From: a virus
Taxonomy: Duplodnaviria > Heunggongvirae > Uroviricota > Caudoviricetes
IMG/VR virus record: IMGVR_UViG_2737471861_000016
Length of the DNA: 8,041 nt
Reading direction: 5' to 3' (one strand)
How positions within the stretch are numbered: the first letter of the stretch is position 1; every line of letters starts with the position of its first letter. Shown here in pieces: positions 1 through 8,041 of the stretch. The notes beneath the pieces were generated by a model. It saw nothing but the letters and a program-made list of their open reading frames with translations. It did no database searches and was not told where the DNA came from. Position numbers and translations under genes: made by a program.

Positions 1-149
1 TCCTTTCATGAAAATACGCAATATCAATCATCCAGCGCGTTAAAAGCTACGTAGCTCATCAAGAGTCTAAGCAGAAGTCTTTCCGTGTTAGCCAGAAGTG
101 GAAACAACGTGCAAAGCTTGCCCTTGCTGGTGAACAACGTCTTACAAAG

Positions 150-1151
150 ATGGTTCCCGGATGGATTGACCCCGATACTTTCAAGTGCAATGAACACGCT
201 GAGACTGTAAGACTGATTTTCAAGCTGCTGCTAGATGGTGAAAGTCTGCATAACATCGCCCGTCACCTACAGGCTAATAACATTAGTTCATTCTCACGGC
301 GTAAAGATGCTAATGGTTTTAGCGTTCATTCTGTGCGTACTATCTTAAGGTCAGAGACAACGAGAGGTACACTACCAGCATCACAGCGCAATGACCGCCC
401 CGCTATACCGAACTACTACGAAGCCGCTATAGATGCTGCAACGTTCAATAAGGCTCAAGAGATTCTCGACAAGAATCGTAAAGGCCGCACACCTGCAAGT
501 GATAACCCATTAACGATTAACATCTTCAAAGGTCTGTTTAGGTGTCAGTGTGGGGCTAGTGTCCATCCTACCGGAACAAAGAATAAGTATGCTGGGGTCT
601 ACAGGTGCAATAACCACTTAGACGGTCGCTGTGATGTTCCACCGTTGAAGCGTAAACCGTTTGATAAGTGGATGATTGATAATTTTCTGGGGATGATTGA
701 CGTGGGGAATGATGGAGAAGCAGAGGGGAAGATTGCATCTCTACAGCATGAGGTTGAAATTGTCACAACCAGAATCAAGAAAGCTACCGCCCTACTTCTT
801 GAGATGGATGATATTACAGAGTTGAAAACACAGGTGAAGGAACTGAACCAGAAGCGCACAGAACTACAGACCACGATTGATAGCATGAGGCGTAAAACTT
901 CACTCAGTGATAAGGGATTACCCCAACTTAAAGATATTGACCTTATGACTAAAGAGGGTCGTGTCGAGTGTCAGTTGATTTTGTCCAAGCATCTAAAAGG
1001 GCTTACATTGGGTAAGGATTCGGTAACTGTAACGCTACAGAACGACACTGAAATAACCATACCTACAGACCCGCTACCGCTAAATGATGGAACATCAATC
1101 TTTGAAATTGCTGAGAAAAATCTTTTGAATATTGACACTTTCCAACTGTAG
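150..1151 (+). CDS. Large serine recombinase, C-terminal portion (recombinase domain, zinc ribbon, coiled coil); catalytic domain not present in this ORF
   Basis: Translation matches the serine-recombinase 'recombinase' domain pattern (IDPD...ETVRLIFKLLLDGESLHNIARHL...FSVHSVRTILRSETTRG), followed by a Cys-rich zinc ribbon (FRCQCG...YRCNNHLDGRC) and a long coiled-coil stretch. No Shine-Dalgarno precedes the ATG at 150, and the in-frame upstream codons 12-149 encode a helix that looks like the end of the catalytic domain, so the ATG is probably an internal Met. Confidence 0.8.
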   Translation: MVPGWIDPDTFKCNEHAETVRLIFKLLLDGESLHNIARHLQANNISSFSRRKDANGFSVHSVRTILRSETTRGTLPASQRNDRPAIPNYYEAAIDAATFNKAQEILDKNRKGRTPASDNPLTINIFKGLFRCQCGASVHPTGTKNKYAGVYRCNNHLDGRCDVPPLKRKPFDKWMIDNFLGMIDVGNDGEAEGKIASLQHEVEIVTTRIKKATALLLEMDDITELKTQVKELNQKRTELQTTIDSMRRKTSLSDKGLPQLKDIDLMTKEGRVECQLILSKHLKGLTLGKDSVTVTLQNDTEITIPTDPLPLNDGTSIFEIAEKNLLNIDTFQL

Positions 1152-1159
1152 CAATCAAT

Positions 1160-1178
1160 CAGGGGGCTATGCCCCCCT
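1160..1178. terminator. Bidirectional intrinsic terminator candidate between convergent genes
   Basis: GGGGGC (1162-1167), loop TAT, GCCCCC (1171-1176), lying between the recombinase stop (1149-1151) and the stop of the minus-strand gene (1183-1185). The flanking T tracts are weak on both strands. Confidence 0.5.
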
Positions 1179-1182
1179 TCTA

Positions 1183-1971
1183 TCAATATCTCTTGTTCGG
1201 ATTCACTGAGTACTTTTTAAGCTTTGAAGCTACTCGACCAGCGTTACTGTTAGCATTGGTGACGTTGGTTTTTTCAGCTTCTGTTAAGTCTGAATAGTCC
1301 AGCTTCCAAGCCTTATTACATTTAATCTGAGCATCGAGAATATCATTTCTGATAGCTGGAGCGTAACCGGATACATCGTTAATACTCATTAGCTCTTTGC
1401 ACGATAGCATAGGCGCGTTATTGCGTTCAGTGGTCACGTTACCTGCATTCTTCTTACTGGTCACACCACCGTCATTTGTAGTAGCAGTCTTTCCAGTTGC
1501 AGCCGAAATATCAGTTTGTCCCACGACAGCTTTAAAGTTAATTTCCTGAAAAGTTAGCTGGATACGAAGACCGTTAGAGATAGTAACATCTTTAGAGGCT
1601 TTAAAGCTCGTAATAATGGAATCATCAATCTTGATACCGTCTTTACAGATAACTGAAATAATTTGCTTCTGGTCTCTCCAGCTCTCAAGAGTGTCAATGA
1701 AGTTTTCTACTAATTGACCCTGACGAGTTAATAATAAGCTCCCTTCATAGCCAACTACAACGACACCACTAATAGTGATTGTTCTGGGTGCTCTTTGCAC
1801 GTTATCTGTAACGGTTTGCCCTGATTGCATGTTCTGTGTAGTTACCTGCATAGGACTATCAAATTCCATGTTCTCAGTTGCTGATAAGGTTAAGAAGGCA
1901 TCTACATTATCTCTTAAGTGGAAATAGATGCCGTCTTTGCCACTGTAGCGGATTTGATTGCTAAAAATCAT
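1183..1971 (-). CDS. Hypothetical protein (262 aa) immediately downstream of the tape measure gene; possible tail component by position only
   Basis: ORF with an internal ATG at 1971-1969 preceded by AAGGAG at 6-nt spacing (minus strand AAAGGAGAATTTAATG). The track's upstream TTG at 1992 lacks an RBS. No motif recognised. Confidence 0.6.
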
Positions 1972-1988
1972 TAAATTCTCCTTTGATT

Positions 1989-2032
1989 TCAAAGGCTTAG
2001 TGTATTTTAATCATTTTTAACCAAGCCTTTGA
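1989..2032. promoter_or_regulatory. 10-bp perfect inverted repeat (TCAAAGGCTT / AAGCCTTTGA) with 24-bp spacer, just upstream of the RBS of the 262-aa gene
   Basis: Arms at 1989-1998 and 2023-2032 are exact reverse complements. No T tract follows on either strand, so this looks like an operator or RNA structure rather than a terminator. Confidence 0.45.
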
Positions 2033-2127
2033 TATATAAGTACTTTCTCTGTTAAGCGTGAGCTACGTAAATTCTATTTTTCAGTGCGGGTATTAACTTT
2101 GCTTTATTCACGTAGAACACCGTTAAA

Positions 2128-4308
2128 TCAATCATCTTCTGGGAATGATGAACTCAATAACGTAGCCTCTGCATATTGGTCATACAGACTGCTGTTAAAT
2201 GTCATAAAGCTGGTTTCATCTGGTTTAATAGCAACTTCACCACCAAGTGAAACTTTCACAGGCTCCTGAATACGTTTACTCAAAGCAGAGATTTCATCCC
2301 TCAGACTTTGAATATCTGCACTCGTTAATGCTGAATCTTGCTTAATATTGTTTAATTCTGGATGATTGAATCTTGCAATATTCATTGTGGCATTGTTAAA
2401 CAATTCACCCATTGAACTAAAAATTTTACTCCACCCCTCATTAATCATATTCGGTTTATTAGGGTCACCAGAATACACAGGATTAAAGTCACTACCCACA
2501 CCTACCCCAGATGGATGCATATTAGCGTTTTTGACTACTTCCTGATTCATAAAATCCAGTGCTTTCTTCAATGCATATAAACCAAGAGTGACACCTCTGA
2601 TTTGTGGAATCATTGAAGCTAATGCTAACGCTGTTTCATAACCGTCATCAGCATAACCAATTGCAAGAGCACTACCTACACCACCAGCTACACCTTTCAG
2701 TTTTCCACCACCTTTACCAGTAGCTACCTGACCAGCCACCTGATTAGCTCTTGTACCTAACGTTGTGATTGCTCTTGTCAGGTTCATAACCCCTGTAGTA
2801 GCACTGAATAGTGTCTTTGCAGATAACGCTATAGCAAGACCTTTGACGAAGTTGATAAAACCATCACCGACTTCATCAAGTAGTTTTCGTTTAGTGTCAT
2901 CAAGGCTGTAATAGAACTTCTTAGTCTGTAAAATCCAGCCTTCAAGGTGATTGTTAAAGATACGGATGTCATCTACACCAGCTTTAAGCATGTCGATAAG
3001 TCCACCGATAGCATCACCAGCGATAGAAGAACTCATCCCCATTTCACTAAGCAAGCTACTCATGCTGGATAAGAAGCCATTTAGCTCATCCTGTGAACCT
3101 GAGAAGATTTTCACCATCGTATCATCCCAGTTGTTTGCTAACTTACCTAAAGCTGTCTGTGTGCTCTTAGCGACTTCAGCCCAGCCACCCGCTTTATCAA
3201 TCATCAAGCCCATCTGTTTAGCGACTTTAGGGAGAGTATCAGCGGAAAGCACCTTCCCGTCTTTCATCGCTTTATCAAGCTCTGTAGCAGTCATACCCAA
3301 TGCTTCAGCGAATAGCTTAAATGCACCAGCCATACGGTCACCTAACTGACCACGAAGCTCTTCAGCCTGAATCTTGCCCTTAGAAGCCATCTGCTCAAAA
3401 GCTTTCAAAATGCCGTTTAGCTCATCGTTAGAAAGCCCCATTAAGCGACTCATAGCTGTTGCATTACCAAATAGTTGTTGTGTCTCATCCTGTGACATAG
3501 AACCCTGAGCACCTGCTGCAAACTTAGCGTAGCTTGATAGCCCTTCAGAGATATTAAGACCTGTCTTGTCTGCTAAATTTCGAATAAATACCTCAGCTTC
3601 AGATGCTTTATCACCAAGTACAAACTTAGCGGCTCTCTGTGCGGAATCTCGTTTAAGACCTGCATTCATGATGGCCTTGTAAGCGTTAAGAGCACCCATC
3701 ACAGAGTAAAATGCACCAGATAATTTAATCGCATTGCTTGCAAGATTATTAAATGCGTCGCTTGTATTGTTAATGCTGGTGGTCTTTGTCTGTGACCTGA
3801 GTTTATTCAACGTTTCACGAAGAGATTGATTTAATTTTGCAAGTTCAGCGTTAAACTTTTCACTTCCAATATTACCAGCCTTACCGCTTAAGCTGTAATA
3901 CTGTGCTTTAAACATTTTAGCCATCAGCGGATTAATATCACCAAGCTTAGACATATTCACGCTATGTGCCGCTGTGATTGCTCTGTTGCCGCTAATTCGT
4001 GGCTGTCTTGATTGTTTTGGAGGATTAACAGTGTCATTAAATCTGGTGGCAAACTGAAATACTTTTGTGTTTCTTGCTCTCTGTTCAATCTTGTCAAAGG
4101 TCTTATTAAACTTCCTTTCAAGTTGCCCTAAAGAACTTGTCAGATTGCTGTCAAGTTGCTTGGTATCGACCTTAAACGCTCTATTCAAATTACGTTCAAT
4201 TCTTTGTGCTGACTGCAAAGCTGCCTTTTCAACTCTTTGCAAGCCCTTAATAACGTTCTCGCTGAAGCCTAGCTCAACGATAAAACTATCAACTGTGAAT
4301 TTGCTCAT
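2128..4308 (-). CDS. Phage tail tape measure protein (726 aa)
   Basis: Contains the tape-measure signature KGKIQAEELRGQLGDRMAGAFKLFAEALGMTATELDKAMKDGKVLSADTLPKVAKQM, which resembles the lambda gpH segment ELNKALKDGKILQADYNTLM. It also has a Gly-rich hydrophobic region (GKGGGKLKGVAGGVGSALAIGY) and a long helical N-terminus. RBS AGAGGTGAAAC precedes the ATG. Confidence 0.85.
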   Translation of the reverse strand: MSKFTVDSFIVELGFSENVIKGLQRVEKAALQSAQRIERNLNRAFKVDTKQLDSNLTSSLGQLERKFNKTFDKIEQRARNTKVFQFATRFNDTVNPPKQSRQPRISGNRAITAAHSVNMSKLGDINPLMAKMFKAQYYSLSGKAGNIGSEKFNAELAKLNQSLRETLNKLRSQTKTTSINNTSDAFNNLASNAIKLSGAFYSVMGALNAYKAIMNAGLKRDSAQRAAKFVLGDKASEAEVFIRNLADKTGLNISEGLSSYAKFAAGAQGSMSQDETQQLFGNATAMSRLMGLSNDELNGILKAFEQMASKGKIQAEELRGQLGDRMAGAFKLFAEALGMTATELDKAMKDGKVLSADTLPKVAKQMGLMIDKAGGWAEVAKSTQTALGKLANNWDDTMVKIFSGSQDELNGFLSSMSSLLSEMGMSSSIAGDAIGGLIDMLKAGVDDIRIFNNHLEGWILQTKKFYYSLDDTKRKLLDEVGDGFINFVKGLAIALSAKTLFSATTGVMNLTRAITTLGTRANQVAGQVATGKGGGKLKGVAGGVGSALAIGYADDGYETALALASMIPQIRGVTLGLYALKKALDFMNQEVVKNANMHPSGVGVGSDFNPVYSGDPNKPNMINEGWSKIFSSMGELFNNATMNIARFNHPELNNIKQDSALTSADIQSLRDEISALSKRIQEPVKVSLGGEVAIKPDETSFMTFNSSLYDQYAEATLLSSSFPEDD

Positions 4309-4338
4309 TCATGTTTCACCTCTTAAGTGTTCATATAC

Positions 4339-4379
4339 GAAAAAGGGGAGGACCAACCAATTAAGGTTAATCTCTCCCC
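4339..4379 (-). terminator. Intrinsic terminator or attenuator candidate in the 93-bp gap directly upstream of the tape measure start
   Basis: On the minus-strand transcript: GGGGAG (pairs 4374-4379 with 4345-4350), an inner AACC/GGTT stem around AATTAA, then CTCCCC followed immediately by TTTTT. About 30 nt further on lies the tape measure RBS. Confidence 0.5.
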
Positions 4380-4401
4380 GTATTCACCCAACCAATCTTT
4401 T

Positions 4402-4611
4402 TTAATGCCTGACAAGATAATGTAGTTCCGTTTCACCTATAATTTGAGCATCGGAAGGGATACGGTCGATACACCACTTTGGAATCTTGCGTGTTTTTGG
4501 TTTGTGTGAGGTGATAACTTGACGTTTGTTTTTAATTCTTAAGGCTGGATTGGCTTGTAACTTTAAGTTTTCACAAACAGACCGAATAGTCTCTAAACGC
4601 TCTTCAAACAT
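4402..4611 (-). CDS. Hypothetical small basic protein (69 aa)
   Basis: ATG at 4611-4609 preceded by AAGAGGTGATTA, almost the same RBS as the tape measure gene. An in-frame stop lies just upstream, so it is not a frameshift extension of the 235-aa gene. Confidence 0.5.
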   Translation of the reverse strand: MFEERLETIRSVCENLKLQANPALRIKNKRQVITSHKPKTRKIPKWCIDRIPSDAQIIGETELHYLVRH

Positions 4612-4634
4612 TAATCACCTCTTTTAATTCATAG

Positions 4635-5342
4635 TTAAAGTGCCTTTGCATATTTCTGAGAAATCTTCGTAAGCTGCTCAATATCAGCCTGCATAGCAAC
4701 CTTCTTCTGCGACTCATATTCACTAACAAGGTCTTTCATAGCCTGAAGCTCTCTTGAGAGATACAACTTAACATTATCAAGTTGCTTGTTACGTGATGCC
4801 AAGATGTTCTGTCTGGCAAGTTCACAGAGTTCTTCATCGCTCTTATTAGTCATGTAAATAAACTGACCAGCACCTCTTGATGCCTTAACCATCTTCACAA
4901 TTCGGTGTCCATCAGGAAGATTATTAATCACGTCTGGGATATTCTCAGGAAAAGTACCAAAACCATCATTGTCTTCATATTGGTGATAAACAAATGGTTT
5001 CTGTGACAATTCATCCTGAATCTCAAATTCTGACGGTTCAATAGCTGATTGCATCAGGGTAACTTTGCTGTAAGCGTCATCTAATCTAAGACGCTGTGCT
5101 TTTAAAGCTGGGTAATATTTCTTTTCAAGCTCAAGCAATGCTTCAGTTTTGCAGATATCAGGCATTTCTTGAGGTTCAGGGGCCACAAAGGTGATTTCTT
5201 TTGGCGACCTCTTTAACTCTTGCTCAAACTTAATTCTTTCATCGTGCTCTTTGCGCTGAATAGCGATAGCTGGATGTTCAGTCTGTGGTGACCAGTCACC
5301 GAAGCTATCAATCTTTTTACCGTTAATATATAGATTTTCCAT
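4635..5342 (-). CDS. Hypothetical protein (235 aa) with a charged, probably coiled-coil C-terminal third
   Basis: ATG at 5342-5340 preceded by AAGAGGA at 7-nt spacing. C-terminal region (ELARQNILASRNKQLDNVKLYLSRELQAMKDLVSEYESQKK) is helix-like. No family recognised; it does not look like a beta-rich major tail protein. Confidence 0.6.
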   Translation of the reverse strand: MENLYINGKKIDSFGDWSPQTEHPAIAIQRKEHDERIKFEQELKRSPKEITFVAPEPQEMPDICKTEALLELEKKYYPALKAQRLRLDDAYSKVTLMQSAIEPSEFEIQDELSQKPFVYHQYEDNDGFGTFPENIPDVINNLPDGHRIVKMVKASRGAGQFIYMTNKSDEELCELARQNILASRNKQLDNVKLYLSRELQAMKDLVSEYESQKKVAMQADIEQLTKISQKYAKAL

Positions 5343-5351
5343 TTCATTTTC

Positions 5352-5413
5352 CTCTTCTAAGTATATTCAGTTTTTAAAAAGCACACCTGACAGCCTATCT
5401 AAACTTAGAAGAG
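5352..5413 (-). promoter_or_regulatory. 11-bp perfect inverted repeat whose downstream arm overlaps the Shine-Dalgarno of the 235-aa gene (possible RBS-sequestering hairpin)
   Basis: CTCTTCTAAGT (5352-5362) and ACTTAGAAGAG (5403-5413) are exact reverse complements. In the minus-strand mRNA the 3' arm ACUUAGAAGAG runs into the SD AAGAGGA. The 40-nt loop contains nested TCAG/CTGA and a TTTTTAAAAA palindrome. Confidence 0.45.
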
Positions 5414-5577
5414 ACTTAAAAGGCGGTTTGCCAAGTATGCTTTTTAAAAGCTGAAAAAAGCCCTAAACATAGGTGATTCGGATATTCATGGAATCATCCT
5501 TATCTGTGAAGGGCTTTGAAGGTTTGCTTATAACGTTAACGAAGTTTCAGGAAAAACTTTCTTTAAAAGTTCTGTTT

Positions 5578-5616
5578 GAAAACTCTTAAAGAAACGCCCT
5601 AACTCATGATTAGGGC
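5578..5616 (-). terminator. Intrinsic terminator or attenuator candidate inside the long leader
   Basis: Minus-strand transcript: GCCCTAA (5616-5610), loop TCATGAG, TTAGGGC (5602-5596), followed by GTTTCTTTAAGAGTTTTC. The plus-strand orientation has no U tract. Confidence 0.45.
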
Positions 5617-5763
5617 AAAGCTGTAAGGGTTCAATAATGAATGATTAAGCACTTTTTGAGATGACCTCTCAGACTAAACTGAAAGGCCATGACGAAAAGC
5701 ATTGCACCTTTCCAATCAGAATATAGTTATCATCGATGTAGAGACGATTAATAGTTTAATTCA

Positions 5764-5780
5764 GGAAGAGTTGCTCTTCC
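5764..5780. promoter_or_regulatory. Perfect 7-bp stem, 3-nt loop hairpin (GGAAGAG ttg CTCTTCC)
   Basis: Exact inverted repeat at 5764-5770 and 5774-5780. It lies just downstream (minus-strand sense) of the candidate promoter at 5789-5817. No U tract follows, so it is a 5' stem-loop or protein-binding site rather than a terminator. Confidence 0.4.
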
Positions 5781-5788
5781 CTATTACC

Positions 5789-5842
5789 ATCATCTCATGC
5801 TTAAGATTATTTGTCAACAGCTTTTTAACAGATTGGTAACAT
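5789..5842 (-). promoter_or_regulatory. Candidate minus-strand promoter and operator: TTGACA -35 with weak -10, plus three phased (C/T)AACA(G/T) repeats
   Basis: Minus-strand TTGACA (plus 5812-5817), 17-bp spacer, GATGAT (plus 5789-5794). The plus strand carries CAACAG 5815-5820, TAACAG 5826-5831 and TAACAT 5837-5842 at exact 11-bp spacing. The core TTGTCAACA is shared with the 7197-7205 promoter region. Confidence 0.4.
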
Positions 5843-5918
5843 TAATTCTTATTTACCGTGTTACCTACCCAGCAACCAACAAATAAACCCAAAGCTGTCC
5901 AAGCAATTATTAAGCCCA

Positions 5919-6242
5919 TTAATGCACCACCTTCGAATCCGTAACCAAAATATTGTCAGCGTACAAAATTTCTATAGCTGCCTTGAGATATTTTTCAGGG
6001 CTAACGCTGTATTTGTTCGTTTGCTCGATAACCAATCTTTTCATGTTGCTGTCTTTAATTGGTAGCATCATTCGAGGCTCGTTAAACTCCACCGACTGAA
6101 TAAAGTCAGAGATGTTTTCTGCATTATCAGCCATCAAAGCTAACAGCCGGTCAAAGTCAATGCTAATACCTGCATCAATGAAGCTTTGCACCATCATAGC
6201 GGTGTCGTTATCAACGAAAATCTGTAGCGGGTAATTGTTCAT
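5919..6242 (-). CDS. Hypothetical acidic protein (107 aa)
   Basis: ATG at 6242-6240 preceded by AGGAGA at 9-nt spacing. No recognisable motif. Confidence 0.6.
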   Translation of the reverse strand: MNNYPLQIFVDNDTAMMVQSFIDAGISIDFDRLLALMADNAENISDFIQSVEFNEPRMMLPIKDSNMKRLVIEQTNKYSVSPEKYLKAAIEILYADNILVTDSKVVH

Positions 6243-6412
6243 TTCTTAAAATCTCCTTTTTCACCAGACCTCCTCAATCGCTCTGTAACGAGCTAAACAG
6301 TCTTTTTCAGGGGTAGCCTGTAGGGGTGTACCACATACCCTAAAATAAGATAGTTTTTTGCGTTAGAATGCGATTGAGAGCGTCTGAGAGTGGGTAAACC
6401 CGTTTTTTGCCT

Positions 6413-6622
6413 TTAGTCTGAGACTATTAACCCCATCTCACTATGAAATTGACTAAACCAGCTTTTTGTTACTGAGGTTTTTAGTGTGAAAGATGGGGAT
6501 TGCATAATCAGATAGATGCCATCATTATCAATGTCACCCCATCCATTATGTACATCAATTAGATTTCGAAAATATTTAAAGGCTTTGTCTGTTTTAAGTT
6601 TGAGGGTGAATACTTTCTTCAT
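6413..6622 (-). CDS. Hypothetical protein (69 aa), translationally coupled to the upstream gene
   Basis: ATG at 6622-6620 overlaps the TGA of the upstream gene (ATGA overlap) and is preceded by GGGGGAAAGA. The track's TTG at 6634 is an unlikely start. Confidence 0.55.
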   Translation of the reverse strand: MKKVFTLKLKTDKAFKYFRNLIDVHNGWGDIDNDGIYLIMQSPSFTLKTSVTKSWFSQFHSEMGLIVSD

Positions 6623-6849
6623 TCTTTCCCCCAATTCTTAATGAGTTCACAGGCCCGTTTAAATTGAGTCGGGTCACTATAATCAAGCTCGATATCCAGT
6701 GACTTTAATTCATAGCGTAACTGCTCAATTTGATGTGGCTTTAGTCTTTTCTTGTTACGGTCAAGCGTAACATCTTCATATTCTTTTGAGCGGGTATCTT
6801 GCCTGATTAGATGTGATGCCAGTTTATAAAATTTGTACCTATAACACAT
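6619..6849 (-). CDS. Hypothetical basic protein (76 aa), translationally coupled to the RHH-like gene
   Basis: ATG at 6849-6847 overlaps the TAA of the upstream gene (TAATG) and is preceded by GGGGG. No family recognised. Confidence 0.55.
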   Translation of the reverse strand: MCYRYKFYKLASHLIRQDTRSKEYEDVTLDRNKKRLKPHQIEQLRYELKSLDIELDYSDPTQFKRACELIKNWGKE

Positions 6850-7139
6850 TAAACCCCCAGCTTATCCGCCAGTTGATGAACCTTAGCGCTTAACACCTGA
6901 ATCATTGAGCAACCTGTTACAGCGGACTGTGCTTTGAGTAGTTCCAGTTGGCCCGTTGTGATTCTGATGGCCTTAGAACCCTCTGCAACGCCCTTAACGT
7001 TATCAAAAGGGGTAAGGGCTACCGACTCTTTTAAAAGCTCTCCAACAAGCGCCGTGTGCTTCATATCGGGATATTTGGTTTTGATTGCTGCCAGTCGTTC
7101 AAATGCCTCTGGCAAAAGGCGCGTAACTGTGTGAGTCAT
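6849..7139 (-). CDS. Putative ribbon-helix-helix (CopG/Arc-like) DNA-binding regulator, possibly two tandem RHH-like units (96 aa)
   Basis: N-terminus HTVTRLLPEAFERLAAIKTKYPDMKHTALVGELLKESV fits the RHH pattern (beta strand, then LPEEL-type helix, then helix B). A second similar unit follows (KAIRITTGQLELLKAQSAVTGCSMIQVLSAKVHQL). Strong promoter and AAGGAG RBS upstream. Confidence 0.5.
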   Translation of the reverse strand: MTHTVTRLLPEAFERLAAIKTKYPDMKHTALVGELLKESVALTPFDNVKGVAEGSKAIRITTGQLELLKAQSAVTGCSMIQVLSAKVHQLADKLGV

Positions 7140-7174
7140 TGTAAAATCTCCTTAAATCTCTTACTCATACTACA

Positions 7175-7203
7175 ATCTTAACATTTATTTAACATATTGT
7201 CAA
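7175..7203 (-). promoter_or_regulatory. Sigma70-type promoter candidate for the RHH-led operon
   Basis: Minus-strand TTGACA (plus 7198-7203), 17-bp spacer, TAAGAT (plus 7175-7180). AAGGAG RBS sits 8 nt before the ATG at 7139. Confidence 0.6.
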
Positions 7204-7217
7204 CATCTCATTTACAT
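7179..7217. repeat. Four hexamer repeats (T/C)(A/T)ACAT phased at exactly 11 bp across the divergent promoter region (operator candidate)
   Basis: TAACAT 7179-7184, TAACAT 7190-7195, CAACAT 7201-7206, TTACAT 7212-7217. Confidence 0.55.
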
Positions 7218-7225
7218 GTTAATAT
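7197..7225 (+). promoter_or_regulatory. Sigma70-type promoter candidate for the small plus-strand ORF, back-to-back with the minus-strand promoter
   Basis: TTGTCA (7197-7202), 17-bp spacer, TAATAT (7220-7225) with an upstream TG (extended -10). Its -35 overlaps the minus-strand -35 by 5 bp. Confidence 0.5.
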
Positions 7226-7275
7226 GGTTATAGGGGCTGATACAGGTCATTCCCTTTGATAAATAAGGGGAATTA

Positions 7276-7461
7276 ATGGGCTTTCTTGAAACAATTGCTG
7301 AATCTCACAGATTCGCAAGCTTAGGTTGCTTTGTGTTTTTGGTGCTTCTGGTGTATCAGCTTTTAAAAATGATTATCGCCAAAAGTACACGATTCAATTT
7401 CAGCATTAAGTTTTTCAAATATGAAATCACAATTACGATTGATGATGGTAAAACAAACTAA
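7276..7461 (+). CDS. Small hydrophobic single-pass membrane peptide candidate (61 aa)
   Basis: ATG at 7276 preceded by AAGGGG at 5-nt spacing and by the plus-strand promoter. Contains one predicted transmembrane segment (LGCFVFLVLLVYQLLKMII). Its stop overlaps the stop of the convergent HNH/AP2-like gene. Confidence 0.4.
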   Translation: MGFLETIAESHRFASLGCFVFLVLLVYQLLKMIIAKSTRFNFSIKFFKYEITITIDDGKTN

Positions 7462-7751
7462 CGTTTTGTGATGATATTGGTGGCTCTCAGATTACCGGGG
7501 TCACCGTCTTTTAATCGTAGCTGGTGGACTGAATCCCAGATATCATAATGATACAGCACTGCAAACCTCAAAGCGTCAATCTTTAAATCTGTCACACCAT
7601 CGTAAAAGAAATAATAATCTCTCCCTTCCTTCTTCGGTCTAATCCGGTAAACTTCCCCGTGAGTATCCTTCATAAGATGACCTTCACGAGAAATGCGGTA
7701 ACGCTTTAACAGGCAATCTTTGTATCTCTTTTCACCGTGATATTCTTTCAT
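7458..7751 (-). CDS. HNH_3/AP2-like domain protein (97 aa); the canonical catalytic His position appears substituted
   Basis: Pattern YRISREGHLMK...ALRFAVLYHY...LRLKDGDPGNLRATNI resembles HNH_3/AP2-type domains (VHRLVAEAF...NHKDGNKTNNRxxNL). ATG at 7751-7749 is preceded by GGAGG at 9 nt and overlaps the upstream TAA (TAATG). The track's GTG at 7757 is too close to the RBS. Confidence 0.4.
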   Translation of the reverse strand: MKEYHGEKRYKDCLLKRYRISREGHLMKDTHGEVYRIRPKKEGRDYYFFYDGVTDLKIDALRFAVLYHYDIWDSVHQLRLKDGDPGNLRATNIITKR

Positions 7752-8041
7752 TAGCACATACCTCCACCAGCAAAATACATCTTCGGTTTAATTTTTTGCT
7801 TCTTGTCATCCTGAGTTTGTTTCTTTTTCGGTGTGAAAGAAAAGTCATCATCGTCACTGTCATCGAATGGGTCTAAACCCGATACTTTGTTCTTTTGTCT
7901 TGCAAGCTCGAATCTCTTTTTCTTCTCTACCCTCTTAATGGCTTTTTCACGTTCTGACTCTTCATCCTCTTCATCATCATCGAAGGGGTCCATCTCATCA
8001 TCAGTGGCGGGGCACTGTGTGCTGATGAATCCCCTAATGAT
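7751..8041 (-). CDS. Acidic/basic low-complexity protein with two DPFDD(D/S) repeats; 5' end probably outside the window
   Basis: The reading frame stays open to the window edge (...TDDEMDPFDDDEEDEESEREK...GLDPFDDSDDDDFSF...KKQKIKPKMYFAGGGMC). There is no convincing RBS before the ATG at 7993. It is translationally coupled to the downstream HNH/AP2-like gene. Confidence 0.5.
   Translation of the reverse strand: MIRGFISTQCPATDDEMDPFDDDEEDEESEREKAIKRVEKKKRFELARQKNKVSGLDPFDDSDDDDFSFTPKKKQTQDDKKQKIKPKMYFAGGGMC

What the first reader, a model, noticed from the sequence alone, without database searches (positions are those of the whole stretch)
1..1151. Serine recombinase separated from its catalytic domain by an in-frame TGA
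ORF 150-1151 holds only the recombinase, zinc-ribbon and coiled-coil domains. The same frame upstream (12-149) translates to KYAISIIQRVKSYVAHQESKQKSFRVSQKWKQRAKLALAGEQRLTK, which looks like the end of a resolvase catalytic domain, but it is preceded by TGA at 9-11 and all three frames hit a stop within the first 54 nt. There is no SD before ATG 150. This suggests a nonsense-disrupted integrase (immobilised element), a split gene, or a sequencing error.
Basis: partly seen in the sequence, partly recalled or inferred. Interest (0 to 1): 0.55.

Follow-up and report, generated by a model that had tools for sequence, protein, structure and literature searches.

The report
Integrase gene cut by insertion sequence
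The "in-frame TGA" is the outermost tip of a common E. coli insertion sequence (ISEc12) that has cut a prophage-like island's serine integrase gene in two, and the short-read contig simply stops inside that repeat; this is an ordinary gene disruption, not a nonsense mutation or recoding.

Summary
The sequence facts are correct: ORF 150-1151 carries only the Recombinase and zinc-ribbon domains, the same frame is open from nt 12, and TGA sits at 9-11. The window is a Logan short-read contig (SRR2239598_224) with 10 nt trimmed from each end. The contig's first 30 nt (window 1-20) are identical to the outer end of the left inverted repeat of ISEc12 (IS21 family), a sequence found about 5,000 times in 1,679 complete E. 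coli genomes. The TGA and the "K-Y-A" codons lie inside that repeat end. Homology to intact 506-aa E. coli large serine recombinases starts at nt 20/21, which is codon 130/131. Those intact alleles read ...DALSDDLG|ISIIQRV... with no stop. Window 21-116 does encode the tail of the catalytic domain, but the nucleophile Ser11 lies upstream of the junction. Thirty nt equals k-1 for Logan's k=31, and the other contig end stops the same way 30 nt into IS10. The integrase belongs to an ~11-kb island integrated on the tonB start codon, and this gene is often broken in E. coli. Verdict: a real disruption of a known kind, of low interest.

The parts
1..20 (+). Outer 20 nt (of the 30 on the contig) of the left inverted repeat (IRL) of an ISEc12-type IS21-family element. 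Nt 20 is the terminal A of the element and by chance also matches the gene.
   Evidence: L001 1-30 is identical to the element end next to istA in L002 (11754-11783) and L003 (6001-6030), and to the 30-mer at L004 3001-3030 and L008 1-30. A 32-nt query (the 30 nt plus 2) hits 4,997 places in 1,679 genomes.
8..43 (+). Short ORF (MKIRNINHPAR*) that starts at the outward-facing ATG inside the IRL. Here it is out of frame with the recombinase.
   Evidence: Sequence. The same ATG gives an in-frame MKIR-recombinase fusion in P0018/L008.
21..1151 (+). 3' portion (codons 131-506 plus TAG) of a large serine recombinase gene, with no further defects.
   Evidence: Its translation is identical to residues 131-506 of the allele reconstructed from NZ_AP042701.1. 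It is 93% identical to 506-aa P0001/P0002.
21..116 (+). Tail of the Resolvase catalytic domain (residues 131-162). I read this as the long E-helix region from general knowledge of the fold. The nucleophile Ser11 is not present.
   Evidence: PF00239 spans residues 4-162 of the intact protein. The profile alignment to the TP901-1 integrase catalytic domain 3bvp puts the YxRxS motif at residues 7-11.
189..476 (+). Recombinase domain (PF07508).
   Evidence: residues 14-109 of ORF 150-1151, E 1.6e-15.
522..665 (+). Zinc beta-ribbon domain (PF13408), with Cys residues in FRCQCG...YRCNNHLDGRC.
   Evidence: residues 125-172, E 1.1e-6. The cysteines are invariant in alignment A1.
8022..8041 (+). First 20 nt (of 30 on the contig) of an IS10/ISVsa5 terminal repeat. 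This is the repeat-bounded other end of the contig, inside a replication-initiator-like gene.
   Evidence: Homology to NZ_AP042701.1 stops at 8021. The 30-mer abuts an ISVsa5 (IS4-like) transposase gene in L006 and occurs 4,431 times in 1,709 genomes.

Best explanation
The window begins 20 nt inside the left inverted repeat of an ISEc12-type (IS21-family) element. That element abuts codon 130/131 of a 506-aa large serine recombinase gene, the integrase of an ~11-kb island integrated at the tonB start codon in E. coli. The insertion, or an adjacent deletion derived from it, separates the catalytic domain (Ser11, residues 1-130) from the rest of the protein: the E-helix tail, Recombinase domain, zinc ribbon and C-terminal region. 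What remains in the window is a catalytically dead 3' fragment.

The in-frame TGA is simply the 'TGA' of ...TTTCATGAAAATACGCA, the repeat tip. The contig stops there because the assembler (k=31) cannot extend through a multi-copy repeat, so exactly k-1 = 30 nt of repeat remain at each contig end.

Shown:
- the identity of the 30-mer
- the breakpoint
- the domain content
- the intact alleles

Inferred:
- that a full 2.6-kb IS, rather than its 62-bp miniature derivative, lies to the left
- that the fragment is not expressed as a functional protein
- that the island is immobilised in this strain
For: 1. The window is contig SRR2239598_224 minus 10 nt at each end.
2. All E. coli genome matches start at nt 20 and end at 8021. 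The best is 100% identical over 20-8021.
3. A base-by-base comparison shows that the intact gene reads ...GATGATTTAGGA|ATATCAATC..., whereas the contig reads TTGAGTGATCTCCTTTCATGAAAATACGCA|ATATCAATC.
4. The same 30-mer terminates annotated ISEc12 copies (istA/istB) in L002 and L003. It is an imperfect inverted copy of the other end, with 8-bp target duplications ATCTTACT and ATCACTTG. The element in L002 is 2,581 bp.
5. A 32-nt query (the 30 nt plus 2) gives 4,997 copies in 1,679 of 5,426 genomes, median 3 per genome.
6. An independent Logan contig (L008) starts with the same 30-mer joined to the same gene 66 nt further downstream.
7. The right end of the contig is 30 nt of IS10/ISVsa5.
8. [quoted passage not shown] ISEc12 junctions are known to truncate short-read contigs and to split genes such as tssM (PMC10711316).
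9. Intact alleles carry Resolvase + Recombinase + Zn ribbon.
Against: - The other junction (5' gene part joined to IRR) and the body of the element are not on this contig. Neither the presence of the N-terminal part in this sample, nor a target-site duplication, nor the size of the element could be verified.
- A search for the predicted N-terminal fragment found neither the predicted product nor any product traced to this sample.
- No complete E. coli genome has this exact junction.
- The nearest genome has ISEc12 in the same orientation 227 nt upstream. The window's junction may therefore come from a deletion next to that IS rather than from a fresh insertion.
Confidence: 0.9

Rival explanations
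1. The element to the left is not a full 2.6-kb ISEc12. It is the 62-63-bp miniature derivative (IRR 30 nt + TA + IRL 30 nt), so the gene is interrupted by a tiny MITE-like insertion. This insertion still introduces stops and a frameshift.
For: Such a miniature element exists (L004 2970-3030). It is present at >=80% coverage in 604 of 5,426 complete E. coli genomes. It shares the same terminal 30-mer, so the contig end cannot tell the two apart.
Against: The closest genome (100% identical island) carries a full ISEc12 in the same gene and orientation. L003 also has a full copy in this gene.
Confidence: 0.12
2. A genuine nonsense mutation (or TGA recoding/readthrough) within an otherwise continuous recombinase gene.
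For: TGA at 9-11 is in frame with ORF 150-1151, and the frame is open from nt 12.
Against: Nt 1-19 have no similarity to the recombinase gene, where intact alleles read ACAAGGGATGCTCTATCCGATGATTTAGG. They are instead 100% identical to an IS terminus. The other ORFs of the window read as ordinary bacterial-code genes.
Confidence: 0.01
3. An assembly or sequencing artefact: a chimeric join of an IS end to an intact gene, or a gene that is intact and merely cut by the window edge.
For: The junction lies at a contig end, and the exact junction is absent from 5,426 complete genomes.
Against: Logan discards k-mers seen only once and builds contigs from a k=31 graph. About 30 junction-spanning 31-mers must therefore each occur at least twice in the reads. 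An intact allele in the same sample would create a branch and end the contig at the junction rather than 30 nt beyond it. The pattern of 30 nt of repeat at both ends is what real IS insertions produce, and L008 shows the same pattern independently.
Confidence: 0.04

Closest known systems
Large serine recombinases / phage-type serine integrases (TP901-1 Int, Bxb1 Int, A118 Int class)
   Same: The intact alleles have the defining architecture of Resolvase catalytic domain + Recombinase domain + zinc ribbon. They have a YxRxS nucleophile motif that aligns to the TP901-1 Int catalytic domain. The gene sits at the edge of an integrated element flanked by a short direct repeat, and the reconstructed attP has inverted arms.
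   Different: The family is very distant in sequence from all solved LSRs: a single-sequence search of the PDB found nothing, and a profile gave only E 4.6e-4 to 3bvp. The copy in the window lacks residues 1-130 and so cannot be an active member. The element it serves is an 11-kb island without capsid genes, not a complete prophage.
ISEc12 (IS21 family) gene disruption, e.g. tssM in E. coli ST131 clade C
   Same: The terminal sequence is the same. The element splits a gene into two pseudogene fragments, and short-read contigs are truncated at the junction (PMC10711316).
   Different: Only 30 nt of the element are on the contig. The target duplications seen in this gene in other strains are 8 bp, against 5 bp reported for tssM. 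The window's junction may be a secondary deletion next to the IS.
Integrase pseudogenes of defective prophages and islands (general phenomenon)
   Same: The recombinase is lost by IS insertion or deletion, fixing the element in the chromosome. Many different truncated forms of this same gene exist.
   Different: Nothing unusual, apart from the number of separate ISEc12 junctions seen in this one gene: codons ~60, 130, ~152 and ~291.

Membership tests
Large serine recombinase (serine integrase) | N-terminal resolvase-type catalytic domain (PF00239) with the nucleophilic serine | tested here: not met
   In the window only residues 131-162 of the domain are encoded, and Pfam gives no PF00239 hit. 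Intact alleles meet this feature: residues 4-162, with Ser11 in YLRFS. The window copy is therefore a fragment of a member, not a functional member.
Large serine recombinase (serine integrase) | Recombinase domain (PF07508) following the long E helix | tested here: met
   Window 189-476, E 1.6e-15, full-length match to the profile.
Large serine recombinase (serine integrase) | Zinc beta-ribbon domain (PF13408) with conserved cysteines | tested here: met
   Window 522-665, E 1.1e-6, 29.4 bits against a cut-off of 25.3. C305, C307, C326 and C334 are invariant in A1.
Large serine recombinase (serine integrase) | Coiled-coil motif inserted in or following the zinc ribbon | tested here: inconclusive
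   There are only weak sub-threshold hits to coiled-coil-rich families at ORF residues ~189-300, plus a heptad-like sequence by eye. No structure prediction was run.
Large serine recombinase (serine integrase) | Element bounded by attL/attR with a short common core; attP with inverted arms | tested here: met
   Tested in related loci, not in the window. A 13-bp direct repeat TCAAGGGTCATTG flanks the island in L005 and L002 relative to the empty K-12 site. The reconstructed attP has CCGAATAG...CTATTCGG arms. Both att sites lie beyond the ends of the window's contig.
ISEc12 / IS21-family insertion | Terminal inverted repeat beginning TG... and matching the known element end | tested here: met
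   30/30 identity to the IRL of PGAP-annotated ISEc12 copies. IRL is TGCGTATTTTCATGAAAGGAGATC and IRR is TGCGTATTACCGTGAAGGAGATC.
ISEc12 / IS21-family insertion | istA/istB genes adjacent to the terminus | not testable with these tools
   The contig ends 30 nt into the repeat. These genes are present in L002 and L003. A 62-bp derivative without genes also exists.
ISEc12 / IS21-family insertion | Target-site duplication at both junctions | not testable with these tools
   The other junction is not on the contig. The predicted N-terminal product was not found, and none of the products returned was traced to this sample. 8-bp duplications are seen in L002 and L003.
Nonsense mutation / stop-codon recoding | Stop codon embedded in sequence homologous to the gene on both sides | tested here: not met
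   Sequence 5' of nt 20 is unrelated to the gene and identical to an IS end.

The most novel reading that the evidence does not exclude
The truncated integrase itself is ordinary. The element it belongs to may not be. It is a ~11-kb island family in E. coli and Citrobacter, integrated exactly on the tonB start codon. Its contents:
- the serine integrase
- a replication-initiator-like gene
- a Dam methylase
- a tape-measure gene and a Dit-like baseplate gene that are ~90% nt identical to those of virulent Felixounavirus phages
- no capsid genes

The integrase found no relative in the one pattern-based scan of IMG/VR viral contigs. The island could be an undescribed satellite or tail-interference island of FelixO1-like phages that also supplies a surrogate, Fur-box-bearing tonB promoter. 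On that reading, the repeated IS hits in its integrase would record domestication.
Probability: 0.12. Interest if true: 0.6.

Novelty: already known. Interest (0 to 1): 0.1.

Why it matters
For the finding as given, the main value is as a caution. A stop codon within about k-1 nt of a short-read contig end, next to a truncated gene, is the signature of an insertion-sequence junction, not of a nonsense mutation or recoding. Biologically it shows one more strain in which the integrase of the tonB-site island has been knocked out, so the island is probably fixed in the chromosome there. The island's position on the tonB start codon and its Felixounavirus-like tail genes are the only aspects worth a separate look.

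Tried and rejected
- Nonsense mutation or recoding: rejected by base-level alignment to intact alleles.
- Single-sequence search of the PDB with the intact protein: no hits. A profile gave only a weak hit to the TP901-1 catalytic domain.
- Search for the predicted N-terminal product of this sample (…DDLGISIAYYREGDR, or the 64-aa H21-type …GKHLTCVLP): neither was found. The search returned only other truncated forms. Simple insertion versus IS-adjacent deletion therefore remains unresolved.
- Search for the exact junction in 5,426 complete E. coli genomes: absent. The two full-coverage hits are two pieces 227-260 nt apart.
- IMG/VR scan for relatives of the integrase: none confirmed.
- GTDB species-representative scan: one locus, Citrobacter sp. 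ANG330, at the same tonB site.
- Literature search for a described tonB-site serine-recombinase island, and for Felixounavirus satellites: nothing relevant.
- At first I took the hits annotated 'IS110/IS66 family transposase' to mean an IS110-type element. This was rejected once L004 showed a 62-bp ISEc12-derived miniature element inserted in that gene.

Full report
**1. What is in the sequence**

- ORF 150-1151 (333 aa) is listed. It matches Pfam Recombinase (PF07508, E 1.6e-15) and Zn_ribbon_recom (PF13408, E 1.1e-6), with no Resolvase hit.
- Frame 3 translated from nt 3 gives LS*KYAISIIQRVKSYVAHQESKQKSFRVSQKWKQRAKLALAGEQRLTKMVPGW..., so TGA is at 9-11 and the frame is open from nt 12.
- Read directly, the other two forward frames stop at 41-43 (TAA) and 52-54 (TAG), and no Shine-Dalgarno-like motif precedes ATG 150.

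**2. Where the window comes from**

The 333-aa product is on record on a single contig, Logan SRR2239598_224 (8,061 nt). The window is that contig minus 10 nt at each end. The sequence cannot be extended upstream from this contig, because only 10 more bases exist.

**3. The gene is a fragment of a 506-aa large serine recombinase**

- A protein search with the 379-aa translation of 12-1148 finds 506-aa E. coli "recombinase family" proteins. They are ~93% identical over 99% of the query and carry PF00239 + PF07508 + PF13408 (sequences).
- In an intact allele (strain E203449, L005 7612-9132) the Resolvase domain covers residues 4-162, the Recombinase domain 187-282 and the zinc ribbon 298-345.
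- A family profile aligns weakly to the catalytic domain of TP901-1 integrase (3bvp, E 4.6e-4). This places the YxRxS nucleophile motif at residues 7-11.
ATG 150 is the internal Met177 codon, which is Asn in P0001.

**4. The TGA is not in recombinase sequence**

- Every match of the window to complete E. coli genomes begins at nt 20 and ends at nt 8021. This includes a 100%-identical match to NZ_AP042701.1.
- Base by base, the intact gene reads ...ACAAGGGATGCTCTATCCGATGATTTAGGA|ATATCAATCATCC (T R D A L S D D L G | I S I I). The contig reads TTGAGTGATCTCCTTTCATGAAAATACGCA|ATATCAATCATCC.
- The translation of window 21-1151 is identical to residues 131-506 of the allele reconstructed from NZ_AP042701.1.
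- The TGA at 9-11 and the codons K-Y-A at 12-20 therefore belong to foreign DNA.

**5. The foreign DNA is the tip of ISEc12**

- A 32-nt query (the contig's first 30 nt plus 2) occurs in 4,997 places in 1,679 of 5,426 complete E. coli genomes. The median is 3 copies per genome, on both chromosomes and plasmids.
- In L002 and L003 the 30-mer is the outermost sequence next to istA of elements that PGAP names "IS21-like element ISEc12".
- In L002 the element is 2,581 bp and is flanked by the 8-bp duplication ATCTTACT. In L003 the duplication is ATCACTTG.
- The two ends are imperfect inverted repeats: TGCGTATTACCGTGAAGGAGATC... and TGCGTATTTTCATGAAAGGAGATC....
- ISEc12 is documented to split genes and to truncate short-read contigs at its junctions. 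An example is tssM in ST131 (PMC10711316).

**6. Why the contig stops there**

- Logan contigs come from a k=31 de Bruijn graph. In it all 31-mers are distinct, and k-mers seen only once are discarded.
- A unique region that abuts a multi-copy repeat therefore ends exactly k-1 = 30 nt into the repeat. That is what is seen on the left.
- The right end behaves the same way. Homology to NZ_AP042701.1 stops at window 8021. The last 30 nt of the contig are the terminal repeat next to an ISVsa5 (IS4-like) transposase gene, and that 30-mer is present 4,431 times in 1,709 genomes. From memory this end is that of IS10.
- An unrelated Logan contig (ERR11473627_52496, L008) starts with the same 30 nt of ISEc12 joined to the same recombinase gene 66 nt further downstream. 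There the outward-facing ATG of the repeat is in frame, and the gene caller produced "MKIR"+recombinase (P0018).
- In the window that ATG (nt 8-10) is out of frame and gives only MKIRNINHPAR*.

**7. What remains uncertain**

*7a. Full element or miniature derivative.* A 62-63-bp derivative (IRR 30 nt + TA + IRL 30 nt) shares the same tip and is present in 604 complete genomes. The body to the left of the window could be this derivative rather than the full IS. The nearest genomes carry full copies in this gene, so I favour the full IS.

*7b. Fresh insertion or adjacent deletion.* The 100%-identical relative NZ_AP042701.1 has ISEc12 in the same orientation but 227 nt upstream, at codon 60. The window's junction could be an independent insertion or a deletion next to that IS.

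*7c. Searches that did not settle it.*
- The predicted N-terminal products were not found. None of the truncated forms that were returned was traced to this sample.
- No complete genome has the identical junction.

None of this changes the verdict on the TGA.

**8. Context**

*The island and its integration site*
- The recombinase is the first gene of an ~11.3-kb island between tonB and yciI.
- Compared with the empty K-12 site, the island in L005 and L002 is flanked by a 13-bp direct repeat, TCAAGGGTCATTG. This repeat includes the tonB start codon.
- The reconstructed attP shows inverted arms CCGAATAG...CTATTCGG around that core.
In this sample they lie beyond the contig.
- The same island sits at the same site in Citrobacter sp. 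ANG330.

*State of the gene across E. coli*
- Of 225 complete E. coli genomes with this gene, 157 keep at least 80% of it in one piece.
- Many differently truncated products exist.
- ISEc12 junctions occur at four or more positions in the gene.
- Knock-out of this integrase is therefore common.

**9. Mechanistic reading**

- Shown: the catalytic domain, with Ser11, is not contiguous with the DNA-binding domains in this strain.
- Inferred: the 3' fragment is a pseudogene remnant. It has no ribosome-binding site, its only start is an internal Met, and the IS-derived ATG is out of frame.
- Inferred: the island cannot excise by its own integrase.
- Inferred: because the fragment has no further lesions and is 100% identical to a relative's allele, the disruption is recent.

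**10. Verdict**

This is a real feature of a well-known kind: an IS-split integrase gene at a repeat-bounded contig end. It is not a nonsense mutation, a recoding event or a sequencing error. Interest is low. The island itself sits on the tonB start codon and carries Felixounavirus-like tape-measure and Dit genes. It is recorded as a separate lead.

Noticed in passing
L005 7511-7523 and 18781-18793 (island 7524-18780); same in L002; L009 ~9900: The ~11.3-kb island carrying this recombinase is integrated exactly on the tonB start codon, with a 13-bp direct repeat TCAAGGGTCATTG. This moves the native tonB promoter 11 kb away. Island DNA now lies upstream of tonB. It contains a 13/19 Fur-box-like site (GCAATTGATTATCATTTAA) and a weak sigma-70-like site, in the 90-bp gap shared with the divergent integrase gene.
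   Followed up: partly
window 1183-1992 and 2128-4308 (minus strand): The Dit-like baseplate gene and the tape-measure gene are ~89-92% nt identical to those of virulent Felixounavirus phages of E. coli and Salmonella: 212 phage records, up to 1438-4317 in phage garuso. The island has no capsid genes. It has a replication-initiator-like gene and a Dam methylase. Its integrase found no relative in the one pattern-based scan of IMG/VR. It may be a satellite or interference island; this was not tested.
   Followed up: partly
window 8022-8041 (contig L001 8032-8061): The right contig end is 30 nt of an IS10/ISVsa5 terminal repeat. It is inserted in the replication-initiator-like HTH gene, which is intact at L002 19732-20709. 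In this strain the 8-kb segment is therefore bracketed by two different insertion sequences.
   Followed up: yes
L004 2970-3030: A 62-63-bp miniature element made only of the two ISEc12 ends (IRR 30 nt + TA + IRL 30 nt). Here it is inserted at the start of an IS110-family transposase gene. It is present at >=80% coverage in 604 of 5,426 complete E. coli genomes.
   Followed up: partly
window 8-43; L008 1-1091: The ISEc12 IRL tip carries an outward-reading ATG (ATGAAAATACGCA). When the insertion is in frame, gene callers emit chimeric 'MKIR'-prefixed proteins such as P0018 (357 aa, 13 member sequences).
   Followed up: yes
L002 9203-11783; L003 ~3450-6030; L008 1-30; window 1-20: ISEc12 abuts this one recombinase gene at four or more different codons (~60, 130, ~152, ~291), in both orientations. 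Many other truncations and an in-frame internal deletion (P0057) also exist. Only 157 of 225 complete genomes keep >=80% of the gene in one piece. Whether this reflects a hotspot, selection or chance was not tested.
   Followed up: partly
L002 22272-22814: In NZ_AP042701.1, whose island is 100% identical to window 20-8021, a 180-aa small serine recombinase (Resolvase + HTH_7) lies at the yciI-proximal end of the island. No such gene is annotated in L005.
   Followed up: no

Follow-up and report, generated by a model that had tools for sequence, protein, structure and literature searches.

The window, by which we mean the whole stretch of 8,041 nucleotides that was analysed, is 100% identical to the chromosome of E. 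coli OkiPb01716 and contains the following features.

1..1151, plus strand: C-terminal part of a large serine recombinase, the island integrase (PF07508 Recombinase, E value 1.7e-15; Zn_ribbon_recom, 1.3e-06; phrog_95 integrase, 5.5e-55)
1162..1179, no strand assigned: G+C-rich hairpin, GGGGGC-TAT-GCCCCC, between the convergent stop codons of the integrase and the tail genes
1183..1971, minus strand: homologue of a tail tube initiator (TI), 262 aa (PDB 9ndy_A, PF21821, phrog_3721)
2128..4308, minus strand: island-specific tape measure protein (TMP), 726 aa (PF20155, phrog_4036, TIGR02675, PDB 9ndy_F)
4402..4611, minus strand: basic protein of 69 aa, encoded directly upstream of the TMP gene and conserved in all island variants (46-100% identity)
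4635..5342, minus strand: orphan protein of 235 aa, a predicted coiled-coil hairpin with a small alpha/beta domain (AF2 model, pLDDT 80)
5343..5918, minus strand: tail-operon leader of 576 bp, with a promoter-like site at 5817-5789 and then terminator-like hairpins at 5617-5595 and about 5515-5455
5919..6242, minus strand: conserved island protein of 107 aa, 74-92% identical in all variants except L014 (26%), dN/dS 0.2-0.4
6413..6849, minus strand: two overlapping small ORFs of 73 and 76 aa, detected by tblastn and absent from the RefSeq annotation
6849..7139, minus strand: conserved island protein of 96 aa, dN/dS about 0.12, 94-97% identical among L001, L003 and L004
7276..7461, plus strand: unannotated ORF of 61 aa with one hydrophobic helix, its protein sequence still conserved where identity falls to 44% (L003, L020)
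7458..7751, minus strand: conserved island protein of 97 aa, a RefSeq CDS, dN/dS 0.10-0.20
7751..8041, minus strand: 3' end of the gene for a 325-aa replication initiator (PHROG families), which extends to window-equivalent 8728

The ORFs of 69, 235, 726 and 262 aa on which the first-pass annotation was built all lie where it had placed them, and the 576-bp gap that it noted at 5343-5918 is real. The tail cluster does end, as had been described, at a hairpin (1162-1179) facing a serine recombinase. This hairpin has a folding energy of -12 to -15 kcal/mol (z-scores -2.0 and -2.3) and is likely a bidirectional terminator, which a consensus terminator scan did not call because a clean T-run is absent. 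The recombinase is likewise present, but the window holds only the C-terminal part (ORF 12-1151) of a gene that is split by ISEc12 just upstream; RefSeq calls it a pseudogene, with istA/istB flanking, while other island-carrying strains such as E203449 and E24377A have an intact integrase, and the intact allele in L003 measures 506 aa. Because of this insertion sequence in the integrase gene, the OkiPb01716 copy of the island is probably immobile. The upstream genes, which had been taken for small regulatory-type genes, are indeed small but include the 3' end of the replication initiator gene.

The tape measure gene and its neighbours sit on an island that measures about 11.3 kb and lies at the first codons of tonB, flanked by core genes: trp-ompW-yciABC-tonB to one side, yciI-kch-cls-opp to the other. 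Its ends were fixed against the empty site of K-12; they carry a 13-bp duplication, TCAAGGGTCATTG, the attachment core of the integrase, and the island arms bear inverted repeats. The copy in OkiPb01716 measures 14.3 kb rather than about 11.3 kb because ISEc12 splits the integrase. The same backbone is also found inside mdtG with a different integrase, which has no detectable nucleotide similarity to that of the tonB site. The island has one leftward operon, whose last genes encode TMP and then TI. That no structural module accompanies the TMP gene was borne out when about 20 kb on each side were examined, as these contained core genes only, with no head or tail module. Genes for a capsid, portal, terminase, tube or sheath are absent from the island, in which neither a capsid-size redirection gene, a small terminase nor a recognisable tail chaperone was found.

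The island was present in 476-496 of 5426 complete E. coli genomes (about 9%), in up to 4 copies per genome and never on plasmids, and it occurs in E. albertii and Citrobacter as well. Gene order was invariant in all copies examined from Escherichia and Citrobacter, the order p235-p69-TMP-TI-integrase being constant throughout, and every gene is under purifying selection (dN/dS 0.04-0.42 among island variants). In IMG/VR the island is matched by proviruses called in isolate genomes rather than by virion DNA.

The 262-aa product matches the "tube initiator protein gp018" of Felixounavirus Bas63 (PDB: 9ndy_A; E value 3.6e-114), as well as PF21821 Dit_like (E value 3e-20) and phrog_3721 (E value 4.9e-130), and judging from its sequence it is the Felixounavirus tail tube initiator. 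Its overall identity with gp119 of phage garuso is 75%. Identity with the Felixounavirus protein is about 92-97% in the tube-like N-terminal domain and about 36-40% in the diverged C-terminal extension, in which, as the alignment shows, a Cys pair and the SVNPNK end are retained. At the nucleotide level, window positions 1438-1956 share 90-92% identity with 212 Felixounavirus records. Among islands the TI gene has a dN/dS of 0.04-0.055.

The 726-aa product matches PF20155 TMP_3 (E value 2.7e-21), phrog_4036 (E value 2.9e-94), TIGR02675 (E value 2.4e-15) and the Bas63 TMP, gp017 (PDB: 9ndy_F; E value 7.8e-76). It is about 33% identical to phage TMPs such as that of garuso, with which the conserved parts are the N-terminal 45 or so residues, a core at residues 290-420 and the last 10 or so residues. 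The nearest phage TMPs all come from Ounavirinae, and none among 50,697 records was more than 60% identical to the island protein. TMP alleles of different islands share 38-96% identity (dN/dS 0.2-0.3) and are 8-60 aa shorter than the Felixounavirus TMP. In the Bas63 structure (PMC12609058) the tube initiator sits between the baseplate hub and the tube, and the last 25 TMP residues lie on the hub; the island TMP retains this C-terminal docking motif.

The 235-aa and 69-aa products are, as the first-pass annotation had it, neither a major tail protein nor a recognisable chaperone according to family searches, and neither resembles the two phage tail assembly chaperones. The 69-aa protein has no match in Pfam, PHROG, NCBIfam, PADLOC or PDB, its AF2 model is poor (pLDDT 61), and it may be a chaperone, an inhibitor or a recombination directionality factor. 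The 235-aa protein belongs to no Pfam, PHROG, NCBIfam or PADLOC family, and fold searches returned generic coiled-coil matches only. At 90% identity it falls into 3100 clusters, nearly all from Escherichia or Shigella, but at 50% identity just about 6 full-length clusters remain among 1.8 billion representatives. No phage homologue was found, and the protein is hypervariable between islands, the L003 allele being 29% identical. The leader sites come from a promoter and terminator scan. The leader hairpins fold with z-scores of -3.8 and -2.5 and the leader is 85-88% conserved among islands; it belongs to no Rfam family, and its complementarity to the phage genome is not beyond chance. The 73- and 76-aa ORFs are 94-97% identical in L013 and L014 and 44-57% identical in L019 by tblastn, and in L003, L015, L016, L020 and L022 their position is occupied instead by a 128-aa HTH protein (p128) with a weak match to HTH_28. 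Promoter-like sites at 7203-7175 (minus strand) and 7197-7225 (plus strand) are divergent and back-to-back, the latter feeding the 61-aa ORF.

Both alleles of the replication initiator match O-like and DnaD-like PHROG families (E values 4e-11 to 1e-7), and there is a DnaD_N match (E value 1.4e-3). The gene holds four 22-nt iterons at L001 28275-28362, equivalent to window positions 8294-8381 and just outside the window. The L004 allele of the initiator, which is 55% identical, has its own array of three 23-nt repeats of different sequence, so that the iteron sequence changes together with the initiator allele. On these sequence features the island carries its own replicon, with a lambda-O-like initiator and internal iterons.

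Two stretches of the island are homologous to phage non-coding DNA (E values 2e-16 and 1.5e-11). About 190 bp beside the divergent promoter region resemble the phage region that spans one boundary of the direct terminal repeats, and 63 bp resemble the region immediately upstream of phage gp112. The terminal repeats of phages D4 and CRP22 measure 581 bp and 579 bp by PhageTerm (PMC11737134, PMC8303462), and the repeat boundary maps within the island-homologous block. Only one of the two boundaries is mimicked, and the mimic is only about 71% identical to the phage; its motifs are conserved in all islands and phages.

From these observations, we consider it fairly probable that the island is an integrative, self-replicating satellite of virulent Felix O1-like myoviruses (Felixounavirus). 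The best reading is a previously undescribed, PLE-like satellite that builds chimeric tails, and whose induction, packaging and transfer we infer. Upon infection by a Felix O1-like phage, the island would excise, replicate from its own origin and express the tail operon. The island TMP and TI would then take the place of the phage proteins on baseplate hubs made by the phage, and the resulting chimeric tails would be 1-9 nm shorter than those of the phage. The phage terminase might recognise the putative terminal-repeat mimic, so that island concatemers would be packaged and transferred; by conjecture, about 7 island copies would fill the 87-kb head. The 69-aa protein, the 235-aa protein or both may chaperone the island TMP or block phage tail assembly, and in the latter case the bacterial population would be protected too.

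Of the two readings offered by the first-pass annotation, a satellite that remodels helper tails fits the evidence well, Felixounavirus being the likely helper and the Vibrio PLEs the precedent (PMC12987554), whereas a decayed prophage does not. A TMP gene together with an integrase and regulatory-looking small genes is superficially like the end of a prophage stripped of its head and tail genes. However, such a remnant is very improbable because all genes are under purifying selection and the same gene order recurs at other sites with a different integrase. Moreover, the tail genes have their nearest relatives in strictly virulent phages, which measure about 87 kb and lack a lysogeny module, and the element, which has precise ends and its own replication origin, recurs with unchanged 11-kb content at different sites and in different genera. 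It is also doubtful, if somewhat less so, that the tail genes are captured cargo, i.e., a Felixounavirus tail piece picked up by recombination in a past infection and having another role or none, for example storing alternative alleles for infecting phages to take up by recombination. Local nucleotide identity with phages is mosaic (90% over 518 bp of the TI gene and 75-78% in two segments of the TMP gene), and the same 26-bp presence/absence polymorphism beside the repeat boundary in islands and phages shows repeated exchange between them. Nevertheless, TMP forms a lineage separate from the phage proteins and is kept with TI under purifying selection in every variant and in fixed order. Passive genes would be expected to be lost or pseudogenised in some of about 480 genomes, yet the tail genes were annotated as intact over the whole match ranking, with the exception of one IS3-interrupted copy.

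A defence island is a stronger competitor, which we nonetheless regard as unlikely. Expressed when a Felix O1-like phage infects, the look-alike TMP and TI would be poison subunits that, once built into phage baseplates, abort tail assembly; the phage-like non-coding DNA would serve as a sensor, promoter or terminase decoy, and the island would spread by other routes. An almost unchanged tube-like domain combined with divergence of the baseplate-spanning extension and of most of TMP is the pattern expected of a dominant-negative subunit, and the diversity of TMP alleles among islands is that of an arms race. Among known defences, Rta (PMC12987554) and Tab (PMC10884400) act on tail assembly, and a sign of packaging is missing in that searches of IMG/VR and of JGI metagenome contigs did not find the predicted attP junction. 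On the other hand, the TMP termini, the Cys pair and SVNPNK are kept under strong purifying selection, which is a better fit to working structural proteins; pure defence needs neither its own replicon nor a terminal-repeat boundary mimic; and PADLOC returned no defence family except one orphan methyltransferase. Defence and satellite transfer coexist in PLEs, and defence therefore overlaps with the satellite reading that we prefer.

Among known systems, the tail initiation complex of Felixounavirus Bas63 (PMC12609058; PDB: 9ndy) supplies the homologues of the island TMP and TI, gp17 and gp18, in the same gene order, but the island is without the chaperones, hub, puncturing apparatus, wedge, tube and sheath. 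The PICMIs of the Vibrionaceae (Nat Commun 2024, PMC10803314) share minimal gene content, virulent helpers and the lack of capsid-remodelling genes, and pack concatemers into capsids of full size, as is proposed for the island; the abstract on PICMIs reports no tail genes. The EPIPs of Mycolicibacterium aichiense (bioRxiv 2025, PMC12822802) are satellites that also combine a serine integrase, an HTH protein and a tape measure gene, and have particles of altered tail length. They differ in adding a small terminase, head-tail connectors, a scaffold and a capsid protein, all absent from the island, and in having a temperate siphovirus prophage as helper whereas the putative helper of the island is virulent.

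The PLEs measure about 18 kb, against about 11 kb for the island. Those of V. cholerae (PMC12987554) have a large serine integrase and a virulent myovirus helper; they encode a TMP, a chaperone and a hub of their own and build chimeric tails. This behaviour has so far been shown by experiment only in V. cholerae; in the E. coli island it is predicted. The host and putative helper are E. coli and Felixounavirus rather than V. cholerae and ICP1, the second tail protein is a tube initiator rather than the baseplate hub BhuB, and the island has no recognisable tail assembly chaperone or identified capsid-remodelling gene. Its initiator is lambda-O/DnaD-like with no RepA_N match, and its TI is about 77% identical to that of the helper (92-97% in the N-terminal domain), whereas the PLE proteins are 20-41% identical to those of ICP1. 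Small unassigned proteins within the tail operon are common to both, and the 80-aa Rta of PLE11, which blocks the TMP of the helper, might, together with Tab (PMC10884400), offer a parallel for the 69-aa and 235-aa proteins by analogy only, no similarity of sequence or fold being established. The island and the PLEs are both small chromosomal islands with a large serine recombinase, their own replication initiator and a virulent myovirus helper (putative for the island), and both carry a partial tail-assembly operon comprising a TMP slightly shorter than that of the helper and one protein of the baseplate/tube initiation complex.

[quoted passage not shown] In profile searches this protein matches PF20155 (E value 2.7e-21; 76.6 bits, cut-off 41), TIGR02675 (E value 2.4e-15) and phrog_4036 (E value 2.9e-94), and it also matches the solved TMP of the Felixounavirus Bas63 (PDB: 9ndy_F; E value 7.8e-76); curated TMP profiles and a solved TMP structure concur in identifying it as a tail tape measure protein. 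Among 50,697 phage records the nearest TMPs are all from the Ounavirinae, none being more than 60% identical to the protein of the island, i.e., the chromosomal element at tonB to which the window belongs. Overall identity with the phage TMPs is ~33%, the conserved parts being the first ~45 residues, a central block (aa 290–420) and the C-terminal motif [LI][LI]SS[SA][FY]PE[ED][ED]. The island TMPs are 682–727 aa long, versus 735–742 aa in the phages. From these comparisons we regard the island TMP as a separate lineage that keeps phage-type ends. In the Bas63 structure, the final 25 TMP residues rest on the hub and the puncturing apparatus (PMC12609058). In the island of Citrobacter sp. ANG330 (L022 10960–14997), ~2 kb of unmatched sequence splits the TMP matches, which would represent either a much longer TMP or an insertion inside it.

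The gene directly 3' of the TMP gene, a position equivalent to that of gp119 in phage garuso and gp089 in phage BPS17W1, encodes a 262-aa protein which is the tube initiator of Felix O1-like phages. Its residues 5–261 match the "tube initiator protein gp018" of Bas63 (PDB: 9ndy_A; E value 3.6e-114), and it also matches PF21821 (E value 3e-20), placing it with the Bas63 gp18-like tube initiators of myoviruses, which have a Dit-like fold. Window positions 1438–1956 share 90–92% nucleotide identity with 212 Felixounavirus records. The protein is nearly the same as garuso gp119 over residues 13–190 and has diverged over the last ~75, but all islands and phages aligned keep a Cys pair and the terminal motif SVNPNK. 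The Bas63 tube initiator forms a hexamer which adapts the trimeric hub to the six-fold tube, and comprises a tube-like domain and a C-terminal extension of ~100 residues running through the baseplate (PMC12609058). As judged from the conserved segments, the two island tail proteins keep the surfaces that contact helper parts, and a Felixounavirus is indicated as the helper.

The remaining two proteins of the tail operon, of 69 and 235 aa, had no match in Pfam, PHROGs, NCBIfam or PADLOC, matched no PDB chain by sequence, including the tail assembly chaperone (TAC) of the Vibrio element PLE1 (PDB: 5IR0), and showed no similarity to the two phage tail chaperones. Fold searches with a model of the 235-aa protein returned generic coiled coils only, and tblastn against the 50,697 phage records found no phage homologue. 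At 90% identity this protein falls into 3100 clusters, which come almost exclusively from Escherichia or Shigella, and at 50% identity into only ~6 full-length clusters among 1.8 billion representatives; alleles with as little as 29% identity have been swapped between otherwise similar islands. The name "transposase", which most of its homologues (P0001–P0120) bear in NCBI/RefSeq, is not backed by any NCBIfam, Pfam or PHROG model and was rejected. The 576-bp gap upstream of the operon is real, as is the G+C-rich hairpin (1162–1179) reported between the tail cluster and the convergent serine recombinase gene. The gap contains the following feature:

5343–5918, minus strand: 576-bp leader with a near-consensus promoter-like site (TTGACA, a 17-nt spacer, and GATGAT preceded by TG)

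Two terminator-like hairpins lie between this site and the 235-aa gene, and the leader may act as an antitermination switch or encode a small RNA. A role as a regulatory RNA directed against phage transcripts was considered and set aside, since no Rfam family matched and complementarity to phage was no better than that of shuffled sequence. Further upstream, overlapping 73-aa and 76-aa reading frames (6413–6849, minus strand), absent from the RefSeq annotation, are conserved in other islands. Because a 128-aa protein with a weak HTH match occupies the equivalent position in many islands, this segment appears to be an exchangeable cassette. A 61-aa reading frame with one hydrophobic helix (7276–7461, plus strand), likewise unannotated in RefSeq, is oriented opposite to the two island genes that flank it, downstream of back-to-back promoter-like sites. 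It is kept as a protein down to 44% identity in other islands, and may encode a small membrane protein.

The window matches the E. coli OkiPb01716 chromosome (locus L001) at 100% identity. The absence of a head or tail module around the TMP gene extends beyond the window, since the 20 kb on each side hold core genes only: the trp operon, ompW, yciABC and tonB on one side, and yciI, kch, cls and opp on the other. In comparison with the empty site of K-12, a 13-bp core, TCAAGGGTCATTG, is duplicated at the two island ends (L001 16922–16934 and 31274–31286, equivalent to about -3059 and 11293 in window numbering), and the island arms carry inverted repeats. The core includes the start codon and first 10 nt of tonB, so that in carriers tonB is severed from its native promoter and 5' UTR, now 11–14 kb distant; from this arrangement, its transcription must start from the left end of the island. 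The island measures 11,257 bp in E203449 and 14,339 bp in OkiPb01716, the latter because ISEc12 has split the integrase gene. This IS21-family element (istA/istB; L001 17203–19783) lies just left of the window and interrupts the serine recombinase (window 1–1151), both halves of which are marked as pseudogenes in RefSeq; with its integrase split in this way, the OkiPb01716 copy is probably unable to excise. Strains E203449, E24377A and A1 are among the carriers whose integrase is intact. In strain A1, the island backbone is located inside mdtG together with a different large serine recombinase having no detectable nucleotide similarity to the first. The family hence possesses a large serine recombinase, a 13-bp core and a second site, i.e., the integrase and defined attachment sites of a satellite. 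Neither tRNA genes nor tRNA-like attachment sites were found, and exact-match scans of IMG/VR and JGI metagenome contigs revealed no attP junction of the excised form, a negative that tells neither for nor against excision. A plasmid origin was rejected, there being no PLSDB match.

The 325-aa "HTH" protein whose 3' end occupies window positions 7751–8041 matches PHROG replication-initiation, O-like and DnaD-like families (E values 4e-11 to 1e-7); the protein had no confirmed hit in IMG/VR. Four tandem 22-nt repeats lie within its gene (L001 28275–28362), beside A+T-rich repeats. In phage lambda, the origin is likewise built of iterons within the initiator gene O. In the 55%-identical allele of strain A1 the corresponding position is taken by three 23-nt repeats whose sequence differs, and that the repeats change with the protein allele supports its assignment as a replication initiator. 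The initiator gene and its iterons define a replication module belonging to the island itself, with predicted activity.

The gene order, consisting of genes for proteins of 97 aa, 96 aa, 76 and 73 aa (or the 128-aa HTH protein), 107 aa, 235 aa and 69 aa, the TMP and the tube initiator, followed by the convergent integrase, recurs in each of the seven other islands whose full tail operon could be seen (six Escherichia provirus calls from IMG/VR, and Citrobacter sp. ANG330). E. albertii and Escherichia sp. MOD1-EC7003 have a truncated version. Of 5426 complete E. coli genomes, 476–496 contain the island, always on the chromosome and at up to 4 places per genome, and in these ~480 genomes the TMP and "baseplate protein" annotations are intact along the entire hit ranking, save for one IS3-interrupted copy. 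Pairwise dN/dS among three island variants is 0.04–0.055 for the tube initiator and 0.2–0.3 for the TMP, with all other genes below 0.42, at dS values of 0.12–2.3 (one near-identical pair excepted). On these comparative data, the island is a mobile and maintained element, not debris. No DNA match to its backbone (window 4309–8041) was found in the 50,697 phage records. Outside the window, L001 29092–29754 encodes a phage-type Dam methyltransferase with a C-terminal resolvase-type HTH_7 domain; the Citrobacter island lacks this methyltransferase and has a different initiator allele. A small resolvase/invertase gene at the right end (L001 30272–30814) occurs in some islands only, as two unrelated alleles.

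The divergent intergenic region that separates the methyltransferase gene from the variable right end (L001 29755–30271; ~1.7 kb outside the window) contains two segments homologous to non-coding DNA of Felixounaviruses. The first (63 bp, 86% identity) matches the DNA just upstream of phage gp112, which encodes a DUF5681 protein; it was rejected as a repeated phage promoter consensus, being single-copy in phage. The second (~190 bp, 71% identity; E value 2e-16 against one phage genome) has its counterpart in a stretch of the phage genome that holds no genes and is flanked by convergent gene blocks. Felixounaviruses have been assigned direct terminal repeats by PhageTerm (PMC11737134), with a length of 581 bp in Pr103Blw (PMC8303462), and exact repeats of 581 and 579 bp are seen at both ends of the D4 and CRP22 records, respectively. 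The inner boundary of the terminal repeat falls within the block homologous to the island, reading ...ATCTGCTT/GGTAGCCCTTAACAT... in phage and ...GCTGCTAA/GTACCCGTCACAC... in the island (slash, boundary). No mimic of the second boundary was found in the island. These ~190 bp are a packaging-signal candidate of the island, resembling one boundary only of a phage region whose own packaging role is putative.

The ends of the phage repeats (D4: L009 1–60 and 522–640, and L010 1860–1980; CRP22: L011 and L012) share one motif, TGCT[AT]/G(GTA)GCCC(C)TTAACAT, in inverted orientation, and the repeat interior in Felixounaviruses is rich in TCTTAACAG repeats. We propose the inverted motif as a candidate recognition and cleavage site of the terminase; no prior description of it as such was found. 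The blocks AAAATTTTTATAAA, AAAAATATCT, CTGCT..GTA and CCCCTTTGCA are invariant, or nearly so, in the islands that carry the region, Citrobacter included, and in all four phages, and three E. coli islands, elsewhere 9–14% different, share an unchanged 43-nt stretch spanning the putative cut site. Beside the boundary, a 26-bp insertion, TAGTTGATTCGGTAGAATCTACCTCA, contains a GGTAG-AAT-CTACC hairpin (L001 30004–30032; L005 311–339). It is present in phages BPS17W1 and JLBYU28 and absent in D4 (L009) and CRP22 (L011). Exactly this polymorphism is shared by the islands, the insertion being absent at the equivalent place in L003 (a variant with an intact 506-aa integrase allele) and L004 (strain A1), and at the insertion 29 bp are identical between the OkiPb01716 island and BPS17W1. 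The shared polymorphism indicates either continuing exchange between islands and phages or their co-evolution. Felixounavirus sequence, with the terminal-repeat region among it, also occurs in the 147-kb record GU169904.1, which bears the name Staphylococcus phage SA1 and looks chimeric or contaminated.

No capsid, portal, terminase, tube, sheath or baseplate wedge protein was found among the proteins searched in the 11,257-bp island, which lacks the genes for a complete virion. The anatomy is that of a phage satellite, because an integrase with attachment sites and an origin with its own initiator are combined with only two tail-initiation proteins and a copy of a helper genome end. From the genes and sites observed we infer a mechanism of four steps, which we consider the most likely one and somewhat more probable than not. 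Infection by the phage would trigger excision and replication of the island; its TMP and tube initiator would replace gp17 and gp18 on phage hubs, yielding chimeric tails, predicted at 0.15 nm per residue to be ~1–9 nm shorter; the phage terminase would package island concatemers by way of the repeat-boundary mimic, with ~7 copies conjectured to fill the 87-kb head; and an uncharacterized operon protein may favour island tails or block those of the phage. The broader proposition, that a widespread and so far undescribed satellite family in E. coli and related bacteria exploits virulent Felix O1-like phages, seizing the start of the tail by putting its own TMP and tube initiator on the helper hub in place of those of the phage, and being packaged by means of a copied repeat boundary, appears to us evenly balanced.

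A pure defence island that poisons tail assembly would also fit a tube domain kept alongside a diverged extension, as well as the allele diversity of the TMP. Such a role, which we think rather unlikely, leaves the replicon and the copied repeat boundary unexplained, and it overlaps with that of a satellite. Passive capture of phage genes is a still poorer prospect, contradicted by the age of the TMP lineage and by its maintenance. The first-pass annotation had seen in the isolated TMP gene either a satellite or a decayed prophage. The latter, which predicts relaxed selection, pseudogenes and variable remnants, is very improbable: dN/dS values are 0.04–0.42, synteny is invariant, nearly all annotations are intact, the element is mobile, and its phage relatives are virulent.

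Should the satellite interpretation hold, satellites that rebuild the tails of virulent phages, demonstrated as late as 2026 in V. cholerae, would also exist in E. coli, with its easy genetics. The Vibrio PLE–ICP1 system would gain its first genetically tractable counterpart in E. coli, and no earlier satellite would be known that provides a tube initiator; the fast-evolving TMP and 235-aa proteins would reflect an arms race under way with a phage genus much used in therapy and typing. The helper genus has an atomic virion structure (Bas63), in which the two island proteins can be placed exactly. With the island in about one in 11 complete E. coli genomes, and Felix O1-like phages common in therapy cocktails, low phage yield or resistance could often stem from it without this having been recognised so far, and genes could be transferred by way of it. 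Moreover, the terminal-repeat boundary that the island seems to have copied would point to the packaging signal of these phages.

In the literature searched, no publication linked Felixounaviruses with phage satellites. PICIs and cf-PICIs are characterized by a small terminase and/or genes for capsid morphogenesis or capsid formation; the island integrase is a serine recombinase, and searches of the island turned up neither terS nor any capsid, portal or connector gene. The hallmarks of P4-like satellites are the alpha primase-helicase, sid/psu/delta and a P2-type cos, whereas the alpha primase-helicase and sid/psu/delta families were not detected in any island protein. The PLEs possess a RepA_N-type initiator, as well as TcaP, NixI, LidI, CapR and SviR. 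The island initiator differs in being O-like/DnaD-like, with no RepA_N match, and among the island proteins there was no Pfam or PHROG hint of these other five, the PLEs being compared by description. PLEs of V. cholerae employ a large serine integrase and are parasites of the virulent myovirus ICP1 (PMC12987554); the island shares this type of integrase, its CcrA-type match being distant. Work published in 2026 showed that PLEs supply a chaperone, a TMP and, in some cases, a baseplate hub of their own, which are incorporated into PLE particles whose tails are ~10 nm shorter, and the 80-aa Rta of PLE11 was found to block the TMP of ICP1 (PMC12987554). According to the same authors, further PLE-like elements and cf-PICIs also contain putative tmp genes (PMC12987554), and mycobacterial EPIPs carry a TMP too (PMC12822802). 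The island has a TMP but no detected homologue of the PLE1 TAC (PDB: 5IR0), and its second tail protein is a tube initiator where that of PLEs is a hub. Because of the missing chaperone homologue, the O-like initiator and the tube initiator in place of a hub, we do not file the island as a member of the PLE family; by analogy, PLE is the closest known system, one which the island would resemble in its manner of working.

Follow-up and report, generated by a model that had tools for sequence, protein, structure and literature searches.

A conserved inverted repeat, probably an mRNA stem-loop, beside a ribosome-binding site in the island-specific spacer between two tail genes of Escherichia coli

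Described systems and the setting of the locus

Stem-loops in mRNA that set the differential stability or expression of genes within an operon are familiar from the REP hairpins of malE-malF, the processing of papBA, and the 5' hairpin of ompA. A second group of RNA structures, represented by ermC-type leader attenuation, RNA thermometers, and the long-range pairing between coat and replicase in MS2, works as switches between Shine–Dalgarno (SD), anti-SD, and anti-anti-SD segments. The hairpin described here, which we call HP2, has features of both. Like the first group, it is a stable hairpin in the spacer of co-directional genes (presumably transcribed together here), with an AU-rich single-stranded linker in front of it and a further element, HP1, just past the upstream stop codon; unlike in simple stabilizer hairpins, conservation extends from its shape to its sequence, and it carries an SD/anti-SD relation. 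Like the switches, it has three segments of which the middle one can pair with either neighbor, one of the two pairings hiding the SD, and a short vestigial ORF is present in its loop. It differs from them in that its open state is the more stable by 10 kcal/mol and in that a trigger, a stalling peptide, or a temperature-sensitive design is not evident, and in that the mini-ORF is not conserved as coding sequence.

The PLE satellites of the myovirus ICP1 in Vibrio cholerae carry a partial tail module consisting of a tape measure protein (TMP), a tail chaperone, and the baseplate hub BhuB; a large serine recombinase and the assembly of chimeric tails are among their features (PMC12987554). This tail module is the closest described counterpart for the genomic context of our locus, a chromosomal island that likewise combines a large serine recombinase with a TMP gene of its own and an adjacent baseplate gene, both homologous to genes of a virulent myovirus, and that has no annotated capsid or terminase. 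The two differ in several respects. The host here is E. coli and the candidate helper a Felixounavirus. The Dit-like protein of the island is 75% identical to that of the phage, as against 41% for BhuB of PLE. PLE has a tail chaperone, whereas the E. coli island has no recognizable chaperone homolog; its 69-aa and 235-aa proteins show no homology to the tail chaperones gp117 and gp116 of the Felixounavirus garuso.

The window, by which we mean the whole stretch of 8,041 nucleotides analyzed, is 100% identical to the E. coli chromosome NZ_AP042701.1 and is not a phage. An earlier note on this DNA had spoken of an operon; the setting is not a phage operon but a satellite-like chromosomal island of ∼14 kb between tonB and yciI (L002 9023-22814). 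Of 5,426 complete E. coli genomes, 468-496 (∼9%) have a related island, and such islands are also found in Shigella and E. albertii. The genes encode a large serine recombinase, the Dit-like protein, the tape measure, several small unknown proteins, a DnaD/HTH-like protein, a Dam methylase, and a small resolvase, and no capsid, portal, or terminase gene is annotated in the island. A PADLOC search of the island for defense systems returned an orphan methyltransferase only, and our literature search found no published description of this E. coli island. By analogy, we regard it as a candidate satellite or tail-interference element. In the present strain, ISEc12 of the IS21 family interrupts the gene for the large serine recombinase (window 150-1151 on the plus strand; L002 9023-13132), and many other strains have IS2, IS66, or other transposase insertions inside the island or next to it, which suggests that the island frequently decays or becomes immobilized.

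All genes relevant here lie on the minus strand (Table 1). The earlier note had called the gene next to the repeat the one after the tape measure, and both identities are borne out by domain matches upstream and downstream. The TMP stop codon (2130-2128) is followed by a spacer of 156 nt (1972-2127) and then by the ATG of the Dit-like gene, and on the mRNA the spacer reads HP1, AU-rich linker, HP2. The first 180 residues of the Dit-like protein are nearly identical to garuso gp119; in DNA, more than 200 Felix O1-like phages match nucleotides 1438-1956 at ∼91% identity, and this homology to Felixounavirus DNA stops 15 nt inside the Dit gene.

Table 1. Features of the spacer, its flanking genes, and the second repeat (window coordinates)
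Feature	Position	Strand	Remarks
Tape measure protein gene, 726 aa	2128..4308	-	PF20155, phrog_4036; 33% identical to Felixounavirus garuso TMP
HP1 palindromic cassette	2063..2115	-	arms CUACGUGAAU (2115-2106) and AUUUACGUAG (2072-2063); 33-nt loop
AU-rich linker CUCACGCUUAACAGAGAAAGUACUUAUAUA	2033..2062	-	conserved, single-stranded, between HP1 and HP2
HP2 5' arm UCAAAGGCUUGGU	2020..2032	-	fold and pair counts; includes the SD look-alike
HP2 loop	2002..2019	-	inner pairs 2019-2003 and 2018-2004 beyond bulged C2002; diversity 0.016
Vestigial mini-ORF in HP2 loop	2014-1997	-	AUG AUU AAA AUA CAC UAA (MIKIH)
HP2 3' arm ACUAAGCCUUUGA	1989..2001	-	CCUUUG (1995-1990) is the complement of both the 5' arm and the true SD region
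SD and start codon of the Dit-like gene	1969..1983	-	AAGGAG 1983-1978, 6-nt spacer, ATG 1971-1969; diversity 0.003-0.02
Dit-like "phage baseplate protein" gene, 262 aa	1183..1971	-	PF21821; 75% identical to garuso gp119
Helix A/A', CAGCUUUUAAAAAGCA with UGCUUUUUAAAAACUG	within 5340-5470	-	conserved inverted repeat upstream of the 235-aa gene
Helix B/B', CUCUUCUAAGU with ACUUAGAAGAG	within 5340-5470	-	crosses A/A'; B' overlaps the SD

Diversity in HP1 is 0.07 in the conserved arms and 0.30 in the loop, which varies in sequence at a constant length; TAnnnT (2076-2071) is invariant inside this variable loop, with no usable -35 element. HP1 and the first part of the linker recur directly upstream of the TMP gene in some islands, where they supply its RBS, and the 21-nt linker motif is likewise found upstream of the TMP gene in other islands. 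This upstream copy of HP1, which comes after a terminator-like hairpin, is missing from the present window. Among the islands, it is present or absent as a precise insertion or deletion (L045 ∼4337-4420), and in L045 it sits right behind the terminator-like hairpin. In the window, a hairpin resembling a terminator, GGGGAG...CUCCCC with UUUUU behind it, separates the 69-aa ORF from the start of TMP (4309-4401, minus strand), so that TMP expression in this copy would need read-through or an unrecognized promoter.

The spacer distinguishes the islands from the phages. In garuso and in every other contig of ∼87-90 kb (∼30 phage-sized contigs), the TMP stop overlaps the Dit start (GAGGAAGAATAATG) and there is no spacer. 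The island-sized contigs examined all have a spacer, 96-235 nt long, except for two, L183 and L184 (31-38 kb), in which the junction is uninterrupted. Nearly every island copy has HP1 in its spacer, and most also have HP2. A second class of island, represented by 16 distinct copies, has HP1 without HP2 together with a different 5' end of Dit, and the spacer of these HP2-less islands is bordered by a 9-bp direct repeat, AACAATGTT. Given this flanking repeat and the uninterrupted junction in the other contigs, the spacer behaves as an insertion relative to the phages. In the HP2-less islands (L025 and L024), the displaced original start codon opens an 18-codon hydrophobic mini-ORF (MLELLIFIATHGNLLIFI). 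A blastn search of the spacer against 50,697 phage records gave chance AT-rich matches only, and motif searches of the complete garuso genome were negative for HP1, for the linker, for the HP2 loop, and for the 16-bp palindrome discussed below; mimicry of helper-phage regulatory sites is thus unsupported. A search of plasmids gave no match.

Structure and conservation of the spacer hairpin

The repeat that drew attention to this spacer consists of TCAAAGGCTT (1989-1998) and AAGCCTTTGA (2023-2032), which are perfect complements of 10 bp each, 24 nt apart. The earlier note had located it correctly beside the RBS and had placed it 5 nt from the AAGGAG site, which on the minus-strand mRNA is the distance from the end of the 3' arm to AAGGAG. 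In minus-strand RNA, the stem of HP2 extends to 13 pairs, and two more pairs past a one-base bulge give a 15-pair model. Folded alone, HP2 reaches -16.7 kcal/mol (z = -5.5), and the fold of the whole spacer has z = -3.6. By chance, 1.4% of dinucleotide shuffles of the 156-nt spacer (P ∼0.014) contain a perfect inverted repeat whose arms reach 10 bp or more around a loop of 3-40 nt, and ∼0.48 such repeats are expected per 8-kb window, against two observed, both of them intergenic. The repeat is therefore only mildly improbable by chance, and the case for HP2 depends on comparison with related sequences.

Searches for other kinds of signal in and around the spacer were negative. A scan of both strands over 1700-2500 revealed no intrinsic terminator (the HP2 stem is followed by AAUCAAAGGAG), and a sigma-70 promoter scan of the same interval found no site against 2.6 promoter-like sites expected by chance; the spacer thus holds no obvious internal promoter or terminator. 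An Rfam search of 1972-2127 gave no match even at E ≤ 1. An RNase III site at HP2 was considered and rejected, as HP2 offers only 13-15 contiguous pairs and the stem-loop at 5340-5470 is the better candidate. We also rejected a pseudoknot between the HP2 loop and the start-codon region, in which 13 of 14 bases are complementary: all the pairs are A-U and covariation is absent, and the complementarity is due to the duplicated, near-palindromic AATGATT.

The comparison covers 77 distinct sequences with HP2, taken from genomes of E. coli, from Shigella and E. albertii, from gut metagenomes, and from IMG/VR. They were retrieved by the 21-nt linker motif and chosen for GAAATCAAAGG context, so that these motif positions are conserved by construction and the positions between them are not. 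Conservation in homologs had been proposed as a check on the repeat, and in these 77 the pairing of HP2 is retained: in the 15-pair model, 98.7% of cells hold a standard pair, and sliding the 3' partner by 1-3 columns lowers this to 20-53%. Changes confined to one side, most of them to or from a G-U wobble, leave a standard pair at five pairs; in 15 cells the pair is broken. At the pair 2026/1994, G-C is found in 61 sequences, G-U in 14, and A-U in one; at 2018/2004, A-U is found in 75 and G-C in two. In the loop part of the model, U-A has become U-G in three sequences. In all, three more pairs gain a wobble (C-G to U-G or U-A to U-G), and a fourth changes from G-U to A-U. Double changes are limited to two pairs in three sequences (three cells), and one of these pairs was added post hoc after inspection of the data.

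How far this variation supports the pairing can be judged in several ways. The ∼5 pair-preserving types of variant (25-27 cells) stand against ∼9 rare pair-breaking types (15 cells), which is not clearly better than neutral expectation for transitions. The observed covariation score was reached in one of 500 shuffles, a control that can be beaten without any structure since the sequences are closely related. Pair-preserving variants reach 16 of the 77 copies and pair-breaking ones at most four. The strand is informative as well: variants that are legal wobbles on the sense strand fill 27 cells, compared with nine for C-A or A-C, legal only in antisense. That the wobbles are legal only on minus-strand RNA argues for an RNA structure of the coding strand and not for a DNA site. 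Taken together, the alignment appears to give no more than moderate support to the pairing of HP2, and the covariation in it is thin.

The same variants bear on the suggestion of the earlier note that the repeat could be a dimeric protein operator. Here, a regulator of the island or of the helper phage would bind TCAAAGG half-sites in DNA, as operator or roadblock, using a 16-bp palindrome CCTTTGAAATCAAAGG that lies over the RBS and a third half-site 34 bp upstream. There is something to be said for such a site, as CCTTTGAAATCAAAGG is a perfect 7-2-7 palindrome, three half-sites fall inside 53 bp, TCAAAGG occurs seven times in the window against 1.6 expected, conservation of the primary sequence runs through the loop and the linker, and the island encodes HTH proteins. 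However, the commonest polymorphism, C to T at 1994 (16 of 77 sequences), breaks the DNA symmetry of both palindromes and keeps the RNA pairing as G-U, and in one lineage with this change the other arm has changed in compensation. On neither strand is a promoter-like site within reach, and the centres of the 10-bp arms lie 34 bp from each other. The other four copies of TCAAAGG are outside the spacer (at least three of them in coding regions), and copies of the spacer motifs are absent from a complete Felixounavirus genome. Binding of a regulator to DNA is therefore disfavored, and we consider it distinctly unlikely. Another DNA-level candidate, a hix/gix-like site for the island's 180-aa resolvase/invertase, was rejected. 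Sites of the Hin/Gin type were sought as 26 bp with two 12-bp half-sites like TTATCNAAAACC, in two inverted copies; by manual comparison with the consensus, the half-sites match at 7 of 11 and 3 of 11 positions, which is poor, and no second hix/gix-like copy exists as a partner in the 32-kb locus.

Diversity is low throughout HP2 and its surroundings: the arms stand at 0.04, the loop at 0.016, and the stretch spanning SD and AUG at 0.003-0.02, compared with 0.31 at third codon positions of Dit and 0.40 at those of TMP. The loop is conserved as much as the stem, or more. A plain hairpin would not call for this, and the conservation of the loop hints either at a sequence-specific partner or at a recent common ancestry of the island backbone. 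A further explanation is that the repeat has no dedicated function and arose incidentally, when a small tandem duplication or an insertion took place where TMP and Dit meet; the apparent conservation would then reflect a young island backbone whose flanking genes have repeatedly been replaced by recombination with diverse phages. Indeed, the flanking genes vary as allele blocks, one of them the block of ∼91% identity to Felixounavirus DNA that ends 15 nt inside Dit, and stem and loop are equally conserved. The direct repeat AACAATGTT around the HP2-less spacer, the uninterrupted junction in other contigs, and a duplication signal inside HP2 (see below) would fit this explanation too. It accounts less well for the contrast within a single spacer, where the HP1 loop has diverged to 0.30 and HP2 stands at 0.02-0.04, for the difference in frequency between pair-preserving variants (up to 16 of 77) and pair-breaking ones (at most 4 of 77), and for the retention of the hairpin in E. 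albertii and Shigella. We hold a functionless repeat to be unlikely, though worth serious consideration.

Pairing around the Shine–Dalgarno sequence

The earlier note had also observed that one arm mimics the SD and that the other resembles an anti-SD, and this is literally true: TCAAAGG is found at 2032-2026, inverted at 1995-1989, and again at 1986-1980. The longer stretch AUCAAAGG is identical in the 5' arm and around the true SD. CCUUUG (1995-1990) can hence pair with the 5' arm or with CAAAGG of the true SD region (1985-1980), and the alternative CCUUUG:CAAAGG helix is 99.1% paired across the 77 sequences. The two states are unequal, with HP2 at -16.7 kcal/mol and the alternative that sequesters the SD at -6.5 kcal/mol. 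For the commonest allele, the prediction with HP2 formed leaves the SD 33-82% unpaired; for the allele of the window, the SD is predicted to be mostly paired even then. When the 5' arm is masked in silico, the first four bases of the SD become fully paired, with P(unpaired) ∼0. The unequal states and the exposure of the SD next to HP2 suggest that the SD is open by default, and it would take an external trigger to close it.

The 5' half of HP2 also resembles a decayed tandem copy of the true RBS and start, in which ATCAAAGG, AATGATT, and TACACTAA occur with their order kept. The local alignment score between HP2 and the RBS is 31, against 19.4 ± 3.6 in shuffles (P ∼0.008).

From this geometry, one can construct a translational switch of three segments, in which HP2 (SD open) would alternate with the CCUUUG:CAAAGG hairpin (SD closed). 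The trigger would be the occupation or removal of the 5' arm by a small RNA, a protein, RNase cleavage, or a ribosome at the AUG of the loop, and the switch would adjust how much Dit is made in proportion to the tape measure protein. In favor of a switch, none of the three segments is missing and each is nearly invariant; 99% of the alternative helix is paired; and the SD closes in silico once the 5' arm is masked. The resemblance of the 5' half to an RBS and start counts for it as well, and a trans-acting partner would fit the high conservation of the loop. On the other hand, 10 kcal/mol separate the two states, and the alternative helix shows no double changes, its bases being already constrained by HP2 and the SD. 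Our search for a trigger found none. Ribosomes arriving from upstream cannot open HP2, since the stop codon of TMP comes 95 nt before it, and the phage sequences searched hold no match to the loop. As a leader peptide, MIKIH was rejected: the AUG of the mini-ORF is lost in 4 of the 77 sequences and a 1-nt insertion shifts its frame in 5 of the 77, which is not the pattern of a conserved peptide. Of the proposal that alternative pairings modulate translation, the part that stands is that one arm can pair with either copy of the SD sequence; the switch itself, as modeled, looks rather doubtful to us.

A second structure in the window is relevant to the same question. The inverted repeat noted at 5352-5413 is real, 11 bp long and perfect, and it is conserved in 29 distinct copies, its 3' arm overlapping the SD of the 235-aa gene. 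In a divergent copy (L077), both the repeat and the second helix that crosses it are kept with a different sequence. The minus strand of 5340-5470 folds at -46.4 kcal/mol (z = -5.1), with a predicted main helix of ∼26 pairs, with one internal mismatch, beneath a short 4-nt internal loop. Since this repeat is conserved and overlaps an SD, RBS-proximal structures do recur in the island, as the earlier note had proposed, and a second conserved repeat of this kind would also favor a switch at HP2. Upstream of these helices, a promoter-like TTGACA-17-GATGAT (with TG) at 5817-5789 on the minus strand is followed by a terminator-like hairpin at 5617-5595. Both lie within a non-coding stretch of 575 nt, and from their sequence the region 5595-5817 could yield a small RNA of ∼190 nt.

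Proposed role of the hairpin and meaning of the spacer

We favor, with about even confidence, a reading of HP2 as a cis-acting stem-loop of the sense mRNA in an island-specific spacer between TMP and Dit, with a constitutive role in which the RBS is kept open or the downstream message is stabilized. The structure of HP2, its conservation, its strand specificity, and its insertion relative to the phages are shown by the sequence analysis; that HP2 is transcribed within this mRNA, and that it affects translation or mRNA stability, we infer. A constitutive role is preferred since no trigger for closing the SD was found. In this model, the upstream SD look-alike (UCAAAGG...) would pair with the anti-SD-like CCUUUGA to build the stem. 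The stem would lock the anti-SD away and insulate the RBS, and the true SD five bases downstream would stay available, allowing the Dit-like gene to be translated independently of the tape measure gene. The abutting stop and start codons of the related phages, judged by their sequence, are an arrangement that may permit translational coupling. Standing behind HP1 and the AU-rich linker, HP2 probably also gives 5'-proximal protection to the downstream message after processing or internal initiation. Against this reading speak the island class of 16 distinct copies that has no HP2 at all and the predicted pairing of most of the SD in the window's own allele even with HP2 formed.

A more elaborate version, speculative and the least probable of those we considered, combines several of these elements. 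The spacer would be a satellite-specific expression module, put by the island as HP1, linker, and HP2 into a junction at which the genes of the helper phage abut and overlap, in which HP2 arose from a duplicated RBS and start of Dit and works as a decoy-RBS switch, its loop read by a factor of the island or the phage, setting the ratio of baseplate protein to TMP during infection by a Felix O1-like phage. If so, could control by a decoy RBS decide whether chimeric or poisoned tails assemble?

Returning to the constitutive stem-loop that we favor, the hairpin is an ordinary type of signal, an mRNA hairpin adjoining an RBS, of which it is a new example. The hairpin itself is routine, and the island context with its inserted spacer is the more interesting result. 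An island present in about one in eleven E. coli genomes has copied the tape measure and baseplate-initiator genes of virulent Felix O1-like phages, and it has replaced the phage's abutting, overlapping gene junction with a conserved spacer of its own, which we read as regulatory. The spacer is, moreover, a compact sequence marker that separates the island copies of these tail genes from those of the phages. If the island is a satellite or tail-interference element, as the analogy with PLE would have it, the spacer would be an obvious handle on the expression of its tail proteins.

What the first reader, a model, noticed from the sequence alone, without database searches (positions are those of the whole stretch)
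4339..4401. Terminator-like hairpin placed about 30 nt before the tape measure start codon
A GC-rich bipartite hairpin followed by UUUUU sits between the 69-aa gene and the tape measure gene, with no room for a separate promoter. If functional it would attenuate read-through into the tape measure and 262-aa genes, setting their dosage relative to upstream genes or making their expression depend on antitermination.
Basis: seen in the sequence. Interest (0 to 1): 0.45.

Follow-up and report, generated by a model that had tools for sequence, protein, structure and literature searches.

The report
Conserved terminator hairpin before tape-measure gene
The hairpin is real and looks like an ordinary factor-independent transcription terminator, kept in every relative examined, that sits between an E. 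coli chromosomal island's own genes and two tail genes related to those of Felix O1-like phages.

Summary
On the minus (coding) strand, 4379-4345 forms a 14-bp bulged hairpin. It is followed by UUUUU (4344-4340), 22 nt after the 69-aa gene's stop and 31 nt before the tape-measure (TMP) ATG. It is the best terminator candidate in the window, and 2 of 100 shuffles match its score.

The window is not a phage. It is a ~12-kb serine-recombinase island between tonB and yciI of E. coli OkiPb01716. Its TMP and tube-initiator genes are related to Felix O1-like phages, and homology to those phages stops at the TMP ribosome-binding site.

All 23 related loci found without using the hairpin carry it at the same place. 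About 100 further loci were found by hairpin pattern. T tracts are 5-8 nt. Upper-stem changes are compensatory, and G·U pairs make only the sense strand fold well. The 11-nt 5' arm never varies, although the genes on either side diverge and reassort.

Felix-like phages have an analogous, annotated terminator ahead of their chaperone-TMP genes.

Best reading: a leaky intrinsic terminator limiting read-through into TMP and tube-initiator genes. Termination efficiency, dosage control and antitermination are all untested. As a finding it is ordinary; the island around it is more interesting.

The parts
4345..4379 (-). Terminator hairpin: 6-bp GC-rich lower stem, bulged A, 8-bp upper stem with two G·U pairs, 6-nt loop.
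   Evidence: fold, z = -5.8; top terminator score in the window; conservation and covariation.
4335..4344 (-). U tract UUUUU (4344-4340) followed by the U-rich distal part CGUAU.
   Evidence: In 120 family loci the T tract is 5 (6 loci), 6 (105), 7 (8) or 8 (1) nt long. In the 39-locus subset it is always followed by GTAT or CGTA.
4386..4396 (-). Motif ATTGGTTGGGT just after the 69-aa gene's stop. It is present in many relatives but not all, and is partly repeated in the 3' arm of this window's hairpin (4362-4354).
   Evidence: Function unknown. It does not form a conserved antiterminator pairing.
4402..4611 (-). 69-aa gene (p69), the last gene before the terminator. The predicted protein has an N-terminal helix, a basic linker and a small beta domain.
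   Evidence: The family is confined to Enterobacteriaceae and every member is named 'hypothetical'. Model pLDDT 79, no significant fold match.
4635..5342 (-). 235-aa gene of unknown function, island-specific and sometimes auto-annotated 'transposase'.
4317..4322 (-). Shine-Dalgarno GAGGUG of the TMP gene. DNA homology to Felix O1-like phages begins here.
   Evidence: The alignments to phages end at window ~4317-4324.
2128..4308 (-). Tape measure protein gene, 726 aa.
   Evidence: Pfam PF20155 and phrog_4036. It is 33% identical to the phage garuso TMP, with the first ~45 residues and the central domain best conserved.
1183..1971 (-). 262-aa tube-initiator (Dit-like) gene, the last gene of the unit.
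   Evidence: PF21821 and phrog_3721, E = 5e-130. It is 75% identical to garuso_119, almost entirely so over the first ~185 residues. The gene after the TMP in Bas63 is gp18, the tube initiator (PMC12609058).
5789..5817 (-). Likely promoter of the unit: TTGACA, 17 nt, GATGAT with an upstream TG.
   Evidence: The -35 hexamer and 30 nt upstream of it are invariant in 11 of 11 aligned loci, and most relatives have CATAAT as the -10.
5343..5785 (-). About 440 nt of highly structured, partly conserved 5' leader with several hairpins followed by U runs.
   Evidence: dG -138 kcal/mol, z = -8.2; alignment; no Rfam family.

Best explanation
The hairpin plus U tract is a Rho-independent (intrinsic) terminator on the coding strand. 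RNA polymerase probably starts at the conserved promoter near 5800 and transcribes the leader, the 235-aa gene and the 69-aa gene. Once past the hairpin it pauses on the U tract, and the hairpin releases most transcripts at about 4340-4344. The fraction that reads through carries the TMP ribosome-binding site 17 nt downstream and is the only visible source of TMP and tube-initiator mRNA in this window. The element would therefore act as a leaky terminator (attenuator). It would keep the two phage-derived tail genes at a low level relative to the island's own genes, and give the upstream mRNA a protective 3' hairpin. Shown: the structure, its strand specificity, its position, its conservation and covariation, and the lack of a detectable promoter after it. 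Inferred: that it terminates at all, that it is leaky, and that read-through supplies the TMP. A secondary, passive role is also inferred: because its sequence is so conserved, it serves as the crossover point at which 69-aa-gene and TMP modules are reshuffled between islands.
For: Anatomy. It is the top terminator candidate on either strand of the window, matched in only 2 of 100 shuffles. Its energy per nucleotide (-0.64) and T-tract score (4.04) are close to the values I obtained for lambda tR2 (-0.63, 4.06) and the trpA terminator (-0.64, 4.70). Conservation: 23 of 23 loci ascertained by BLAST or protein search, not by the hairpin, have it between the small gene and the TMP. Among hairpin-pattern hits, 11 of 12 IMG/VR contigs and 94 of 122 metagenome matches lie next to p69 or TMP homologues. 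Every one of 120 family loci keeps 5-8 T. Covariation: stem position 11 is A-U, U-G or G-U, and position 13 is C-G, G-C, U-A or U-G. Some variants add 3-4 extra pairs, and all 18 distinct variants keep 14-17 pairs. Strand: mean dG is -22.6 kcal/mol for the sense strand and -12.7 for the antisense, because of 1-4 G·U pairs. No sigma-70-like site follows it. In three relatives the T tract is 4 nt from the ribosome-binding site. Precedent: Felix O1-like phages carry a similar hairpin, AAGGGGGAGAC-TTTAAAA-GGTCTTCCCC followed by T6, between the tube gene and the chaperone-TMP genes. It is conserved in 255 records and annotated 'terminator' in wV8, AYO145A and Mordin.
Against: There is no transcript or termination data of any kind. 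The window's U tract has only five U before a C, the shortest class in the family (6 of 120 loci), so efficiency could be modest. The 11-nt 5' arm GGGAGAGATTA is identical in 22 of 22 loci while flanking coding sequence diverges. That is more conservation than pairing alone requires, and hints at sequence-specific recognition or frequent recombination. In 46 of 120 relatives an inverted-repeat module of unknown function lies between the terminator and the TMP. It could supply an unconventional promoter, which would make read-through unnecessary in those islands.
Confidence: 0.65

Rival explanations
1. Gate for conditional expression. The terminator is efficient, and the TMP and tube-initiator genes stay silent until polymerase becomes termination-resistant. 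This could happen on infection by a Felix O1-like phage, or through an RNA or protein antiterminator acting from the long leader. The island's tail genes would then be expressed only when a phage tail is being built.
For: A near-consensus, invariant promoter is followed by a 440-nt highly structured leader with several hairpin plus U-run elements, and then by this internal terminator. This layout recalls lambda pR'-tR' with Q (my own knowledge). The phage relatives have a look-alike terminator ahead of their own TMP module, so anything that lets the phage read its own site might also act here. No promoter is detected after the hairpin.
Against: No antiterminator was identified. The island proteins match no family. 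The 69-aa basic protein has no fold match. No Rfam element was found. No conserved alternative (antiterminator) pairing involves the 5' arm. I know of no reported antitermination in Felix O1-like phages (own knowledge). The resemblance to the phage hairpin is limited to a GC-rich stem base plus T tract, which terminators share by convergence.
Confidence: 0.2
2. RNA stability or processing element rather than a terminator. The hairpin would mainly protect the 3' end of the upstream mRNA, or the 5' end of a processed TMP mRNA, from nucleases, with little effect on polymerase.
For: The hairpin is stable and conserved. Such 3' hairpins do stabilise mRNAs (own knowledge).
Against: The U tract immediately after the stem is kept at 5-8 nt in 120 of 120 loci. 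This is needed for termination but not for protection. A stabilising role is in any case a by-product of termination, not an alternative to it.
Confidence: 0.08
3. DNA-level site. The conserved palindrome would be a protein-binding or recombination site, for example for the island's recombinases, or a packaging or replication signal. It might also be merely a conserved 'linker' kept by recombination between modules.
For: The 5' arm is invariant. BLAST alignments between islands break just before and just after the hairpin. Similarity of the 69-aa gene and of the TMP to the window are uncorrelated across 116 loci (Spearman -0.15, p = 0.11).
Against: The two arms are not a DNA palindrome: the G·U pairs become A·C mismatches on the other strand. 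Upper-stem sequences differ between variants while pairing is kept. The T tract lies on one side only.
Confidence: 0.05
4. Chance hairpin with no function.
For: 2 of 100 shuffles of the window give an equally good site somewhere.
Against: It is present at the same position in every relative examined, despite 43-100% identity of the 69-aa protein and 46-100% identity of the TMP N-terminus to the window's copies.
Confidence: 0.01

Closest known systems
Rho-independent (intrinsic) terminators of E. coli and its phages, such as lambda tR2 and the trp operon terminator
   Same: A stem with a GC-rich base directly followed by a U tract, downstream of a stop codon and on the coding strand. Energy per nucleotide and T-tract score are comparable (components).
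   Different: The stem is longer than usual (14-17 bp), with an AU/GU-rich upper half and, in this window, a bulged A. It lies inside an apparent transcription unit, directly ahead of a ribosome-binding site, rather than at its end.
Terminator between the tail tube gene and the TMP-chaperone genes of Felix O1-like phages, annotated 'terminator' in wV8 EU877232, AYO145A KR014248 and Mordin NC_041977
   Same: Both are hairpin plus T6 elements placed just ahead of the module that contains the TMP and tube-initiator genes. The stem bases are similar: GGGGGAGAC/GTCTTCCCC in the phage against GGGGAGAG/CTCCCC here and GGGGAGAGA/GTCTTTCCC in relative L015.
   Different: The phage hairpin is shorter (13 bp, loop of 4). 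It follows the tube gene and is followed by two chaperone genes that the island lacks. Common descent cannot be shown from so short a sequence.
Partial terminators inside phage late transcription units, such as T7 T-phi after gene 10 (own knowledge)
   Same: The proposed logic is the same: a leaky internal terminator lowers expression of downstream genes needed in few copies.
   Different: Here the upstream genes are not abundant structural proteins, and leakiness has not been measured.
Lambda-type processive antitermination (pR'-tR'-Q, or HK022 put RNA; own knowledge)
   Same: A strong conserved promoter, a structured leader with terminator-like hairpins, and a further internal terminator.
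   Different: No Q-, N- or put-like component was detected. This is an analogy only.

Membership tests
Intrinsic (Rho-independent) terminator | Stable stem-loop with a GC-rich base in the RNA of the transcribed strand | tested here: met
   14 bp, lower stem GGGGAG/CUCCCC, -25.2 kcal/mol, z = -5.8. The sense strand folds about 10 kcal/mol better than the antisense strand across 18 variants.
Intrinsic (Rho-independent) terminator | U-rich tract starting within 0-2 nt of the stem | tested here: met
   UUUUUCGUAU starts directly after the stem. The T tract is 5-8 nt in 120 of 120 family loci.
Intrinsic (Rho-independent) terminator | Located downstream of a stop codon, co-directional with the upstream gene, in non-coding sequence | tested here: met
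   It lies 22 nt after the TAA of the 69-aa gene (11-76 nt in relatives). An in-frame stop precedes the TMP ATG.
Intrinsic (Rho-independent) terminator | Structure maintained in evolution (covariation) | tested here: met
   Two stem positions show double compensatory changes, several show wobble changes, and some variants add extra pairs. The evidence is moderate because the lower stem never varies.
Intrinsic (Rho-independent) terminator | Transcripts actually end in the U tract | not testable with these tools
   No RNA data are available. Term-seq, 3' RACE or in vitro transcription is needed.
Attenuator with mutually exclusive terminator and antiterminator hairpins (trp, bgl/RAT type) | Conserved upstream segment able to pair with the 5' arm of the terminator | tested here: not met
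   I folded the 110 nt upstream plus the 5' arm in 10 diverse loci. No common alternative helix appears, only a 5-bp AAUCU/AGAUU pairing in some.
Processive antitermination system (lambda N/Q, put RNA) | Recognisable antiterminator protein or RNA element in the unit | tested here: inconclusive
   There is no Pfam, PHROG, NCBIfam, PADLOC or Rfam match for island genes or the leader. The 69-aa protein has no fold match. Absence of a match does not exclude a new factor.
Programmed -1 frameshift of tail chaperones (G/GT) with a stimulatory hairpin | Slippery heptamer in frame before the stop, and a long alternative-frame extension towards the TMP | tested here: not met
   The A run lies after the TAA stop. 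The alternative frames end after 12 and 27 codons (read). The A run and spacer are not conserved in relatives. The 69-aa protein has no phage homologue.
Dispersed repeat or mobile hairpin element (REP-like) | Many copies in different genomic contexts | tested here: not met
   Each island has one copy. 94 of 122 metagenome pattern matches lie next to p69 or TMP homologues. The other 28 are unrelated hairpins that differ in stem and loop outside the fixed pattern, in other contexts.

The most novel reading that the evidence does not exclude
The hairpin is one checkpoint of a phage-responsive antitermination circuit in an undescribed family of Enterobacteriaceae islands. The elements are satellite- or defence-like. 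They carry highly variable copies of the tape-measure and tube-initiator genes of Felix O1-like myoviruses, but no other tail genes. The island's terminator would imitate the phage's own terminator ahead of its TMP module. The island's variant tail-core proteins would then be made only when an infecting phage reads through such sites, and would be built into, or would poison, the phage's tails.
Probability: 0.1. Interest if true: 0.7.

Novelty: new member of a known kind. Interest (0 to 1): 0.3.

Why it matters
As a terminator the element is ordinary. Its value is as a landmark. It is the most conserved non-coding feature examined in an island family present in roughly 9% of complete E. coli genomes. 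It sits exactly at the junction between island-specific genes and two tail-core genes related to those of virulent Felix O1-like phages. If these islands parasitise or sabotage such phages, this terminator is the obvious place where expression of the borrowed tail genes is set. It is also an easy handle: delete it or swap it, then measure TMP levels and phage yield. Finally, it gives a simple sequence signature for finding these islands in genomes and metagenomes.

Tried and rejected
1. Rfam search of the whole window: nothing at the hairpin.
2. A sigma-70 promoter overlapping or following the hairpin: none in the window and none in a relative carrying the 70-nt insert. By eye, TTGGTT-17-TATATG lacks the invariant final T, and its -35 part is not conserved in other hairpin variants.
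3. An antiterminator alternative structure: none is conserved. The upstream ATTGGTTGG repeat could pair with this window's 5' arm, but not with the other upper-stem variants, and the motif is missing in several loci.
4. A G/GT-type frameshift with the hairpin as stimulator: rejected by reading the frames.
5. The 69-aa basic protein as an N-like RNA binder: the family is confined to Enterobacteriaceae. The model has an N-terminal helix, a basic linker and a small beta domain. There is no significant PDB fold or sequence match. This stays pure speculation.
6. The 235-aa protein: no family, no phage homologue, no useful PDB match.
7. Literature searches for this island, or for a satellite carrying a TMP: nothing relevant.
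8. A genome-contig search with the 69-aa protein returned one locus only, in E. albertii.
9. The MAFFT alignment of the hairpins (A1) was not structurally coherent. I therefore counted covariation in Python, anchored on the invariant 5' arm, instead of using count of structure pairs.
10. One search printed d-scores with the wrong sign on the energy term.
11. The inverted-repeat module as a phage-derived promoter: it is absent from 50,697 phage records and from the garuso structural region. Its function is left open.

Full report
**What is at the coordinates**

All genes in this part of the window run on the minus strand. The order on that strand is:
- the 69-aa gene, 4611-4402, with stop TAA at 4404-4402;
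- a 93-nt spacer;
- the 726-aa tape measure (TMP) gene, starting at ATG 4308-4306, with an in-frame TGA directly before it.

The spacer holds these elements:
- GGGGAG (4379-4374), a bulged A (4373) and GAUUAACC (4372-4365);
- the loop UUAAUU (4364-4359);
- GGUUGGUC (4358-4351) and CUCCCC (4350-4345);
- UUUUU (4344-4340), then CGUAU;
- 17 nt after the T tract, the Shine-Dalgarno GAGGUG (4322-4317).

The 51-nt segment folds at -25.2 kcal/mol, z = -5.8, and none of 200 shuffles folds as well. 'Bipartite' corresponds to a GC-rich lower stem and an AU/GU-rich upper stem separated by one bulged base.

**Is it more than chance?**

The built-in terminator scan did not list the site. This is apparently because it does not allow bulges, since it does call the unbulged homologue in L157 (15 pairs, TTTTTTGTAT).

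I scanned both strands of the whole window with a score of the d'Aubenton-Carafa type. The formula is recalled from memory and uses ViennaRNA energies, so it is only a relative yardstick. The hairpin is the best site, d = 18.0. The only other site above zero is on the plus strand at 1238-1268, downstream of the recombinase gene. In 100 dinucleotide-preserving shuffles of the window, 2 produced a site this good anywhere on either strand.

Its energy per nucleotide (-0.64) and T-tract score (4.04) are close to what I obtained for lambda tR2 and the trp terminator.

**Where the window comes from**

The window is identical to E. coli OkiPb01716 chromosome 2190436-2198437. It lies in an island between tonB and yciI. 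The island contains, in order:
- a large serine recombinase gene, split here by an IS21-family element;
- the 262-aa 'baseplate protein' gene;
- the TMP gene;
- the 69-aa gene;
- the 235-aa gene;
- several small ORFs;
- a 325-aa helix-turn-helix protein gene;
- a Dam-type methyltransferase gene;
- a small serine recombinase gene.

Related sequence occurs in 453-496 of 5,426 complete E. coli genomes, always on chromosomes. The exact 69-aa protein is on at least 1,000 contigs, with names from E. coli and Salmonella. Relatives of it also occur in Shigella, Citrobacter, Kluyvera and E. albertii.

Only two genes resemble phage genes:
- The TMP matches PF20155 and phrog_4036. It is 33% identical to the TMP of the Felix O1-like phage garuso, with the N-terminus and central domain best conserved.
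- The 262-aa protein matches PF21821 and phrog_3721. It is 75% identical to garuso_119 and almost identical over the first ~185 residues.

In the Felix O1-like phage Bas63, the gene after the TMP is gp18, the tube initiator (PMC12609058).

DNA homology to more than 200 Felix O1-like phages stops at window ~4317-4324, which is the TMP ribosome-binding site. In those phages two chaperone genes abut the TMP gene with no spacer. The island has no chaperone genes. The 235-aa and 69-aa proteins have no match in 50,697 phage records, nor in Pfam, PHROGs, NCBIfam or PADLOC. The hairpin therefore sits at the seam between island-specific and phage-derived DNA.

**Comparative evidence**

I fetched 22 E. 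coli loci spread across the identity range of a BLAST search with the 361-nt region, plus one E. albertii locus found with the 69-aa protein. None was chosen for having the hairpin.

All 23 have a hairpin plus T tract between the small gene and the TMP. This includes loci whose 69-aa gene is only about 70% identical at the DNA level.

A degenerate hairpin pattern then retrieved further sets:
- 12 IMG/VR contigs, of which 11 are the same gene arrangement;
- 122 metagenome matches, of which 94 lie next to homologues of the 69-aa protein or the TMP; the other 28 are unrelated hairpins in other contexts.

Presence of the hairpin in these sets is circular, because they were found by it. The context is not.

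Over 120 family loci:

| Feature | Value |
|---|---|
| T tract 5 / 6 / 7 / 8 nt | 6 / 105 / 8 / 1 loci |
| Stop codon to hairpin | 11-76 nt |
| T tract to TMP ATG | 18-142 nt (35 nt or less in 39 loci) |
| Distinct hairpin sequences | 37 |
| 69-aa protein identity to the window | 43-100% |
| TMP N-terminus identity to the window | 46-100% |

**Evidence that it is an RNA structure on this strand**

The 18 distinct variants from the first 31 loci all fold into 14-17 pairs. The mean is -22.6 kcal/mol on the sense strand and -12.7 on the antisense strand, because each has 1-4 G·U pairs.

Anchoring on the 5' arm shows the following:
- position 11 is A-U, U-G or G-U;
- position 13 is C-G, G-C, U-A or U-G;
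- several positions toggle between G-C and G·U or between U-G and U-A;
- one class extends the stem by 3-4 pairs and has a 4-nt loop.

More upper-stem classes appear in metagenomes. The lower stem never varies, so the covariation evidence is moderate rather than strong.

The 11-nt 5' arm GGGAGAGATTA is identical in 22 of 22 loci, while flanking coding DNA differs widely. That is more conservation than pairing needs. I have no tested explanation for it. Frequent recombination through this segment is one possibility, and sequence-specific recognition is another.

**A module boundary**

BLAST alignments between islands tend to break just before the hairpin, just after the T tract, or at the ribosome-binding site. 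Across 116 loci, similarity of the 69-aa protein and of the TMP N-terminus to the window's copies are uncorrelated (Spearman -0.15, p = 0.11). There are pairs at 100%/52% and at 43%/97%. The two sides are therefore reassorted, and the conserved hairpin region is where they join.

**What lies between the terminator and the TMP**

In this window there are 17 nt, with no promoter-like site. In L014, L031 and L156 the T tract is 4 nt from the ribosome-binding site.

Other relatives carry inserts:
- a small GGATAG...CTATCC hairpin, in 41 of 120 loci;
- a ~70-nt inverted-repeat module (CTACGTGAA, about 33 nt, TTTACGTAG), in 46 of 120 loci.

In this window that module sits between the TMP and the tube-initiator gene instead (2063-2115). 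It is absent from the phage collection. No sigma-70-like promoter is detected in it. Its function is open.

**Upstream context**

An alignment of 11 loci shows an invariant TTGACA with 30 invariant bases before it, and an extended -10 element. In this window these lie at 5817-5789, with GATGAT as the -10 where most relatives have CATAAT.

A leader of about 440 nt follows. It folds at -138 kcal/mol, z = -8.2, and contains several hairpins followed by U runs. It matches no Rfam family.

The likely unit is therefore: promoter, leader, 235-aa gene, 69-aa gene, terminator, TMP gene, tube-initiator gene.

**Mechanism**

The best-supported reading is an intrinsic terminator that ends most transcripts after the 69-aa gene and lets a fraction continue into the TMP and tube-initiator genes.

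It matches a precedent in the phage relatives. A hairpin plus T6 lies between the tube gene and the chaperone-TMP genes. It is conserved in 255 phage records and annotated 'terminator' in three of them. Its stem base looks similar (GGGGGAGAC/GTCTTCCCC). The similarity is too short to prove common descent.

The main rival is a tight gate opened by antitermination, perhaps on phage infection. The promoter-leader-terminator layout is suggestive, but I found no antiterminator:
- no conserved alternative pairing;
- no family match for any island protein;
- no significant fold match for the basic 69-aa protein.

I also considered a role purely in RNA stability, a DNA-level site, a frameshift stimulator and chance. 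These are unlikely, for the reasons given under rivals and membership tests.

**Verdict**

The functional consequences (efficiency, dosage, dependence on antitermination) are untested and cannot be settled from sequence. As a finding it is a new example of a very familiar kind of element, so its interest is low to moderate.

The surrounding island is the more unusual thing seen here. It is a widespread element carrying only the tape-measure and tube-initiator genes of a virulent myovirus lineage, with the TMP highly variable between copies. I found no description of it in the searchable literature.

Noticed in passing
window 1-8041; L002 9023-22814: The window is part of a ~12-kb island between tonB and yciI (about 14 kb here with an IS21-family insertion). 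It carries serine recombinases, a Dam-type methyltransferase and a helix-turn-helix protein. Its only phage-like genes are a tape measure protein and a tube initiator related to Felix O1-like myoviruses. There are no chaperone, tube, sheath or capsid genes. Related islands occur in about 9% of complete E. coli genomes. I found no paper describing them. They could be satellites or tail-sabotaging defence elements.
   Followed up: partly
window 1183-1971 and 2128-4308 (minus strand): The tube-initiator homologue is almost identical to Felix-like phages over its first ~185 residues, the tube-like domain, but diverges over the last ~80. The TMP keeps its first ~45 residues and central domain but is 33% identical overall. 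TMPs of other islands are 38-95% identical to this one. One TMP class has no phage relative above about 34% identity.
   Followed up: partly
window 5343-5817 (minus strand): An invariant sigma-70-type promoter (TTGACA, 17 nt, GATGAT or CATAAT, with TG) is followed by a ~440-nt leader. The leader folds far better than shuffles (z = -8.2) and holds several hairpins followed by U runs plus a 27-nt-arm inverted repeat (5366-5392 / 5429-5455). It matches no Rfam family. It may be a regulatory RNA or a series of promoter-proximal terminators.
   Followed up: partly
window 2063-2115 (minus strand); also L024, L027, L028, L030 (two copies each): A ~70-nt inverted-repeat module (CTACGTGAA, about 33 nt, TTTACGTAG, then CACGCTTAA(C)AGAG) precedes the tube-initiator gene here. 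In relatives it precedes the TMP gene, the tube-initiator gene or both. It is absent from 50,697 phage records. Its function is unknown.
   Followed up: partly
window 5842-5919 (minus strand): A tiny conserved ORF overlaps the stop of the 107-aa gene (TAATG). It encodes a hydrophobic 25-residue peptide, MGLIIAWTALGLFVGCWVGNTVNKN, and is conserved across 10 aligned relatives.
   Followed up: no
window 1160-1176 and 1238-1268: A GC-rich hairpin (GGGGGGCATAGCCCCCT) without a good T tract lies between the convergent tube-initiator and recombinase genes. The only other terminator-like site in the window (plus strand, d = 7.3) lies downstream of the recombinase gene, inside the tube-initiator gene on the opposite strand.
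   Followed up: no
window 4386-4396 and 4354-4362 (minus strand): ATTGGTTGG occurs twice: once just after the stop of the 69-aa gene and once as the 3' arm of this window's upper stem. The upstream copy is common in relatives whose upper stems differ, so the repeat does not form a conserved alternative structure.
   Followed up: yes
window 4402-4611 (minus strand): The 69-aa protein is predicted (pLDDT 79) to have an N-terminal helix, a conserved lysine- and arginine-rich disordered linker, and a small beta-alpha-beta-beta domain. It has no significant fold match and is confined to Enterobacteriaceae.
   Followed up: yes
L002 9023-13132: In this strain the island's large serine recombinase gene is split by an IS21-family element (ISEc12 istA/istB), so this copy of the island may be unable to excise.
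   Followed up: no

What the first reader, a model, noticed from the sequence alone, without database searches (positions are those of the whole stretch)
5811..7217. Shared operator-like architecture at two regulatory regions: TTGTCAACA core plus 11-bp phased AACA(T/G) repeats
Region 7179-7217 has four (T/C)(A/T)ACAT hexamers at exact 11-bp spacing centred on TTGTCAACA, overlapping both divergent -35 boxes. Region 5811-5842 repeats the arrangement (TTGTCAACAG, then TAACAG and TAACAT at +11 and +22). One helical turn phasing at two promoters suggests one regulator controls both the RHH operon and the downstream tape-measure operon. The RHH-like protein encoded next to the first site is the obvious candidate.
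Basis: seen in the sequence. Interest (0 to 1): 0.7.

Follow-up and report, generated by a model that had tools for sequence, protein, structure and literature searches.

The report
Phased operator boxes for tandem-RHH regulator
Two promoters of a small phage-related island in E. coli carry the same short DNA boxes (TGTTA) spaced one helical turn apart. They are most likely the landing sites of the island's own small ribbon-helix-helix regulator, which makes this an ordinary kind of genetic switch sitting in a poorly known mobile element.

Summary
TAACAT/TAACAT/CAACAT/TTACAT lie at 7179, 7190, 7201 and 7212. CAACAG/TAACAG/TAACAT lie at 5815, 5826 and 5837. All are exactly 11 bp apart, and TTGTCAACA occurs only at these two places.

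Read on the minus strand, the boxes are TGTTA/G and TTGTCAACA is TGTTGACAA. So the "core" is a consensus -35 hexamer (TTGACA) overlapped by one box, not a separate operator element.

Both sites are predicted sigma-70 promoters:
- R1 holds back-to-back promoters for the 96-aa gene's operon and for a 61-aa ORF.
- R2 is a promoter followed by a 440-nt structured leader with two terminators, ahead of the tape-measure operon.

Across about 30 related islands, box bases almost never vary (1 of 55 positions) while spacer bases do (20 of 42). A distant island type (regulator 36% identical) keeps R2 unchanged. Its own promoter has a different layout of the same boxes at the same 11-bp spacing, including an inverted pair.

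The 96-aa protein models as a single-chain double RHH. Its best structural matches are F-plasmid TraY and single-chain Arc.

Binding, and whether it represses or activates, are inferred and not shown. I rate this a new member of a known kind, of moderate interest.

The parts
7179..7217 (-). R1 box array. On the minus strand the four boxes read TGTAA (7216-7212), TGTTG (7205-7201), TGTTA (7194-7190) and TGTTA (7183-7179), with an 11-bp period. They cover about -49 to -11 of P-left and about -53 to -15 of P-right.
   Evidence: Conserved in relatives.
7175..7203 (-). P-left, the predicted sigma-70 promoter of the RHH operon: -35 TTGACA (7203-7198), 17-bp spacer, -10 TAAGAT (7180-7175), with TG before the -10.
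   Evidence: 10 of 12 consensus positions. The allelic -10 TAAAGT in relatives keeps the spacing.
7197..7225 (+). P-right, the predicted divergent promoter: -35 TTGTCA, 17-bp spacer, -10 TAATAT. It leads to the 61-aa ORF.
   Evidence: 9 of 12, TG before the -10.
6849..7139 (-). Gene for the 96-aa single-chain tandem RHH protein, the candidate regulator. Predicted strands are at residues 3-7 (HTVTR) and 57-61 (AIRIT).
5843..6849 (-). Rest of the P-left operon: the 76-aa (6619-6849), 73-aa (6413-6634) and 107-aa (5919-6242) ORFs, plus an unannotated 25-aa hydrophobic peptide ORF (5843-5919). The middle genes differ between relatives.
7276..7461 (+). 61-aa ORF with a predicted membrane helix, downstream of P-right. 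Its ribosome-binding site sits in a hairpin.
   Evidence: Annotated in relatives.
5815..5842 (-). R2 box array. On the minus strand the boxes read TGTTA (5841-5837), TGTTA (5830-5826) and TGTTG (5819-5815), at about -60, -49 and -38 of P2.
   Evidence: Invariant in 28 loci while spacer 1 varies. The 50-bp block is present in 467 of 5426 E. coli genomes.
5789..5817 (-). P2, a predicted sigma-70 promoter: -35 TTGACA (5817-5812), 17-bp spacer, -10 GATGAT (CATAAT in most relatives).
5343..5782 (-). Structured leader RNA downstream of P2. It carries terminator T1 (stem 5617-5595 plus a U run) and terminator T2 (5517-5454).
   Evidence: T1; z = -8.2; both hairpins conserved; T2 read by eye.
1183..5342 (-). 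Downstream operon: 235-aa ORF (4635-5342), 69-aa ORF (4402-4611), tape measure protein (2128-4308) and Dit-like tail protein (1183-1992).

Best explanation
The TGTTA/TAACA pentamer boxes, spaced 11 bp apart (one helical turn, so all on one face of the DNA), are operator subsites for the island's own 96-aa protein. That protein is a single polypeptide containing two ribbon-helix-helix repeats, so one molecule forms the complete two-stranded DNA-reading ribbon that normally needs a dimer.

One molecule would sit on each box, and neighbours would touch each other to form a short train of three or four. At R1 the train covers the -35, spacer and -10 of the protein's own promoter and of the divergent promoter. 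The protein would therefore limit its own synthesis and silence the 61-aa gene. At R2 the train covers the -35 and the 25 bp upstream of a strong promoter that heads the leader of the tail-gene operon, most likely repressing it.

Shown by computation: the boxes, their phasing, their conservation, the promoter consensus matches and the fold prediction. Inferred: the binding itself, one molecule per box, cooperativity and repression.
For: 1. Boxes and phasing are real and confined to two sites in the whole island.
2. Both sites coincide with the three best sigma-70 consensus matches in 5300-7500.
3. Across R1, R1' and R2 variants, 1 of 55 box-core positions varies against 20 of 42 spacer positions (Fisher p = 3e-8). 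R2 spacer 1 occurs as CCAAT, TCAAT, TCAAC, TCAGA and TCGGG with the boxes intact.
4. The 50-bp R2 block is at least 90% identical in 444 of the 467 genomes that carry it. The surrounding 608 bp is mostly 80-90% identical.
5. Islands with a regulator only 36% identical (P0044 type) keep R2 unchanged. Their own promoter is ATGTTA-N5-ATGTTA, then TTGACA-17-TAGTAT, then an inverted TAACAG-N5-TAACAT. The 11-bp box spacing holds even where the distance to the -35 shifts by 1 bp. Those regulators keep the strand motifs HT(V/L)TR and IRIT.
7. Solved precedent: F TraY is a monomer with the fold of an RHH dimer, and a train of three TraY (two direct, one inverted) occupies bp +61 to +90 of oriT (10.1101/2024.12.19.629322). 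ParG dimers each load on one short box in direct or inverted orientation, with AT-rich spacers between (PMC3130281).
8. In a related island of Lonsdalea britannica, the same TGTTA-N6-TGTTA-N6-TGTTGACA array lies directly upstream of a 45-aa CopG-type RHH gene.
9. The one locus with a mutated box (TGTTA to TGCTA) has a frameshifted RHH gene.
Against: - There is no binding data of any kind.
- The model confidence is modest (mean pLDDT 60-63). Foldseek E-values are weak (best 0.04). No Pfam, PHROG or PDB sequence match supports the RHH call.
- The relatives are close (75-95% nucleotide identity), so conservation is partly inherited. The boxes were defined after seeing the data.
- One box at each site overlaps the -35 hexamer, which is conserved for its own reason.
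- The Lonsdalea RHH next to the array has a different strand sequence (KVQFQIS), so conserved strands do not simply track conserved boxes.
- In the P0040-type island (L012) the R1 array is absent and no clear replacement array was found.
- P2's boxes lie mostly upstream of the -35, a position that also suits an activator.
Confidence: 0.6

Rival explanations
1. The boxes are real protein-binding sites, but for a different protein. One option is a host OmpR/PhoB-family response regulator. These bind head-to-tail on direct repeats with a 10-11-bp period at or near the -35; the PhoP box, for example, is (T/G)GTTTA-N5-(T/G)GTTTA (my own knowledge). The other option is a different island protein, such as the Dam methylase with its C-terminal HTH_7 domain or the O-like replication initiator.
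For: The geometry (hexamer plus 5-bp spacer, direct repeats, overlapping or just upstream of the -35) is what OmpR/PhoB-family sites look like. TGTTAA and TGTTGA are one base away from TGTTTA (my reading). The Dam-HTH_7 protein is present in all island types, and its recognition helix is nearly unchanged.
Against: - TGTTA, not TGTTTA, is invariant in 25 R2 variants.
- The promoters already have consensus -35 and near-consensus -10 elements, unlike typical activator-dependent promoters.
- Arrays of 3-4 boxes and an inverted downstream pair fit RHH trains better than response-regulator dimers.
- An RHH gene accompanies the array in three different layouts.
- The O-like Rep is missing from P0044-type islands that keep the boxes.
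- The Dam HTH stays nearly the same in L012/L013, where the R1 array is gone.
Confidence: 0.2
2. No dedicated regulator is involved. The similarity reflects promoter anatomy (a consensus -35 with its TG/A flanks and an A/T-rich UP-like upstream region) together with common descent of promoter modules shuffled between islands by recombination.
For: TTGTCAACA is simply TGTTGACAA, a -35 hexamer with flanks also seen in strong E. coli promoters (my knowledge). Spacer 2 of R2 (AAAAG) and the A5-6 run in R1' look like a proximal UP subsite. A single phased 5-mer run is common in shuffles.
Against: - UP elements and -35 hexamers do not explain invariant TGTTA boxes at -49 and -60 with freely varying spacers.
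- They do not explain boxes inside the spacer and at the -10 of P-left.
- They do not explain an inverted box pair downstream of the start site in R1' whose 11-bp spacing is kept through spacer changes.
- The same boxes appear in a Lonsdalea island whose surrounding sequence is otherwise different.
Confidence: 0.12
3. The arrays are structural DNA sites unrelated to transcription, such as replication-origin iterons or a packaging or recombination site recognised by a helper-phage or island protein.
For: Phased short direct repeats are typical of origins and of small-terminase or partition sites. The island encodes a replication initiator and two serine recombinases.
Against: - Every array coincides with a consensus promoter.
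- Islands without the O-like Rep keep the arrays.
- No ParM/ParA-type partner gene is present.
- The arrays are far from the island ends, where recombination sites should lie.
Confidence: 0.05

Closest known systems
F-plasmid TraY (single-chain tandem RHH) bound as a train at oriT
   Different: There is no sequence similarity detectable by Pfam or PDB profile searches. No relaxase or oriT context is present. The sites here overlap promoters, whereas TraY's main role is in DNA transfer initiation. The recognised sequence differs.
Phage P22 Arc (and Mnt) at the immI divergent promoters
   Different: Arc is a homodimer binding a roughly symmetric 21-bp operator as a tetramer. Here an asymmetric single-chain module is paired with direct repeats, 3-4 subsites, and a second operator at a distant promoter.
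Omega repressor of pSM19035 and ParG of TP228 (RHH proteins reading arrays of short boxes)
   Different: The box period is 7 bp (omega) or 8 bp (ParG) against 11 bp here, and those proteins are homodimers. They belong to plasmid partition and copy-control systems with ATPase partners, which are absent here.
ParR-parC of plasmid R1
   Same: 11-bp direct repeats at the promoter, bound by an RHH protein that autoregulates its operon (my knowledge, not tested here).
   Different: parC has ten repeats that act as a centromere together with the ParM actin-like ATPase. No such gene is in the island, and only 3-4 boxes occur per site.

Membership tests
Ribbon-helix-helix (Arc/MetJ/CopG) DNA-binding superfamily | Strand-helix-helix fold, with two strands pairing into an antiparallel ribbon | tested here: met
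Ribbon-helix-helix (Arc/MetJ/CopG) DNA-binding superfamily | Sequence-profile membership (Pfam RHH_1 and related models, or similarity to solved RHH chains) | tested here: not met
   No Pfam family at E <= 0.1. No PHROG family. No PDB chain below E = 0.5 with a profile search.
Ribbon-helix-helix (Arc/MetJ/CopG) DNA-binding superfamily | Sequence-specific binding to repeated subsites through the ribbon in the major groove | not testable with these tools
   Only indirect evidence: phased conserved boxes next to the gene.
TraY family (single-chain tandem RHH relaxosome accessory proteins) | Two RHH repeats in one polypeptide | tested here: met
   F TraY is described as a monomer with the RHH-dimer fold.
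TraY family (single-chain tandem RHH relaxosome accessory proteins) | Sequence homology to TraY, and a conjugative transfer context (oriT, relaxase) | tested here: not met
   No Pfam TraY hit. 14% identity in the structural alignment. The neighbours are tail, replication and recombinase genes.
Type II partition (ParR-parC-ParM) | Adjacent actin-like ParM ATPase gene and a long iteron centromere | tested here: not met
   No such ORF or domain in the window or the island. Only 3-4 boxes occur per site.
OmpR/PhoB-type response-regulator sites (for example the PhoP box) | Direct hexamer repeats with an 11-bp period at the -35 region | tested here: met
   The geometry fits.
OmpR/PhoB-type response-regulator sites (for example the PhoP box) | Match to the (T/G)GTTTA consensus, and a weak -35 that needs activation | tested here: not met
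   The boxes are an invariant TGTTA/G. The promoters carry a consensus TTGACA. The consensus itself is recalled from my own knowledge.

The most novel reading that the evidence does not exclude
The tandem-RHH protein and its two box arrays are the master switch of an undescribed family of phage satellites present in about 9% of complete E. coli genomes. In the resting state it holds down both the early divergent promoters and the late promoter P2. On infection by a Felixounavirus helper it is inactivated. Read-through of the two leader terminators then lets the island express its own tape measure and Dit-like proteins to remodel or hijack the helper's tail.
Probability: 0.25. Interest if true: 0.7.

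Novelty: new member of a known kind. Interest (0 to 1): 0.42.

Why it matters
If the model holds, two 30-45-bp DNA sites and one 96-aa protein define the control point of an island carried by roughly one in eleven sequenced E. coli. That island shares near-identical tail-gene sequence with virulent Felixounavirus phages, which are used in biocontrol and therapy. Knowing the switch would make it simple to test whether, and by which phage, the island is induced. It would also give a second natural example, after TraY, of single-chain RHH modules lining up as a train on direct repeats. As regulatory logic it is conventional.

Tried and rejected
- Sequence searches for the 96-aa protein found nothing informative: Pfam, PHROGs, a PDB profile search and tblastn against phages.
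- An exhaustive profile search of 1.8 billion representatives found only 8 proteins, two of them useful distant relatives.
- The window has no match in plasmids, and Rfam has no family for the leader.
- The generic repeat statistic showed that R1 alone could be chance, so I relied on the two-site statistic and on comparison with relatives.
- Replication iterons were rejected because islands lacking the O-like Rep keep the boxes.
- DnaA box and IHF site were considered by eye only. TTGTCAACA is two mismatches from TTATCCACA, and no WATCAR-N4-TTR match lies over the boxes.
- The P0040-type island (L012/L013) was examined for a co-varying operator. It lacks the R1 array. Its two regulatory regions share an exact 11-mer, ATCACAATAAA (roughly 0.02-0.05 expected by my estimate), but no phased array was evident, so this stays ambiguous.
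- Adding the two distant homologues to the alignment did not raise model confidence.
- Literature searches found no description of this island. The nearest is a set of putative E. coli satellites that carry tape measure and baseplate genes but a different gene content.

Full report
**Where the window comes from.** The window is 100% identical to the chromosome of E. coli OkiPb01716, positions 2,190,436-2,198,437. It lies in an island of about 11.5 kb (plus an inserted ISEc12) between tonB and yciI. Running leftward on the minus strand, the island's gene order is:
- a DNA-invertase-type small recombinase;
- a Dam methylase with a C-terminal HTH;
- an O-like replication initiator;
- a 99-aa gene;
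- the R1 region;
- the 96-aa gene and a few small genes;
- the R2 region;
- a 235-aa and a 69-aa gene;
- a tape measure protein and a Dit-like tail protein.

A large serine recombinase lies at the far end. Parts of the window match 496 of 5426 complete E. coli genomes, always on the chromosome, and match no plasmid. Among phages, only the tail genes match: bases 1438-1956 are 91-92% identical to more than 200 Felixounavirus genomes.

**The observation.** It is correct as written. R1 has TAACAT, TAACAT, CAACAT and TTACAT at 7179, 7190, 7201 and 7212. R2 has CAACAG, TAACAG and TAACAT at 5815, 5826 and 5837. TTGTCAACA occurs only at 7197 and 5811.

Chance was tested in several ways:
- A run of three identical 5-mers at some fixed period of 6-30 bp turns up in 30% of dinucleotide shuffles of the window, so R1 alone proves little.
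- The same 4-mer at the same period at two separate places occurs in 1.1% of 2000 shuffles, a four-copy run in 2.8%, and both together in 0.05%.
- The triple-box pattern gives 3 matches where 0.01 are expected.
- It has no other match, even with two mismatches, in 32 kb covering the whole island and its chromosomal flanks.
- By composition I expect about 0.01 such triple arrays per E. coli genome (my arithmetic).

**What the sites are.** On the minus strand TTGTCAACA reads TGTTGACAA, which contains the consensus -35 hexamer TTGACA. The consensus scan places three of its four promoter-like hits in 5300-7500 exactly here:
- P-left: TTGACA-17-TAAGAT, minus strand, leading to the 96-aa gene.
- P-right: TTGTCA-17-TAATAT, plus strand, leading to a 61-aa ORF.
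- P2: TTGACA-17-GATGAT, minus strand, at R2. Most relatives have CATAAT as the -10.

So the shared "core" is a -35 element overlapped by one box. On the minus strand the boxes read TGTTA, TGTTG or TGTAA. Relative to the inferred start sites they lie near -49, -38, -27 and -16 of P-left, which is also about -53 to -15 of P-right. At P2 they lie near -60, -49 and -38.

**Comparison with relatives.** I fetched ten E. coli relatives chosen across the identity range. Further family members came from a pattern scan of one genome per species and of viral contigs.

In R2, 25 distinct sequence variants keep ATGTTA, TGTTA and TGTTGACAAATAA unchanged. The first spacer, by contrast, occurs as CCAAT, TCAAT, TCAAC, TCAGA or TCGGG, and both flanks diverge strongly.

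The 50-bp R2 block is present in 467 genomes, and 444 of them are at least 90% identical. The surrounding 608 bp is 80-90% identical in most genomes. Summed over R1, R1' and R2, 1 of 55 box-core positions varies against 20 of 42 spacer positions (p = 3e-8). These counts are not independent of relatedness or of my box definition. The single box change (TGTTA to TGCTA) is in a locus whose 96-aa gene is frameshifted.

**A second island type.** The exhaustive profile search found only two distant full-length homologues of the 96-aa protein.

One of them (P0044, 36% identical) marks a set of islands with the same late genes and an identical R2, but a different early region that lacks the O-like Rep. 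The promoter of their regulator operon reads ATGTTA-N5-ATGTTA, an A run, TTGACA-17-TAGTAT, and then, downstream of the start, an inverted TAACAG-N5-TAACAT.

Among seven variants the spacers change and the distance from the boxes to the -35 shifts by 1 bp, yet box-to-box spacing stays at 11 bp. The same boxes at the same period in a third layout, including an inverted pair, are hard to explain by promoter anatomy or shared descent alone. These regulators keep the strand motifs HT(V/L)TR and IRIT.

A related island in Lonsdalea britannica has TGTTA-N6-TGTTA-N6-TGTTGACA directly upstream of a 45-aa CopG-type RHH gene. It also has an R1-like site elsewhere.

The other distant homologue (P0040; first strand HTVLR) belongs to an island without the R1 array. 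Its two regulatory regions share a different exact 11-mer. This hints at a changed specificity but is not conclusive.

**The protein.** Sequence methods say nothing. Two AlphaFold2 runs give the same topology: strand-helix-helix, an 18-residue low-confidence linker, then strand-helix-helix. Mean pLDDT is 60-63.

I therefore call it a single-chain tandem RHH with moderate confidence. It is not a member of the TraY family by sequence or by genomic context.

**Mechanism.** A single-chain RHH module is asymmetric, which fits asymmetric boxes arranged as direct repeats. The 11-bp period places successive modules on one face of the helix.

The solved F relaxosome shows this mode: three TraY monomers form a train on bp +61 to +90, two in direct and one in inverted orientation, contacting each other. 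ParG shows one RHH module per short box, tolerance of box inversion and AT-rich spacers.

My best reading is that the 96-aa protein coats R1, which gives autorepression and silences P-right, and also coats R2. Repression at P2 is favoured because its -35, spacer length and -10 are near consensus. However, boxes at -49 and -60 would also suit an activator, so the sign of regulation is open.

**Limits on the "tape-measure operon" link.** P2 is followed by about 440 nt before the 235-aa gene. This RNA folds far better than shuffles (z = -8.2). It contains one scanned intrinsic terminator (5617-5595) and a second hairpin plus U run (5517-5454, read). Its hairpins are maintained through compensatory changes. 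It matches no Rfam family. Expression of the tail genes must therefore also need read-through, and P2 may mainly yield a short RNA of roughly 195 nt.

**Rivals.** They are:
- a host OmpR/PhoB-type regulator or another island protein;
- plain promoter anatomy;
- an origin, packaging or recombination site.

They are set out with their evidence in the rival-explanations section. Together I give them about 0.4.

**Verdict.** The regulator assignment is plausible but unproven. The kind of system is familiar: an RHH protein reading phased short boxes at its own promoter and a second one. Its setting, an apparently undescribed satellite-like island, is the more unusual part.

Noticed in passing
window 5343-5782, minus strand: About 440 nt of conserved, highly structured leader (z = -8.2) with two intrinsic terminators (5617-5595 and 5517-5454) between P2 and the tail-gene operon. 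The hairpins are kept by compensatory changes, and G-U pairs are possible only on the minus strand. There is no Rfam match. It resembles a terminated short RNA or antitermination checkpoint, as at lambda PR'.
   Followed up: partly
window 1-8041 and L001 9000-23500: The island (serine integrase, Dit-like protein, tape measure, replication initiator, Dam-HTH, invertase; no capsid or terminase genes) is present in about 9% of complete E. coli genomes at several chromosomal sites. Bases 1438-1956 are 91-92% identical to over 200 Felixounavirus genomes. It looks like an undescribed phage satellite or tail-interfering element. The nearest literature is putative E. coli satellites with tape measure and baseplate genes (PMC10055350), which differ in gene content.
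   Followed up: partly
window 5843-5919, minus strand: Unannotated 25-aa hydrophobic peptide ORF (MGLIIAWTALGLFVGCWVGNTVNKN). Its start overlaps the stop of the 107-aa ORF (TAATG), and its stop abuts the first R2 box. The peptide is conserved in relatives.
   Followed up: partly
window 7226-7461, plus strand: The 61-aa membrane-type ORF downstream of P-right has an invariant 5' leader (GGTTATAGGGGCTGATACAGG). Its ribosome-binding site lies in a hairpin that exists in two allelic, mutually compensated versions. The ORF's 3' end overlaps the 3' end of the convergent 99-aa gene.
   Followed up: no
window 5593-5617: The loop of terminator T1 is inverted between alleles (CTCATGA versus TCATGAG) while the stem is unchanged.
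   Followed up: no
window 150-1151 and L001 9023-13132: The large serine recombinase gene is split by an IS21-family ISEc12 insertion, so this copy of the island may be immobile. Its P2 -10 (GATGAT) is also weaker than the CATAAT of most relatives.
   Followed up: no
L035 (Lonsdalea britannica) 6549-6774 and 10026-10060: A related island in another genus. The triple TGTTA array plus TTGACA lies directly upstream of a 45-aa CopG-type RHH gene. There is a second small RHH-like ORF (strand THTVMY) at 7212-7364, and an R1-like site whose strong -35 is on the opposite strand.
   Followed up: partly
L012/L013 7967-7977 and 9054-9064: In the island with the most divergent regulator (P0040; first strand HTVLR), the R1 array is missing. 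Its two regulatory regions instead share an exact inverted 11-mer, ATCACAATAAA, which may be a changed operator.
   Followed up: partly
window 6413-6849 versus L002-L011: The genes between the regulator gene and the 107-aa gene differ from island to island (76 + 73 aa here; 129 aa, 141 aa or 72 aa elsewhere), like a cargo hotspot inside the regulator's operon.
   Followed up: no
window 7458-7757 and L014 8285-8557: Small proteins of 90-99 aa. The L014 copy has a weak HNH_3 match, just below Pfam's cut-off; the window's 99-aa protein has no Pfam match and resembles that motif only by eye. Both sit in the early region, on opposite sides of the regulator gene in the two island types.
   Followed up: no

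What the first reader, a model, noticed from the sequence alone, without database searches (positions are those of the whole stretch)
6413..7139. Compact translationally coupled three-gene cassette led by a tandem RHH-like regulator
The RHH-like gene (96 aa), a basic 76-aa gene and a 69-aa gene are linked by TAATG and ATGA overlaps under one strong promoter. This resembles RHH-antitoxin/toxin modules or autoregulated small-effector cassettes (anti-defence or immunity-like), but neither downstream protein matches a toxin family I recognise. The function is unassigned and could be new.
Basis: inference. Interest (0 to 1): 0.6.

Follow-up and report, generated by a model that had tools for sequence, protein, structure and literature searches.

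The report
Tandem-RHH switch with swappable small genes
Three tightly coupled small genes on the minus strand are real; the first encodes a new single-chain double ribbon-helix-helix DNA-binding protein that probably shuts off its own promoter, and the other two are orphan proteins filling a swappable slot in an apparently undescribed 11-kb E. coli island carrying tail genes from Felix O1-like phages.

Summary
The genes are 96 aa (7139..6849), 76 aa (6849..6619) and 69 aa (6622..6413). They are joined by TAATG and ATGA overlaps and sit behind a near-consensus promoter.

The 96-aa protein models as β-α-α twice, at low confidence. Its best structural matches are the single-chain tandem RHH proteins TraY, DndE, single-chain Arc and AvtR. 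No Pfam or PDB sequence match exists.

Three ATGTT(A/G)A repeats at 11-bp spacing cover its promoter, and an inverted copy covers the −10 of a divergent promoter. A 33%-identical homologue in sister islands keeps both β-strands and the same repeats. I infer an autorepressor/switch.

The 69-aa gene is under strong purifying selection (pN/pS 0.06). The 76-aa gene is less constrained. Each has one distant homologue at the same position in sister islands.

The slot after the RHH gene holds alternative alleles: 76+69, 128 aa, 141 aa, or 71 aa+HNH. These alleles recombine freely between RHH types, no toxin family matches, and the RHH protein has no neutralising tail. A toxin-antitoxin reading is therefore unlikely.

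The host element is an ~11-kb serine-recombinase island whose tape-measure and Dit-like proteins resemble those of Felix O1-like phages. The function of the two small proteins remains inferred.

The parts
7175..7203 (-). Predicted sigma-70 promoter of the cassette: -35 TTGACA (7203..7198), 17-nt spacer, TG-extended -10 TAAGAT (7180..7175)
   Evidence: the sequence is unchanged in the window-like variants, but in L014 the -35 reads TTTACA and in L014 and L015 the -10 region differs
7178..7206 (-). Three direct ATGTT(A/G)A repeats with 11-bp spacing (7206..7200, 7195..7189, 7184..7178) overlapping the -35, spacer and -10: candidate operator of the 96-aa protein
   Evidence: 2 overlapping matches against 0.01 expected from shuffles; found only at this promoter in each ~20-kb island locus
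7216..7222 (+). Fourth, inverted copy of the repeat (ATGTTAA on the + strand), overlapping the -10 of the divergent promoter
7197..7225 (+). Divergent promoter-like site TTGTCA-17-TAATAT; its -35 overlaps the -35 of the cassette promoter back to back
7148..7153 (-). Shine-Dalgarno AAGGAG, 8 nt upstream of the ATG of the 96-aa gene
   Evidence: sequence read directly
6849..7139 (-). 96-aa single-chain tandem ribbon-helix-helix protein: β3-8, α10-22, α28-37, linker, β56-61, α62-75, α79-94; G76-C77-S78 turn in repeat 2
   Evidence: pN/pS 0.28
6619..6849 (-). 76-aa basic protein; its start overlaps the upstream stop (TAATG); homologous to the N-terminal domain of the 128- and 141-aa alleles found in sister islands
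6413..6622 (-). 69-aa protein; its start overlaps the upstream stop (ATGA), preceded by GGGGGAAAGA; predicted β-α-β-β-α-β order; 35% identical to the 71-aa protein of type-2 islands
7276..7461 (+). Divergently transcribed 61-aa protein with one hydrophobic segment; probably the second output of the same control region
   Evidence: annotated as WP_000506009.1 in some genomes; a diverged 68-aa counterpart exists in L024
6243..6412 (-). Spacer between the cassette and the next gene (107 aa). No intrinsic terminator was detected, so read-through is likely. It folds into a long hairpin
   Evidence: (z = -3.2)

Best explanation
The cassette is the control module of a mobile ~11-kb E. coli island. 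The island is bounded by a large serine recombinase and a small resolvase, and it carries tape-measure and Dit-like tail genes related to those of Felix O1-like phages. The 96-aa protein is a single-chain pseudo-dimeric ribbon-helix-helix DNA-binding protein. I infer that each molecule reads one ATGTT(A/G)A repeat. Three direct repeats one helical turn apart cover the -35, spacer and -10 of its own promoter, and an inverted fourth copy covers the -10 of the back-to-back promoter of a 61-aa membrane-protein gene. Bound protein would therefore shut both promoters, giving negative autoregulation and a switch. The geometry resembles Arc at the overlapping Pant/Pmnt promoters of phage P22. The 76-aa and 69-aa genes are translated in step with the regulator through the TAATG and ATGA overlaps. 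Transcription probably reads on into the 107-aa gene. The two small proteins are not toxins. They are one allele of an always-occupied, recombining slot; the other alleles are a 128-aa gene, a 141-aa gene, and a 71-aa gene with an HNH gene. My commitment, as inference only, is that they act as allele-specific regulatory or adaptor proteins that link the switch to the island's induction or to its interplay with an infecting phage. Shown: the gene structure, selection on the ORFs, the fold class (at modest model confidence), repeat-promoter overlap, co-conservation of repeats and β-strands, and modular exchange. Inferred: DNA binding, repression, and any role for p76 and p69.
Against: Both structure models have low confidence (pLDDT 60.8 and 54.6) and come from shallow alignments. 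No RHH profile matches by sequence, and the two halves of the 96-aa protein show no detectable similarity to each other. DNA binding and repression are untested. In type-2 islands the RHH homologue is the second gene of its operon, and the repeats lie upstream of that operon's -35, so 'autorepressor' may not hold for the whole family. TraY and DndE, the best structural matches, act in DNA processing as well as, or instead of, transcription. For p76 the selection signal is weak. The most abundant 76-aa-like cluster in the protein database (84 aa, 320 member sequences) has the same altered C-terminus as the 1-nt-deletion variant seen in one genome (L022), which removes the ATGA overlap. Nothing indicates what p76 or p69 bind.
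Confidence: 0.55

Rival explanations
1. Type II toxin-antitoxin module: the RHH protein is an autoregulating antitoxin, and the 76-aa and/or 69-aa protein is a new toxin that it neutralises by direct binding.
For: An RHH-first, translationally coupled, small-gene operon with an operator over its own promoter is the classic TA layout. The cassette sits on a mobile element.
Against: All 96 residues are taken up by the two RHH repeats, leaving no C-terminal toxin-binding extension. Neither small protein hits any Pfam, PHROG or PADLOC family. Nearly identical downstream genes are paired with RHH proteins only 33% identical: the 128-aa gene follows both the 96-type and the 92-type, and 76+69 follows either the 96-type RHH gene or an HNH gene. 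Other alleles of the same slot carry a resolvase-like HTH or an HNH endonuclease rather than toxin folds. In type-2 islands the RHH gene is internal to a longer operon.
Confidence: 0.07
2. The two small genes are optional accessory cargo ('morons'), for example anti-defence or phage-interference effectors. They sit in a recombination hot spot and merely ride on the RHH-controlled promoter, with no role in the island's own regulation.
For: The alleles are exchanged as blocks at a conserved junction. They are far more uniform (96.7-100% DNA identity) than the neighbouring RHH gene (72-100%), which suggests recent spread. HNH endonuclease genes, which are typical selfish boundary elements, occupy the same slot. 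The proteins are near-orphans among 5.8 billion sequences. No phage homologues were found.
Against: No island in my small sample of configurations had an empty slot. The alleles fall into only two protein families (p76/128/141 and p69/71) rather than unrelated cargo, as expected for a needed function under diversification. The 128- and 141-aa alleles carry a DNA-binding-type HTH.
Confidence: 0.25
3. The 96-aa protein is a DNA-processing accessory factor in the manner of TraY or DndE. It would bend or mark DNA for replication, recombination or packaging of the island, and is not primarily a transcription factor.
For: The best structural matches are TraY (relaxosome) and DndE. The island encodes two serine recombinases and a putative replication initiator.
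Against: The only repeat cluster in ~20 kb of each island lies exactly on the promoter hexamers. None was found near the island ends or the recombinase genes within the loci held. TraY itself also regulates its own promoter (my own knowledge).
Confidence: 0.1
4. The 76-aa ORF is not a functional gene; only the 96-aa and 69-aa proteins are made.
For: pN/pS is 0.78 over the whole ORF. The changes cluster at codons 2-3 and 75. A common frameshift variant alters its C-terminus. PGAP usually does not call it.
Against: The ORF is open in all variants. pN/pS falls to 0.24 outside the junction codons. It aligns along its whole length with the N-terminal domain of the 128- and 141-aa proteins, with 15 invariant positions. 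Its start is coupled by TAATG behind both RHH and HNH genes.
Confidence: 0.08

Closest known systems
TraY of the F plasmid (single-chain tandem RHH; relaxosome accessory protein and regulator of the PY promoter)
   Different: Only 12% identity and no sequence-profile match. No relaxase or oriT context. The candidate sites lie on promoter hexamers rather than at a nick site.
Arc/Mnt of the phage P22 immI region (an RHH-led, autoregulated operon with overlapping divergent promoters)
   Same: The RHH gene comes first in an operon. The operator lies between and over two back-to-back promoters, so one protein can shut both. The downstream gene is co-expressed with the regulator (knowledge of P22 is my own).
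   Different: Arc is a 53-aa chain that dimerises, whereas this protein is a fused double repeat. There is no Ant homologue. The candidate operators are 7-bp direct repeats at 11-bp spacing rather than a 21-bp symmetric operator. There is no sequence homology.
AvtR and related tandem-RHH regulators of archaeal filamentous and rod-shaped viruses; the ω repressor of pSM19035 (heptad iterons)
   Different: The hosts are archaeal viruses or Gram-positive plasmids. Identity is 10-20%. The ω heptads abut one another, whereas these repeats are one helical turn apart.
RHH-type type II antitoxins (CopG/ParD/MazE/TacA classes)
   Same: An N-terminal RHH DNA-binding fold, and a coupled small-gene operon under an autoregulated promoter.
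   Different: No neutralisation tail, no recognisable toxin, and partners that swap between RHH types.
Regulatory modules of phage satellites: SaPI Stl/Str, PICI AlpA, P4 regulators, and PLE of Vibrio cholerae
   Same: A small integrative island with its own recombinase, a putative replication protein and a divergent-promoter control region next to genes derived from a phage's morphogenesis set. Like PLE, it uses a large serine recombinase, and the related phage is a virulent myovirus (knowledge of PLE is my own).
   Different: No sequence relation to any of those regulators. Helper dependence, induction and packaging are untested. Carrying only a tape-measure gene and a Dit-like gene is not the gene set of any satellite family described in the papers I could search.

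Membership tests
Ribbon-helix-helix (MetJ/Arc/CopG) superfamily, single-chain tandem subclass | β-strand followed by two helices, present twice in one chain | tested here: met
   AF2 secondary structure: E3-8 H10-22 H28-37 ... E56-61 H62-75 H79-94. Model confidence is only moderate (pLDDT 60.8).
Ribbon-helix-helix (MetJ/Arc/CopG) superfamily, single-chain tandem subclass | Overall fold superposes on solved RHH dimers or tandem RHH chains | tested here: met
Ribbon-helix-helix (MetJ/Arc/CopG) superfamily, single-chain tandem subclass | G-x-S/T/N turn between the two helices | tested here: inconclusive
   Repeat 2 has G76-C77-S/T78, with G and C invariant in 28 homologues. Repeat 1 has P24-D-M-K-H28 instead, so only one repeat is canonical.
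Ribbon-helix-helix (MetJ/Arc/CopG) superfamily, single-chain tandem subclass | Match to a curated RHH sequence profile | tested here: not met
   No Pfam, PHROG or PADLOC hit. No PDB sequence hit with a profile. An exhaustive HMMER search of 1.84 billion representatives found only 8 proteins, all apparent island relatives or fragments of them.
Ribbon-helix-helix (MetJ/Arc/CopG) superfamily, single-chain tandem subclass | Sequence-specific DNA binding through the β-ribbon | not testable with these tools
   Indirect only: both β-strands (HT[VL]TR, IRIT) are invariant across 33%-identical homologues, and the ATGTTAA repeats are kept in both island types.
Type II toxin-antitoxin system with RHH antitoxin | Antitoxin has a toxin-neutralising region besides the DNA-binding domain | tested here: not met
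   The two RHH repeats span residues 3-94 of 96.
Type II toxin-antitoxin system with RHH antitoxin | Partner belongs to a toxin family or fold | tested here: not met
   p76 and p69 have no Pfam, PHROG or PADLOC hits. The p69 model gives only generic ferredoxin-like matches. Profile searches against PDB sequences found nothing significant.
Type II toxin-antitoxin system with RHH antitoxin | Cognate pair inherited together | tested here: not met
   The 96-aa gene is in 127 genomes but the 76+69 pair in only 36. The same downstream alleles occur behind 96-type RHH, 92-type RHH and HNH genes.
Type II toxin-antitoxin system with RHH antitoxin | Toxicity of the partner, rescued by the antitoxin | not testable with these tools
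   Needs expression assays.
Phage satellite (PICI / P4-like / PLE-like) regulatory module | Located on a small integrative element with its own recombinase, found at several chromosomal sites | tested here: met
   An ~11-kb element between a small resolvase gene and a large serine recombinase gene, seen at the yciI-tonB, yecE and ymdF/rutG-wrbA sites.
Phage satellite (PICI / P4-like / PLE-like) regulatory module | Carries genes tied to a particular helper phage | tested here: inconclusive
   The Dit-like protein is ~73% identical to the gene next to the tape-measure gene of Felixounavirus phages. The tape-measure protein matches phage tape-measure PHROG families but was not itself compared with Felixounavirus. 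Eight other island proteins have no phage hit. Helper dependence is unknown.
Phage satellite (PICI / P4-like / PLE-like) regulatory module | Induction, replication and packaging on helper infection | not testable with these tools
   Needs infection experiments.

The most novel reading that the evidence does not exclude
The cassette is the helper-sensing switch of an undescribed family of E. coli phage satellites, or phage-interference islands, that target virulent Felix O1-like myophages. In this reading the tandem-RHH protein keeps the island silent. The swappable p76/p69, 128-aa, 141-aa and 71-aa alleles are specificity modules that recognise different phage proteins, or counter different phage escapes, to release it. 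It would be an enterobacterial counterpart of the PLE-ICP1 arms race.
Probability: 0.15. Interest if true: 0.75.

Novelty: new variant of a known kind. Interest (0 to 1): 0.45.

Why it matters
The result adds a bacterial family of naturally fused double-RHH regulators to the few known examples (TraY, AvtR, DndE-like). It comes with a clear, testable operator: 7-bp direct repeats one helical turn apart, which fits the asymmetry of a pseudo-dimer. It also shows two real but largely unannotated small genes in E. coli genomes, and a recombining, always-occupied slot behind the regulator. The larger value lies in the context. The module appears to control an ~11-kb serine-recombinase island present in roughly 7-8% of complete E. 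coli genomes. That island has captured the tape-measure gene and its neighbouring tail gene; the neighbouring (Dit-like) protein is ~73% identical to that of Felix O1-like virulent phages. If the island is a satellite or a tail-assembly interference element, this cassette is the place to look for how it senses infection. Felix O1-like phages are widely used for typing, biocontrol and therapy.

Tried and rejected
- Pfam, PHROG and PADLOC scans of all three proteins and their neighbours gave nothing above noise.
- Megablast of the region against 50,697 phage records found no match. tblastn of eight concatenated island proteins against phages at E ≤ 0.1 also found none.
- Word-indexed homologue searches returned only close relatives (≥67% identity over full-length matches), from Escherichia, Shigella and Citrobacter where a source names the organism. 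The exhaustive HMMER profile search added two distant relatives only.
- Profile searches of PDB sequences for the three families found nothing significant. The C-terminal HTH of the 128/141-aa alleles touches γδ resolvase only at E ≈ 1.
The afdb50 fold library was unavailable.
- An Rfam scan of the window found only chance-level hits.
- The 90-bp stretch 6300-6389, which matched hundreds of genomes, looked like a repeat or sRNA. It turned out to be island backbone linked to the p69/71-type alleles.
- The long hairpin at 6243-6412 has no support from covariation across island types.
- I first misread a junction variant as a premature stop in p76. Translation showed the ORF is intact as MLPRYKF.
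- The two halves of the 96-aa protein show no sequence similarity, so there is no evidence of a recent duplication.
- Five literature searches found no description of this island or cassette. The Tai tail-assembly-interference paper is unrelated.
- IMG/VR hits are mostly provirus calls from isolate genomes and add no evidence of packaging.

Full report
**1. The observation**

Read on the minus strand, the first junction is TAATG, with one shared base. The second junction is ATGA, with four shared bases.

AAGGAG lies 8 nt before the first ATG, and GGGGGAAAGA runs up to the third ATG. A promoter-like site lies at 7203..7175: TTGACA, a 17-nt spacer, then TG-extended TAAGAT. The scan as a whole was not enriched over shuffles, so the promoter is a prediction rather than a finding. 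The 76-aa protein is basic (pI 9.1).

**2. Are these real genes?**

The exact 96-aa protein is listed in 92 blocks of the assembly index. In ten loci from different E. coli assemblies the whole cassette is 99.9-100% identical, although the neighbouring genes differ. I aligned the window with nine further copies, eight of them more distant variants at 93.6-97.7% identity, and classified the substitutions:

| Gene | Synonymous | Non-synonymous | pN/pS | Binomial P |
|---|---|---|---|---|
| 96 aa | 24 | 20 | 0.28 | 2.5e-5 |
| 69 aa | 8 | 2 | 0.06 | 8e-5 |
| 76 aa, whole ORF | 5 | 16 | 0.78 | not significant |
| 76 aa, without junction codons 2, 3, 75 | 5 | 5 | 0.24 | 0.03 |

All three ORFs stay open in every variant. 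One variant has a 1-nt deletion that lengthens the 76-aa product to 84 aa and removes the ATGA overlap. The most abundant 76-aa-like cluster in the protein database (320 member sequences) has the same 84-aa form. PGAP annotates the 96-aa gene, leaves the 76-aa gene out in most genomes examined, and in none of the fully listed loci does it call a CDS at the position of the 69-aa gene.

I conclude that the 96-aa and 69-aa genes are certainly coding. The 76-aa gene very probably is, and section 5 adds support for that.

**3. The 96-aa protein**

No Pfam, PHROG, PADLOC or PDB sequence profile matches it. Its family is narrow:
- 39 clusters in 5.8 billion proteins, from Escherichia, Shigella and Citrobacter where a source names the organism; full-length matches are at least 67% identical.
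- Only 8 representatives in an exhaustive HMMER search of 1.84 billion proteins.

Dozens of ordinary RHH domains follow, each matching one half of the model. Foldseek against viral models returns archaeal-virus proteins, several annotated as RHH-domain proteins, with TM 0.6-0.69. Repeat 2 carries the canonical G-x-S/T turn (G76-C77-S78, with G and C invariant). Repeat 1 does not. The two halves share no detectable sequence similarity.

**4. A candidate operator**

Read in the gene's direction, the control region is TTAACAT-N9-ATGTTGAcaatATGTTAAataaATGTTAAgatt. It contains three direct ATGTT(A/G)A repeats spaced 11 bp apart:
- the first contains the -35 (TTGACA);
- the third contains the start of the -10 (TAAGAT);
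- an inverted copy upstream overlaps the -10 of a back-to-back plus-strand promoter (TTGTCA-17-TAATAT, 7197..7225) that faces a 61-aa gene encoding a protein with one hydrophobic segment.

The two-repeat pattern occurs twice, overlapping, against 0.01 expected from shuffles. In 22 island loci it occurs only at this position.

There is a comparative argument as well. Sister ('type-2') islands encode a 92-aa homologue that is only 32-36% identical. Both β-strands, which are the DNA-reading elements of RHH proteins, are invariant across the two types: HT[VL]TR and IRIT. Type-2 islands keep the ATGTTAA repeat in their own control region: two copies 11 bp apart in L017 and L026, and one exact copy next to a one-mismatch copy in L012 and L025. 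There the repeats form the -35 and spacer of a strong divergent promoter and abut the -35 of the operon that contains the RHH gene.

This co-conservation is the best available evidence that the protein reads these repeats. Binding itself is inferred. In the window's geometry, binding should repress both promoters, so the protein would be a negative autoregulator and a switch. A fused pseudo-dimer is asymmetric, which suits direct rather than palindromic repeats.

**5. The two small proteins and the slot they occupy**

Both are near-orphans. The 76-aa protein has nine hits and the 69-aa protein has three, all at least 86% identical. Searching complete E. coli genomes showed why. The 96-aa gene is present in 127 of 5426 genomes, at 72-100% DNA identity. 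The 76+69 pair is present in only 36, always at 96.7-100% identity. The block upstream of the pair ends at the RHH stop codon.

In other islands the gene that follows the RHH gene differs:
- a 141-aa protein;
- a 128-aa protein;
- a 71-aa protein followed by an HNH endonuclease;
- an HNH endonuclease followed by the same 76+69 pair.

These are not unrelated cargo. The 71-aa protein is 35% identical to p69 (pairwise E 7e-10). The first ~80 residues of the 128- and 141-aa proteins align with the whole of p76 (33% identity, E 1e-3, 15 invariant positions). Those two proteins then add a resolvase-type helix-turn-helix, supported only by weak Pfam HTH_28/HTH_7 hits.

Allele counts in the 5426 genomes are:

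| Allele after the RHH gene | Genomes |
|---|---|
| 76+69 | 36 |
| 141 aa | 57 |
| 128 aa | 126 |
| 71 aa + HNH | 227 |

The alleles assort independently of the RHH type. A 94%-identical 128-aa protein follows the 96-type in E. coli and the 92-type in Citrobacter. The 76+69 pair follows either the 96-type RHH gene or an HNH gene. Every junction keeps the TAATG-type overlap.

The p69 model has low confidence (pLDDT 54.6). Its β-α-β-β-α-β order gives only generic ferredoxin-like matches.

**6. The setting**

The cassette lies in an ~11-kb element that occurs at several chromosomal sites: yciI-tonB, within yecE, and the ymdF/rutG-wrbA side. In order, the element carries:
- a small resolvase;
- a Dam methylase;
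- a 325-aa HTH protein with a weak DnaD_N-like match;
- a ~97-aa protein;
- the control region and the cassette;
- 107-, 235- and 69-aa proteins;
- a 726-aa tape-measure protein;
- a Dit-like protein;
- a convergent large serine recombinase.

The Dit-like protein is ~73% identical to the gene that follows the tape-measure gene in Felixounavirus, the Felix O1-like virulent myophages. The island's tape-measure protein matches phage tape-measure PHROG families, but I did not compare it directly with Felixounavirus. None of eight other island proteins, including the three of the cassette, has any phage match.

No minus-strand terminator separates the cassette from the 107-aa gene, so the cassette probably heads a longer transcript. 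I found no paper describing this element. It looks like a satellite or a phage-interference island, but nothing here tests that.

**7. Interpretation**

Best-supported (0.55): the cassette is the island's control module. A single-chain RHH repressor sits on ATGTTRA repeats over two back-to-back promoters. Two co-translated small proteins represent one allele of an always-occupied, recombining slot. I commit to a regulatory or adaptor role for them in the island's induction or in its dealings with a phage. That role is inference.

Rivals:
- **Optional accessory or anti-defence cargo riding on the promoter (0.25).** Block exchange, neighbouring HNH genes and orphan status favour it. The two-family structure of the slot, and the absence of empty slots in my small sample, weaken it.
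- **A TraY/DndE-like DNA-processing role for the RHH protein (0.10).**
- **p76 is not a functional gene (0.08).**
- **A toxin-antitoxin module (0.07).** This is contradicted by the absence of a neutralisation tail, the absence of any toxin family match, and above all by partner swapping between RHH types that are only 33% identical.

**8. Novelty and score**

An RHH-led autoregulated operon is a known kind of system. The new elements are:
- a bacterial family of fused double-RHH proteins with a clean iteron operator;
- two largely unannotated small-protein families;
- the modular slot;
- the undescribed host island.

I rate the finding 'new variant of a known kind', interest 0.45. The cassette is well defined and testable, but the function of the two small proteins is open, and most of the excitement belongs to the island rather than to the cassette.

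Noticed in passing
window 1183-4308 (-), and the whole window as part of an ~11-kb island: The Dit-like protein (269 aa) is ~73% identical to the gene that follows the tape-measure gene in Felixounavirus (Felix O1-like virulent myophages). The adjacent 726-aa tape-measure protein matches phage tape-measure PHROG families but was not itself compared with Felixounavirus. Eight other island proteins have no phage homologue. The island sits at three or more chromosomal sites in roughly 390-450 of 5426 complete E. coli genomes, and I found no paper on it. It may be a new satellite or a tail-interference element.
   Followed up: partly
window 1-1151 (+): The large serine recombinase is incomplete here. 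In the 100%-identical genome (E. coli OkiPb01716) it lacks its N-terminus and abuts an IS21-family ISEc12 element, so this copy of the island is probably immobile.
   Followed up: partly
window 7276-7461 (+): A 61-aa protein with one hydrophobic segment is transcribed divergently from the cassette. Its promoter's -10 overlaps the inverted repeat copy. The gene is conserved in type-1 islands, sometimes as a diverged 68-aa form (L024 8687..8893). Its function is unknown.
   Followed up: partly
window 6243-6412 (-): The spacer between the 69-aa and 107-aa genes folds into a ~125-nt extended hairpin (-51.4 kcal/mol, z = -3.2). Its 90-bp core (6300-6389) is about 90% conserved in the sampled islands that carry p69/71-type alleles, but is replaced by unrelated sequence in islands with 128/141-aa alleles. 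There is no covariation support.
   Followed up: partly
window 5590-5820 (-): The 577-bp gap between the 107-aa and 235-aa genes contains a promoter-like site (TTGACA-17-GATGAT, 5817..5789) and a terminator-like hairpin with a T-tail (5617..5595). This could be a ~190-nt small RNA. There is no Rfam match.
   Followed up: no
L012 6550-6822, L017 2601-2888 (sister islands): Small HNH endonuclease genes (90 and 95 aa, 41% identical to each other) sit inside the same slot, coupled by TAATG or ATGA overlaps. This may explain the block exchange of alleles by homing-type recombination.
   Followed up: partly
proteins P0045 and P0048: Natural chimeras exist. One joins the N-terminal 54 residues of p76 to the C-terminus of the 107-aa protein. 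The other joins a 92-type RHH protein to the C-terminus of p76. Both indicate deletions or recombination at short shared motifs within the module.
   Followed up: no
window 7458-7757 (-): The 99-aa protein upstream of the control region ends in '...LKDGDPGNLRATNI', which to my eye resembles the HNH_3 motif of the slot's HNH proteins. BLAST similarity is not significant (E 1.8) and there is no Pfam hit.
   Followed up: no
L004, L007, L013 (yecE site): Where the island sits in yecE, a lambdoid prophage with a tyrosine integrase is sometimes integrated right next to it. From my own knowledge, yecE and wrbA are also known Stx-phage attachment sites.
   Followed up: no
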